A DNA stretch of 64,000 nt, taken from positions 310,001 to 374,000 of the forward strand of contig JAVHYY010000086.1 in the NCBI GenBank assembly GCA_035221665.1, read 5' to 3'. The notes beneath the pieces were generated by a model. It did no database searches. It had not been told where the DNA came from and saw only the letters and a list, made by a program, of their open reading frames with translations. Source of the stretch: Okamejei kenojei. Its lineage: Eukaryota. The translations under genes and the position numbers were made by a program. Below, in pieces: positions 1 through 64,000 of the stretch. Numbering within the stretch: the stretch's first letter is position 1; every line of letters starts with the position of its first letter.

Positions 1-33
1 ACCCTGATTTTCAATGGTATTGGTGGTTTTATA

Positions 34-801
34 ACCATATAACCATATAACAATTACAGCACGGAGACAGGCCCTCTCGGCCCTTCCAGTCCGTGCCGAC
101 CATTTGTTTTCCCCTAGTCCCATCTACCTGCACTCAGACCATACCCCTCCATTCCCTTCACGTCCATATACCTATCCACTTTACTTTTAAATGTTAAAAT
201 CGATCCTGCCTCCACTACTTCTGCTGGAAGCTCATTCCACACAGCCACCACCCTCTGAGTAAAGAAGTTCCCCCTCACGTTACCCCTAAACTTCTGTCCC
301 TTAATTCTCATGTCATGCTCTCTTGTTTGATGGGAAAAGCTTATCCACGTCAACTCTGTCTATCCCTTTCATCATTTTAAAGACCTCAATCAAGTCCCCC
401 CTTAACCTTCTGCGCTCCAAAGAATAAAGACCTAACTTGTTCAACCTGTCTCTGTAACATAGTTGCTGGAACCCTGGCAACATTCTAGTAAATCTCCTCT
501 GTACTCTCTCTATTTTGTTGACATCCTTCCTATAACTAGGCGACCAAAATTGTACACCATGCTCCAGAATTGGTCTTACCAATGCCTTGTACAATTTTAA
601 CATTACTTCCCTACTCCTATATTCAATGCTCTGATTTATAAAGGCCAGCACACCAAAGGCTTTCTTTACCACCCTATCTACATGCGATTCCACCTTCAGG
701 GAACTATGCACAGTTATTCCTAGATCCCTCTGTTCCACAGCATTCCTCAATTCCCTACCATTTACCATGTAATTCCTCAATTCCCTACCATTTACCATGT
801 A
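34..801 (-). mobile_element. CR1 LINE, 5'-truncated (RT C-terminus + 3'UTR)
   Basis: ORFs 313..813 and 114..353 carry CR1 ORF2 C-terminal motifs (RDLGI, LYKALVRPILE, VQFWSP, ERRRLRGDL, FFTQRVV..WN.LP). (AACCATAT)n tail at left end; 30-bp tandem duplication at the 5' junction (~742-801). Confidence 0.9.
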
Positions 802-1400
802 GCCATAACCCAATCAAGTTGGCAGTCCAGTGCATCTGGAAATAATTTGTTGTACATCCATTAACGTGCTTTTATTTGGATTGTTATTGGATTGTTGCTC
901 GTGGAACGCGGGAGTCTGCGGAGAGACTACATGGTTATATATAACATTGTGAGAGACATGGAAAAGGAACAATCAGAACACTTTTTCTCGGGTGAATGTC
1001 TAGGGGGCAAATTTTTAATGTGAGAGGGGGAAAGTATAAATGAGATGTGAGGGTGAAGTTTCCAGACCGAGGGTGATGGGCGTCGGGAACGCGCTGCCGG
1101 GGATAGTGGTGGATTGTGTTACTGAAGTGGCGTTTTAAGAGGCTTTTCGATAAGCACTCGGATATGTCGGGAAGAGGGGGAGATTGATCAGATGCAGGTA
1201 AATTATATTAGTTTATCTTGAAATCAAGTTCGGCAATGATATTTGTGGGCCGATGGGCCTGATCCCGTGCTATACCGTTCTATATTCTACGTAAATTCAG
1301 ATAGTCGCATTGGATTAACTGCACGCTTGGATTCGTTGTGGCAGGTTAGATGCAGAGAGGTCTCACAGCGCGCAACATCTGTGCCCCAGTAACATGCGGC

Positions 1401-1439
1401 AGTTATTGTACGAGGATTCCGTGCGTTCACGTCCCTGCC
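1401..1439 (-). promoter_or_regulatory. Degenerate 23-RSS of V1
   Basis: Nonamer ACAATAACT (1409-1401), 23-nt spacer, heptamer decayed to GGCAGGG (CAC lost). Confidence 0.7.
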
Positions 1440-1919
1440 AGACTCTGCACCGTAATACGTCGCCATGTCAAGCAACAGCTGCGTAATGGTCAATCGATAC
1501 TCCGTCACCGATTGTTGGAGCACATCAGAAAATCTGCCTTTAGCGAAAGTCGCCGTATATTCAGAGGCGTTACTCATGTATCTCCCAAACCAATGTTTGG
1601 GCCTCACGGCTCTCTACTGGCGATAACAAACTATATAATATGCGGCACTGGTGTGTAGGTACAAGATAAGGTGACGTTCTGCTGCGATTGTCTCCCGCTG
1701 TATCAAGGTATCGGCAGAGCTCAGACGTGGAGTAAGGCTAAAGAAAAGTCGTGAGGTTAGAAACATAGAAACATAGAAAATAGGTGCAGGAGGAGGTCAC
1801 TCGGCCCTTCGAGCCAGCACCGCCATTCATTGTGATCATGGCTGATCGGTTGATCGCTGATCGAATTAATCTCAACGGTTCGGAATAAACATAATAGGCA
1901 AGATTGAACGCATTGGCAT
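1440..1919 (-). pseudogene. TCR V pseudogene V1 (same family as V4): leader ~1919-1877, V exon ~1726-1440
   Basis: Translation ADTLIQ..NVTLSCTY..YYIVCYRQ*..FAKGRFSDVLQQSVTEYRLTITQLLLDMATYYGAES. Frameshifts, in-frame stop, W>C, second Cys>Gly, acceptor CAG>CAC. Leader-like MPMRSILPIMFIPN; CR1 3' fragment in the intron. Confidence 0.85.
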
Positions 1920-2082
1920 TTACAGAACAGAAAACAGAATTCGAAACAAAAGAAATGACCGCGACCCACGAAGCTACAAATGCCGGAATCTTGAGCAAAT
2001 ATCTACGTGTTGGATGCACAGAGCGTGTCAAGCAGTATCTGTGGGGGGAAATGAGATACGACGTTTCGGGTCGGATCCCTTT

Positions 2083-2434
2083 AACCATATAACCATATAA
2101 CCATATAACAATTACAGCACGGAGACAGGCCCTCTCGGCCCTTCCAGTCCGTGCCGACCATTTGTTTTCCCCTAGTCCCATCTACCTGCACTCAGACCAT
2201 ACCCCTCCATTCCCTTCACGTCCATATACCTATCCACTTTACGTTTAAATGTTAAAATCGATCCGGCCTCCACCACCTCTGCTGGAAGCTCATTCCACAC
2301 AGCCACCACCCTCTGAGTAAAGAAGTTCCCCCTCACGTTACCCCGAAACTTCTGTCCCTTAATTCTCATGTCATGCCCTCTTGTTTGAATCTTCCCTACC
2401 CTCAATGGGAAAAGCTTATCCACGTCAACTCTGT
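2083..2434 (-). mobile_element. CR1 3' fragment, near-identical to 34-365, inserted into a Penelope-derived short repeat
   Basis: Same sequence and (AACCATAT)n tail as the first copy. 9-bp TSD GATCCCTTT at 2074-2082 and 2435-2443. Confidence 0.9.
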
Positions 2435-3733
2435 GATCCCTTTTTCAGATTGCTGCCAAAAGGACGATGTATGCGCGTTTCCCCACACCCTCCCATGCCC
2501 CACTCTATCAGCTTGACTGCCGTTGCTGTCTTCCTCCCACCAAGCGCATTCTTGGTATTAGTGATCCACTAATGAGCTATGTTTGATTCACTTCACTTAC
2601 TCCATCTAAGAAGTCACATATTCTTCGCACACGTGATGAAATTGTATTTGCGGAACTTCACACTGGGTCATCAAAGACAATCAGCCGTAGTACTGCCCAA
2701 CTGATGCAAATATCCACGCAGCCGAAAGGGTTCTGTTTGTGCTCCTCTCTCGAAAATCGTCCGCCTCGCTCAGAGGGATTACAGCGTTTCCCGGTAAACA
2801 TTTCATAATGATTATAATTGCCCCGCGCTTCGCACGCTCTCGCAGTTCCGGTTCGAGCGTGCGAAGCGCAGTGCGCCAGAATCTTAGTAAAATTCTTACT
2901 AGTTTAAGACATTAGCCTTACTACTCAATTTCATTGTCTGCCGCGGCACGGCGTGTGCAAGTAGTCGCAGTTTACCCTCTCAACAATCGGATCTTTGGGT
3001 TTCCAGCGATGACGCGGCAACTGTCAGAGGGATTGGGTAAATCTGATGAGTTGGCATAACACCACTTCCCGTGGAACAACAATCGGAAGGCGCGAGTAAT
3101 TCTGACTGGAGCGTGTGTGACCAACCGAGCTGCCCCAGATGTCCATGGATGCTGATTTCAGAATACTCAGAAATTAAGATCGGTGGTGAATGGCAATCTT
3201 AAAACAAATATTTAGAACGTTTATTTTTCAGATAGTAGGATCTCCAGCAAAAGGAAGGGAACCAGTATCGCCAGTTGACCGCATTTAGGAATAATTGCTC
3301 TCTTTCTCCGTTCTCATACAGTGTCTGTTGACTGTGAAGCTAACGGTGTTTCTCATCGCCATTGCCGGCTGAAGAGCTGAGTTATTTTTCCACTATTTCT
3401 CCATTTTTTTTTCAGAGATCCAGCATTGTGGTGTCGTTTGATTTGTATTTAATGTGACAAGGGAGCTCAACATATAAGACTCCCGCACCCATCTCGTCAC
3501 GCATCCCCACCGTCAGTAGCACTCTCCATCATCTGTGGCCTCGAGCAGGCCATTTGTCGCAATAAAAAAATTGGACTGTGATTGTTGTAGTTCTTGACGC
3601 CATCATAAACGTACATCCTAGCAGCAGGTTGTAGAGTCGGGTATTATAATGTGGCGTTCGGTAGAACGGACTTCTCAACGTCGTCAATTTCGGACTCCCA
3701 ATCGTTATGAGAGAGACATTCGCAGAATCGTAC

Positions 3734-3782
3734 AGGAAGGAAACAGTCATGCAAACAGCGCAACACGGTGTTCCAATTCCAT
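3734..3782 (-). pseudogene. Possible orphan, decayed V leader exon
   Basis: ATG..MELEHRVALFA*LFPS + 1 nt, then GTACGA donor (49 nt, phase 1 like the other leaders). CCAAT just upstream; no recognisable V exon follows. Confidence 0.35.
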
Positions 3783-4404
3783 CCCTTGATTGGACGCGGC
3801 GTTATACACCGTTTGATTTATAACCAGACCCTCCGTATTGGATCTACAGTTTCACTATAAGCGACCATGTGCTGTTTAGTAACGTCAGCTGCCTTCTCCT
3901 TCTTCCATTCGCAAACGAAAGCATGACTAAAATTATGTCATCGCGGTTTTTGTGTCCGGATGTGAATTTCAGGTGCACTGATTCGTAGACACCACAGACC
4001 TAGAGCCTTAGCTTGAGAACATTGAGAAACAACAATAACATTGTAGAAGCAACGACACGCGAAAAGAGATTTTAAAGCAGGTGCAGCAGTCATTCCGAGA
4101 AACGCGTTCTTTTCTTTACAAGCCTTCTTGAATGTTTACCACGCGTTTATTTTGTAGGTCAATTACTTTCAGATCTGATGCCGCAATTTCCTTCTGTCAT
4201 AACCGTCCTTGGGAAACCAGTGTAAATAAATGTCTTATGACACGACCGGATTTCACCTCATTCACGACGTAGGAGAGAATTTCCCCGTCCAATTAACGAT
4301 ATAGATGCTTGGTAGTGCAGAGCCAACGAAATATAACTGCGCGTCGGAACCGCCCACTCACCTTCCTCCTGTCCACAGCTGTAACCGCCTGTGAAATCAC
4401 ATGG

Positions 4405-4443
4405 TGTTTTTGTACAGGCTCAGCACCGCAACGAGACTCGGTG
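4405..4443 (-). promoter_or_regulatory. 23-RSS of V2
   Basis: CACCGAG (4443-4437), 23-nt spacer, ACAAAAACA (4413-4405). Confidence 0.85.
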
Positions 4444-4905
4444 GGGCTCAGGGCACAGTAGTACACTGCCGGGATTTCCAGTTGTGCTTCAGACACACTC
4501 AATAGGACGATCCGCCTCGAATCATCAAGAGAGGTTGAAAAGTGTTGACCCGGTGAATTGGTCTGTGCTTGGTCTGTGCTTGCTTATCCAGAGCATAAAT
4601 TCCATGGGTCCTCCGGCATCTTAACGGTACCGGTATAGATACGTAACTTGTGTGCTCGTTGCTGTGTAGTTACATCGCAACTCAACGTCGCCACATTCGC
4701 TTACTGCGGTTGCAGCCGATGTCTGTGAAACGGAATCCCCTGGATAATACCCAGCAAGAGGTCGGAACGACATTAAATCAGACAATAACGCTGTGCCGCC
4801 CGTACACTGAATAATACCCTCATTCTTAAATTCCTGCGTTCAAAATATATCTACGCATTATAACAGCCGAGCAGAAGCCCACATCAATGGACAACAAGGT
4901 CCCAT
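4444..4905 (-). pseudogene. TCR alpha/delta-type V pseudogene V2
   Basis: DSVSQTSAATAVSECGDVELRCNYTATSTQVTYLYRYR* (W>R, TAA at 4623-4621), 11-bp internal duplication AAGCACAGACC, ends ..PAVYYCALSP. Leader-like MGPCCPLMWASARLL* from ATG 4905. Confidence 0.88.
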
Positions 4906-5726
4906 ATCAGCTGCATTCCAGTTTGGAACGAGCCACCAGGCAATACCTCCTGATCCTCTCGTAATGTGAGTGAACGAGTCCATGGGGACTTTAGTTTCAA
5001 CCCTCATCTGACTGAGGGCGTTTCTAAGTGCGTGTGTGTGTGCGTGTATGTGTTCAGGAATAAAGGCTGATAGGCTGATGTAATAAATTATCAACTGCGG
5101 ATGCGAAGTGCAGACGCGTGTAACCCGTGAAATTACCGAGAAAGCGGCTGATTGAAAAATAGGACACAAATGAAATGTCAACATGCTTGCAGAGAGTTGG
5201 CGGATGTGACCCGCCAGGGATGTCTATCGTATTTGTTTTTTTTACGGATGTGCGGGGAAAGAGTAACATTCAGCCCCTGATTGGGTAAATTCGGACAAAG
5301 CGGTAAATGACACCCAATCGTCTCTGCGGAGAATTGTTCTCGATTCCACCAATCAGCTAGCAGCTGTGCGTGTTTCACATGTTGACTCGACGCATGTTTC
5401 CGAGCTGCGAAGAGATAGATTCAGTCCCGGGGCAATTGGCGCCTGTTTCACGAACAATTGTTTGGAACCGAGAGGGAGAAATCTGAAGAGACCGTGTGGC
5501 ACACGATACAAAGACTGCCGCTAGTTTAAACATGGTTCCGAGGTAGATTAAAACCCACATGCTCTTTGCAACATGGGTTTAGTTCAAGTCCTCTCAGTGT
5601 TCCAAATTTAAGGAATCGGGTGCATCTTTGCTGTGTGGATCTGGACTGCAACCCAGTCTTAATCAATAATTGTCGATAAAGAGGCTTTGTATTGAATGTA
5701 GCTGCCCTGGGCAGAACATCCGTAAG

Positions 5727-5745
5727 TGGCCACTGGAGGGCAGCA
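5727..5745 (+). promoter_or_regulatory. Putative CTCF-binding site
   Basis: TGGCCACTGGAGGGCAGCA closely matches the vertebrate CTCF core TGGCCACCAGGGGGCGCTA. Confidence 0.6.
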
Positions 5746-6090
5746 ACTGCCCGCGCCCAAGCGAATCTTTGCCATTTTAAATTGGCCGCGCTGGTGGTCC
5801 AAAACCTACTCGCCAGATGAGCAGACTATATTCGCCACCTGCGAATCTGATTGTCCAATTTTCAGCAATCGGTCTTTTTCTGTGACGTGGTTTCGGTTCA
5901 ATGCACGGTGTGAGAATAGCCTTATGTTTACGCCGTTTATGGAGTTAGTCTTGGACTAACCACCTATCGGTCAGGGTACCTAACTTCAATTTCAACGTCG
6001 TCGTATCATTTACAGGCAAGCCCAATTACAGAACTGTTTCTGCAAGGGCAGGCATGCCTATGTGTAACGCGGTAATGCTGTTGGAATAGA

Positions 6091-6162
6091 GGCGCGGTGG
6101 CCAAGTGGCAAGGCGTCGGTCTCGTAAACCGAAGATCGCGGGTTCAAATCCCGTTCGCGCCT
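6091..6162 (+). tRNA. tRNA-Thr-CGT: tRNA-Thr, anticodon CGT
   Basis: GGCGCGGTGGCCAAGTGGCAAGGCGTCGGTCTCGTAAACCGAAGATCGCGGGTTCAAATCCCGTTCGCGCCT. Acceptor GGCGCGG/TCGCGCC, anticodon stem TCGGT/ACCGA with CT-CGT-AA loop, T-loop TTCAAAT. The nearest T4 terminator is distant (~6248). Confidence 0.92.
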
Positions 6163-7013
6163 GCAGACGTATAGCTTCATTTAGCACACTGTATTGTGGC
6201 GCCCGATTCCAATTGCAAACTGCACAAACCGGTCGCTCGGGTGCTCCTTTTACCCTGCTAGGAACACCACCCTTTAAAGCACGTTACTCATTTGGTTGAT
6301 TCTCCAAAGTAAATCACAAAATCGAAGGGCCGAATGGTCCACACCTGTACCTAGTGTTTTGCTTAGGCTTACTGACTTAGGCTTAATGGCTCCCTCAATA
6401 TATTTATGTGCAGGGGAAACAAAGAGGAGGGCTAAGACTATTTTACTGAATGCTGGTGAATTACTATCTGTAGGATGTTACAATCTGTTTTCAGATCTTA
6501 AAATTCAAGCATATACTATATCCCACCAGATAAAGCTTAAAAATAACTTCAATTTGATACCCAATCCACTTTCATGTCTTCAGTATTAAACAAGTCGTGG
6601 TCATTTTCATGCTCGGAAATTAACAACTTGTTCCCTATTGCTTTTCCATTAACTGAACATAAAAACTGTGATCGAGGACAGTCAATTGACATAAAAGCCA
6701 ATTACTTTCTTAAACATTAAGGGAACTGAATGAAATTTTCAGTTAATATTGATTGAAGCATTCTAAAACAAATATGATACATCTTACTTGGATGGCCTGA
6801 AATTGAAGTATATAATTAATTAACTACCTAATTACGTAGCTAAATACAACGTTAACCGTTGTGACGGAAATAGTAATAAACACCCAAATTGCCTTGATAA
6901 TTCAAAAATGTGATATTCTCAAGATCTGAACTTTAATATTAATGTATTGTTTAAACAAATTGTAAATACCCAGCAAAAAACATATTCATCAGTGTCATCA
7001 AATCAATTAAATG

Positions 7014-9368
7014 TTTTCCAATGAACCAGATATGCTAAGAGAAATCGAGGTAATGAAACCGCTTGGAGGTAGTGATAATAATATGATTAGTTTTAATCTG
7101 CAATTTGAGAAGGAGAAGGTTAAATCGGAAGTGTCAGTGTTGCAATTGAACAAAGGGGACTATGGAGGCATGAGAGGGGAGCTGGGCAAGTAGACTGGAA
7201 CGGGATCCTAGTATGAATGACGATGGAACAGCAATGGCAGGAATAACTACGCAAAATCTGGAAGTCGCAGGATCATTTCATTACAAAAAGACAGAATGAT
7301 TCTAAGGGGAGTAGGAGGCAACCGTGGCTGACAAGAGACGTTAGGGATAGAATAAAACTAAAAGAAAAGATGTATAACACAGCAAAGTGTAGCCGGAAGC
7401 CAGAGGATTGGAAAACTTTCATTGGACAACAGAAGGAAACAAAACGGACAATACGGGCTGAAAGATGAAGTACGAAGGGAAGCTGGCCAGGAATATAAAG
7501 AAGGACAGTAAAAGCTTCTTTAGATATGTTGGGGGGGAAACAGTAGAAAAGTCAAATGTGGGTCCCTTGAAGGTTGACACGGGTGAAATTATTATGAAAA
7601 ACAAGGAAATGGCAGAAGAGTTGAATAGGTACTTACGAACTGTCTTCACTAAGGAAGTCGCAAACAATCTCCCAGATGTACTGGAGGACAGAGGATCTAA
7701 GGAGGAAGAGGAACTGAAATAAAATTTCATTAAGCGAGAAATAGTATTGGGTAGGCTAATGGGACTGAAGGATAACAAATCCCCTGGGCCTGCTGGTCTC
7801 CATCCCAGGGTCCTCGGGGAGGTGGCTCTAGACATAGTGGACGCATTGGTGATCATTTTCCAATGTCTAATAGATTCAGGATCCGTTCCTGTGGATTGAA
7901 GGATAGCTAATGTTATCCCACTTTTCAAGAAAGGAGCGACAGATAAAACGGGGCATTACAGACCAATTAGCCTGAGTTCGGTGGTGGGAAAGGTGCCGGA
8001 GTCAATTATTCAAGAGGTATTAATGGGGCATTTGGAGGGCAGCAAAAGGATTAGTCCAAGCCAACGTGGATTTATGAAAGGGAAATCATACTTGACCAAA
8101 CCACTGGATTTTTTTGAGGATGTGACAAGTAAAATGGATTAAGGAGTGCCAGTGGATGTAGAGTATCTAGACTTTCAGAAAGCCTTTGATAAGGTCCGGC
8201 ACGGGAGAATGGTGACTAAAATCAGAGCACATGGAATTGGGGGTGGGGTGTCGACATGGATAGAAAATTGTTTGTCAGACCGGAAGCAAAGAGTAGGAGT
8301 CAACGGGTCATTTTCAGAATGGCAGGCAGTGGCGAGTGGAGTGTCGCAAGGCTAGGTGTTGGGGACGCAACTGTTTACCATATATATTAATGATTTGGAA
8401 GAGGAAATTAGGAGCAACACTGGCAAGTTTGCGGATGACACAAAGCTGGGTGGCAGTGTGAACTGTAAAGAGGATGCTAGGAGATTGCAGGGAGACCTGG
8501 ATATGTTGAGTGAGTGGGCAGATGCGTGGCAGATGCAGTATAATATAGGTACATGTGAGGTTATCCACTTTGGCGTCTAAAACAAGGGGCATATTATTAT
8601 CTCAATGGGATTAGGTTAGGTAAGGGGGTGCAGCGATACCTGGGTATCCTTGTACACCGGTCACTGAAAGTTGGCGTGCAGGTACAGCAGGCAGTGAAGA
8701 AAGCTAATGGAATGTTGGCCTTCATAACAAGAGGATTTCAGTATAGGAGTAAAGAGGTTCTTCTGCAGTTGTATAGGGCTCTGGTGAGATCACATCTGGA
8801 GTATTGTGTACAGTTTTGGTCTCCTAATTCGAGGAAGGACATCCTTGTGATTGAGGCAGTGCAGCGTAGGTTCACGAGATTGATCACTGGGATGGCCGGA
8901 CTATCATATGTGGAAAGATTGAAAAGCCTAGGCTTGTATTCACTGGAGATTAGAAGCATGAGGGGGGATCTTATAGAAACATATACAATTATAAAAGGAC
9001 TGGACAAGCTAGATGCAGGAAAAATGTTCCCAATGTTGTGTGAGTCCTGAACCAGGGGACACAGTTTTAGAATGAAGTGGAGGTCATTTAAGACTGAGGT
9101 GAGAAAAAATCGTTTTCACCCAGAGAGTTGTGAATTTATGGAATTCCCTGCCACAGTGGGCAGTGGAGGCCAATTCATTGGATGGATTTAAGAGAGAGTT
9201 AGATAGAGCTCTAGGGGCTAGTGGAGTCAAGGGATATGGGGAAAAGGCATGCACGGGTTATTGATAGGGGACCATCAGCCATGATCACAATCAATGGCGG
9301 TGCTGGTTTGAAGGGCCGAATGGCCTCCTCCTGCACCTAATTTCCATGTTTATTTGTTTCTATATTTC
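7014..9368 (+). mobile_element. CR1 LINE, 5'-truncated, degenerate ORF2
   Basis: RT motifs [39 protein letters not shown]-like tail; TSD TAAATG at 7008-7013 and 9369-9374. Confidence 0.92.
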
Positions 9369-9649
9369 TAAATGCATATAAATTCAATCACTAGGTCTAA
9401 ACATCTATCCCATTCTTAAGAAAAGGCTAAAATATTGTTTTTAGTAGCCACAGTATCCAAATAACAAACTGATCCCATTAACAGAAGAGGTCACAATATA
9501 ACATGATTTTTAAATCTCAATTTTTAAATCATGAATTTCTATGCAAAATGGAAGGAATTGAATGTTTATTTCCCATTAATGTTACTCTTTCTCACTGCAG
9601 CAGGGAAAGGCCATTTTACACGGACATTTGTTCCAAATCCAGAAACATC

Positions 9650-9907
9650 CACTCTCCAGATAATCAAAATAATTATTTTATGCACAATCATGTCATAAGA
9701 ACATCTAAATTATCTATATTTTGTGTTATTTATCCACGATCAATATTTTCATATTAAACATCTCACTAAAACTTTACCGTGGACTTTTTCAGATATTTAG
9801 TATGAAAATATTGATCATGGATAGACAATAACACAACATATAGATGAGTTAGATGTTCTTATGACATGATTGGCTAAAACAAAAATAATTTGATTATCTT
9901 GAGAGTG
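9650..9907. repeat. Long imperfect inverted repeat (arms ~9650-9763 and ~9791-9907)
   Basis: CACTCTC/GAGAGTG, AATCATGTCATAAGAACATCTAA/TTAGATGTTCTTATGACATGATT, GATCAATATTTTCATA/TATGAAAATATTGATC. Confidence 0.85.
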
Positions 9908-11789
9908 ATCGATCGGAATGTGGCCGCAACATTTATGATTTAAGCTTCCTATCGGCAGGCAAGATACGGCCGATATATTATCGGGGCCTCAATTACATTT
10001 TTCGCATCATCGCATTAAAATGAAACCACACCAAAAAGCAAGAAAAGATGTTAAATAAACGACATTCCTTTTGTTTTGTCCTGCACTTGCGATCCGTGAC
10101 ATTGAAGGTATTGAAGGCGTTAGAAGTCGCGTTTGAGTTCAATCCAGCGATGCAATGGACAAGCAACTTAAAAAAAAACAGGGGCGGAATCGTAGATCGC
10201 TTTTTCTTCATCCGCTTGAAGTCCGAGCAAATTCCTCTCCGACACCCAATACAAACCTGCATTTTAATCCTGCCCCCCCCCCCCCCCCCCCCCCAAACAG
10301 CTTCCGGATCGCACGCACAGGCAGTGGGGAAACCTGGAGCGCCACTTATGGTAGGGTTTTGTAACAACGCTACTATCTGAATACCGTGGGTTGCTTGGTA
10401 TTATGCTGGTTTATACCAAAGATAGACACAACATGTGGGTGGGCATCTTCACTAGAGAAAATTACTAGATGACGTTTCGGGTCTGAACGTTTATTGAGAC
10501 GGAATGCAGAAGTAGGCGGAGCGGAAATAGATTGGCGTCGAGAAAAGGCCAGAAAAAAATCAAGACCGGCAATAAATTAACTCAGGGAGGTTGGAGTCCA
10601 TAATGGCGCATTGTTGATGGGGAAGGTGTGATACAGGGACGCGAACTGTTGCATTGTATCATGTTGGAAATGTATAGATACAGCTGTCCAGAGGCAAATA
10701 TATTCAATGCCACCGATAATTGGTTAACCGTCTCGGAAAGAAATTGATTGTCTTATTACCCATTTCGCCTCGAGGTTATGTAGGTTTTTAAAGTCCCTCG
10801 GCCAAATCAGTTTCCAATCCTTTTTGCCATGCCTACGGGGGTTGAGGGGCAGGGGAGATTAGGGCACGTGCATTGATACCGCTACGTGCACAGGATTCGA
10901 GTCTCGGCCGCGTTTATCATTTAGTTTCAGTCTGAGTTCAGTTGATTTTTTTGATATACGATTCTATCAACGTCCTGACAGTGCACTGTATTTACAAATA
11001 TTTTCGGTATTGACACCATACAGTTTCAGAAGGGCGACGTGATAAAAATTAGTTACATTGATATTCAATATTTCACAACATCGTTAGACATTTTAAAAAG
11101 AGGCAGTACACTTTTTAATTTCGACTAGCATAAATCTGCATAACCCAGTCACGCTGATGAAGATGATGTGGAATGCATCCAGCCCGTTCTACAAACAAAA
11201 TTATCAATGCCTTCCATTTAATGCTGGGTTCTTGCCTTAAGCGAGCCTTAAGGTGGCGCGGATGTCAATGTCCAGCGCTGGCTCCATGCTGTTCTTCCGA
11301 TCCATGTCAGAATAGTCTGGACCAATGATCATCGCCAACGAGGACACCTACTGCCTTGCTACGTTTATCTTAACACGCGACTCAAGCGGGAGCAATTCGG
11401 CCGAATTTGTGTTTCCCTCTGAGTCAGGGAACCAGTCAATTCAGGGAAGTTAATTATTGACAACAGATGGGTTCTTACGAATACTACTCAAATAGCACAC
11501 AGAGAAATCTGAAATATAGCACGATTTTATGTGTGAAGAAATCTGAAATATAGTGAAGGTGCCCACCCACATAGAACTTTGTACTGTCAGAGTCTAGCGC
11601 CAATTTCGTACCCGGTATTATTGCCACAAGGCTATATCATCCACAGGTTTACTGCAGATAGCACACAGTAACCTAACGTCGAATATCATATATTAATTAG
11701 CAGCCTGCATACGGTTACAAAGAAGTAAACGTTTATTTTTATTTTTACAATTACCATGAGATGCAGGGGCAGGCATTGGTGGTCTTGCC

Positions 11790-12726
11790 CCGTACTTGAT
11801 TTTGTTAATCAGCTTGAAGGGGTAGGTGACTCATTTTTCAACTGCTCTCTGAATTTGGTCTGCGTCCCCGCATAAATACATGAGTTGGTGCAGGAACTGA
11901 GAAGCTCCAGCATGTATCCACTTTCTTGTAGAATAGACCTCGGGTCAGTGGAATTGGAACTGTTGGCATAGTTATTGCTTGATAATTGCACAAGCAGAAA
12001 GTTAACAACAAACGTCAGGCGCAGCAACATGAAATTACCCGAGATTGCGAAGAGTAAAATGATGGACTTCTCCTGCTCTCCATCACTGGGTCCCTCTGAT
12101 TGTCTCCATTGCTCTGGGCTCGGAGCCTCTTGCGGACTCCACTGGCCGCCAGGATATGTCTGACTGTCAGCGCATTTAGTAGCAAAATAAGAAGTAAAGG
12201 GAGACATGGGTTTAATATACGATGCAGCCAGTCATAAACTCGCCAGGAAGTTGAAGTATAATTATTTTATTTTATAATTATTTTATTTTTTGAAGTATAA
12301 TTATAACTTATTTTATGCTGCAATACCAGGGCACATTATCGATGACATACACGGGCCCATAAACAAAGTAAAGCGGTATGTTGTTGAAACACACAAGCGC
12401 GCACACTACTCCAATAACTGTAGCCGCCGTGTTCTCCGTACAATAACCGTGTTTCAGTCGCTGGCCGCAAATGACGATGGACCGATCGAAGGTGAACGCG
12501 ACAGTTAACCAGACGGACGTGTTATTGCAAGCCCAGCTGACTGCAATGACGACACTGCAGGCCGGATTTGTTGCCAGGAAACTAAGCGGGAAATAAATAA
12601 GCCGGAGCCGGCTCAATATCACGGCTGCGACAATGACAAGGAGATCACTGAACATCAGGTAGCTTGTGATGCAATTGAAAAGGCCGCATCTTCCCTGGGA
12701 GAGAATCACGATCGTCACTGTATTGG
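11790..12726 (-). pseudogene. Rhodopsin-class 7TM GPCR pseudogene (GPR139/GPR142-like, chondrichthyan expansion), main coding exon
   Basis: Acceptor TTTGTTTCACAG ends at 12727. Translation: ..VTIVILSQGRCGL..SDLLVI..SVWLTVAFTFDRSIVIC..YCTENTAATVI..IPLYF..PWYC..KSIILLFAISGNF..SGYMLELLSSCTNSCIYAGTQTKFREQLK. Frameshifts and an AT-rich duplication at ~12251-12315; first exon not identified. Confidence 0.85.
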
Positions 12727-15700
12727 CTGTGAAACAAAGAGAATACGATGGAGTTATTCATCATTATTCCGGCCGCGTCGCCAGTTTATAGGAACGTAGA
12801 AACGAAATTCAGTCCTGGTGAAATGTACTGTGATTGGAAATAATACTCGCGAGGCTTTTTGCTCTCCCCGTCTCTTTTTCAGCTTCTTCTACCCCTACAA
12901 TCAGATGAAAGATGAGTCCTGACACGAAACATTCGCTTCTCCACGTCTTTCAGAGACGCTGCCTGACCCGTTTGTCAGTTAAAATGAGCACACCGAATGG
13001 AAACGTTGCCACATAGCTTATCTTAGTTTTGTTTGGTTTTAAATGTTTATGGTTTAGAAGGGAAGAAATTTTAAAAAAAAGCATATATATAATTCAAATT
13101 GGGGAAATGCATGCATTCGAAAGCAAACAGTGGAACCTGACCAATGACAAACATGAATAAAATTATCTGCTGATAATAGGCCTGCCAAATAGTTACCTAA
13201 ATTTGCTATGACCTATCGAGGCACAAGATAAAAACTTAGGCAAACTTCATTCTTACAATGTATTCTCCGATAGTTAAACAGGGTTCTGATACAAAATTGA
13301 ACCAGGCCGAGGAGAGTGGAGGTGGCATTCCGTCGCGTTCCCAAGATCTCGCAAACAGCACCGAACATTGAAGCGTTCTCCATTGCCATCCTGACACTTT
13401 TCTATTTGCACTTTCTCTGACTATAACTGACTTGTTTTAAAAGTGTGAAGAAGGTTTTCGACCGGAAACGTCACATATTCCCTATCTCAAGAGATGCTGG
13501 CTGACCGGCTTACTTACTCCAGCTTTTTGTGCAAGTCATTGGTGTAAACCAGCATCTGCAGTTCCTCTCCACAGACATGCGAGGTCTGATACAGCAAATT
13601 CGGTAAAGCACGAAGACTGCATACCGCTGGCGGCAACGATTCCATTCAAATAAGTGCATATTGCAATGCCTGCCTTTGTTACCAACAGAACGAATCGAAC
13701 GGATGTCAATCTGAAAACTGAATCGTATAATTTAATGCCTTCTCCGTATTGAGATACTAGATTGTACCAATTAAAATGTCAAAGCGAGCAAAGATTAGGG
13801 AATCTAGGCGTCTATTACAAAGTAAAGCAGGTGAAAGGAAAAGTAACTTTCAAATTAACAAAGCGTTTCGCTGTACGTGACAATAAATAAACTTATCTAA
13901 CCGTTCTAACGAGGGAACCTGTAACTGGATGTAACACGGTTTAACTTTGATTTCCGCCATTCGTTTACTGGGAAGTTTTACCTGGCAAGACAAACGCCGC
14001 AAGAGTAATGTAATAAAAGGCAAAGACTGGTCAATTTCCAGGCGCGTGCATTTTCTTTGGAAAGACGTGCTGATAATGAATAACTATGGAAATACTTATC
14101 TTGTAGTTTTATTTATACCCGGATCTCAACGGCTGTAGTAACTTACATCATCAGAATTATTAATTAACATTTTCTGAATAAACAAAATAAATCCTTTCAC
14201 GCACGTGCGACTTAATCCATCAACGATTAAAAACGTAACACGGCTCTCATTTGTGATGGAAATCAAGTTTTGGATAAGGTAAAAATATTGTCCCTTGTGA
14301 GATAAGAGCTTAAGGTTCTTCTCTCTTAACTAATTGCTAAATAGAACGCTATCAAAGGAGATTGACAAAATATATTTCATGAAGAGCAAAACTGAAGAAA
14401 TTGAGATTAAATTAGAAACCGGAGAGTATGAAATGTTGGCAAAGGGACAGAATATTTGTTCTCCGGATATGCGGAGATCCATGCAGAAATGATTGGTTTT
14501 GTTAGAATAAATCAACGTCTTAGACTTAGAGGACTGAAACACAATGTATAGACTTACAGAAAACATGGCATATGTGTGGTTTTGTCAAGAATAGTAGTAG
14601 GCCTAAGTTGATTTACAACGTTTTGAAGTTGTTAGGCAGAAAGCGGCTTAGAAGGGATTCTCAGGGATTGGTTATTTTGCATTATGTTATGTGGAAAGAA
14701 CACATTCATAAATAACGCAGAGGGCGGCGCCGTTTAAAGCATCTTATCGTGGTGCATCGCACCCTGATTTGGGAGCAGCTTCAACCAAGCAGACCATCAC
14801 TAAATCGGCCTCTCTTCCATTTACACTTCGGGAGACGCCGGCAAGGACCAAGGACACAATCAAGGACCAATCTCACCCCGGTCACTTCTCTTTCTTCCCA
14901 CTTTGATCACGCATGAAGTACATCAGTTTAAAACGCATACATCCAGATTCAGAGACATATTCATCCTAGCTGTTATTAGGGCAACTGGGCAATTCTGTCA
15001 GCTGGACTACGGTTCTGACCTCCCATCTGCTTAGAAGGAGACAACTGCACTATATTTAATTGTAATCTCTCGGGTCATGTTGGGTAGGCTGGTTTAATAT
15101 CCTTGGAATGCAGCAGGACGAGAGGTGAATTTTTCGAGGTGTATCAAATCATGATACAAAATTATCGGGCCGATGTATAAAGTCTCTTGCCCAGACTAGG
15201 TGAATCGAGGAACAGAGGACATATGTTTAAGCGCTATGTTTAAAGCCTCACGAGCTAAGCTGACAGCGCTCTGTTTAAAACTTTGCACGCCAAGTCTCTA
15301 GCACAGTGTGTATTACCTTGGCGCGACAAGTCTGTTGCTGATAGCGATTTGTTTCCAAAGGAGGAGTCTGCTCGGATGTAGTCCCCTGTCATTGGTTGTA
15401 ATTTACATTTTGGAGCAGCGCTATCGGCCAGGACCTACCGGCGGTTATTTCAACGTCTGATTTCTGCCTGTATGAAGGCAGGCGCCGGTAAGCTATAAGG
15501 TGATTCTTGACGACAAGGGTTGACCGACGGGCTGGGTTGCGATCAGCGCCGCGGACGGAAGCAGATAGAGAGAGAGGTGTGCTGCTGTAAGACGGTTTTA
15601 GTTATCTCTCTTACCAATTAAACTGATTTATCACGTAACGGCGAATGTGCCTTTTTTTCTGTTCTACTAGTCAGATCCTTGAACCTGTTCCATTGTAACA

Positions 15701-16954
15701 GAGGGTAGTTGAGGCTGGGACATTGCGAATATTTATGAAACACTTAGACTGGTATATGGACAGGACAGATTTGGATTGAGATATAAACTAAATGCGGGCA
15801 GGTGGTACTCGTGTAGCTGGGACATGTTTGGACCTCCTGCCCTTAGTGGGCAAGAAGGCCCGAAAGGCCTCTTTCCTCGCTGTTTCACTCTGTGACTCGT
15901 TGACTCTCACTCTATCGCAATACATGTTTTGCTTCCGCACTTGTTTTGCGGTCCGCTGAGTTCTTCGCACGCCCTGATTGTGAGCTTTTATAGAAGGTTA
16001 GGCATTGTCGTTACCTACAGTATCTTATATCGGACATATTCTCTCCCCGAATGTTTTTAAATGCCATTTACGCGTTATAATGGATCATGTTTTGGTGACT
16101 GTTGAAAAATATCCCTTATCTATTCACTTCAACTTAAGCTTTCTCCTCACAAATATTATTGCTGTTCATTACCATTTACTTCAGCGCTTCGTGTACCAGT
16201 TAACAAAAACTTACATATCATCAATTTACTTTGCCACGTTCGCGCTTCTCTATCATTAAACGTATGGCTATAAATCATCGAATGAGATTGAGGATTCAGT
16301 GCGATTGATTCATTCGAAGATACAGCAAGGTAACGCGCACTTCGGCCCACCGAGTCAATGCCGGCCACCGAATGCACGTTCACACTGCTTCCATGCTCTT
16401 CTACGTTGGTGTCCACTCCAGCGCATAAAGAGCAATTTACAGATGCCAATTAACCTACAAACCCGTACGTCTTTGGGATCTGGGAAGAAACCGGAGAACC
16501 GGAAGGAAACCACGTGGTAACAGGCAGAATGTGCAAACTCCGCACGGCCAGGGCCTCATATCAGGCTGTAACATGGGGTCTCTGGTGCTGCGAGACAGAA
16601 AATCCCACTCCTTATGTCCAGAGATGCTGCCTGTCCCGCTGAGCGATTCCAGCAGTCTACCTTCGATTTAAACTAGTATCTGAACTTCATTTTCCTACAC
16701 AACTCAATAGCTATGTCATTACTTCCATTCACAGGCCCACACAGCTCAGTAGGGTGGCCCTTCTCCAATCCGTTTCATGTTGTGACCGCCCCGCCCAACT
16801 CGGGTTTTGTTCGTTCGCATTGGCAGAATTGCTTGCATTCATCTTTGCGAGCCAGCTGCAGCCGGTCGCTGGTTGGGTTAGCTGGTTCTACAGTTAGCAT
16901 ATTTGACCCGACAGTGTGTTTCAATGACTGTTTACTTACAGAATCGTGCCCATT

Positions 16955-17430
16955 ATGTGTGAACACCGCCTCCCGATCTTCGTTATCATGTCACTTCTCA
17001 GTAAGGATTTTCATCCAGTAAAAATCCTATCTTCCCACGAATGTTGTCACCGGATTTCTGCCGATGTAAAGATAATGCTGATGCCGCTTCAATCATATGA
17101 TTCTGACAATTTATATTTTCTCTTAGACTGGAGCCATCAATATACGGTGGAACAGACCGAAGCAGAAACCACGTTTGCAGAGGGAACGGATGTAACACTC
17201 AAGTGCCTATTGAAAACCAGCGATACACTCCCATATGTTTACTGGTACAAACAATGCCTTGGACATTCTCCGCAGTACCTGATTCAGGTTATTGGAAATA
17301 ACGTATACAGGGCGAAGGGCATCACAGATCGATACTCTGCTACATTCAATAAAACTGCCAAGATGGGCGAGTTCGTGATACGTGACGGCGTGTTCTCCGA
17401 TTCCGCTCTGTACATATGTGCCATGCGATA
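16955..17430 (+). CDS. Intact TCR V gene segment V3 (TCR alpha-like): leader exon 16955-17000, intron 17001-17126, V exon 17127-17430
   Basis: MCEHRLPIFVIMSLL|NWSHQYTVEQTEAETTFAEGTDVTLKCLLKTSDTLPYVYWYKQCLGHSPQYLIQVIG..DRYSATFNKTAKMGEFVIRDGVFSDSALYICAMRY. GTAAGG donor, TTTTCTCTTAG acceptor, phase 1; canonical Cys, Trp, Cys present. Confidence 0.92.
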
Positions 17431-17469
17431 CACACTGGTGCAAAGGTGCAGCGGCTTCGAACAAAATCC
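17431..17469 (+). promoter_or_regulatory. 23-RSS of V3
   Basis: CACACTG (17431-17437), 23-nt spacer, ACAAAATCC (17461-17469). Confidence 0.92.
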
Positions 17470-17491
17470 CACCTTCGGCGTTCATCATTAT

Positions 17492-17510
17492 CGATCGCCA
17501 GAGGGCGCTC
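17492..17510 (+). promoter_or_regulatory. Putative RSS-proximal CTCF-binding site
   Basis: CGATCGCCAGAGGGCGCTC (core CGCCAGAGGGCGC), 22 nt after the V3 nonamer. Confidence 0.65.
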
Positions 17511-18673
17511 TTAGTCATCAAACAGAAAGGCTGCCAGAATAAAGATGCTTTTAGACTTTAGATTTTAGACCTTAGAGATACTACGCGGCAATGGGCCCTT
17601 AAGACCACCGATTACCCGCGGACCAACTCTCATCCCAAACAGTAGCACTATTCTACGCGCCAGGGACAATTACAACTACTTGGACTTAACAATGGCGCTA
17701 CTTATACGACTGCTTTACACTTGGACTATATTTGAGATGGTTATCTGATATGTATCTAAGTGTTTATGCATATTGATACGTGTATTGAACTGCATATGAA
17801 AATAAATTTCACTGTACCTCGGTACATGTAACAAATACATACCATACCATTCCAATTTACAATGTTTAGCGAAGCCAATTAATCTACAACCCTGTACGTT
17901 GTTTGTGTGTGGGGGTAAGCAGAGCACCCGGTGAAAACCGACACAATCACAGGTATATATACAAACCCCTTACCCCCAGAATGGGATTGCTTTCAACATG
18001 TGAATTTGTGCGAATGCTGTTGCGCCCAATGTTCAAGATCTTGATATTTCGATGTGGAAGTGCACCAACTGACTAGAAAATATGTTTGCATTGACATTGG
18101 TTCAGTTGCTGATCTATGTAAAGACCTTTATAGTTCCCACGGACTCTTGTATATTTCGAAACCCGCCTGCATGAAGAGTGGAAGTAAGTCCTTCAGTGAG
18201 CAGGGACATCATGAGAGGTATAATGTATTTTGATCAACACATTGTGCCAGGAATAACGTTGAAGGATAAGACCAATCGCGAACTAACGACGGCAGCAAAC
18301 GCAATTCACCAGAGTTCTATCTCAATTACACGGCTGACGGCTTCTGCTGACGCCTTCAAGACAATCCATAAGAGAACATGATCAACGGTAATGCAGGCCA
18401 CCGCGGCAGATGCAATGTATCATCAATAAGGATGGGGAAAGAGCTATTTAATATTTGTTTATTTTGTATTATGGTGGTGGGTTATTTGTATTTTCGTGTG
18501 TATTTTTATAAATGGTTATTAAAATTATTTTTGTCAATAAATACAAACACCACGGTTTTTATGTCGAAACTGCAAATTTAGATGCATTCTCTCAGAAATT
18601 GAGGAGGAAACATTGAGCTGGATGCGATTTGGCCAATGACACCATTTGGGCAATGACTTCTGCGCTCACGCAA

Positions 18674-18832
18674 NNNNNNNNNNNNNNNNNNNNNNNNNNN
18701 NNNNNNNNNNNNNNNNNNNNNNNNNNNNNNNNNNNNNNNNNNNNNNNNNNNNNNNNNNNNNNNNNNNNNNNNNNNNNNNNNNNNNNNNNNNNNNNNNNNN
18801 NNNNNNNNNNNNNNNNNNNNNNNNNNNNNNNN
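18674..18832. other. Assembly gap
   Basis: Run of N. Confidence 1.
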
Positions 18833-18944
18833 TTGAAATGAGTCAGAAACTCGTTGCGTCAAAGCCACATAAAGGTGTTGATTAAATGCTCCTATAACCA
18901 ACCACGCTCATATTTGTCGACACTATGAACAGAGAAAGTCGTTA

Positions 18945-20505
18945 AAGAAGGAACTGCAGATGCTGGAGAATCGAGGGTACACAAAAGGCTGGAGAAACGC
19001 AACTGGTGCAGCAGCATCTAAGGAGCCAAGGAGATAGGCGACGTTTCGGGTCGAGACCCTTCTTCAGACTGGTTAGGGATCAGGGAAACGAGAGATATAG
19101 ACGGTGATGTGGAGAGATAAAGAACAATGAATGAAAGCTATGCAAAAAAGTATCGATGATAAAGGAAACATGCCATTGTAAACTGTTTGTAGTGTGAAAA
19201 TGAGAAGCCAGTGCGATAGGGAGAGGGAATGCCAGGGCCAGCGGTCTGAGAGAGAGGTGGGAAGGGGAAGGGACAGCAAGGGTTAACAGAATTGCGAAAA
19301 TCCAATGTTCAAGCACAGAGGATGCAGACTCCCTAAGCGGAATATGAGGTGCTGTTCCTCCAACTTGCGGTGTTGCTCACTCTGGCCGCGGAGGAGGCCC
19401 AGGACCGAGAGGTCGGATACGGAATGGGAGGGGGAGTTGAAGTGTGAGCCACCGGGAGGTCGGGTTGGTTATTGCGGACCGAGCGGAGGTGTTCGGCGAA
19501 ACGATCGCCAAGCCTCCGCCTGGTCTCACCGATATAGATCAGCTGGCGTCTGGAGCAGCGGATGCAGTAGATGAGGTTGGAGGAGGTGCAGGTGAACCTC
19601 TGTCGGACCTGGAAGGACTGCTTGGGTCCCTGAAACGAGTGGAGGGGGTGGTGAAGGGAAAGTGTAGGATCTCTTGAGGTTGCAAGGGAAAGTGCCCGGG
19701 GAAGGGGTGGAGCGGGAGGGGAAGGGAAGAATTGACAAGAAAGTTGTGGAGGGAGCGGTCTTTGCGGAAGACAGTCAGGGGAAGAGACGGGAAGATGTGG
19801 CGAGTGGAGGGGTAATGTTGGAGGTGGCGAAACTGGCGGAGGAGTATGTGTTGTATGTGCGGGCTGGTGGGTGAAAGGTGAGGACCAGGGGGACACTGCC
19901 CTTGTTGCGAGTGGGATAATGGGGAGATAGGGCAGTGTTGCGGGGTATGGAGGAGACCCTGGTGCGTGCCTCATCTATATGGGAGGGGAACCCCCGTTCT
20001 CTGAAGAATGAGGCCATGTGTTATGACCTGGTGTGGAACACCTCATCCTGGGAGCAGATGCGGCGTAGATGGAGAAATTGGGAATAGGGGATGAAGTCCT
20101 TACAGGAAGCAGGGTGGGAGGAAGAGTAGTCCAGGTAGCTGTGCGAGTCAGTTGGTTTGTAGTGGACGTCCATCAGGAATGTATCACCTGCTATAGAGAT
20201 GGTGAGGTCAAGGAATGGTAGGGAAATGTCGGAAATGGTCCAAGTGTATTTGAGTGCCGGATGGAAGTTGGTGGTGAAATGGATGAAGTCAGTCAGTTGT
20301 GTGTGGGTGCAGGAGGTGACACCAAAGCAATCGGCGATGTAACGGAGGTAGAGGTCGAGGATGGGTCCCTGGTATGCCGAGGACAAGGATTGTTCGACGT
20401 AGTCGACAAAGAGGCAAACGTAGCTGGGGCCCATGCGTGTGCCCATAGCTACGCCTTGTGTTTGGAGGAAATGGGAGGAGTCAAATGGGAGGAGGAAATG
20501 GGAGT
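18945..20505 (-). mobile_element. Penelope-like retroelement (RT + GIY-YIG endonuclease, 3' terminal repeat), degenerate
   Basis: RT: FLQTQGVAMGTRMGPSY, YLRYIADC, LPFLDL. GIY-YIG: FTCTSSNLIYCIRCS..IYIGETRRRLGDRFAEHLRSV. Confidence 0.92.
19040..19067 (-). ncRNA. Minimal type I hammerhead ribozyme motif in the Penelope terminal repeat
   Basis: Minus strand reads CTGAAGA-A-GGGT(CTCG)ACCC-GAAAC-GTC: both catalytic boxes, stem II and a palindromic minimal stem III with GUC cleavage triplet. Stem I is weak. Confidence 0.65.
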
Positions 20506-20509
20506 TGGT

Positions 20510-21030
20510 CCTTACCCTCAATAACTTCTCGTAGAAAAAACCTGTTTTTATGTCTTGCTGTGGCAGCATTGACAGTCCGTAGTCGCCTTCCAGAGAAAAG
20601 CGATTCGAATAGGTTGTGGGCAGGGTGAGAGGGGTCAGAGATTATCTTAAACGCTCGTTTCCCTGTCCTTGCAGTGCACATTTAGTCAATGGAAGGAAGG
20701 TTGCTGCCAATAGCCTTGTCAGCTGATCGGACGATTCGCTGTGGCTTCCTTGGTGGCTGATCCAAAGCAGGCTAGGATGGAGAAGGTGAGGACAGACTCT
20801 ACGATGGCCGTATAGAATTGGACCATCATTGCCTATGGGAGATCGTGCTTCGTCAGCTGCTGCAGGAAGTACATCATGTGCTGTGCATTTTTGACTGTGG
20901 AGTCGATGGTAGCCCCCCATTTAAATTCGTTGGGGATGATGGTTCTCGGGAACATAAAATACTCCACAGATGTGACTGTGGTGTTGTTGATGGCGAGTGG
21001 GGTGAGGGGAGGAAGAGCTGTCCTAAAATC
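20510..21030 (-). mobile_element. Rex1/Babar-type LINE 3' fragment
   Basis: Frame-shifted ..MYFLQQL..QFYTAIVESVLTFS.. and IISDPSHPAHNLFESLFSGRRLR..RHKNRFF motifs. Confidence 0.7.
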
Positions 21031-21216
21031 TCAATGGGCGTGAGGTATTTCGAAAGCAGTGCCGCTCTGTTAAATCAACAGCAACGATTAACGTTGCTTG
21101 TTGCAATTAAGTCGTGGAATTTCGCGGTACACATGTTAGAGTTTGCTGTTAGTTCAATAATTTGCCGGAGTGGAGATATCCTGTGGAAGCAGTGACGTTT
21201 CCACTTGCAGCAAATG

Positions 21217-22414
21217 TGGATGTGGTATATCTGGACTTCCAGAAGGCTTTCGACAAGGTCCCACATAAGAGATTAGTATACAAACTTAAAGCATACGGTA
21301 TTAGGGGTTCAGTATTGATGTGGATAGAGAACTGGCTGGCAAACAGAAGCAAAGAGTAGGAGTAAACGGGTCCTTTTCACAATGGCAGGCAGTAACTAGT
21401 GGGGTACCGCAGGGCTCAGTGCTGGGACCCCAGCTATTTACAATATATATTAATGATCTGGATGAGGGAATTGAAGGCAATATCTCCAAGTTTGCGGATG
21501 ACACTAAGCTGGGGGCAGTGTTCGCTGTGAGGAGGATGCTAGGAGACTGCAAGGTGACTTGGATAGGCTGGGTGAGTGGGCAAATGTTTGGCAGATGCAG
21601 TATAATGTGGATAAATGTGAGGTTATCCACTTTGGTGGCAAAAACAGGAAAGCAGAATATTATTTAAATGGTGGCCGATTAGGAAAAGGGGAGATGCAGC
21701 GAGACCTGGGTGTCATGGTACACCAGTCATTGAAAGTAGGCATGCAGGTGCAGCAGGCAGTGAAAAAAGCGAATGGTATGTTAGCTTTCATAGCAAAAGG
21801 ATTTGAGTACAGGAGCAGGGAGGTTCTACTTCAGTTGTACAGGTCTTGGTGAGACCACACCTGGAGTATTGCGTGCAGTTTTGGTCTCCAAATCTGAGGA
21901 AGGACATTATTGCCATAGAGGGAGTGCAGAGAAGGTTCACCAGACTGATTCCTGGATGTCAGGACTGTCTTATGAAGAAAGACTGGATAGACTTGGTTTA
22001 TACTCTCTGGAATTTAGGAGATTAAGAGGGGATCTTATAGAAACTTACAAAATTCTTAAGGGGTTGGACAGGCTAGATGCAGGAAGATTGTTCCCGATGT
22101 TGGGGAAGTCCAGGACAAGGGGTCACAGCTTAAGGATAAGGGGAAATCCTTTAAGACCGAGATGAGAAAGACTTTCTTCACACAGAGAGTGGTGAGTCTC
22201 TGGAACTCTCTGCCACAGAGGGTAGTTGAGGCCAGTTCATTGGCTATATTTAAGAGTGAGTTGGATGTGGCCCTTGTGGCTAAGGGGATCAGAGGGTATG
22301 GAGAGAAGGCAGGTACGGGATACTGAGTTGGATGATCAGCCATGATCATATTGAATGGCGGTGCAGGCTCGAAGGGCTGAATGGCCTACTCCTGCACCTA
22401 ATTTCTATGTTTCT
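21217..22414 (+). mobile_element. CR1 LINE, 5'-truncated
   Basis: [56 protein letters not shown] tail; TSD AAATG at 21212-21216 and 22415-22419. Confidence 0.93.
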
Positions 22415-22498
22415 AAATGGTTTCCGGCGCCACTACCTGCGCCACAATGATCTACATAGCTGAACATGTGCAGCAGATGTGCCTCGGAAACCTGTAGC

Positions 22499-22537
22499 AG
22501 TTATTGTACGAGTCTGCACACAGTTCCCAACACTGTG
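22499..22537 (-). promoter_or_regulatory. 23-RSS of V4
   Basis: CACAGTG (22537-22531), 23-nt spacer, ACAATAACT (22507-22499). Confidence 0.93.
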
Positions 22538-22837
22538 CGACTGCACAGTAATATATCGCCATGTCAGACAGCCGTAGCCTAGAAATAGTCATCTGATATA
22601 TTTTCGTTGACTGCTGAACTTCGTCAGAAAACCGCTCACGAGCGAAATCCGCCTTATCTTCATAACCTCCGTCAGTATATCTCCGGACCAGGAACTCCGG
22701 GTGACCGTTGGGGTACTGGCGGTACCAGAACAAGTAGTAACCATCCTTGGCAAAGGTGCAGGTTAAAATGGCGTTTTCCCCCTCTGTATGCGTAAGAGAG
22801 GTCGTCTCTTGGGTCACGGAATCAGCATCACCCCGAC
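22538..22837 (-). CDS. TCR V exon V4: open frame and canonical RSS, but no functional adjacent leader (ORF/pseudogene status uncertain)
   Basis: Acceptor ..CGCGTTCCAG ends at 22838; (G)RGDADSVTQETTSLTHTEGENAILTCTFAKDGYYLFWYRQYPNGHPEFLVRRYTDGGYEDKADFARERFSDEVQQSTKIYQMTISRLRLSDMAIYYCAV. Confidence 0.88.
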
Positions 22838-23975
22838 CTGGAACGCGTTAAGCGGAGAGTTTATTTGAGTTAAATTTTCAAAACTTAACTCAAAAGATCA
22901 GAACGAATATGTTACAGCAATAATTGTATTTACGGCAGATAAATTGCCATTACATCTCACCGACGGGCAAATTTATCGTGACGCTCACTTCCTCTTTCCT
23001 CGCCGTGCACCGACATCGATCACACACCTCTCACCCCTCGTGTTCTATTCTGGAATCTGTTTGATGTATTTATAATATTTAGCTCTATTATCCCGTGTGT
23101 GGAGCCGTTGCATCTTTCCTTGATAAATAATATTCTGTCCCTTCCTGCATGATTTACCGGCGTCCATAGAGTCAAATAGACATAAAAGAGGTCGATATGA
23201 AAGAGGTCGATATGAAATAAACCTTTCGACCCAACTCGTCCTTGACAACCAAGAAGCCCCATCTACGTTAGCCCCAGTTACCGCGAGAGGCAGACATATC
23301 TTTATATCTTGCCCTCTCTATGTACCTGTCCAAGTGTCTTTCAGATGCCCATTAAGAAACCTGCCTCAACTACCCGGCAGCTCGTTCAATATAATGAGTG
23401 ATAAAATGCCCCTCAGATTACTCGAAAATTATTTTGCTTAGATATATATCCTCTAGATCTAAATCCTATCGAACCCCTTTCTCTTGCTGAAGGAAAACGG
23501 TGCCTTCATCCTATATATTTTCCTTACAAGTTCATGCACCTCATAAGTTCACCTCTGCGCTTCAAGGATTAAAGTCCCACACTGTCCAACCGCTCCTTAT
23601 ATCTCAAGCGATGGTATCCGGGTAATTTCGTTGTAAACCATCCATACACGCTGTCAGAGAATGCGTAAACCATCTATACATGCATTCCAGCAGAATGACA
23701 CCCTTCCCATAGCATTCTTCCCAAACAGAACACGATGCATGAAATGCGGCTTAATCACCCATGATACATTTTGACGAAATTTCAATGCTACGGAGCTGCA
23801 ACTCTTCCGATGTTGATTGCATTGCTCGATCAACTATTTCTTAAACTCTTCTTTCTTACTAGAGACGCAGAATACGTGTTAGATCGTAAGTCTGGTCCAA
23901 CAAATGAGCTACAGAAGGGGAACAACGCCATCCTTCTGTAAAAACGCCACTGTTTACTAAAATGAATTTTCTTAC

Positions 23976-24021
23976 TGATAATGAATGTCGCCCACATGAC
24001 AGTATGTACCATGAAGCGCAT
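23976..24021 (-). CDS. Orphan, intact V-type leader exon
   Basis: ATG..MRFMVHTVMWATFII + A | GTAAGA. 46 nt, phase 1, hydrophobic, same length as the V3 and V6 leaders. Confidence 0.7.
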
Positions 24022-24116
24022 CTTCGATTCTCGTGGCGGCATCAACTTTGCTGTCACTCCTGAAAACCTTCAGTGCGTCAGTCAGGCAGAATTCAGCGCA
24101 CTGGTGGGAGCTAGCC

Positions 24117-24130
24117 TGACGTCACTTCCT
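24117..24130 (-). promoter_or_regulatory. ETS-CRE composite promoter element upstream of the orphan leader
   Basis: AGGAAGTGACGTCA on the minus strand, ~95 nt 5' of ATG 24021. CRE and ETS sites are typical of TCR V promoters. Confidence 0.65.
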
Positions 24131-26779
24131 GCAGAGCACCAATAAAATGGTGGTTATATTGTCAGCCCCTTATCACGCAAACGAAATATGTGTGGAAGCA
24201 CTCTGATAGTGGAAAATCTACAAGGAGGCATCAGCAGCTGGAGAACACCTGACACAATCAAGGCTCTCCTCATACGCTGGATCTTTTCTCTCCTCCCTCC
24301 TCCTCTCCGACAGAAGAAACACATGATTAAAACTACTAGATTCAAGAACAGCTTCTTACCTGCAATTACAAGACTCTTGAGTGGACCTCGCGTAAGCCAA
24401 GGATTTATTTACGACTTCCCAGTCTGCCTTGCTGCGACCCTTGCACTTTTAGTCAACCTGCACTTTCTCTGCAGCCGTCATATTTATTTTAGAGATCGAT
24501 TATGCCCATCATGCAGGGCCCGTGCGGACTAGTTGGATGTCCCACTGCAGTTGATGGATGCTAGTGGACAGTAATTTATTCTGAGTGCAAATGTGTGAGT
24601 AGCCGTCGTCTGCATTGAATGGAAGTCAGGACTTGGGTTTCCGTCAACAGGACGGCTGCTGCAAGTGTTCCAGAGACAGTTGCGATGATAAATCTCCCAA
24701 CAAATTTGATGGCATGTTTGGACAATAAAAGTTCGCAGTTCTCGTGATCTATGGTATTCCCAAATCAGGAACAACCTCGGAGCACCAGGGCGTGACAGAG
24801 AGCTACCATTCGATTTTAATATATACGAAGAGCGATGCTTCATGGCATTCATAAATCCTTCAGTCGGACACTAATAGGCCTTGATGCTGAAACATACGTA
24901 AAGACGGGAGATATAATGATGTCTCGGTTTCTGTACCAAAACATTGCGTTGCTGGCCGAGCAGAAACACAGACAACGTCTGTCTGCGTTGCTTGTAATCG
25001 TGGGGATATACATTTCAATTAGAGAGGAGCGACACCGGGCGCTACTCCTGCTATTAGCTCAGGATAGTTTTTAGTTTAGAGATACACCGCGGCAAAAGGT
25101 ATTTTGGCCCACCGTGTCCGCGGGTCTCCGGAGGTGTGAGCGCTCTAAGGCAGAAGCTCGACCGCCGCCCCAGTGTTATGCAGGTTATTTAACTACTCCC
25201 TCCCCCATCTGCTATTTGCCAGGCACCCGGTGGCTAGAATTTGGTTACAACCATTCTTGCAAATCACCGACTTCTGTCTCCAACCTCTCGCACACAATCA
25301 CCAGCTGCACCTAACCATTTCCGACAGTTGACACCAGCGTCAATCCGCCCCGCCCTCACTTCGTTCCTCTGCACTGGCTGTGAACCGCCTTACCTACTGC
25401 AGGATTTTGCTGTCATGGCTATGTGTTGGAACTGTTGGCAAGTGGTTTTAGGAAATGTGTGTACTACTCGGCCAGCAGTTGTTTTGGACTGCAGACTGAC
25501 TGCAGAATGCAGCAAACGGGATCCAACCGTTAAACATATCTTGAATTAAAGATCAGCGGTATATACGCAGGTTCAATTTGACGCGAGTCTGAGAACGCTT
25601 GAATAACCGACGCCAGGAGACTGTCGATAATCAACTCCACAACAGTCGATCGCTGAACATGTCCCCATCAACATCTACAATTACTCAAAAATCTGTGTGC
25701 ATGGTTACACAATCATTTGTGCATACATGGGTGATAGCAGAAAGCCACTTTGCATCCACAAGCCATTGCCATCCGTGGAATAAATCGTAATTTCTCTGTA
25801 AACCTTAGTTTAATGAACTTATGTTGTCCCATGCCTACGTCACTAAGCGGTACCCTATCTCAGTAAAACAGAAAATGATGGAAATACTTCGCAGGTCAGG
25901 CCGCATCCGTGTGCTGAAAGACAAAGTTAAACTTTGACGTCAAAGGTGCTCCGTACAAACCGGAAAGGAGAGAATAAAACTGCTCCTTTACCTGCAAGGT
26001 GGCTAGAAGTGTAAAGATATAAGAAACTGCAGACTCTGGAATCTTGAGCAAAACTGAAAGTGCTGGAGGAATTCAGCAGACTAAACATCATCTGGGGAGG
26101 GAAACGATATGGTCTAAAGAACGGTCCAGTCCTGGAAAATAGTCTGCCCATGCCTTCCACAGATGCTGCCTGACCAACGGAGTCCCTCCAGCACTTTGTG
26201 ATTTAGTTCAAGGAAAGTTGTGGGGGCGATGATGACGGCAGCTTCGGCAATAACCACACCGACACTTGCAATAGAGTGAAATTACGTGATATGTTTTATT
26301 TACTGAAGTATAAACCGCAAGGGGCCACTGTCCCTCGCCATCAAGGCGCATGTGCGATGATGCAGATATTAATAAGGAGAAGGCTGGAATGATTCAAGTG
26401 GTCAACCGATATCAAGTAATTGAACCCAGCTGTTATCAATCTCAGATCGAACATTCAGTGACAGGGATTAGAGCAGCAGACAAGGCAAGGGGCGCCGTCA
26501 CAAACGGTGTCTCACTTATTGGGTAAAACCCAAGGTACAGCCTCCATCCTTCTACTCCGTCTCCGCAGCTTTACTTGCTTGTATCATATTCTCAGATCTG
26601 ACGAAGGATTTCTGCATGAAATGTTAGTCTTCCAAATGGTGCGACAGGTTCCTGCTGAGTCCTTCCAATACGTTACTTTTGTTTCAGATATCTAGAATTT
26701 GCTGGGTTATTTGGGTTTCACTACACCTGGGTGATGGTAGTAATCATCATATTATTAAGCAGAATGCCGTGGGATCTCA

Positions 26780-27088
26780 CACGTTAGTTTAGTTTAGAGG
26801 AAACAGGCCTTTTCGCCCACAGTGTCCACACCGACCAGCGATCCTCGCACATTAACACTATCCTGCACACCCTAAGGACTATTTAGATTTATAGCAAGCC
26901 AATTAAACTACAAACCTGTACGTCTTTGGAGTGTGGGAGGAAACTGAAGAGCTCGTGGAAACCCACGCACGTCTCGGGGTGAGCGTCCACATTCCGCACA
27001 GACAGCATACTTAGTCAGGATCTGACGCAGCACCCGGGGCTCTTGCGCTGCAAGGCAGCAACTCTACCGCTGCGCCACTGTGCCGCAC
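26780..27088 (-). mobile_element. tRNA-derived V-SINE (HE1-like)
   Basis: Reverse complement begins GCGGCACAGTGGCGCAGCGGTAGAGTTGCTGCC; central CTCCCACACTCCAAAGACGTACAGG..TTAATTGGC domain; CR1-like tail. Confidence 0.85.
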
Positions 27089-27701
27089 TCGCGGCGCATC
27101 TGGAAGAGTATTTGATGTAAGTCGTTTCCTCCAACCACCCCCCCCCCCTCTCCCCATCCACGCACCCCACACATTAAAAAAGGCTAAATAACATTAAAAA
27201 CACACAAACACATACCATTAAGCACAAAGGAAAGAAAGGACAGACAGACTGTAGGAGAGGCAGCTATTGCAGGCACCACCCGGTGGATCAATAAAGCAAA
27301 CCATCGAACCAACAGGGTGCATTTATGATTATTTTCCATTAGTTTACAACGGAAGTTATACATCCACCTTTCCTTCCCCATCATCTCTATTTTTCGACTA
27401 CAAACGCTTATAGCTCTTTGCAATCGCCCGATGTGCTGATTCCGCTGGCTTGTGCGGAAATAACACAGCCACTCGTTTCATTTTCAGCAGCCGCTTTCCT
27501 TATCAGGAATGTGGCCGCCATTAAAAGCGGATAATACAAATTCACATTTCCATACTGGAAGCCTTCTTAATAGCGACAAATACACTATTTGACCGTTTCC
27601 CTTATTCCACTTATCAAGTATAATATTGTAATGTTCCTGCGTGAGTGTCTCGGCCTCTGTTGTATGCAGCGCACATGCTGCTTGTATTGGAAACCTCCGG
27701 C

Positions 27702-27785
27702 AGTTATTGTACAAGCCCCCAGCCCACTCCCATCACCTTACTTAAATAGTGCTAGCAGGATTCGGAGCGGGCAATAGCAGTGGAC
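27702..27785 (-). pseudogene. V relic V5: leader-like exon joined directly to a truncated 23-RSS (V exon deleted)
   Basis: Minus strand: ..CACTGCTATTGCCCGCTCCGAATCCTGCTAGCACTATTTAA-GTAAG-GTG-23 nt-ACAATAACT. The downstream flank (GCCGGAGGTTTCC..) resembles those of V1 and V4. Confidence 0.6.
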
Positions 27786-27793
27786 TAAATATA

Positions 27794-28112
27794 GGGCGGG
27801 ACAGTTGTGCAGCGGTAGATTTGCTGCCTTAAAGCAATTATAGCACCAGAGACCTGGGTTCGATCCTGGTTACGGGTGCTTGTCTGTACGGAGTTTGTAC
27901 GATATTCCCGTGTCCTGCGTCGGGTTTCTCCGAGAACTTCCGTTTCCACCTACACCCTAAGACGCACAGATTTGTAGGTTAATTGTCTTGGTATAAAAAA
28001 AATGTCCCTAGTGTAGCATGGTATTAATGTGCGGGGACGGTTAGTCGGTGCGAATTCGTTGGGCCGAATGGCCTGTATCCACTTTGTGTTTCTAGGCTAA
28101 ATTAATCTAAAC
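27794..28112 (+). mobile_element. tRNA-derived V-SINE
   Basis: GGGCGGGACAGTTGTGCAGCGGTAG..GGGTTCGATCC (A/B boxes), V-domain, GGGCCGAATGGCCTGT tail. Confidence 0.85.
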
Positions 28113-28843
28113 TTATAGAGGAGAATTGTGATTCATGGATAAATAGGATTGCGCGTGCATGAATCCCAGGACATGTCTCCATACCCCCCTTTGACATACA
28201 CAACTTAGGTCCCTGCATTGCACTCGAAGTGACCACCTATTTATACTGTTCCTGCTACACTATTTGCACGAGTTTGTAACACTGCAAAAAGCCACCTAAG
28301 CATTCCACGTAATATTGTTCTCCTCTATGTCCCGCTGGATAATGTTATATGCATAACGATAAGCTGTAATTAGAACACAGAACAGAGAACAGTGTAGCAC
28401 ATAAATAGGTCCTTCAGCGCACAATATCCGTTCCTTGGAAGACGTAGATAAACAAATCTGCTTTGCCTGCTTGTACCGTTCCCTGCCTTGCCATGTGCCT
28501 CTCCGTAATTCCTTAAATGCCTCTATCTTATACGGCTCGACCACATCTGTCTCAAGTACACAACACACTCTGTGTAAAAAGGTACCTGCCCTACACCACT
28601 CCTTTAAACTTCCTCCCTCTCACCTTAACGCTACCCGCTCTTATTCTCGAGATTCTATGCGCCTCGTAATTTGATGCACTCGTATCAGGTCTCCAGCTTC
28701 CAACATTCCCGAAAAAAAACATTACAAGTTGTTTTTCAACTTCTCCTTATTGGTAATCCTTGCAGCATGCTGGTAAATTGATACTAAGCTGGATGCTTTT
28801 CCTCTGTGCAATACCTTGATTAGTTGTTTGCTTACTCGAGAAT

Positions 28844-30041
28844 AATAGTAAGATTAAACGAGAACTTACCAGTTCGAAGTTTGATATTTATTTTATGAGG
28901 AGTAACGATGAGGGATTACGTGAAGAAGGCCCGCCTGGCGCTGGAACGGCATACTTCAAAGCAGCGGCATGGAAAACACAGAACACAATAGCCGGAGTAA
29001 GATAGTAAGGCTCATCATAGATTTAGAACTACCAGATGATCATTTACTTTATGAGGGTGTGGAGTGGAGGGCACGTAATCCCTCATCGTTACTCCTCGTA
29101 AAATAGAGATCAAACTTCGAACTGGTAAGTTCTCGTTTAATCTTACTATTTTACTTCGGAGTCACGTGAGTGACTACGTGAAGAGTTTGAAGCTTTCTGT
29201 GTTTTTCATGTCGTAGAATTTATTCCATACGACAGTCCGGCTCATTTAACACAGTAACGAGCGAATAACACATTTTTCCCCAAACATTGCCTCAAGTTAT
29301 GTGATAAATGATTTCACATTAAAAAGAATAAAAGTAATGTCCTTTCCATTGAAAGGCAAGTTTATCACAAAATACCAATTGATATATATATTTTGATGGC
29401 ATGACAAAGCAACAATTATAGAGAACCCAACACTGCGTGTCCAAACCTGACACCATGACTGGTTCCTTTTTACTTTAACATTAATTTACACCCTCCTGCG
29501 GCCTTGCATCTTTGCTCGAGTGGCTCATCCCGTGCCATTCCTGTGAATGTATCTACCTCATTAACAGAGTGATTTTCCACCTTTCAGTGTCTAGTTCCAC
29601 TGAGTGTATCCAATTTCTAACCATCTAGAATACATTCCTCTAGAACCATCAGTTTTTACTGAACCTAATGTGGTTTTTGTGTGTAATAAGCAGTCTCATT
29701 ACCACAGAGACTCTTACCTACTGCAACATATTTCATCAATGTTCACACACACACAACTTAAAGCCGACAGGATATGCTTATAGGTTTACCTTGGTTTCAG
29801 CTCCTCTTGGTGTGCTTTGTTTGGTAGATTCATAAACATATATGATAATGCAATCTGTATCCACATGCAATTATAACGTAACATTTGCAATGTTTGCACT
29901 CTTATATTGATACTAAAGTCATCAGCATTATTATTTTCAATGTTTAACTTTTTTGAATCATAGATAGAGTTAGAGTCCATTGCCTAAGGCAATTCAGAAT
30001 TATTTATCTCCTGACTTTATATTTTTTACAATTTTGGACAG

Positions 30042-30106
<65 letters not shown>

Positions 30107-31959
30107 TAATATCTACATATATATCCCTTTCCATATCTGGATATTATGTATGCACCTGATAACTTCTTGGTTAATATATTGTCCGTTAATAGGACGGTAA
30201 CACTCTGAGCCCTATTATTGGCTCTATCAATTAGATACTCAGAAAAATGCAATCCACAAGGAACTCACATATATCTAATATGATAAAATAACTTTACTGT
30301 ATACACAGATCTCCAATTTCTTATAACAAAATATTGTTTTTTTGACTTATTTCTGCAAATTGCAGGTATAACACTTCTTTTATACATAATTATTTTATTG
30401 ATATGTTGTTATATTAGTTAACATTCATAGACTTCTTTGACCATCAGCTGTTGTAATGGTCTGGTCAACCTGCAGATAGTCAAATTCATATTTTCATGTC
30501 ATGGATGCTTTTGTACAACAATAAATTACTGCAGGGTTTCACAAACCTGGAGATCCCAGCGGGTGCAGCAGCATCCAAAGAGCGAAAGGAGACAGGCAAC
30601 GCCTCGGGTCGAGACCCTTCCTCAGACTTCAATAAATTGCTGCAACTATGAATCATCACAAGTAGTTCAACATCACACGATATTTATGAAACCATGAAGG
30701 ATCCGTATTAGGCCACCAAAAATGGCTCTGGCAGTGCCCTGCTACATTTTCATGAGACACTGCCCTATCAAACAAAATGAGGAACACAAAATAACATCTT
30801 TTCCTCATGTAATTGGGAGAAAAGCATCCACATTCCCTCTTCTTGGTTTACCCACAAGAAACATTTGAAAGATCGGTGATTTAATCTGTATGCAACCAGA
30901 TTAATCGTAAGTAATCCATATTAATAACAATATGTTTTTCTCCCAAATTTGTTGTCTCCGATACCATTGTCTCTTCCTTAGAGATAAACAGGTGGACTAA
31001 ACTTTAAAATATGCCACATCTGTTTACTCAGATAATCCCATGATTGTTATTTGACTTATCTTGTGTGTTTTAACATATGCCACAGCCGTGGTATTGTTCA
31101 TCTTGATACGACATGGACACTTCCATAATAAAACAATCGATATTTAATCCATAACTCCTTATACTTCAGTAATTAATACAAATGTTTGGAAAATTTCTTA
31201 GGACAAACCATTTATGCTCACCTGGTATTATTGTCCGCAGTCCCAACAAGAGACGTATCAATTATTCTTATAAGAATAGATAATATTCTTATCTTTACCC
31301 AAACATTCACAGAAGCTGTACGTCATCTGTAACACTTGCTTCAGTTTGCAACAGCTGTTAATCTTATAGTTGAAGCAGCTTGTGAACCTTTTTTACATTA
31401 CTTTAATAATGATAACGTATCATTTGATATTTGCATAAGCCTCTTCACAAAAGCATACATATTCTTATAAGCTTCTGTATTCCTTCTTTTGGAACTTTAT
31501 TTATTCTTTACCTCTTTTTTAAATTACGGCCTTTCTGACTTATTTAAAATTTCCCCCCTGCAAAAAGTATGTGGAGCATCTTAACTCCCTACCGTACTTT
31601 TAACGGTCACCAGTATCGGAACCGGCCCCGTAATTAATCTCCCGTCCCGATCGCTGGTATTCCCCCGGGACGTTCTTTTTCAAACTCCGTTGTTTTAACA
31701 GGGTTTTTCTGTTCTATTTTAATCTTTTACTTTACTTTTGTTTTTAAATTCATTTTAAATCCTGGTTCAATACACCAGGCACGGAGTTTTCCAGACCCTA
31801 AAAGTTTTTCAACTGCACTTACCTGCCGATTCCGTACCTACCGCTGTCGAGGAGCTGCCTCTGCAGCTCCTGCTTCTGCCGTCAGCGTCGACGTAATGCC
31901 GTTCCAGCGCCAGGCGGGCCTTCTTCACGTAGTCACTCACGTGACTCCGAAGTAAAATA
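28844..31959 (-). mobile_element. DIRS1-type tyrosine-recombinase retrotransposon with ITRs and internal complementary region; coding interior decayed
   Basis: Perfect 36-bp ITR (28917-28952 vs 31896-31931). ICR 29072-29150 pairs with 28844-28922, and 29147-29184 pairs with 31922-31959. Remnant RNase H motif (..KMNNTTAVAYV, ~31070-31110) and NLVAYRLNH (~30875-30905). Confidence 0.85.
30044..30102. repeat. (TA)n microsatellite
   Basis: Direct reading. Confidence 0.98.
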
Positions 31960-31989
31960 CCCCATTCATTTTGGTGGCATAATCTCATG

Positions 31990-33510
31990 GCGATTACAGA
32001 CATAGAGTGATACAGTGCGGAAACAGCCCTTCGGCTCAATTTGCCCACATCGCCCGACATGTCCCAGCTGCGCTCATTCCACCTGCCCGCGTTTTGTCCA
32101 TATCCCTCCAACCCTGACCTATCCATGTACCTGTCTAAATGTTGTGATATTCCTTGCCTTAACTATCTCCTCCGCCAGCTTGTTCCATACATCCATCACT
32201 CTATGTGTGCAAAAGTTACCCCTCAGATTCCTGTTAAATCTTTTCCCTTTCACCTAAATCCATATCCTCTGGCCCACGATTCATCTACTCTGGGCAAAGG
32301 ACTAACTGTATCTACAGTATCTATTCCTTTTATGATTTTATGCAGCTCAGTAATATTAGCCCTCAATCTATTGCGCTCCAAACAACAGAGTCCCAGCATA
32401 CTCAATCTCCCCCGAGAGCTCAGACACTCTAGCCCTGGAAACATATTTGTCAATCTTCTCTGTACCTCTTTCAGCTTGAGAACATATTTCCTATAAACAT
32501 GTTGCCCAGAACTGAACTCAGTACTCAATTGCGGCCTCTCCAACGCCTTATACGTCTGCAACACGAACTCCCACTTCTATACTCAATACTCTGACTGATG
32601 AAGGCCAATGTGCCACGCACCTTGTGCGACTCCACATTCAATGAACCACGCACCTATACTCCAAGATCTCTCTGCTCTAAACCATTACCTGGATCCCTAG
32701 CATTCATTGAGCAGGACCCGCGTTCGACTTTCCAAAATGCAACACGTCACATTTCTCAGTATGAAATTCCATCAACGCTTCTTCAGCCTACCTGGCTACT
32801 CGATCAAGATCCTGTTGCAAATTTTCATAACTATCTCTCTGTATGTAACACCACCCATTTGTGTATTATCAGCGAACCTGTCAATCTTGCCGTGTATGTT
32901 CTCATCCAAATCATTGACATAGATGAGAAACAGTAACTGGCCGAACACCGAACCCTGAGGCAAACCGCTAGTCACAGGCATCCAGTCCGAAAAGCCTCCT
33001 TCCGCTATCATCCTCTGCTTCCTTCCATGAAGCCACTTTTCTTTCTATTCAGCTGTCTCTCCTTGGATCCCAGGCGATCTTATCTTCCAGTGTAGCCTAC
33101 CTGCGTGGAACCTTGTCGAATGTTTTCTGAATTCCATATATACAATATGTGCGCCTTTGCGCTCAACGTCCTTTTTTGTCACGTCTTCCAAAAACACAAT
33201 CAGATTTGTGAAAAACGACTTCCCACGTACAGACCCATGCTCACTATATCTAATCAGCCATAATCCGTCTAAATGCCTGTATATCCCATCCATCGGCATA
33301 CTCTCGAGTAACCTTCCAACTCACGATGTCAAGTGCTCTGGCCTACAGTTCCCAGCACCTACCCTGCAGCCTTTATTGAATAGAATCACAACAGTTGTCA
33401 CCAATCAGTCTTCGGTATCCTCTCCATCATTTAAAGACGACTCGTACATCTAAACCAGGGATCCCAAAAATATCCTCCCTTGTTTCCCACATTGTCTTCG
33501 GATACATCTT
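31990..33510 (-). mobile_element. CR1 LINE fragment (older subfamily)
   Basis: [51 protein letters not shown]. Confidence 0.88.
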
Positions 33511-34811
33511 TGATTATTGTCAAACAAATCTAAATGTGTTATCCATTTAATTTCTTCGTTGGTTAGTGGTATCGAATCGTGCAGTAGGCTTTGTGCCAAA
33601 GTTGCACATTTGGATCGTATGTCATTGAGTCATGGATCTGAGCGGAGCGAAAACAGACCATTCGGCCTTCTTTATTCTATTCTGATCCATTTGGCGAACT
33701 GAGATGTTTTCATTTGCATGTATTTAGTCCATAGTTCTCCAAAGACTTCTCATCCATATATCTGACCAAATGTCTTTTAGAAGTATTAATTCTACCATCC
33801 AATAGCTCACACTGGCAAATATCTAAAATCAAAACATGAAATTCCGAAACACTGACCAGGTCAGCCAGCATCCGTGGACAAAAAACAAGGTTATGTTTCC
33901 GATTCACAACGCTTCATCAGAACAGGGAAAACGAATCAAGCCCTTTTTAAGTTGCAGAAATGGCGGTGGAAGGACGGATAGTATAGTTCTATAAATGTTT
34001 AACGGGCATCTGATTTATTAATGTTTTCTTTTTGATGATAAACCCAATTCATAAAAAAATATTTAATTTTCTTACCGATAATCATTGCAACCAATGTAAC
34101 GGGTGCAAATAGATGCATTTTAACTGCTCGCGGATACTGTGATAGTTTTAGCGTCAGATTCGTATAGATTACCTCGCATGCACAACTATTGACGCAATTA
34201 GAAGTACATAAGGCTGAGCACATTGGCTGAAGCTGGACTGATGTCATTTCCGTGCAGAACACCAATCAAAAGGATTCCACTGCGATGAACATGTTATCCA
34301 ATCAATTTATATTTATTTAGCACAACTCCCACAGTTATTAATGACAGATAATAGTTGACAGATAATAGCTAACCTGCGTCAGACCCATGACTTCCACTGT
34401 GTTTGTTTCCACCAGATGCAGTTAGGTAAAAAATGTAGGACACAATTCACAAGTGGACAAGGCCAACTGGACACAAGTAGTTTGCCGGGACAAGAATCCT
34501 GCAGCGTAGGATAGTCAGAGGTGACATTCGGTATGTGACGGCGCTCTCCAAATAACGTCTCATGAGAGGATATGTCGATGATTGTTTCAGTTTAATATCA
34601 TGGTAGAATGATAGGAATTCTTCAGAAAAGGCAGAGTAAACGTGAAGCAAGGTTGTAATGAGATGGCGGTTGTATGAATGTAGTGAGAGAGAGTGGGGTA
34701 GGGAACCATAATTTGAGAAAAAGGTACGGTTTGTTTCAAAGACGTTCTATCTGAGCTAAAATACTACATGCCCCAGCCGCGAGGGGAAATGTGGCTGCAT
34801 TGAATAGTTTA

Positions 34812-36180
34812 GGTACTTCTAGATCTCAGTGCTGCTTTTGATAGGGTGGACCATAACATACTGCTTGACAGAATGGAGAAGTGGGTAGGACTCTCTGGTT
34901 CTCTGCTGGACTGGTTCAAATCCTACTTGAAAGATCGGGATTATTTTCTTTCCCTTGGTAATTATGAATCGGAGCGTACAAAACTCACAAGCGGGGTTCC
35001 TCAGGGCTCCATTCTTGGACCCATTTTGTTCAATATTTACGAGCTTCCCCTAGCTCAGATCGTAGAGTATTTTAACATATCCTACCATACTTATGCCGAT
35101 GACACACAACTTCATATCGCAGTGTCACCACATGACCATAGTCCCCTACACTCACTGAGTCAGTGTGCCAAACAAATCAATGAGTGGATGAACCAGAACC
35201 TCCTCCAGCTCAATGCAAATAAGATAGAAATTATTGTCTTTGGTCCCAAAAATACAAGGCTAGAGGTGAGCGCTCAACTTGACTCAATCGCACTGAGAAC
35301 CACAGACAAAGCCAGAAACCATGGTGTAGTTATGGACTTGGATTTGAATTTTAACAACCACATAAAGACCATTGCCAAATCTGCCTATTACCATCTAAAA
35401 AACATTGCAAGAATCAAGCGACTGCTGTCCAAAGAAGATACCGAAAAACATGTTCATGCTTAGCTCTTCAGTAGGTTAGATTATTGTAATGGTATCTTTA
35501 CAGGTCTCAGTAAAAAGTCAATTAAACAACTGCAGCTTATCCAGAATGCCGCTGCCAGAGTCTTGACCAACACCAAGAAAATGGACCACATTACACCTGT
35601 CCTTAAATATTTGCACTGGCTCCCTGTGTGTAAAAGGATAGATTTTAAAATTATGTTACTGGCCTACAAGGCACTGAATGGTCTGGGTCCAAAATACATC
35701 TCTGACCTCCCTGTTGTATATGAGGCACCTAGACTGCTCAGGTCTTCAGGGACAGGTTTACTCTGTGTTCCCAGGGTCAGAACTAAAAAGGCTGAAGCAG
35801 CGTTCAGTTTTCTATGCTCCATACCTGTGGAACAAGCTCTGAGGTGTGTTCAGACTGTAAGCTCATTTAGAACAGGCCTAAAAACACTGTAGCTTTTCCA
35901 TAACCCAAAATGCAGGTAAACTTAACCTTTTAATCGTATCCCTTTTATGTGCTTTTAAAATCGTTTTATTGTTTTAGTGACTTTGTTTTACTATTCATGC
36001 ATTTGTCTTATTGCTGGTTTTGTAATCTTTGATTACTGGCTATTTTGTTGTCCTGTGTTTGTATGGTTGTTCTGCTGTCTTTTTATTATGTTATTATTTT
36101 CTTTCTTTTGTAAAGCACTATTTTGTAACCTGCTTGTACGAATGGTGCTATATAAATAAATTTGCCTTCCCTTGTCTTGC
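34812..36180 (+). mobile_element. L2-clade LINE, 5'-truncated
   Basis: AFDRVDHNILL..WFKSYL..GVPQGSILGPILFNIY..YADDTQL..LNANKIE..HITPVLKYLHWLPV. 3' end TGGTGCTATATAAATAAA plus a short repeat tail. Confidence 0.9.
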
Positions 36181-36380
36181 CAGGGTTGATGGTGGAGGCA
36201 GGTATTTTAATAAACTAAGAGGCTTTTATATAGGTAGTTGGATATGCAGGGGATGGCGGGGCATGGATCAGTGCAGACAGAGGAGATTAATTTAACGAGA
36301 AACTTTAACTCCCTTATTTATAAAGTCTCCCTAGTGCGATATTTCCCCCCTGGCGATTGTTAACAGGAATTCGAAGAGTG

Positions 36381-36419
36381 TTTTTTTGCTCAAGTCCGCC
36401 ATGTTTCCGCAGCATTGTG
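36381..36419 (-). promoter_or_regulatory. 23-RSS of V6
   Basis: CACAATG (36419-36413), 23-nt spacer, GCAAAAAAA (36389-36381). Confidence 0.85.
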
Positions 36420-39400
36420 GGGTTCATGGCACAGAGATAAACAGCGGAGTCGAAGATCGCGGCCTCGTGGATCGTCGGCTCGGTGTACTTCGTGTTATCG
36501 TACGTAGCGTATTACTGTATGTATACAATATCGTATGTATCGTATGGATGTCAGATGTGGGAGGTAATAGAGTCGGGTAGCCCTCCAGACGTCCACATCT
36601 GCGCCAGGTGTGTCGAGATGGGGCTGCTAAAGGAGTGTGTAAGGAACCTGGAGCAGCAGCTCGATGACCTCCGTCTGGTCAGGGAGAGTGAGGAGGTCAT
36701 AGAGAGGAGTTACAGGGAGGAAGTCTCTCCAAAACCACAGGAGGCAGACAAGTGGATCACGGTTAGGAGAGGCAAGGGGCAGAGGCGGGCGCTAGAGAGT
36801 ACACCAGTGGCTGTACACCCTGGAAATAAGTACTCCTGTTTGAGTGCTGTTGGGGGGACCTGGGGGTAGCAACAGCGACCTGCCCTGCGGTACAGACACC
36901 GGCCCTGTTGCTCAGAAGGGTAAGGAAAATAAGATAATTGCATCAGCAATAGGGGACTCTATAGTTAGGGGGTCAGATTGGCGATTCTGTGGACGCAGTC
37001 CAGAGACCCGGATGGTAGTTTGCCTCCCTGGTGCCAGGGTCCGGGATGTGTTTGAACGTGTCCAAGATATCCTGAAAAGTGAGGGAGAGGAGCCTGAGGT
37101 CGTGGTACTTATTGGTACCAATGACATAGTTAAAAAAAGAGAGGAGATCCAGAAAGGTGAGTTTAGGGAGTTAGGAAGAGAGTTAAGGAAAAGAAAAGCA
37201 AACATAACAATCTCAGGATTACTTCCTTTGCCACGCGACAGTGAGAGTAGACATGGTGCAAGGTGGAAGATACATTCCTGGCAGAAGGACTGGTGCAGAG
37301 GGCAGGGATTCAAGTTTCTGAATCAATGGAACCTCTTTTGGGGAAGGAGTGACCTGTATAAAAAGGACGGGTTGCACTTGAACCCGAGGGTGACCAGTAT
37401 CCTGGCAGAGAAATTTGCAAAGGCTGGCGGGGGGACTTTAAGCTAGAACGGTTGGGGGGAGGGACTCAAGTAGTGAAAGCCAGTAGACAGGGTAGAAAGC
37501 CAATAGAAAGCCAGTAGACAGGGCTGAAAACGCTAGTTGTGTACAGGCCACCTAACAGTAATAGTGGAGTTGGGGATGGCATCAAGCAGGAAATTAGAAA
37601 TGCGTGCAACAAGGGTAAAACAGTTATAATGGGTGACTTCAATCTACATATAGATTGGGTGAATCAAATGGGCAGGGGTGCTGAGGAAGAGGATTTCTTG
37701 GAATGTATGCGGGAATGTTTTCTAAACCAACATGTAGAGGAACCAACGAGAGAGCAGGCTATTCTAGACTGGGTGTTGAGTAATGAGGGATGGTTAGTTT
37801 TCAGTCTTGTTGTGCGGGGCCCCTTGGGCTAGAGTGAGCAAAATATGGTTGAGTTCTTCATTAGGATGGAGAGTGGGTTGACAGTGGATGTGCAAAGGAA
37901 GGTATTTAAAGACTGCATTGATGAACTACAACAATGGTTCATCCCAGTTTGGCACAAGAATAAATCGTGGCAGGTAGTGCATCCATGGTTAATAAGGGAA
38001 ATCAGGGATAGTAAAAAAAAGATGAAGCTTACAAATTAGCCAGAAAAAGCAGCCTACCAGAGGACTGGGAGAAATTCAGAGTTCAGCAGAGGAGTGCAGA
38101 GGGCTTAATTAGGAAAGGAATAGATTATGAAAGAAAACTGGCAGGGAACATAAAAACTGACTGTAAACGTTTTATAGATATGTGAAGAGAAATAGATTAG
38201 TTAAAACAAATGTAGCTCCCTTGCAGTCAGAAACAGGTGAATTGATCATGGGGAACTAGGACATGGCAGACCAATTGAATAACTACTTTGGTTCTGTCTT
38301 CACTAAGGAAGACTTAAATAATCGGCCGGAAATAGCAGGGGACAGGGGGTCAAATAAGGTGGAGGAACTGAGTGAAATCCAGATTAGCCTAGAAGTGGAG
38401 TTGGGTAAATAGAATGGATTAAAGACCGATAAATCCCCAGGGCCAGATAGTCTGCATCCCAAAGTACTCAAGTAAGTAGGCACAGAAATACTGGAAGCAT
38501 TAGTGATAATTTTTCAAAACTGCTTAGATCCAGGAGTAGTTTCTGACGATTGGAGGGTTGCTAATGTAACCCCACTTTTAAAAAAAAGAAGGGAGAGAGA
38601 AAACGGGGAATTACAGACCAGTTAGTCTAACATCGGTAGTCGGGAAACTGCTAGTGTCAGTTATTAAAGATGGGATAGCAGTACATTTGGAAAGTGGAGA
38701 AATGATTAGACAAAGTCAGCATGGATTTACGAAAGATAAATGATGTCTGACGAATTTTATAGACTTTTTCGAGGATGTAACTAGCAGAGTGGATAAGAGA
38801 GAACCAGTGGATGTGTTATATCTAGACTTTCAGAAGGCCTTCGACAAGGTCGCACATAAGAGATTAGTACATAAACCTAAAGCACACGGTATTGGGGGTT
38901 CAGTATTGATGTGGATGGACAACTGGCTGGCAAAACAGGAAGCAATGGGTAGGAGTAAACGAGACATTTTCAGATTGGCAGGCAGTGACTAGTGGGGAAC
39001 CGCAAGACTGAGTGCTAGGACCCCAGCTATTTGCAATATATATTAACGATTTGGACGAGGGAATTGAATGCAACATATTCAAGTTTGCGGATGAAACTAA
39101 GCCTGGGGGGTGTGTTAGGTGTGAGGAGGATGCTAGGCGGCTGCAAGATGACTTGGATAGGTGAGTGGCCAAATGCATGGCAGATACAGTATAATGTGGA
39201 TAGATGTGAGGTTATCCACTTTGGTGGCAAAAAACAGGATAGTAGACTATTGTCTTAATGGTGGCAAATTAGGAAAAGGGGAGATGCATCGAGACCTGGT
39301 TGTCATGGTACACCAACAATTGAAAGTAGGCATGCAGGTGCAGCAGGCAGTGAAGAAAGCAAATGGTATGTTAACATGCATAGCGAAAGGATTTTAGTAT

Positions 39401-40410
39401 AGGAGCAGGGAGGTTCTACTGCAGATGTACACGGTTTTGTTGAGACCACACCTGGAGTATTGCGTACAGTTTTGGTATCCAAATCTGAGAAAATACATTC
39501 TTGCAATAGAGGCGGTACAGAGAAGGTTCACCATTCTGATTTCTGGGATGTCAGGACTTTCATATGAGGAAAGACTGGATAGACTTGGCTTGTACTCGCT
39601 AGAATTTAGAAGAATAAGGTGGGATCTTATACAAACTTACAAAATTCATAAGGGGTTGGATAGGCTAGATGCAGGAAGATTGTCCCCGATGTTGGGGAGG
39701 TTCAGAACAAGGGGTCACAGTCTAAGGATAAGGGGGAATTCCTTTAGGACCGAGATGAGGAAAACATTTTCACACAGAGCGTGGTGAGTCTCTGGAATTA
39801 TCTGCCACAGAAGGTAGTTGTGGCCAGTTCATTCGCTATATTTAAGAGGGAGTTAGATGTGGCCCTTGTTGTTAAAGGGATCTGGGGATATGGAGAGAAG
39901 GCAGATACAGTATACCGAGTTGAATGATCAGCCATGATTATATTGAATGGCGGTGCAGGCTCGAAGGGCCGAATGGCCTAGACCTTCACCTATTTTCTAT
40001 GTTTCCATGTTTCTATGTAGCAGGAACCCGATCGGGGAGGTCAATATTTATGCTCTGTTGTCTTGCAATAATACGAAGCAGACACTGCGGAGGTTTGCGG
40101 GGCCGCTGTCTGTACCAGAAGGCATTGGGGTGTGCAATGTTTGTTTTCAATGTGCAGTTTAATTTGATAGTGTTTTCCTCTTCGAAAAACGTTTCAGCGA
40201 CTGGCTGCTGCACTGTGTCTTGGCAGCTACATTCTAACGGAAATTACGAGGACAGTCATCAGCGTAACCTCTATCAATCCAATCACCGTCATTCTATAAA
40301 TGTAATTTTCAGGATTACATAGATTTAGTTAAGTCTGGAATATTGCTCGGTGTGAAAGTCTTACCGATAAGTGACATAATGATGAGGAGCGAAGCCAGGC
40401 ATTCCTTCTT
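36420..40410 (-). pseudogene. TCR V pseudogene V6 (V3 family) split by a CR1: leader 40410-40365, V exon 5' half 40233-40017, 3' half 36508-36420
   Basis: Leader (AAG for ATG)KECLASLLIIMSLI|GTAAG. CSCQDTVQQPVAETFFEEENTIKLNCTLKTNIAHPNAFWYRQRPRKPPQCLLRIIARQQSINIDLPDRVPAT // YDNTKYTEPTIHEAAIFDSAVYLCAMNP; the halves rejoin in frame across TSD GTAGC. Confidence 0.92.
36509..40016 (+). mobile_element. Near-full-length CR1 LINE (ORF1 with Zn-finger and SGNH esterase, internally deleted ORF2)
   Basis: ORF1: CQMWE..HICARC, AIGDSIVRG, VCLPGARV, LIGTNDI, DGLHLN. ORF2: YRPPN, MGDFN, ILDWVL, YLDFQKAFDKV. TSD GTAGC at 36504-36508 and 40017-40021. Confidence 0.95.
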
Positions 40411-41049
40411 GGTGATGAGTCCTGTGTCTTCGTCTCTCGAGTGGGAGATCACTATATGGGAAAAGTGTTCCGGGCATCCACCCTCAACATCGCGCCAAGT
40501 CAACCAATCACAAGCAGCAGTTAACAACCACAATTGTCCAATCACGCGATTTGCGCAACTCACGGGAACCAAACGTGAAATGGGGGTGGTGCGGCTGCAA
40601 TTGTGAACACTCTGCCGACCGGAGAGCGCGTACAAGTTCAGGTAGAGCGTAGCGGCACACGGCAGTGAACGGAAGTTGGGAAATTGGTTGTCCGAGGGAA
40701 GACCGGAAATGAAGGAGGTGTTCTCACCGACCCTGCGTATACAAGCCGCCGTTTTGGAATCGAACCGAAACGATAACGGCCTTTAATCATCCCTGTCAAC
40801 GAATTATGGAATGTACATTTAAGTTGACATGCACCACCATCAAACTAATTCAGGCGCACGGTAATTTGCAAAGTGAGAATGTGTTTCTATCAGACAATTG
40901 TCTTCATTACAGGAGTGCGAGTGCCGATTGTGTGGGTGGGAGAAGACAGACGAGAACTGCAATTGTTGGTTTCTTAAACCCTCTCTGGAGTACATGGATA
41001 TGCGACGTTTTGGTCGGGACTCTTCTCGGGATCGTAAAAGTTGGCTATC

Positions 41050-41336
41050 TACGTTGAACAGGTACTATGGGTCTGTCTTTACTAAGGAAGACATAAAAAA
41101 TCTCGCAGATGTTACAGTGGCCAAAGGACCGATGATGGAGGAACTGAAGGAAATTCACATTCGGCAGGAAATTATGTTGGGCAGAGTGATGGGACTGAAG
41201 GCTGATAAATTCCCAGGGCCTGACTGTCTGCATTCCAGGGTACTTAAGGAGCTGGCTCAAGAAATCGTGGACGCATTGGTAATCGATTTCCAATGTTCTT
41301 TCGATTCAGGATCAGTTTCTGTGGATTGGGGGAGAA

Positions 41337-41391
<55 letters not shown>

Positions 41392-42790
41392 TATGGAAAC
41401 ATAGACCAGTTAGCCAGACATCGGTGATGAGGACGATGCGGGAGTCAATTATAATAGATGGAACAGCCGCACATTTGGATAGCACTAACAGGACAGGACC
41501 GGTCCGAGTCAGCACGGATTTACGAAGGGGTAATCATGCTTGACTAATCTTATGGATTTTTTGGGGGATGTAACTAGTAAAATGGACAAGAGAGAGCCAG
41601 TGGATGGAGTGTAACTGCACTTCCAGAAAACCTTTGATAAGATCCCACATGGGAGATTAGTGGGGAAAATTAGCTTACATGGTATTGAGGGTAGGGTACT
41701 GACATGGATAGAAAAAGAAGGTTGGCAGACATGAAACGATGAGTGGGGATTACCGGGTCCCGTTCAGAATGGCAGGCGCTAGTGGGGTACCACGTGGCTC
41801 GGTGCTGGGTTCGCAGGTATTTACAATATACATTCATGATTTAGATGGAGGGATTAAAAGTAACATGAGGAAATTTGCGAATGACACAATGTTGGGTGGC
41901 AATGTGAATTGTGAGGAGGATGCTATGATGATGCAGGGTGACTGGGATAGGTTGGGTGAGTGGGCAGATGTATGGCAGATGCAGTTTCGTGTGGATACAT
42001 TTGGGTTATCCACTTTGCTGGCAAGAAGAGGAAGGCAGATTATTATCTGAATTATGTTAATTCGGGAAAAGTGGAGGTACAGCGACATCTGGGTGTCCTT
42101 GTGCATCGGTTACTAAAAGAAAACATGCCGGTACAGCACGCAGTGAAGAACGTTAATGGCGTGTTGGCCTTCATAACCAGAGGAGTTGAGTACAGGAGCA
42201 AAGAGGTCCTTCTGCAGTTATACAGGGCCCTGGTAAGATTGAACCTGGAGTAGTGTGTGCAGTTTTGTTCTGCAAATTTGAAGAGTGACATTCTTGCCAT
42301 TGCGTGAGTTCAGTGTAGGTCACGAGGTTAATTCCCGGATGGGTGGACTGTCATATGTTGAAAGAATGAAGCGACTGGGCTTGTATACACTGGAATTTAG
42401 AAGGATGAGATGGGATCTTATTGAAGAAAATACAATTAATAAACTATTCGACACGCTATACGCAGGAAACATGTTCCCGATGTCGGGACGTGCAGAACCA
42501 GGGGCCACAGTTTAAGACTAATGGGTGGGCCATTTAGAATGAAGAGGATACATTATTCACCCAGAGAGTTGTGAATCTGTGGAATTTTCTGCCGCAGAAG
42601 GCAGTGGAGGCCGATTCTCTGGATGCTTTCAAGAAAGTGTTAGATAGCGCACTTAAAGTTAGCGGAATTAGGGGATATAGGGAGAAGGCAGGAACAAGCT
42701 GATTGTCGGTGATCATCCATGATCACGGTGAATGACGGTGCGGCCTCAAATGGCCGAATGGCCTACCCTTGCACCTATTGTCTATTGTCA
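41050..42790 (+). mobile_element. CR1 LINE fragment with internal (GA)n at 41341-41388
   Basis: SVFTKED, KFPGPDCLHSRVLKE, GVPRGSVLG..FTIYIHDL, LYRALVR; CTATTGTCTATTG tail. Confidence 0.9.
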
Positions 42791-42935
42791 ATTTTTTTTC
42801 AAATTTGCTGTCTGTCCCACTGAGTTACGTCAGCATTTGCGTTTGTTTTTGCTTTGAGTGGGTGTAAATGTTTGTTCTTGATGAAGAATATCCTCGATGC
42901 TAATACCAGATAGTGCCGGGTCGAACATACGATTT

Positions 42936-42954
42936 ATACCACCAGATGGCAGCA
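42936..42954 (+). promoter_or_regulatory. Putative CTCF-binding site
   Basis: ATACCACCAGATGGCAGCA, a near-ideal core (CCACCAGATGGCAG). Confidence 0.7.
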
Positions 42955-44268
42955 AACTCTCAGTTACAGTTGAACGTCAAATTATGCCGTAAATGTTACC
43001 GGCCCGATGAATGTTTCAAGCATTTTAAACATTGGATCTTTCCCCAATAAACTGAACATAAATATTTGCTTCTCCACTCACCTGGCAACCAAACGGACTC
43101 TCGCGTCAGCTGCAGATTGAGTGGTTCTCCCTGGTTAACTATGGATGACTTGTCCCGCTGCTAAGAGCAGTGATGCAAAATAATAAATATTTTCCATAGC
43201 AAGCTGTTTCGGAAGTCAGTGAGGTCTGAGGGTGGAGTATGGGGTAAAATGCTGACCCTAACCCTAAACGTAATTCTCAAATTTTATGTTGCATCTAGGA
43301 ACGCTCCCCTCTTCCTGTGCCCCCTTCCTCCATCCAAGTCGTTTAACCAGTTCAACATTGAATTCCACTTGAGATCACACTTTTCCCAGCTAGCAATTGA
43401 CGACGCAAGTTATTTGTTATTGCCCCTGATAGGACCCGGTATTTTCTCGCATCCAGCTCTTCCCACGTCCCATCTCTTTAGTCTCGACCCGAATCCCCAA
43501 CTATACTTTTTTTCTCAAGAGATATTCCTTATTCCGCTGAGTTAGTCTGACAGTAGCAGGTTGTTTATAATACCGACGAGGTTACTGACACGGGAGCACA
43601 ATCGCTAAGCACCATAAGAACAATACCGTCTTGGACTCGAGTGGGTTTATGAACAAGGAGCAACGGTAGATACAGAATAATATTATTGGACGGTGTTATT
43701 GCAAATTAACAAAAACATATTTACTAAAATACTAGGGCGTTGGGAGAGCAATTTGGCGTCACCTTACCTACAATAACTGCAAGCAAACAAACAGTATTGC
43801 ACCTGGATCAGGAGAAATCAACGTGTCTTTGCATTCCAAGTGCCTTAAAGAGAATATGCCACACGGTACATAAAACAAGATTAGCAAACCTCTCAGCGGA
43901 ATTGTGTTGCTCGCTCAACTATCTGAAGCAAATTATTGACCAGTTGAAAAGTAATCAGTGTATGGGCATGCAGTATTAGAGGCGAGCAAAAGGATCAGCG
44001 GTATATGGGCCAGTTTCAGTGCCACTGTTATCAAACGGACATGGTCTGCGCCTGGATCAGTAGGAACCGCTGGTATTCTCGTAGCATGCAAAGCAGCAAT
44101 AGTGCAATGTGCACAGTGATCGTGCCTGTTGAAAGACGAAGTTATCTTTAAAACAGGGATTTTGCCCGGTCAATGCAATACGCGCAGAGGTTTAAAGATC
44201 ATTTGCGATTCAAAAAATGCTGTAAACCTAACATGAAAGATGTGCCCAAAAGATAAGGCAGTCTCAGT

Positions 44269-44491
44269 NNNNNNNNNNNNNNNNNNNNNNNNNNNNNNNN
44301 NNNNNNNNNNNNNNNNNNNNNNNNNNNNNNNNNNNNNNNNNNNNNNNNNNNNNNNNNNNNNNNNNNNNNNNNNNNNNNNNNNNNNNNNNNNNNNNNNNNN
44401 NNNNNNNNNNNNNNNNNNNNNNNNNNNNNNNNNNNNNNNNNNNNNNNNNNNNNNNNNNNNNNNNNNNNNNNNNNNNNNNNNNNNNNNNNNN
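44269..44491. other. Assembly gap flanked by (GA)n
   Basis: Run of N followed by GA repeats. Confidence 1.
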
Positions 44492-46282
44492 GAGAGAGAG
44501 AGGGGGTGGAGAGAGATATATATATAGTGAGAGAGAGAGAGAGAGAGAGAGTGAGCGAGGGAAAGAGAAATAGAGAGCCAGAGAGGTTCACATTATTAAA
44601 ATGTCATCACAACAACGAATTTACGTGACGTTATATGACCGACCAAAGTACATAACATATACGCCGAATATACGTATACATACAATCTAAATGGAATCTA
44701 CATAGAATATAAAATATACACAGAATATATATATAACATAGAATAATATAGCACGGAAAACGGCCCCACGCTCACAATGTCCGTTCCGTACATAATTCCA
44801 CGTTACACTACTGTACTCCATAGGACATGGACCCCAAGATCCCTCTGTACTCAATGCTGTTGAGGATCTTGCCATTCACTGAAAATGTTCACCTCATATC
44901 CGACATTTCTACGTGCAATGCCTCAGAATTGCTAGAATTTAATATTCACCTCCCTTTTCCCCGCCCATTACTCCAGAGGCCCGACGTTCCGCTCGCAACA
45001 GTGACAGCCTTCCTCACAGTTCGAAACACCACACGTTCTGATGTCGATAACAACCATGCTAAGCAACCCTTCTACATTCATATTCCAATTGTTTATGCAT
45101 ATTGTCCAAAATAACAGCGGTCCAATCACCGATCCCAATCACCGGTGGCAGACTTCCAGTTATATAAAATACCGCTCCACCACCACTCTATTTTATGTGT
45201 GGTCAAAGCTGGTTTTCATTCAATGTACCAAGCGTATACTTTGCGCCATAATATTCTAGAGGAGAAGTGGGGAGAGTCGAGGACCAGAGACCATAGTCCC
45301 AGAATTAAAGAACATTCCTTTAGGAATGAGAAGATGAGGAATTTCTTTACTCAGTGGCTGGCGATTCTGTGTAGTTATTTGCCACAAATGTCTGTGGAGG
45401 CCAAGTCAATGGATATTTTAAAGACAGAGATAGATACTGTAGATTCTTGATGTAGAGGGATGTAATGGGATTATGAGAATAAATCGGCCATTATTGAGTA
45501 GCGAAGTAGACGTTGGTCAAAATGGCCTGATTCTGCTCATATCACATGACCTTTTGACAGTATGAGTCTACCATGAGGAAATTAATATGATTTAATGATG
45601 GGCCTGCAAACATTAACGTATCGGCGAGGACCGCAAGATGTGAATACAAGGAAAGGGTAACGTTATGCGCCATCAACAACCATGCATTAAGCGGCCATTA
45701 CGGCAAGAAAATGACATGCCATCGGGTTTGACCGGTCCTCTGAAAAACGATAGGCTGATCTGTCCGTAAACTCAATGTTACCAGGCATACGCAAACTCGC
45801 AGCAGTCAGTGATAATGGAAAGAAGCAGGATTGCAGCGAAGAAATACACCTGATCGTACTCGTAACTAATTTTCAATAAATTGCAGATCATTGGTCCCAT
45901 TGTTCCATCAGTGCCTTTAGCTATTGAGGTGACAACATCCGTATTCATCAGCAATATTGCCCACAATCATTTCATCGTAGATAGGTTGTGGCCTGCTGAC
46001 TGTACATCTGTCTAACTCCTCCCACAACCAAGTCAGATGAGCGAGGAAGCCGTTGTTCTATTGGGCTGATCGCTCGAGGAATAGACTGAAAACTGAAGTT
46101 CCCTCTTCATCCCGGTCAGTTATTCACACCACACTCAGTAATATCCGGAAAACACTCTGTGATAGCGAACTCGATTACTGAAGGCGTTCCAGTCCAGCTG
46201 TGTGCAATAGCCACGATAACACTCCAGAGCAACTATCTTCTTCTTCTTCCGGTCACATCCCCTCTGGTCCTAGGACTAAACC

Positions 46283-47328
46283 ATGAGAGTTGTCATTGTT
46301 TTCACGCTCTGTGTCTATTTATTCTGTGAGTATCTATCAAACGCGAATTGGATAAAGAAAGAACAACTTCCCATCTGAAACTACAGGACGCTTTTTTCGC
46401 TCTCGCTGCTTTTAAATGGGCCGAGCGGCGTGGCGTTGGCAGTGGGCAATGGGAGACGCCAGCGCAGATTATTTTTCGAGAGTTTTACCAAAAATAGCGT
46501 TCTCAAATAAGAGCAAGTTGTTTCACAATAGGTGTCCATTTAGGCCTCTTTTAGTGCCAGTCCAGAAAAAGATTTTCATATTTCCACCGAAATGAAGGCT
46601 ACGCCAGAGACACGATGGAACTGCAAGACACTGGAATCTTGAGCAAAACGCAAAGTGCCGGAGTAACTCAGCGGCCCAGGCATCATTTGTTGAGGGGATG
46701 GACAGGCGGAGTCTCCAGTATGGCCATTGCTTCAGACTGGAGAGCACGTTTGTGCTCGGGAAGGCGGCGGCATCCAGTATTTCAACAGTCTGTCGCTGTT
46801 CTGCTGACACGGTGATTCTACATTTCCCAAGACCCAGTCTGATCCTCTAGAAATACTTGTTCGTTGCCCTTCTTGCCAGCTTATATTTGATCACGGAAAT
46901 ATCGTTGTAGCGAACTGTTCTTCCGGCCTGCCACTTATCCCAACCCAACCTTTAAAATGTTGCTTAAGTGTGGTTTGTACTGATGACTCATTTTGTTTTT
47001 CCTGAAACGTGTCACAGGTTTGAGGTCTGGAGGTTCCGCAACCGAACTCAAGCCTTCAGCGAGAATGAGAGAAGATGAAGTGGTGACGATGTTTTTGCAA
47101 TTATAGCACGAGAGAATCCGCTTATTCTTTATTTTGGTTCAGAAAACAGGCAGAGAATGGGCTCGAGTTTATTGCGCGGATGAAGTCTTGGATGATTGAA
47201 GAAGGGAGAGCCGAGGAATTCCACACCCGCTTTTTCCCGAAGCACGACATGAATTCCAAATCCTTCAGCTTAACGATATCAGGCTTACTGATAACCGATT
47301 CAGCTGTGTATTACTGCGCTCTCGAATG
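46283..47328 (+). pseudogene. TCR alpha/delta V segment V7: leader 46283-46325, intron 46326-47017, V exon 47018-47328, single +1 frameshift
   Basis: MRVVIVFTLCVYLF|GTGAGT..CACAG|LRSGGSATELKPSARMREDEVVTMF, then an extra T in the T5 run at 47092-47096, then CNYSTRESAYSLFWFRKQAENGLEFIARMKSW..RFFPKHDMNSKSFSLTISGLLITDSAVYYCALE. Confidence 0.9.
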
Positions 47329-47366
47329 CACAGTGATGGAAAACAGCGTTTACCACCACAAAAACC
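47329..47366 (+). promoter_or_regulatory. RSS of V7 (consensus heptamer and nonamer, 22-nt spacer)
   Basis: CACAGTG (47329-47335), 22 nt, ACAAAAACC (47358-47366). Confidence 0.93.
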
Positions 47367-47806
47367 TCCCGTGCCTGTGCTGCGTAAATCATGCCTGTTA
47401 TCGTATTCGCGGGGAGTCGCCAGGTTGCGCCGCAATGCCTAGCGCACTAAATGTTGGTACACACCCAGAGGAAATCAGAAAAAAACATCTGCAAAAAAAA
47501 ATCAGAATAAACTGTCTGCAAACGTTTCCACGAAGAGCTAATGAGAACATTTGAATGAAACCACAGTGGAAATTATTACACGACGCACCATTCGCGAATA
47601 ATACGACAGAAAAAAAGGGGACGGTTAGACATTCAGGGCAACCCACCGAGGATAAACCTCTGTAACCTCTTCCCACCCACGTGGGCGAATGGCTCCAGCG
47701 CACGATGGGGCATCTTAGTAAGCATGGATAATTTTGGCCAAAGAGCAGTTTCCCCTGCTGTATGACCCTGCGTCTCAGGTTGCATTAGTCTCGATCCATA
47801 GATCTA

Positions 47807-48600
47807 TTAGAAACATAGAAACATCGAAAATAGGTGCAGGAGGAGGACATTCGGCCCTTCGAGCAATCACCACCATTCAATATGATCCTAGCTGTTCATC
47901 CAGAATCAGTACCCAGTTCCCGCTGTTTCCCCATATCCCTTGATTCAGTTGGCCGAAGAGCTAACTCTCTCTCGAATACACCGAATGAATTGGCCTCCAC
48001 TGCCTTCTGTGCCAGAGATTTCTACAGATTCAAAGCTCTCTCGTTGGAAAGGCTTTTCCTCATCACAGTCCCAAGTGGCGTACCCCTTATTCTTAAATGG
48101 TGATCCCTGGTTCTGGACCCCCAACATCGGGAACATTTTTCCTGTACAATTCCTTATGAACCGCATATGTTTCTATGATATACCTCTTCATCCTTCCAAT
48201 TTACAGTGAATGTAACCCCAGTCGATCCATTCTTTCATCATAGGTCAGACCCGCCATCCCGGGAATTAAGATGGTGAACATACGCTGCACTCCCTCAATG
48301 GCAAGAATATCATTCCTCAAATAAGGAGACCAAAACTGCGGACTTACCAGGGCCCTGTATGATCGCCTTGCTCCTTTACACAAATCCTCTCGCTATGAAA
48401 GCCAACATGCCATTAGCTTTCTTCATTGCCCGTTATACCTGCATGCTTACTTTCAGTGATTAATGTACAATGACACCAGTGTCTCGTTGCCCCGCTCCTT
48501 TTCCTAACCTGACGCCATTCAGTTAATCATCGGTCTTCTTGTTCTTACCACCAATGTTGATAAACTCACATTTATTGCATCAGCTGACATGATCTATCCA
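47807..48600 (-). mobile_element. CR1 3' fragment
   Basis: TAGAAACATAGAAAC tail; YRALVSPQFWSPYLRNDILAIEGVQR. Confidence 0.85.
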
Positions 48601-51600
48601 CTAATATTAACATTTCAAGCCATGAATTTGTCATCTAGCACCTAACTTCAAGCAATACATTTGTCCGTAGGTTTACTCTGTCCGCAAGTCCACTGTTCGC
48701 ACGTGGTGGATTGTTCATGCGTGGATAGAGGAGCGGCCAGCTTATGCGATATATGTACGCAGAGAGAATAATTGCAGTTGATACATCGTCAGTGAGCCAT
48801 AGAGTCATACCACAGGGAACAGCGCTTTGGGCCCACTGTACATGTCGACCAAGATGCCCCTAGTGTCATTTTCCCGCGTTTGAACCATGCCACCCTACGC
48901 CTTCCGTATCCATATAGCTGTCCACATGTGTTTTAAATAAAGTACCTGTCATAGTACCTGCCACAACTACCACCTCTAGCAGCACGTTCCATATACCGGC
49001 CACTCCCGGTGTGAAAAAGTGTGTATGCAGTGTTAAGCTCTTCAGTGACATTAACAATTTATTGTTCTATGCTGCATTACCTGAGACTGGGTAAAGGCTA
49101 TTTTGCTCTCGCACGTTTATATCGACATCTATGAAACGAGTTGCAGAGTGGTTAGTGGGGCCAGGTATTACATATATTTTAAAACATTTGGAGAGGTACA
49201 AGGATCGGATAGATTTCGAGGAATATGGACCAAACGCAGGCAGGTGAGACTGGTGTAAATGGGTATGCTGATCGGTGTAAGCAAGCTGGTCCTAAGGTCC
49301 CGTTTCCACGCTGGAGGACTCTATTACTCTAATCGGCATCAAGGATTTAAGATTGGCAGTGAACGTTTTTATCTGGTTAGTTTCCAACGTTATCCGCGGT
49401 GACTGCGACCGCAGGGTTTGTGTTCCCATGTCAGTGTCTGAGCCGCGGTTTGTATTAAAGGAACGAAGAACACCTGTTCTGAAAAGAAAATGTGACAATT
49501 GGGAGATGTTCAATTCGTTCCCTTAGCAACCTATGGTGCTTCACAGACTAACGGGCGCTGTCCTATAAAGCTGCAGGCCCGGGATAGTCAATCGCTATCT
49601 CTTGAAAGAAGACTGTTATACGTCACAAAGTCGACCGCTGGCGAGAGTCTCCTTATCTTGAAAACAGGCGCCAATGTCTCTCCGAACCGTACTCGAGCGA
49701 ACGGCTTGGATAGCGAATGTATCAATACAAGTAAAGAGCATTCTTGGTTTAAATGGGACATTGAACTCTGTGTCACGAAACTCGCGTCCACCATACCTGC
49801 TTAAATCAAGTGGGCAATTAATCATAATGCTTGAAGTAAACTCAAACGCACCGGACATTGTTAAACAGCTTAAGGGAAACATGATTTGCTAGAACTAATA
49901 GGCATTATCCTTGTGTAATGTGGGCAGATGTTTACCTGTTCCATAGCAACATCTACCATGCTGTTTCACTTCAATGCATAATGCTATCCCCTGGTTGTTT
50001 TCCCCTCAGGCACATCCTAAGTTCCACTCGCCCTTGTGTTACACCTGGACTAGTCCATCTGCCGCCTGTTTTCCAGAAAGCAGCGATCGGCCGTTTCCCG
50101 GGCTTTGCTTCCATCTACTGCTCATTGATCACTTTCCATGTAGTTACGCAGTCACACAGACCGGGAATAGACCATTCAACCCACCGAGTCCCGGCCAACC
50201 TTCAGTAACCCATTTGAACGAATCTGTTTTCTTCTTTCTGCAGAATGTCATCAGCGTCCAGTTCAGCCATAACTCAGCCGCGAGCTCACGAGTAAAGCCA
50301 GGAATATCTGTGAAATATTTCCCATTACGATTTCGTGTTTTATTTCAAGGCTCGGACCTTGCCATTATGGCCTTCCCGTATGCGCTGTGTTTTCTTGGCG
50401 AACCGGACGCCAGCAGAACAACACAGCTTCCGCGTTGGTGAACACATTCGTCGACTCATATGTCTCCCTGTTTGGAAGGCACATCTTGCCCGGACCCCAT
50501 ACCGCATGCAGACCGCACAGCTTCCCGACTTTCGTGATCCCTTCCACTGATTTCAATTCATAGAAACGTGTTTTATATCTATCTCGAAATTTCTGCTAAA
50601 TGTTCTATAAGGAATTGCCATGCGAGAATTCCAACACAAATGAGCAAGTATACCGGTCCCCTTCGCTGTTTTTAGTCTGGTCACGGTTTCGATTAATACT
50701 CGTTCTCTCTCACATTCCTTGCTCTCGCCCCCTCACCATGTCATTTGACCAGCAACCGCTGCCACTGCCCCTTTCATCACGTTACGTTCTGGAAACTCTC
50801 TTGGCATGCGATTACATTCCTGTTTGTACAGCAATGGACCGAGTGTTAAATGAGCAGGAAAAATGCGGAGGAAGAACACGCGATGGGAATTTCAACGTTG
50901 CTAATGTTATATATAAATATATAAAAAAATCACTGACCTTGACGTAAATGTAAATAGATTGGTGCGTTCATTTGCTGACGACACCAACAGTGGAGCAGTT
51001 GCAGACACTGAGAAACGTCAGAAGATGCAACGAGATGTAAATCAGCTGCACGCATGGGTGACAATTAGCCGATGGAATTTGTGGAAATGTCGAACACTAG
51101 AGGGCAGAGTTGTGAGGTGGGAAGGGGAAATGTTTAATGGAGATGCGCTGGACAAGTTGTTCACACAGGGCGAAGGGGAGTCGAGCGAATGTGTACTGGT
51201 GGTGGTAGATACAATAGTGCCAATTAAGGAGCATTCAAGTGGGCACATTGACGAACAGACAATGGAGCATGGATATGGATCATGTACAACCGAATGAGAT
51301 CAGTTCTGTTAGACATCATATACGGCACAAACATTACGGGTCTAATGTCCCGTTGCGTTCCGGTACTGATCTATGTTTTACATAATAATACGTAATGTTA
51401 TATGTTATTTTACAATCGAATTGGGCTCAGCATCTTTATAGAACGCTTCCATTAAAAAATATAAATTGAATTAATATTTTGGGAGTACTGTCCAAAGGGT
51501 GATCAGCCGATGGCATGTGTAAGCAGCACTCGTCCTGATGAGTGAGATCAAATGATATCCTTTGGGACAGAAGACATATTTGTTGACGTGGGGATGTGAC

Positions 51601-51877
51601 TTAATTGTCCCTTTCGACTTTAGCTGGATTTTAAGTATGCCGCTGTTTCTCTTTGTTCATTGAAACCTATTGTCTTTAACTTTACAGCGCTTGAGGTAAT
51701 CGTCTTGATTGAGGAATACATTCATTTATAATTTCGGAGATCGAGGTAGTTTCTTACACAATTTTGTCAGTCGTTGGATTAACCGGTTTGTTGCAATGTT
51801 TAGTTCGGAATAGTTCGGAAAGACAATTCTATTTGAGCAACAGAGAAAATCATACGGGTTAATCTAACCGGACTAGA

Positions 51878-54636
51878 TCATAGAATCATAGAAAATAGAT
51901 GCAGGAGTAGGCCATTCGCCCCTTCGAGCCTGCACCGCCATTCAATATGATCATGGCTGATCATCGAACTCAGTATCCTGTACCTGCCTTCTCTCCATAC
52001 CTGCCGATCCCTTTAGCTACAAGGGCCACGTCTAACTCCCTCTTAAATGTAGCCAATAACCTGGCCTCAACTTCCTTCTGTGGCAGAGAATTCCACAGAT
52101 TCATCACTCTCTGTGTGAAAAATGATTTTCTCATCTCGGTCCTAAAAGACTTCCCCCTTATCCTTAAACTGTGACCACTCGTTCTGGAGTTCCTCAACAT
52201 CGGGAACAATCTTCCTGCACCTAGCCTGTCCAACCCCTTAAGAACGTTGTAAGCCTCTATAAGATCCCACCTGAATCTCCTGAATTCCAGCGAGTAAAAG
52301 CCGCGTCTATCCAGTCTTTCTTCATATGGAAGACCTGCCATCCCATGAATCAGTCTGGTGAACCTTCTCTTTACTCCCTCTATGGCAAGAATGTATTTCG
52401 TCAGCTTAGGAAACCAAAACTGTACGCAATACTCCAGGTGTGGTCTCACCAAGACCCTGTACAACTGCAGTAGAACCTCCCTGCTCTTGTACTCAAATAA
52501 TTTTGCTATGAATGCCAACATGCCATTCTCTTTCTTCACAGCCTGCTGCACCTGCATGCCAACTTTCAATGACTGGTGTACCATGACACCAAGGTCTCAT
52601 TGCATCTCCCCTTTTCCTAATCGGCCACCATTCAGATAATAGTCTACCCTACTGTTTTTGCCGCCAAAGTAGATAACCTCACATGTATCCACATTATACT
52701 GCATCTTCCATGCATTTTCCCACTCACCCAAACTATCCAAGTCACCTTGCAGCCTCCTAGCATCCTCCCCACAGCTAACACTGCCCCCCAGCTTCGTGTC
52801 ATCCGCAAATGTTGCATTGAATTCCCACATCCAGATCATTAATATACAGTAGCTTGCAAAAGTATTCATACCCCTTGAACCTTTCCACATTTTGTCACGT
52901 TACAACCACAAACTAAATGGATTTTATAGGGATTTCATGTGATAGACCAGCACAAAGTGGTGCATAATTGTGAAGTGTAAGGAAAATGATATATGGTATC
53001 AAAATTGTATTACAAATAAAAAACTGAAAAGTGTGGCGTGCAAAATATTCAGCCCCCCTGAGTCAATACATTGTAGAACCACCATTCGCTGCAATTACAT
53101 TTGCAAGTCTTTTGGGGGTATGTATCCACCAGCTTTGCACATCCAGAGACTGAAATTTTTGCCCATTCTTCTTGCAAAGTAGATCAAGCTCAGTCAGATT
53201 GGATGGAGAGCATCTGTGAACAGCAATTTTCAAGTCTTGCCTGTGATTCTCAATTGGATTTAGGTCTTGACTTTGACTGGGCCATTCTAACACATGAATA
53301 TGCTTTGATCTAAACCTTTCCATTTTAGCTCTGGCTGTATGTTTAGGGTCGTTGTCCTGCTGGAAGGTGAATCTCTGCCCCAGTCTCAAGTCTTTTGCAC
53401 TCTAACAGGTTTTCTTCCAAGATTGCCCTGTATTTGGCTCCATCCATCTTCCCATCAACTATGACCAGCTTCGCTGTCCCTGCTGAAGAAAAGCATCCCC
53501 ACAGCATGATGCTGCCACCACCATGTTTCACAGTGGGGATGGTGTGTTCAAGGTGATGTGCAGTGTTCGTTTTCCGCCGCAAATAGCGTTTTGCATTTAG
53601 GCCAAACACTTCCATTTTAGTCTCATCAGACCAGAGCACCTTCCTCCAGATGTTTGCTGTGTCCCCCACATGGCTTGTGGCAAACTGCAAACGGAATTCT
53701 TATGGCTTTGTTTCAACAATGGCTTTCTTCTTGCCACTCTTCCATAAAGGCCTGATTTGTGGAATGCACGACTAATAGTTGTCCTGTGGACAGATTCTCC
53801 CACCTGAGCTATGGATCTCCGCAGCTCCTCCAGAGTTACCATGGGCCTCTTGGCTGCTTATCTGATCAATGCTCTCCTTGCCCGGCCTGTCAGTTTAGGT
53901 GGACGGCCATGTCTTGGTAGGTTTGCAGTTGTGCCATACTCTTTCCATTTTCGGATGATGGATTGAATAGTGCTCCGTGTGATGCTGAAAGCTTGGGATT
54001 TTTTTTTATAACCGAAACCTGCATTAAACTTCTCCACAACTTTATCCCTGACCTGTCTGGTGTGTTCCTTGGGCTTCATGATGCTGTTTGTTCACTGTTG
54101 TTCTCTAACAAACCTCTGAGGCCTTCACAGAACAGCTGCATTTATACTGAGATTAGCATACCACCAAGTGGACTCTATTTACTAATTAGGTGACATCTGA
54201 AGGCAATTGGTTGAACTGGATTTTATTTAGGAGTATCAGAATAAAGGGGGTTGAATACTTTTGCACGCCACAATTTTCAGTTTTTATTTGTAAAAAAAAT
54301 TGAAAACCATGTATCATTTTCCTTCCACTTCACAATTATGCGCCACTTTGTGTTGGTCTATCGCATAAAATCCCAATAAAATACATTTACGTTTGTGGTT
54401 GTAACGTGACAAAAAGTGGGAAAGTTCAAAGGGCATGAATACTTTTGCAAGTCACTGTATATTGTAAATAGCTGGGGTCCCATCACTGATCCTTGCGGTT
54501 CCCCACTTGTCACGGTCTGCCATTTTGAAAATGACCCGTTTGCTCCTACTCTTTGCTTCCCGTCTGCCAGTCAGTTCTCTATCCACATCAATAATGAACC
54601 CCCAATACCGTGTGCCTTAAGTTTGTACACTTCTCT
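51878..54636 (-). mobile_element. CR1 LINE fragment interrupted by a Tc1 transposon
   Basis: ORF 51970..52584 ([17 protein letters not shown]). The RT segment ..CAATA|TATATTAATGAT (IYIND) rejoins across the Tc1 insertion. Confidence 0.9.
52847..54457 (-). mobile_element. Full-length Tc1/mariner DNA transposon (DD34E, Passport-like); transposase 54079-53063 disrupted
   Basis: ~210-bp TIRs starting CAGT(A/G)(G/A)CTTGCAAAAGTATTCAT; TA TSDs at 52845-52846 and 54458-54459. Motifs GRPPKL, WSDETK, KHGGGSIMLWGCF, FQQDNDPKH, WPSQSQDLNPIEN. Confidence 0.96.
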
Positions 54637-56489
54637 CTTAGATGGAGAGGGAGACATGAGGAACTGTGGGTTCTGCAATTTTGAGCAAACGCAAAATGCT
54701 GCTGGAATTCGGAGGGCCAGGCAGCATCTGCGGTATGAATCTAAAAACGACATTTCAAGATCCGATACGAAACATTGCCTATCCATTCCGACTTCCGATG
54801 CTGACTGACACGCTTAGTCCCTCCAGCATATTGTGCTTAGACCGAGTGGGAGGCAGTGTTGATATTTTGCTCAGCCAACTGTCGTTTGAACTGGTGGACC
54901 GTCGTACATGGAGACGCAACGACCTGCAGATGCTCATTGAACGAAACGAGGAAACACAAAGTGCTCGACTCGGGTCTGGCAATCTCACTGGAGGACAAGG
55001 ATAGTTGGGGCGATCTATGCACTTATAGGTAGATGTTTATGCTTCCAGCGCCATGTGTAAATTGCTTCATTCGCGGACTGTACGCCATGTCTTCTCACAT
55101 CAATCCTCAGGTACAGTGCTTCATGCAGAATTGGGTGGCATTACACCTTATTTGTCCAACATTGATCGGAGAAAGATGGACTCCACTCGTCCATTCGCTC
55201 CACAGATGATGCTTGACCCACTGAGTTCGTTCGGTTCTCTGTTTTGATCAATATTTAACCACCGTTTTTTGTGCATGAAAAACGCGGGGGGTCACCATTC
55301 GGACTGAAATATGCGTGGTCAGGAAACGGGACTGTCTGTAGTTCAGGGTTGGATGCGGAGTAGGGCGGCGGTGGTTGTGCAGACGTTTCCATGTGCGACG
55401 CTGCAGCTCAACTTGATTAGTCGCCCACTGCTCATTATTTTGATCGCGATTCTAACAGACATAATGCGCCACAGTGGCGCAAAAAGGAGGGTTGCTGGCT
55501 CTTGGAATCAGAGCATCGCGTTCGGTCCTGACCTCCCGTGCTCTTTGTCTGACGCTTGCACTTTCTCCCCGAGATCACTGGCGTATGTTCCGGGTGAGCA
55601 GTGTTACTCCCACATCCCAAGCAGATGAATGTCTGGAGGTTAATTGTCCTTTGTAAATCGCCCGCATTATGCAGGGATGTGAAGAGAGAACGGATTTAGA
55701 AACGATCACGTGAACGCAAATGTAATGGTCAGCGCGTATTTCATCCGGGAGGGTTGCTGGCATATTTCATCGATTTAATGACATAGGCACGACTGGAGCT
55801 CCCACAGCTTCACAATCCCACATAACCCCGGAATACACTGAGTGAAGAAGGATTCAAATCCGACACGTCGCATGTCCGTTCCCGACGCAGCAGCTGCATG
55901 ACCGGCTGAGTTACTCAAACACATTGTTATTTAATCTTGGTCTCTAACTTGTTCCCAATATTTCACGGAAATTGTAATCTCATACATTACTGATGGATGA
56001 CGGGGTACAGCTCCGTTAAGTGATTTGATTTCCACTAAACGAATTATCCAGCAGTGTGCATTCCCAGAATGATTCTCGATTAAATGAAACTAAAATGTAA
56101 CTTTATCTCTCGCTCTCTGTCTTCATGTTGTTAGTACAGACTCATTTTCCATTTCATAATTATTTCTGTCATCATTCTGCAGTAATATTTCCTGTGTTGT
56201 GTTTATAATCGTAACGATTATGGATTTTTGCATGATCATTTTATTACACTTTTTCATTTCAGTGATAATTAGACTCTTCGTAAAGATTGTGTGAAATCAC
56301 TCTCGTTGGGACAGGGGCCACAATGAACCAAACCGAATCCTCTGCAAAACGTTACTTTCGATACAGAGAGCCTTCCGAATCATGGAGTAATTACCACCAC
56401 CGTTTAAATTACCATCATCGTAGGAGCATGTCTCTGCATCTCACTGCTATGTCTTCTTTCATTATTTCCCATTAAACCTGACGGCGATT

Positions 56490-56808
56490 GCAGCCACGGT
56501 GGCGCAGCGGTAGAGTTGCTACCTTAAAGCCTTTGCAGTGCCAGTGACCCGGGTTCGATCCCACTATGGGTGCTGTCTGTGCGGTGTTTGTACGTTCTCC
56601 GTGACCGCATTGGTTTTCTCCGAGATCTTCCGTTTCTTCCCATACTCCAAGGGTGTACAGATTTTTAGGTGAATTAGGTTGTTGTATGTGTAAATTGTCC
56701 CTAGTGTTCGTGGGATAGTATTAGTGTGCGGGGTCGCTGGTTGGTACGGACTTGTTTTGCCAAAGCGTCTGTTTCCTTGCTGTATCTCTAAACAAAACTA
56801 AACCTAAG
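56490..56808 (+). mobile_element. tRNA-derived V-SINE
   Basis: GCAGCCACGGTGGCGCAGCGGTAGAGTTGCT..GGGTTCGATCC..CTCCAAGGG..; CTAAAC-type tail. Confidence 0.85.
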
Positions 56809-57164
56809 CGGCAGGAACGGTGGTCTTTCCAAAATGCATCACGTGTTACCTGTTGGCCATGGCGACGGAGGACCTCTCCGTGAAAATGTGCGACGCGATG
56901 CTCCATATATTTGCCGACTTCTGTTAGCGAGGTATTGACGTGCTCTACAATCTAGTGTGCAGATTAATTATCTGTCTTAGCCATCTAGCTATCGGCTGTT
57001 ATATTTGGCTCATGGTCGCTTTCACCTTTTGATCGACGTGGCTATTCGCAAATAAAAACTCAAAACACGCTATTGCACCGAGAGAACCACGGTTGAGGTT
57101 GTAGTGACTTAGGGCGCGTTCTCCTGGTTCAAGAGTGTCCCCTGGCAATTTGCAGTTAATCCTT

Positions 57165-59400
57165 ATTCTATGTAATTGGGGATTGTCTCGATGATGCCGA
57201 CTGACATTCCACCAATAGCTGAAAGAGAGGTAATTATTAGGTGCTGAAATATCAGTAAAATGTATTGAAGAGTCCATTAGATCTTTAAAAAATGGAAAGG
57301 CCGCAGGCGCATATGGCTTAAACATTGAATTTTATTAAAACAAATCATGACCTGATTTCTCCACGCCTACAGACATTATAGAATTACGCCTTTACTCAAC
57401 AGACGCTGCCAGAAACATTATACGAATCAGCAATAACACGTGAACCAAAAACGGATAAGGAGCCTTGAGGACCCTGTCCATATAGAGCAATTGCTCTCTT
57501 AAATACTGATCAGCAAATATTAACCTAAAATATAGCCCATAGATAAAGTTTAGTGATTCATAAATTAATACACCCCGATCAAACAGGTTTTATTCCAAAA
57601 CGTTATTCATTTTATAATCTGAAACGATTATTTGACATAATATATTCAAAAAGAATTGGTAATGTCGATTTAGCAGTCATTTCATTAGATGCTGAAAAAG
57701 CATTTGAACAGTTGTTATGGCCCCATTTATTTTCCGTGATGGAAACATTGCAACTGGTTGAGAAGTTCTGCACATGGGATAAGCTTTTATATATTAACCC
57801 AACAGCTAGAATATTGGCAAACCAAATGTCATCACCTACATTTAATCCATCTAGTGGTTGTAGACAAGGATGCCGGTTATCTCCGTTATTATTCGCCCTA
57901 GCTGTTGAACCACTGGCAGAAAGTGTTAGAGTCCACCCAGAAATATATGGATATAATACTAAAGATAAAGTCAATACAATTTCTTTACACGCAGATGATG
58001 CATTACTATACATTACAAATCCAGAAACCAGCATTACAAACTTGTTAAATCTTATAACTCAATTTGGAACATTTTAGGGATATAGAATTAATTGGAACAA
58101 AAGTGACATTATGCCAATAAAGAAACTTAACCTACATACATTGCAACAATCTCCTTTTAAAATAGTCAAAGAAAAAATCAAATATCTAGGAATTTATGTG
58201 ACTAAGAAATATACTTCTTTATTTAAATTCAAATGTCCGCCATTACTTAATAAACTGCATAATAATATTCAGTATTGGGAAACATTTCCCATCTCAATGC
58301 TCGGTAGAATTAACGCCATAAAAATGATATTTCTTCCGCTATTACTGTACCTTGTTCAATCAATTCTGATATATCTCCCAACATTTAAAAACAAAAGTTG
58401 ATTCTATTGTCACAAGTTTTATTTGGGATTATAAGAACAATAGAATAAGTAAAAAACATTTATGTAAATCCAAGACGAATGTAGGATTAGTTTTATCAAA
58501 TTTTCTATATTATTTTTGGCCAGTTAATATTAAAATATGAACTTCTGGTTGGATGTATATGGATCAGCAACCAGATTGGTTAAAGATGGAAAAGAAAGAT
58601 TGTTTACCATTTGAAATTGGCTCGATTCTGTTAGCTCCCACAAAACTGAATTAAAAAACATATAGTGAAAATCCTATAATATATAGTGGTATACGAATTT
58701 GGAAACAATTAAAAAAGACTTTAAAATTGGATAACTTATCACTCTTCTCCCCGTTGTAAATAATCCTTCAATTTACCCCTCTTTGTTAGATAAAGGTTTT
58801 GTACAATGGAAAAATTATGGAATTGAAAAGGTGGGACATACTTATAGAAAATGCATGTTTCTTTCATTTCAGGAGTTACAACAGAATTATGGACCATATT
58901 CAAATATGTTTTTAAATGTTTACAACTTAGAGATTATGTTAAATCACAAACCCAAGAATATACAACTAGAGAGCCAGAGACCCTTGATGAATGTTTGAAT
59001 AAACATCCTAATACAGATAAATTAATCTCACATTTATAATATCCTTTTAGATAGTGAGGTCCCGTCGATGGAATTATATAGACAAACATGGGGAGTTCGC
59101 TGATATTTAATTATATCAGACCCCTACTAGGTGACAAATGTCCAGCTAGTTGTTACCAATTGGATTGATCCAAAACTAATAATATTAGGAATACAGAATA
59201 AAGCCTAAAACTTACAACACGCACGGACATTTCCTTGATTAGTATAATAATTGGGGTAAAAAGTAATATTACCAACAACCCCCACAATTAAATATGGATT
59301 ATGTGAGATGTCAGCCCTCACATTTGGAAAAAAATTCGACGTCCTAAATTGACTTATTTGCTAGAATATGGACTCCATTTATTGACACAGGATCACATTT
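57165..59400 (+). mobile_element. L1/Tx1-clade LINE ORF2 fragment, degenerate
   Basis: IHPDQTGFIPKR, ISLDAEKAF, GCRQGCRLSPLLFALAVEPLA, LHADDALLY, IKYLGI, GRINAIKM. Confidence 0.9.
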
Positions 59401-59734
59401 TTTTCTCGCTTTTTATTTATCTTTAAAAAGTAAACTCATTGTGTTAACATGTAATTGATAATGAGGACCAGCTATCAACGATATGTAATTGATAAACAAA
59501 TCTTACGACCGCAAATGATAGAATGTTCATGGACGGAGAACACAGTCAGTAGTCGTCGAGTCCACAGGAGTGTCGAAAGGAACAGCGGGGATAAAGATAA
59601 ATACCCCGAGATAGCGAACAGCAGACGATCCGTCGTTTTACCTGTGGAATGTGCACGAGTTTTGCCATGCTTTGGGCCACAACGGTCGCATCTTTTGTTT
59701 ATTACCAAAGGGTTAGATCCTTTCACATCAAACT

Positions 59735-60637
59735 AGACAAAAATGCTGGAGAATCTCAGCGGGTGAGGTAGCATCTACGGAGCGAAGGAAATATGCAACA
59801 TTTCTGCTCCAAACCCTTCTTCAGACTGATGTGAGGGTGGGGGGGGAAGTAAGGTGTGGAACCAGAGGCATGAGGGAGAACTGAGAAGGGGAGGACAATG
59901 TAGGGACTACCTGAAATTAGCGAAGTCAATGTTCATACCGCTGGGGTGCAAACTGCCCAAGAGAATATGAGTTGCTGCTCCTCCAATTTACGGTGGTCCT
60001 CACTCTGGCCATGGAGGAGGTTAAGGACAGAAAGGTCGGATTCGGAACGGGAGGGTGAGTTGAAGTGCTGAGCCACCGGGATATCAGTTTGGCTATTGCG
60101 AACCGAGCGGAGGTGTTCCGCGAAGCGATCGGCAAGCCTATGCTTGGTCCCACTAGATGTTGAACAGCTGACATCTAGAGCAGCGGATGCAATAGATGAG
60201 GGTGGAGGAGGTGCAGACGAACCTATGTCGCACCTGGAAACACTGCTTGGGTCCTTGCATGGATTCAAGGTGGGTGGTAAACCGAGAAGTGTAGCATTTC
60301 CTGCGGTGGCAAGGGAAAGTGCCCGTAGTGGTTCGGTTGGGAAGAGACAAGTTGTCCAGGGAGTTCCGGAGGCAGCGGTTTCTGCGGAAGGCAGGCGGGG
60401 AGGAGATGGGAAGATGTGGAAAGTGGTGGGTTCATCTTGTAGGTGATGAAAATGTTGTATGTGACGGCTAGTGGGGTGGAATGAGGACACGGGGGGACTC
60501 GGCCCTTGTTGCGAGTGGGGGGATGGGGTGTGAGAGCAGGGTTACGGGTTACAGAAGAAACGTTGGCGAGAGCCTCATCTATAGTAGAAGAGGGGAACCC
60601 CCATTCCCTAAAGAATGTGGACATCTCCGATGCCCTT
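59735..60637 (-). mobile_element. Penelope-like element 3' fragment (GIY-YIG + terminal repeat)
   Basis: FQVRHRFVCTSSTLIYCIRCSRC, HRLADRFAEHLRSV..PVAQHFN; paralogue of 18945-20505. Confidence 0.9.
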
Positions 60638-60824
60638 ATCACTGAAATACATTGAGAGACCGCGGTTATACACGTGGCAGTGTGGGAATGTCATTTTTAA
60701 AATGGCCATGTGATAGGGTTGGGTTCATAATGCACGGAAACTGTTAGGGAACGAACTGCAAATGGAAAGAGAGTTTAGAGTGGTTTACAGGGGTGCCTGT
60801 CACGATTTATTCCGAACTTTTCCG

Positions 60825-62215
60825 AAGTTAGCCTGACTTCGGTGGTGGGTAAGATGCTGGAGTCAATTATTAAAGAGGTTATAATGGAGCACATGGATAG
60901 CAGTAAAAGGATTAGTCCAAGTCTACATGGAGGTATAAAAGGGAAATCATGCTTGACTAATCTTCCGGAATTTTTTGTGGATGTGACTAGTAAAATTTAT
61001 GAAGGGGTGCCAGTGGATGTAGTGCATCTAGACTTTCAGAAAGCCTTTGATAAGGTCCCGCACGGGAGACTGGTGACTAAAATTGGAGCACCTGTTATTG
61101 GGGGTAGAGTGTTGACATGGATAGAAATTTGGTTGGCAGACCGGAAGCAAAGAGTAGGACTGAACGGGTCCTTTTCAGAATGGCAGGCAGTGGCGAGTGG
61201 AGTGCCGCAAGGCTCGGAGTTGGGGGCGCAACTGTTTACCATATATATTAATGAGTTGGAAGAGGGAATTAGGAGCAACACTAGCAGGTTTGCAAATGAC
61301 ACAACGCTGGGTGGCAGTGCGAACTGTGAAGAGGATGTTAGGAGTGTTCAGGGGGACCTGGACAGGTTGATGAGTGGGCAGATGCGTGGCAGATGCTTGG
61401 CAGATGCAGTATAATATAGATAAATGTGAGGTTATCCAATTTGGCAGCGAAAACAAGGGGGCATATTATTATCTCAATGGGATTAGGTTAGGTAAGGGGG
61501 ACGTACAGCGAAACCTGGGAGTCCTTGTACACCAGTCACTGAAGGTTGGCGTGCAAGTACAGCAGGTAGCGAAGAAAGCTAATGGAATGTTGGCCTTCAT
61601 AACAAGAGGGTTTCAGTACAAGAGTAAATACATTCTTCTGCACTTGTATAGGGCTCTGGTGAGACCACATCTGCAGTATTGTGTACAGTTTGGGTCTCCT
61701 AATTTGAGGAAGGACATCCTTGTGTTTGAGGCAGTGCAGCGTAGGTTCACGAGATTGATCCATGGGATGGAGGTAAGATTGAAAAGACTAGGCTTTTATT
61801 CATTGGAGTTTAGAAGGATGAGGGGGGGATCTTATAGAAACATATAAAATTATAAAAGGACTGGACAAGCTAGATGCAGGACAAATGTCCCCAATGCTGG
61901 GTGTCCAAAACCAGGGGTCAGAGCCTTAGAATAAAGGGGAGGTCATTTAAGATTGAGGTGAGAAAATACTTTTTTTACCCAGAGAGTTGTGAATTTATGG
62001 AATTCCCTGCCACAAGAGGGTAGTGGAGGCCAAATCACTGGATGGATTTAAGAGAGAGTAGGAAAGAGCTGTAGTCGAGTCAAGGGATATGGGGAGAAGT
62101 CAGGCACGGGTTATTGATAGCGGACGATCAGCCATGATCACAATGAATGGCGTTGCTGGCTCGAAGGGATGGATGGCCTCCTCCTGCACCTACGTTCTAC
62201 GTTTCTATGTTTCTA
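60825..62215 (+). mobile_element. CR1 LINE, 5'-truncated
   Basis: ORFs 60842..61414 and 61374..61847: KSCLTNL, LDFQKAFDKVPH, GVPQGS, LYRALVRPHL. TTCTATGTTTCT tail. Confidence 0.92.
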
Positions 62216-64000
62216 ACTGCTCTGTCGCAGAGGACTCTTCACGGACTGTTCCCAGGGACGCATTCAGAGGCCGTCATTCGGGTGCTGCTGGAAGGTCATC
62301 AACTCGGTGAAAGACGCTCTTTGGTGTGCCTGAGCTTTGTTGATCTCCCAGCAAAGCGAGATGTCCGTCGGGGAATGCTGCCGACTGCCCTGCTGCAGAC
62401 TGCAGGAGTGCAGCAAACGCCAAGGCTCTGTGGGGAGGACCACAGTCTCGGGTCTTTCCGCTGCTGGGCATGGGGAAGAATGTGGTGGAGTCGCCCCTCA
62501 AAATAATGGAAGGGATTCCACGACAGTGGGCCACATGAGTGGCAAGATTGGGAGGTAAAATTGTGCAATTTATGTAAACGTTATTGAATGTATGTTTAGC
62601 CTCCGAGAATGTCGGATGGGTTTTTGGAATGGTCATGTATTGTAAATATTTATTTCTCGGATAAAGTATATTTTGATATACAAACACTATGACTGTTTCC
62701 ACGATTGACAATAATCACAGTTATTTTTCCCATAGTCGGGGTCTGCTAAGGCTGAACCATTTCCATGTAAAGACGCAGTCAAATGTTGCGATTTCTTAAT
62801 TTATGGCTGCTCCTCCGCAACTGCCCTGATATTCGCGTCACTCCGCGACAAAGTGAGCGAGGGTGCTTTTGAATTATCCTCCAATCTCCAATGGTTTGTT
62901 TACATGACGTACAACACGTTGTATAGTTAGCATATTGGAAAAGATGATTTGTGGATCATTGTTAACCTATATTTTCTTTGATTTTGGAGATATATTAGGA
63001 ATTTTTCATCTCAATATTAACTTGACTCTGAAACCCCTGGCCGCCAGATAATGTTTATGTATTTTGCATAAGTATATCATTTTAAATTTTAGTGAGCTGC
63101 TGACTGTTCACGTGCTGGCGGCGACGCGGATACTACACAGAGTGAACGGTGCGCGGTCCAATAGTGATTCCACTGGAGACAGAAACAAACCGCCATACTC
63201 CCTGACCACGAACGGAATCCAGGCAGCAACAGACTGTGCGCAGAATGCAGAACACCAGACCGCTCGATATACTGCTGCAACTCATGGAAATTCCAAACCT
63301 ATTTTGCCGGCTAGCTGTGGTTAAATTTCAACAATCACCCAGCTGCACTCTTTATAAAAACAAATCACACATTTTGTCGGCACATGTGGCTGCTTCAAAG
63401 CTTATGAGTCCCAGGATCAATCCTGTAGTCGGGTGATGTCTGAGTGGAGTTTTCCCGTCTCTCTGCGACCGTGTCGGTATCGTCCTGGTGTTCTGATTTC
63501 CTCCCGTATCCCAAATGCGTGTGATTTTGTTTAGGTTAATTGGCCTCTGTAAACATGCACAAAGTGTGTAAGGAATAGATGGAAAAGTGGAATAACATGG
63601 AACAAAATAGATCGGGTCATCGATGGTCGGCGTGGACTAGGTGGTATGACGTCATCAGGAATGAATTTCATATGCCAAAACATGGCAGATGAAGGTGAGT
63701 GGAACTGAAAACATTGATGGGAACATGGCTCCTTGCACATCCTTCTGGCTTTGTTTTAACTTACATCATATAGAAATCACGTGAATTTCTTAAAGAAAAT
63801 ATCAAATCATCATAATAACTCCTTTTTTCTCGACATTGCCGAAGCGACTGCACAAATGTCCACTGCCTGTCGACTTTGGACGGATGCCGTTAATACTGTG
63901 GTGATTTGTTTTTATCATGGCATCATATAGTCTTACAGCGTGGAAACACACCCACACCGGCAAACATGTTCCATCTACACTAGTCCTACCTGCATGCGTT

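Follow-up and report, generated by a model that had tools for sequence, protein, structure and literature searches.

CTCF sites at a fixed short distance behind the recombination signal sequence (RSS) of V genes are known from mammalian immunoglobulin heavy chain (IgH) loci. In the accessible parts of the main source, they were described in mouse, human, chimpanzee and rabbit, at 17-19 bp behind the nonamer in mouse and at 19 or 48 bp in human, with their presence predicted by V clade (PMC6746451). In mouse, the V genes that carry such sites are D-proximal, and scanning beyond the sites is impeded (PMC6746451; bioRxiv 10.1101/2020.01.01.891473). The Igh scanning model is set out in PMC4914699, PMC7930373, PMC3920468 and bioRxiv 10.1101/2020.01.01.891473, again available in part, and the result of Jain 2018 is taken here from PMC7930373 and Ba 2020 (bioRxiv 10.1101/2020.01.01.891473). 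At mouse Tcra/d, 129 of 144 V-region sites point to J-C, and the TEA site lies near the start of the J-alpha array (Loguercio 2018, PMC5859386, accessible sections). For cartilaginous fish, the portions of the literature at hand report a CTCF orientation code in skate TADs (PMC10115646), the rescue of loops in human cells by ray CTCF (bioRxiv 10.64898/2026.10.19.760054) and the confirmation of elasmobranch CTCF orthologues, the last with no binding motif given in the available text (PMC7471279). The accessible text of PMC10322711 deals with shark TRA ends and does not mention CTCF, and that of PMC5931798 contains 0 occurrences of the term. In a literature search covering mainly open-access main texts, RSS-adjacent CTCF sites were not found reported for cartilaginous fish, nor for TCR alpha V genes; sites of TCR loci may be included in Table S3 of PMC6746451. 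Within the literature examined, which was available in part, mammals are the only group with documented RSS-adjacent CTCF elements and RAG scanning, mainly at IgH, and the design was found described only at mammalian IgH and at two mouse TCR-beta genes.

The window, the whole 64-kb stretch of DNA that was analysed (contig C988:310001-374000), contains an intact TCR alpha/delta V gene, V3, with a leader, a V-set exon and a 23-RSS, located upstream of a D-delta/J-delta/J-alpha array (Table 1). The closest PDB matches of the V3 exon were TCR alpha and V-delta chains. An earlier note on this DNA had placed a CTCF motif 22 bp behind the RSS of V3, and this was confirmed: the motif, CGATCGCCAGAGGGCGCTC, starts 22 nt past the nonamer and scored 16.7 bits (exact p 1.1e-6) with the CTCF matrix (PWM) MA0139.1. 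Compared with the published consensus, CCASYAGRKGGCRS, it has two mismatches. It ranks 5th among the PWM matches in the window and, since five matches that strong are present, this single site is modest evidence. Two of the other window motifs, at 5727 and 42936, have apparent counterparts at C176:327369 and 396964.

The second gene considered in the earlier note, V6, is inverted relative to V3 and the D/J array. Its exon is broken by ~3.5 kb of non-LTR retrotransposon remains comprising a GDSL-type ORF1, an endonuclease and an RT, a domain set to which the name 'CR1' presumably applies. The motif at V6 is decayed as had been claimed, with 1.8 bits at 36359-36341 compared to 16.7 bits at V3; its GGCGC end, however, appears in the V3/V6 alignment to be split by an insertion of ~7 nt and not simply lost. 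V6 is a paralogue of V3, as proposed, but a distant one given the ~38% protein identity, and the inversion, missed earlier, could equally explain the decay of the motif. The V3/V6 pair alone proves little, so the whole locus was tested.

Table 1. Features of V3, V6 and the remainder of the window, and non-RSS CTCF motifs of contig C241 (positions are those of the window unless C241 is named)
Feature	Position	Strand	Details
V3 leader exon	16955..17000	+	MCEHRLPIFVIMSLL; phase-1 GT donor at 17001; read off the sequence
V3 exon, intact TCR alpha/delta-type V-set domain	17127..17430	+	Pfam V-set E 3.8e-14
V3 23-RSS	17431..17469	+	heptamer CACACTG 17431-17437, 23-nt spacer, nonamer ACAAAATCC 17461-17469
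V3 nonamer-to-motif spacer	17470..17491	+	22 nt; across the clade, length kept, sequence poorly so
V3 RSS-associated CTCF motif	17492..17510	+	sense, toward D/J array; from PWM and synteny C988 to C176 to C241
V6 3' exon remnant and degenerate RSS	36381..36508	-	heptamer CACAATG at 36419, nonamer GCAAAAAAA
V6 decayed CTCF motif	36341..36359	-	offset 21; 1.8 bits; 4 mismatches to consensus
Decayed non-LTR retrotransposon within V6	36509..40015 (approximate ends)	+	GDSL-like, Exo_endo_phos_2 and RVT_1 matches
V6 5' part of V exon	40016..40243	-	tblastn 38% to V3; Pfam V-set; inverted relative to V3
Other window V genes	1439-1718, 4443-4734, 22537-22829, 47048-47329	-, -, -, +	motif-less clades; three inverted
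Further window CTCF motifs off RSSs	5727, 42936, 51091, 62007	+ (all; D/J-facing strand)	17-20 bits
C241 V-facing motif	C241:284012	+	25 kb before D-delta
C241 V-facing motifs	C241:212967, 204979	+	12 and 4 kb before first J-alpha; strand given for 204979
C241 V-facing motifs	C241:40308, 34995		beyond probable C-alpha
C241 V-facing motifs	C241:395531, 414357		
C241 motif facing away from V array	C241:28869		

For the locus, the analysis covered 725 kb of contig C176 and 435 kb of C241, together with portions of C988, C268, C633 and C1046. On the minus strand of C241, two D-delta, three J-delta and 92 J-alpha-type segments (a row count) were found. C-alpha (~C241:73 kb) and C-delta (~237.6 kb) were placed by weak tblastn matches only, and C-alpha was not found by the Pfam PF09291 profile. 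The same V gene, with a near-identical flank, is represented both at C176:701332 (+) and at C241:~430 kb (-). V3 in turn has a counterpart on C176 at 359412/359714 (+), which is 92% identical (87% at the nucleotide level over 472 bp), and from these two matches it follows that the plus strand of the window faces D/J. Just 37% of the words were present in a second individual with the same species label. This and the difference between V3 and C176:359412 reflect either high haplotype divergence or a duplication. In this genome, IgH occurs as small clusters that are dispersed, light-chain V-J genes are already joined in the germline, and Ig-like V genes are found next to D-delta, all of which are hallmarks of cartilaginous fish. 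The Ig-like V genes, at C241:281700 (-), 297541 (+) and ~305600 (+), are located a short way upstream of D-delta, together with an additional C-like exon in inverted orientation.

A total of 163 V ends were collected, of which 137 were kept and 26, including one inverted clade pseudogene, were dropped for want of a credible RSS. A motif was called where the sense-strand CTCF score reached at least 10 bits at offsets of 15-30 past the nonamer. By this measure, 72 of the 137 V ends carried a motif, at offsets 20-22 in 62 cases and at 28-29 in six, while background windows farther downstream gave 3/3836; the positional enrichment 3' of nonamers for which the earlier note had called was thus present. 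The mean count in 200 shuffles was 0.4 (maximum 2), and none of 500 column-shuffled PWMs reached 72, the highest count being 21. The position of the motif across the family is therefore far beyond chance. The offset from the RSS has an SD of 3 nt, and CpG occupies motif positions 15-16 in 69 of the 72 sites. In 12 V ends, an antisense match scoring at least 10 bits overlapped the motif at offsets 17-18, because the GCGC context is partly palindromic.

The motif was confined to one V clade, being present in 72 of its 92 members and in 0/45 of the other V genes; for C176 alone, the counts were 36/42 and 0/31. In a quick protein tree, all motif-bearing genes fell on one side of a branch, V3 being a long-branch member of this clade. 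The published consensus was matched within two mismatches at 70 of the 92 clade sites. The clade is mostly D/J-distal, with a median distance of ~830 kb from the first J-alpha. A looser genome-wide pattern search gave 102 matches versus 7 for the control, and was set aside as a statistic; about half of those listed belonged to the V locus and many others to one dispersed repeat-like sequence. The word TGCAG/TTCAG, found 9 nt before the motif at 27 of the 72 sites, was considered as a CTCF upstream module and dropped, as the spacing is too short; the canonical spacing of that module is longer than 9 nt.

For the analysis of conservation, the V genes were grouped into 29 subfamilies (70% identity clusters), 15 of which carry the motif and share 27-66% protein identity with one another. 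Pairwise identity among these 15 was 0.58-1.0 in motif columns 5 and 9-17, compared with 0.38 in the preceding 20 nt, 0.33 in the following 40 nt and 0.54 in the RSS spacer. Column conservation followed the information content of the CTCF matrix (Spearman 0.77, p 1e-4), a test that is partly circular because representatives were picked and aligned by motif; the fixed offset and strand are free of this circularity. The swaps tolerated across subfamilies were C/T at position 8, A/G at 11 and G/T at 12. PWM position 4, where CTCF prefers C, is usually T (8 of the 15 subfamilies), and many sites are consequently of medium strength. When the V3 flank (17400-17545) was compared with contigs of four other organisms, some of which are perhaps paralogues, changes were listed at 7 of the 22 spacer positions and 5 of the 19 motif positions, a count that omits differences at contig ends and may thus mask the 3' part of the motif in two records. 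With the same proviso, no change was listed at 17496 or 17500-17506. Four of the five listed motif changes cost less than 1 bit, compared with 28% of all possible single changes. These patterns mark a real, clade-wide feature that is under selection.

The earlier note had also linked loss of the motif to pseudogenes. This was seen as a tendency and not as a rule: the motif was kept in 54 of 62 intact clade members (eight being below threshold) and in 18 of 30 broken ones. C176:366566 and C176:144872 are examples of intact genes whose motif has decayed. The difference (Fisher p 0.006) is confounded, as many assembly indels damage frames and motifs together, and the Fisher p values overstate independence, since the V copies are related and several contigs are probably alternate haplotypes. 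The first assignment of broken genes, by tblastx, had placed 34 in the clade, 18 of them with motif (p 4e-4); four were then moved out, two of them (C176:632999 and 676344) based on the tree and the other two (510062 and 663503) after their sequences were seen to be divergent. In addition, good motifs were retained at four orphan RSS remnants. The link between intactness and motif within the clade is therefore weakly supported.

At other receptor loci, a forward RSS-adjacent motif was absent from the TCR-gamma V ends (0/5, a small sample), from the IgH V ends (0/4, likewise small; 11 loci were fetched, with two near-duplicates), from TCR-beta (five rows on C35, one of them doubtful, and a C576/C35 pair) and from nine C241 rows representing about five real V ends. 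One TCR-beta V gene, C35:3475787 (-), has a reverse-oriented CTCF motif of 18.2 bits behind its RSS at 3475707 (+). The TCR-beta region contains two C genes of opposite orientation (C35:3.31 Mb, minus, and 3.61 Mb, plus), and this motif faces the cluster that its V would reach by inversion.

The orientation of the V genes also separated the clades. On C176, all 42 clade members counted were in the deletional, D/J-facing orientation, compared with 13 of 31 other V genes. Two inverted clade members were examined, V6 and C176:~391.6 kb, the latter left out of this count because its RSS is broken; in both, the RSS or the exon is broken and the motif has decayed. By convention, a forward CTCF motif faces downstream. 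On C241, eight motifs away from RSSs scored at least 14 bits, and seven of them face the V array. Two of these seven, C241:204979 and 284012 (+), lie in positions similar to those of TEA and the intergenic elements in mouse. In the V region of C176, the non-RSS motifs above the same threshold were mixed, eight forward versus 13 reverse.

In comparison with the IgH VH elements as described in the accessible parts of Ciccone 2019 (PMC6746451), Bolland 2016 (PMC4914699) and, for VH81X-CBE, Ba 2020, the fish motif likewise keeps a short, constant spacing 3' of the nonamer, in a single orientation, with spacer length kept and spacer sequence not. In both systems presence of the element tracks the V clade, and the linked V genes are oriented for joining by deletion; the mammalian element is weaker in pseudogenes, for which the fish motif shows the confounded tendency described above. 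The fish core lies mostly 21-23 nt behind the nonamer (one subfamily has 28-30), which is ~4 nt longer than in mouse (17-19) when counted to the same motif base, the human distance being 19 or 48. The fish sub-consensus differs from the mammalian one, often having T at position 4, AGAGGGCGC, and the non-RSS motifs of the fish V region are mixed in strand, unlike those reported for mouse Igh. As to the earlier proposal that the design of mouse Igh V genes operates here, orientation and fixed spacing match that design but D-proximal position does not, as the fish sites are mainly on D/J-distal V genes and the mammalian IgH sites, in the sources available, on proximal ones. The fish element furthermore belongs to the TCR alpha/delta locus of a cartilaginous fish. 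The accessible data on mouse Tcra/Tcrd (PMC5859386) resemble the fish in locus type, in J-C-facing sites and in a site near the J-alpha start; the mouse sites there are, unlike those of the fish, mostly upstream of V promoters or intergenic, off the RSS. At mouse Tcrb, an RSS-near CTCF site is listed for 2 of 18 V genes as isolated cases (PMC5859386 Table 2, in the part available), whereas in the fish it is clade-wide, phased and present in dozens of genes. By analogy, the fish element would work like the mammalian RSS-associated CTCF element. This likeness to the IgH class does not establish homology, given the TCR alpha/delta locus, the mostly distal clade and the 0/4 result for IgH. What is new is that a variant of a known regulatory design turns up at a locus and in a lineage where it was not expected.

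Based on this analogy, we consider it likely that the clade motif binds CTCF, stalls cohesin loop extrusion and holds the adjacent RSS at D/J-bound RAG. As inferred from mouse Igh, CTCF would occupy the clade motifs in thymocytes, and extrusion from the J or D recombination centre would pause at each of them, some two helical turns before the RSS is reached. Such pausing would make these mostly distant V genes join more often to J or D by deletion. As the site would be excised upon recombination, it would act on recombination and not on expression. Since the mouse sites mark D-proximal V genes and impede onward scanning, dozens of distal tandem sites would need weak or stochastic occupancy.

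The main rival, unlikely on its own though it may add to a scanning role, is that these are true CTCF sites acting locally, by nucleosome positioning, through an unmethylated CpG-rich flank or by direct RAG contact at a fixed helical phase, so that the RSS is opened without long-range scanning. The core is held 21-23 nt away, or about two helical turns, a spacing tighter than a scanning pause needs, and the near-constant CpG at positions 15-16 (69/72) fits such a role as well; a looping-independent or direct RAG effect has also been proposed for the mouse sites, in the accessible text of PMC6746451. A purely local role would nevertheless leave unexplained both the near-uniform deletional orientation of the clade, when motif-less V genes are mixed, and the opposing motifs near D and J.

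The remaining readings fare less well. That the motif is a neutral passenger, duplicated or converted with the V-RSS unit, or the site of another factor (E-box or YY1-like CAGATGGCG variants), is improbable: it is limited to one side of a branch of the V tree, strong copies are kept at orphan RSS remnants and some variants contain CAGATG or CAGGTG, but the core is kept over 27-66% protein identity while both flanks are near background, the majority form AGAGGGCGC has no E-box, and the substitutions follow CTCF tolerances. Similarly improbable is a role as insulator or promoter-upstream CTCF site for the next V gene of the tandem array, unrelated to the RSS. The V genes are densely packed here, and mouse Tcra/d offers a precedent, its sites being mostly upstream of V promoters (PMC5859386 Table 2, available part); against this, anything from 1.0 to 20.9 kb separates a motif V from the V that follows, yet its RSS offset stays fixed (SD 3 nt), and the nearest V downstream of V3 is inverted and 5 kb distant. 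Only 3 of the 62 intact clade members have a motif in forward orientation at 300-900 nt upstream of their heptamer.

For the origin of the fish element, the evidence leans towards convergence or differential loss rather than descent from the base of the jawed vertebrates, because the IgH V ends gave 0/4 here and the mouse Tcra sites are mostly promoter-upstream. Cartilaginous fish are the oldest-branching lineage with RAG-based immunity. Coupling of extrusion to V(D)J recombination would be either as old as the jawed vertebrates or so constrained as to have evolved twice with nearly equal spacing. More tentatively, CTCF-paced RAG scanning of V genes might be a jawed-vertebrate-wide principle, either passed down from the common ancestor and retained at IgH in mammals or invented twice, with the fish locus running two modes side by side: a distal RSS-CTCF clade that loop-extrusion scanning joins by deletion only, and a motif-less set, more proximal and present in both orientations, that joins by diffusion or inversion. 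Motif-bearing and motif-less V clades in one locus offer a natural comparison. How distal V genes are reached thereby becomes testable with existing genomes and repertoires, as does whether the scanning and diffusion modes are legible from sequence.

Across the V array (C176, C988, C268, C633 and C1046), the heptamer also followed the clade: 53 of the 62 intact motif-clade genes have CACACTG, and of 21 others, 17 have CACAGTG or CACGGAG. The non-consensus heptamer may be compensated by the CTCF site. At C176:22672, 39433, 82511 and 94367 (+), orphan units were located ~300 nt behind clade V genes, each consisting of a degenerate V 3' end, a 23-RSS (CACCSTG / ACAAAAACG) and its own CTCF motif of up to 23 bits. 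These four units are either truncated V remnants or decoy RSS-CTCF units. Within the 92-segment array of C241, the region 123179-151395 (-) shows a recent tandem expansion of ~35 J-alpha segments, spaced ~750 nt apart and mostly having the nonamer AGTTATTGA.
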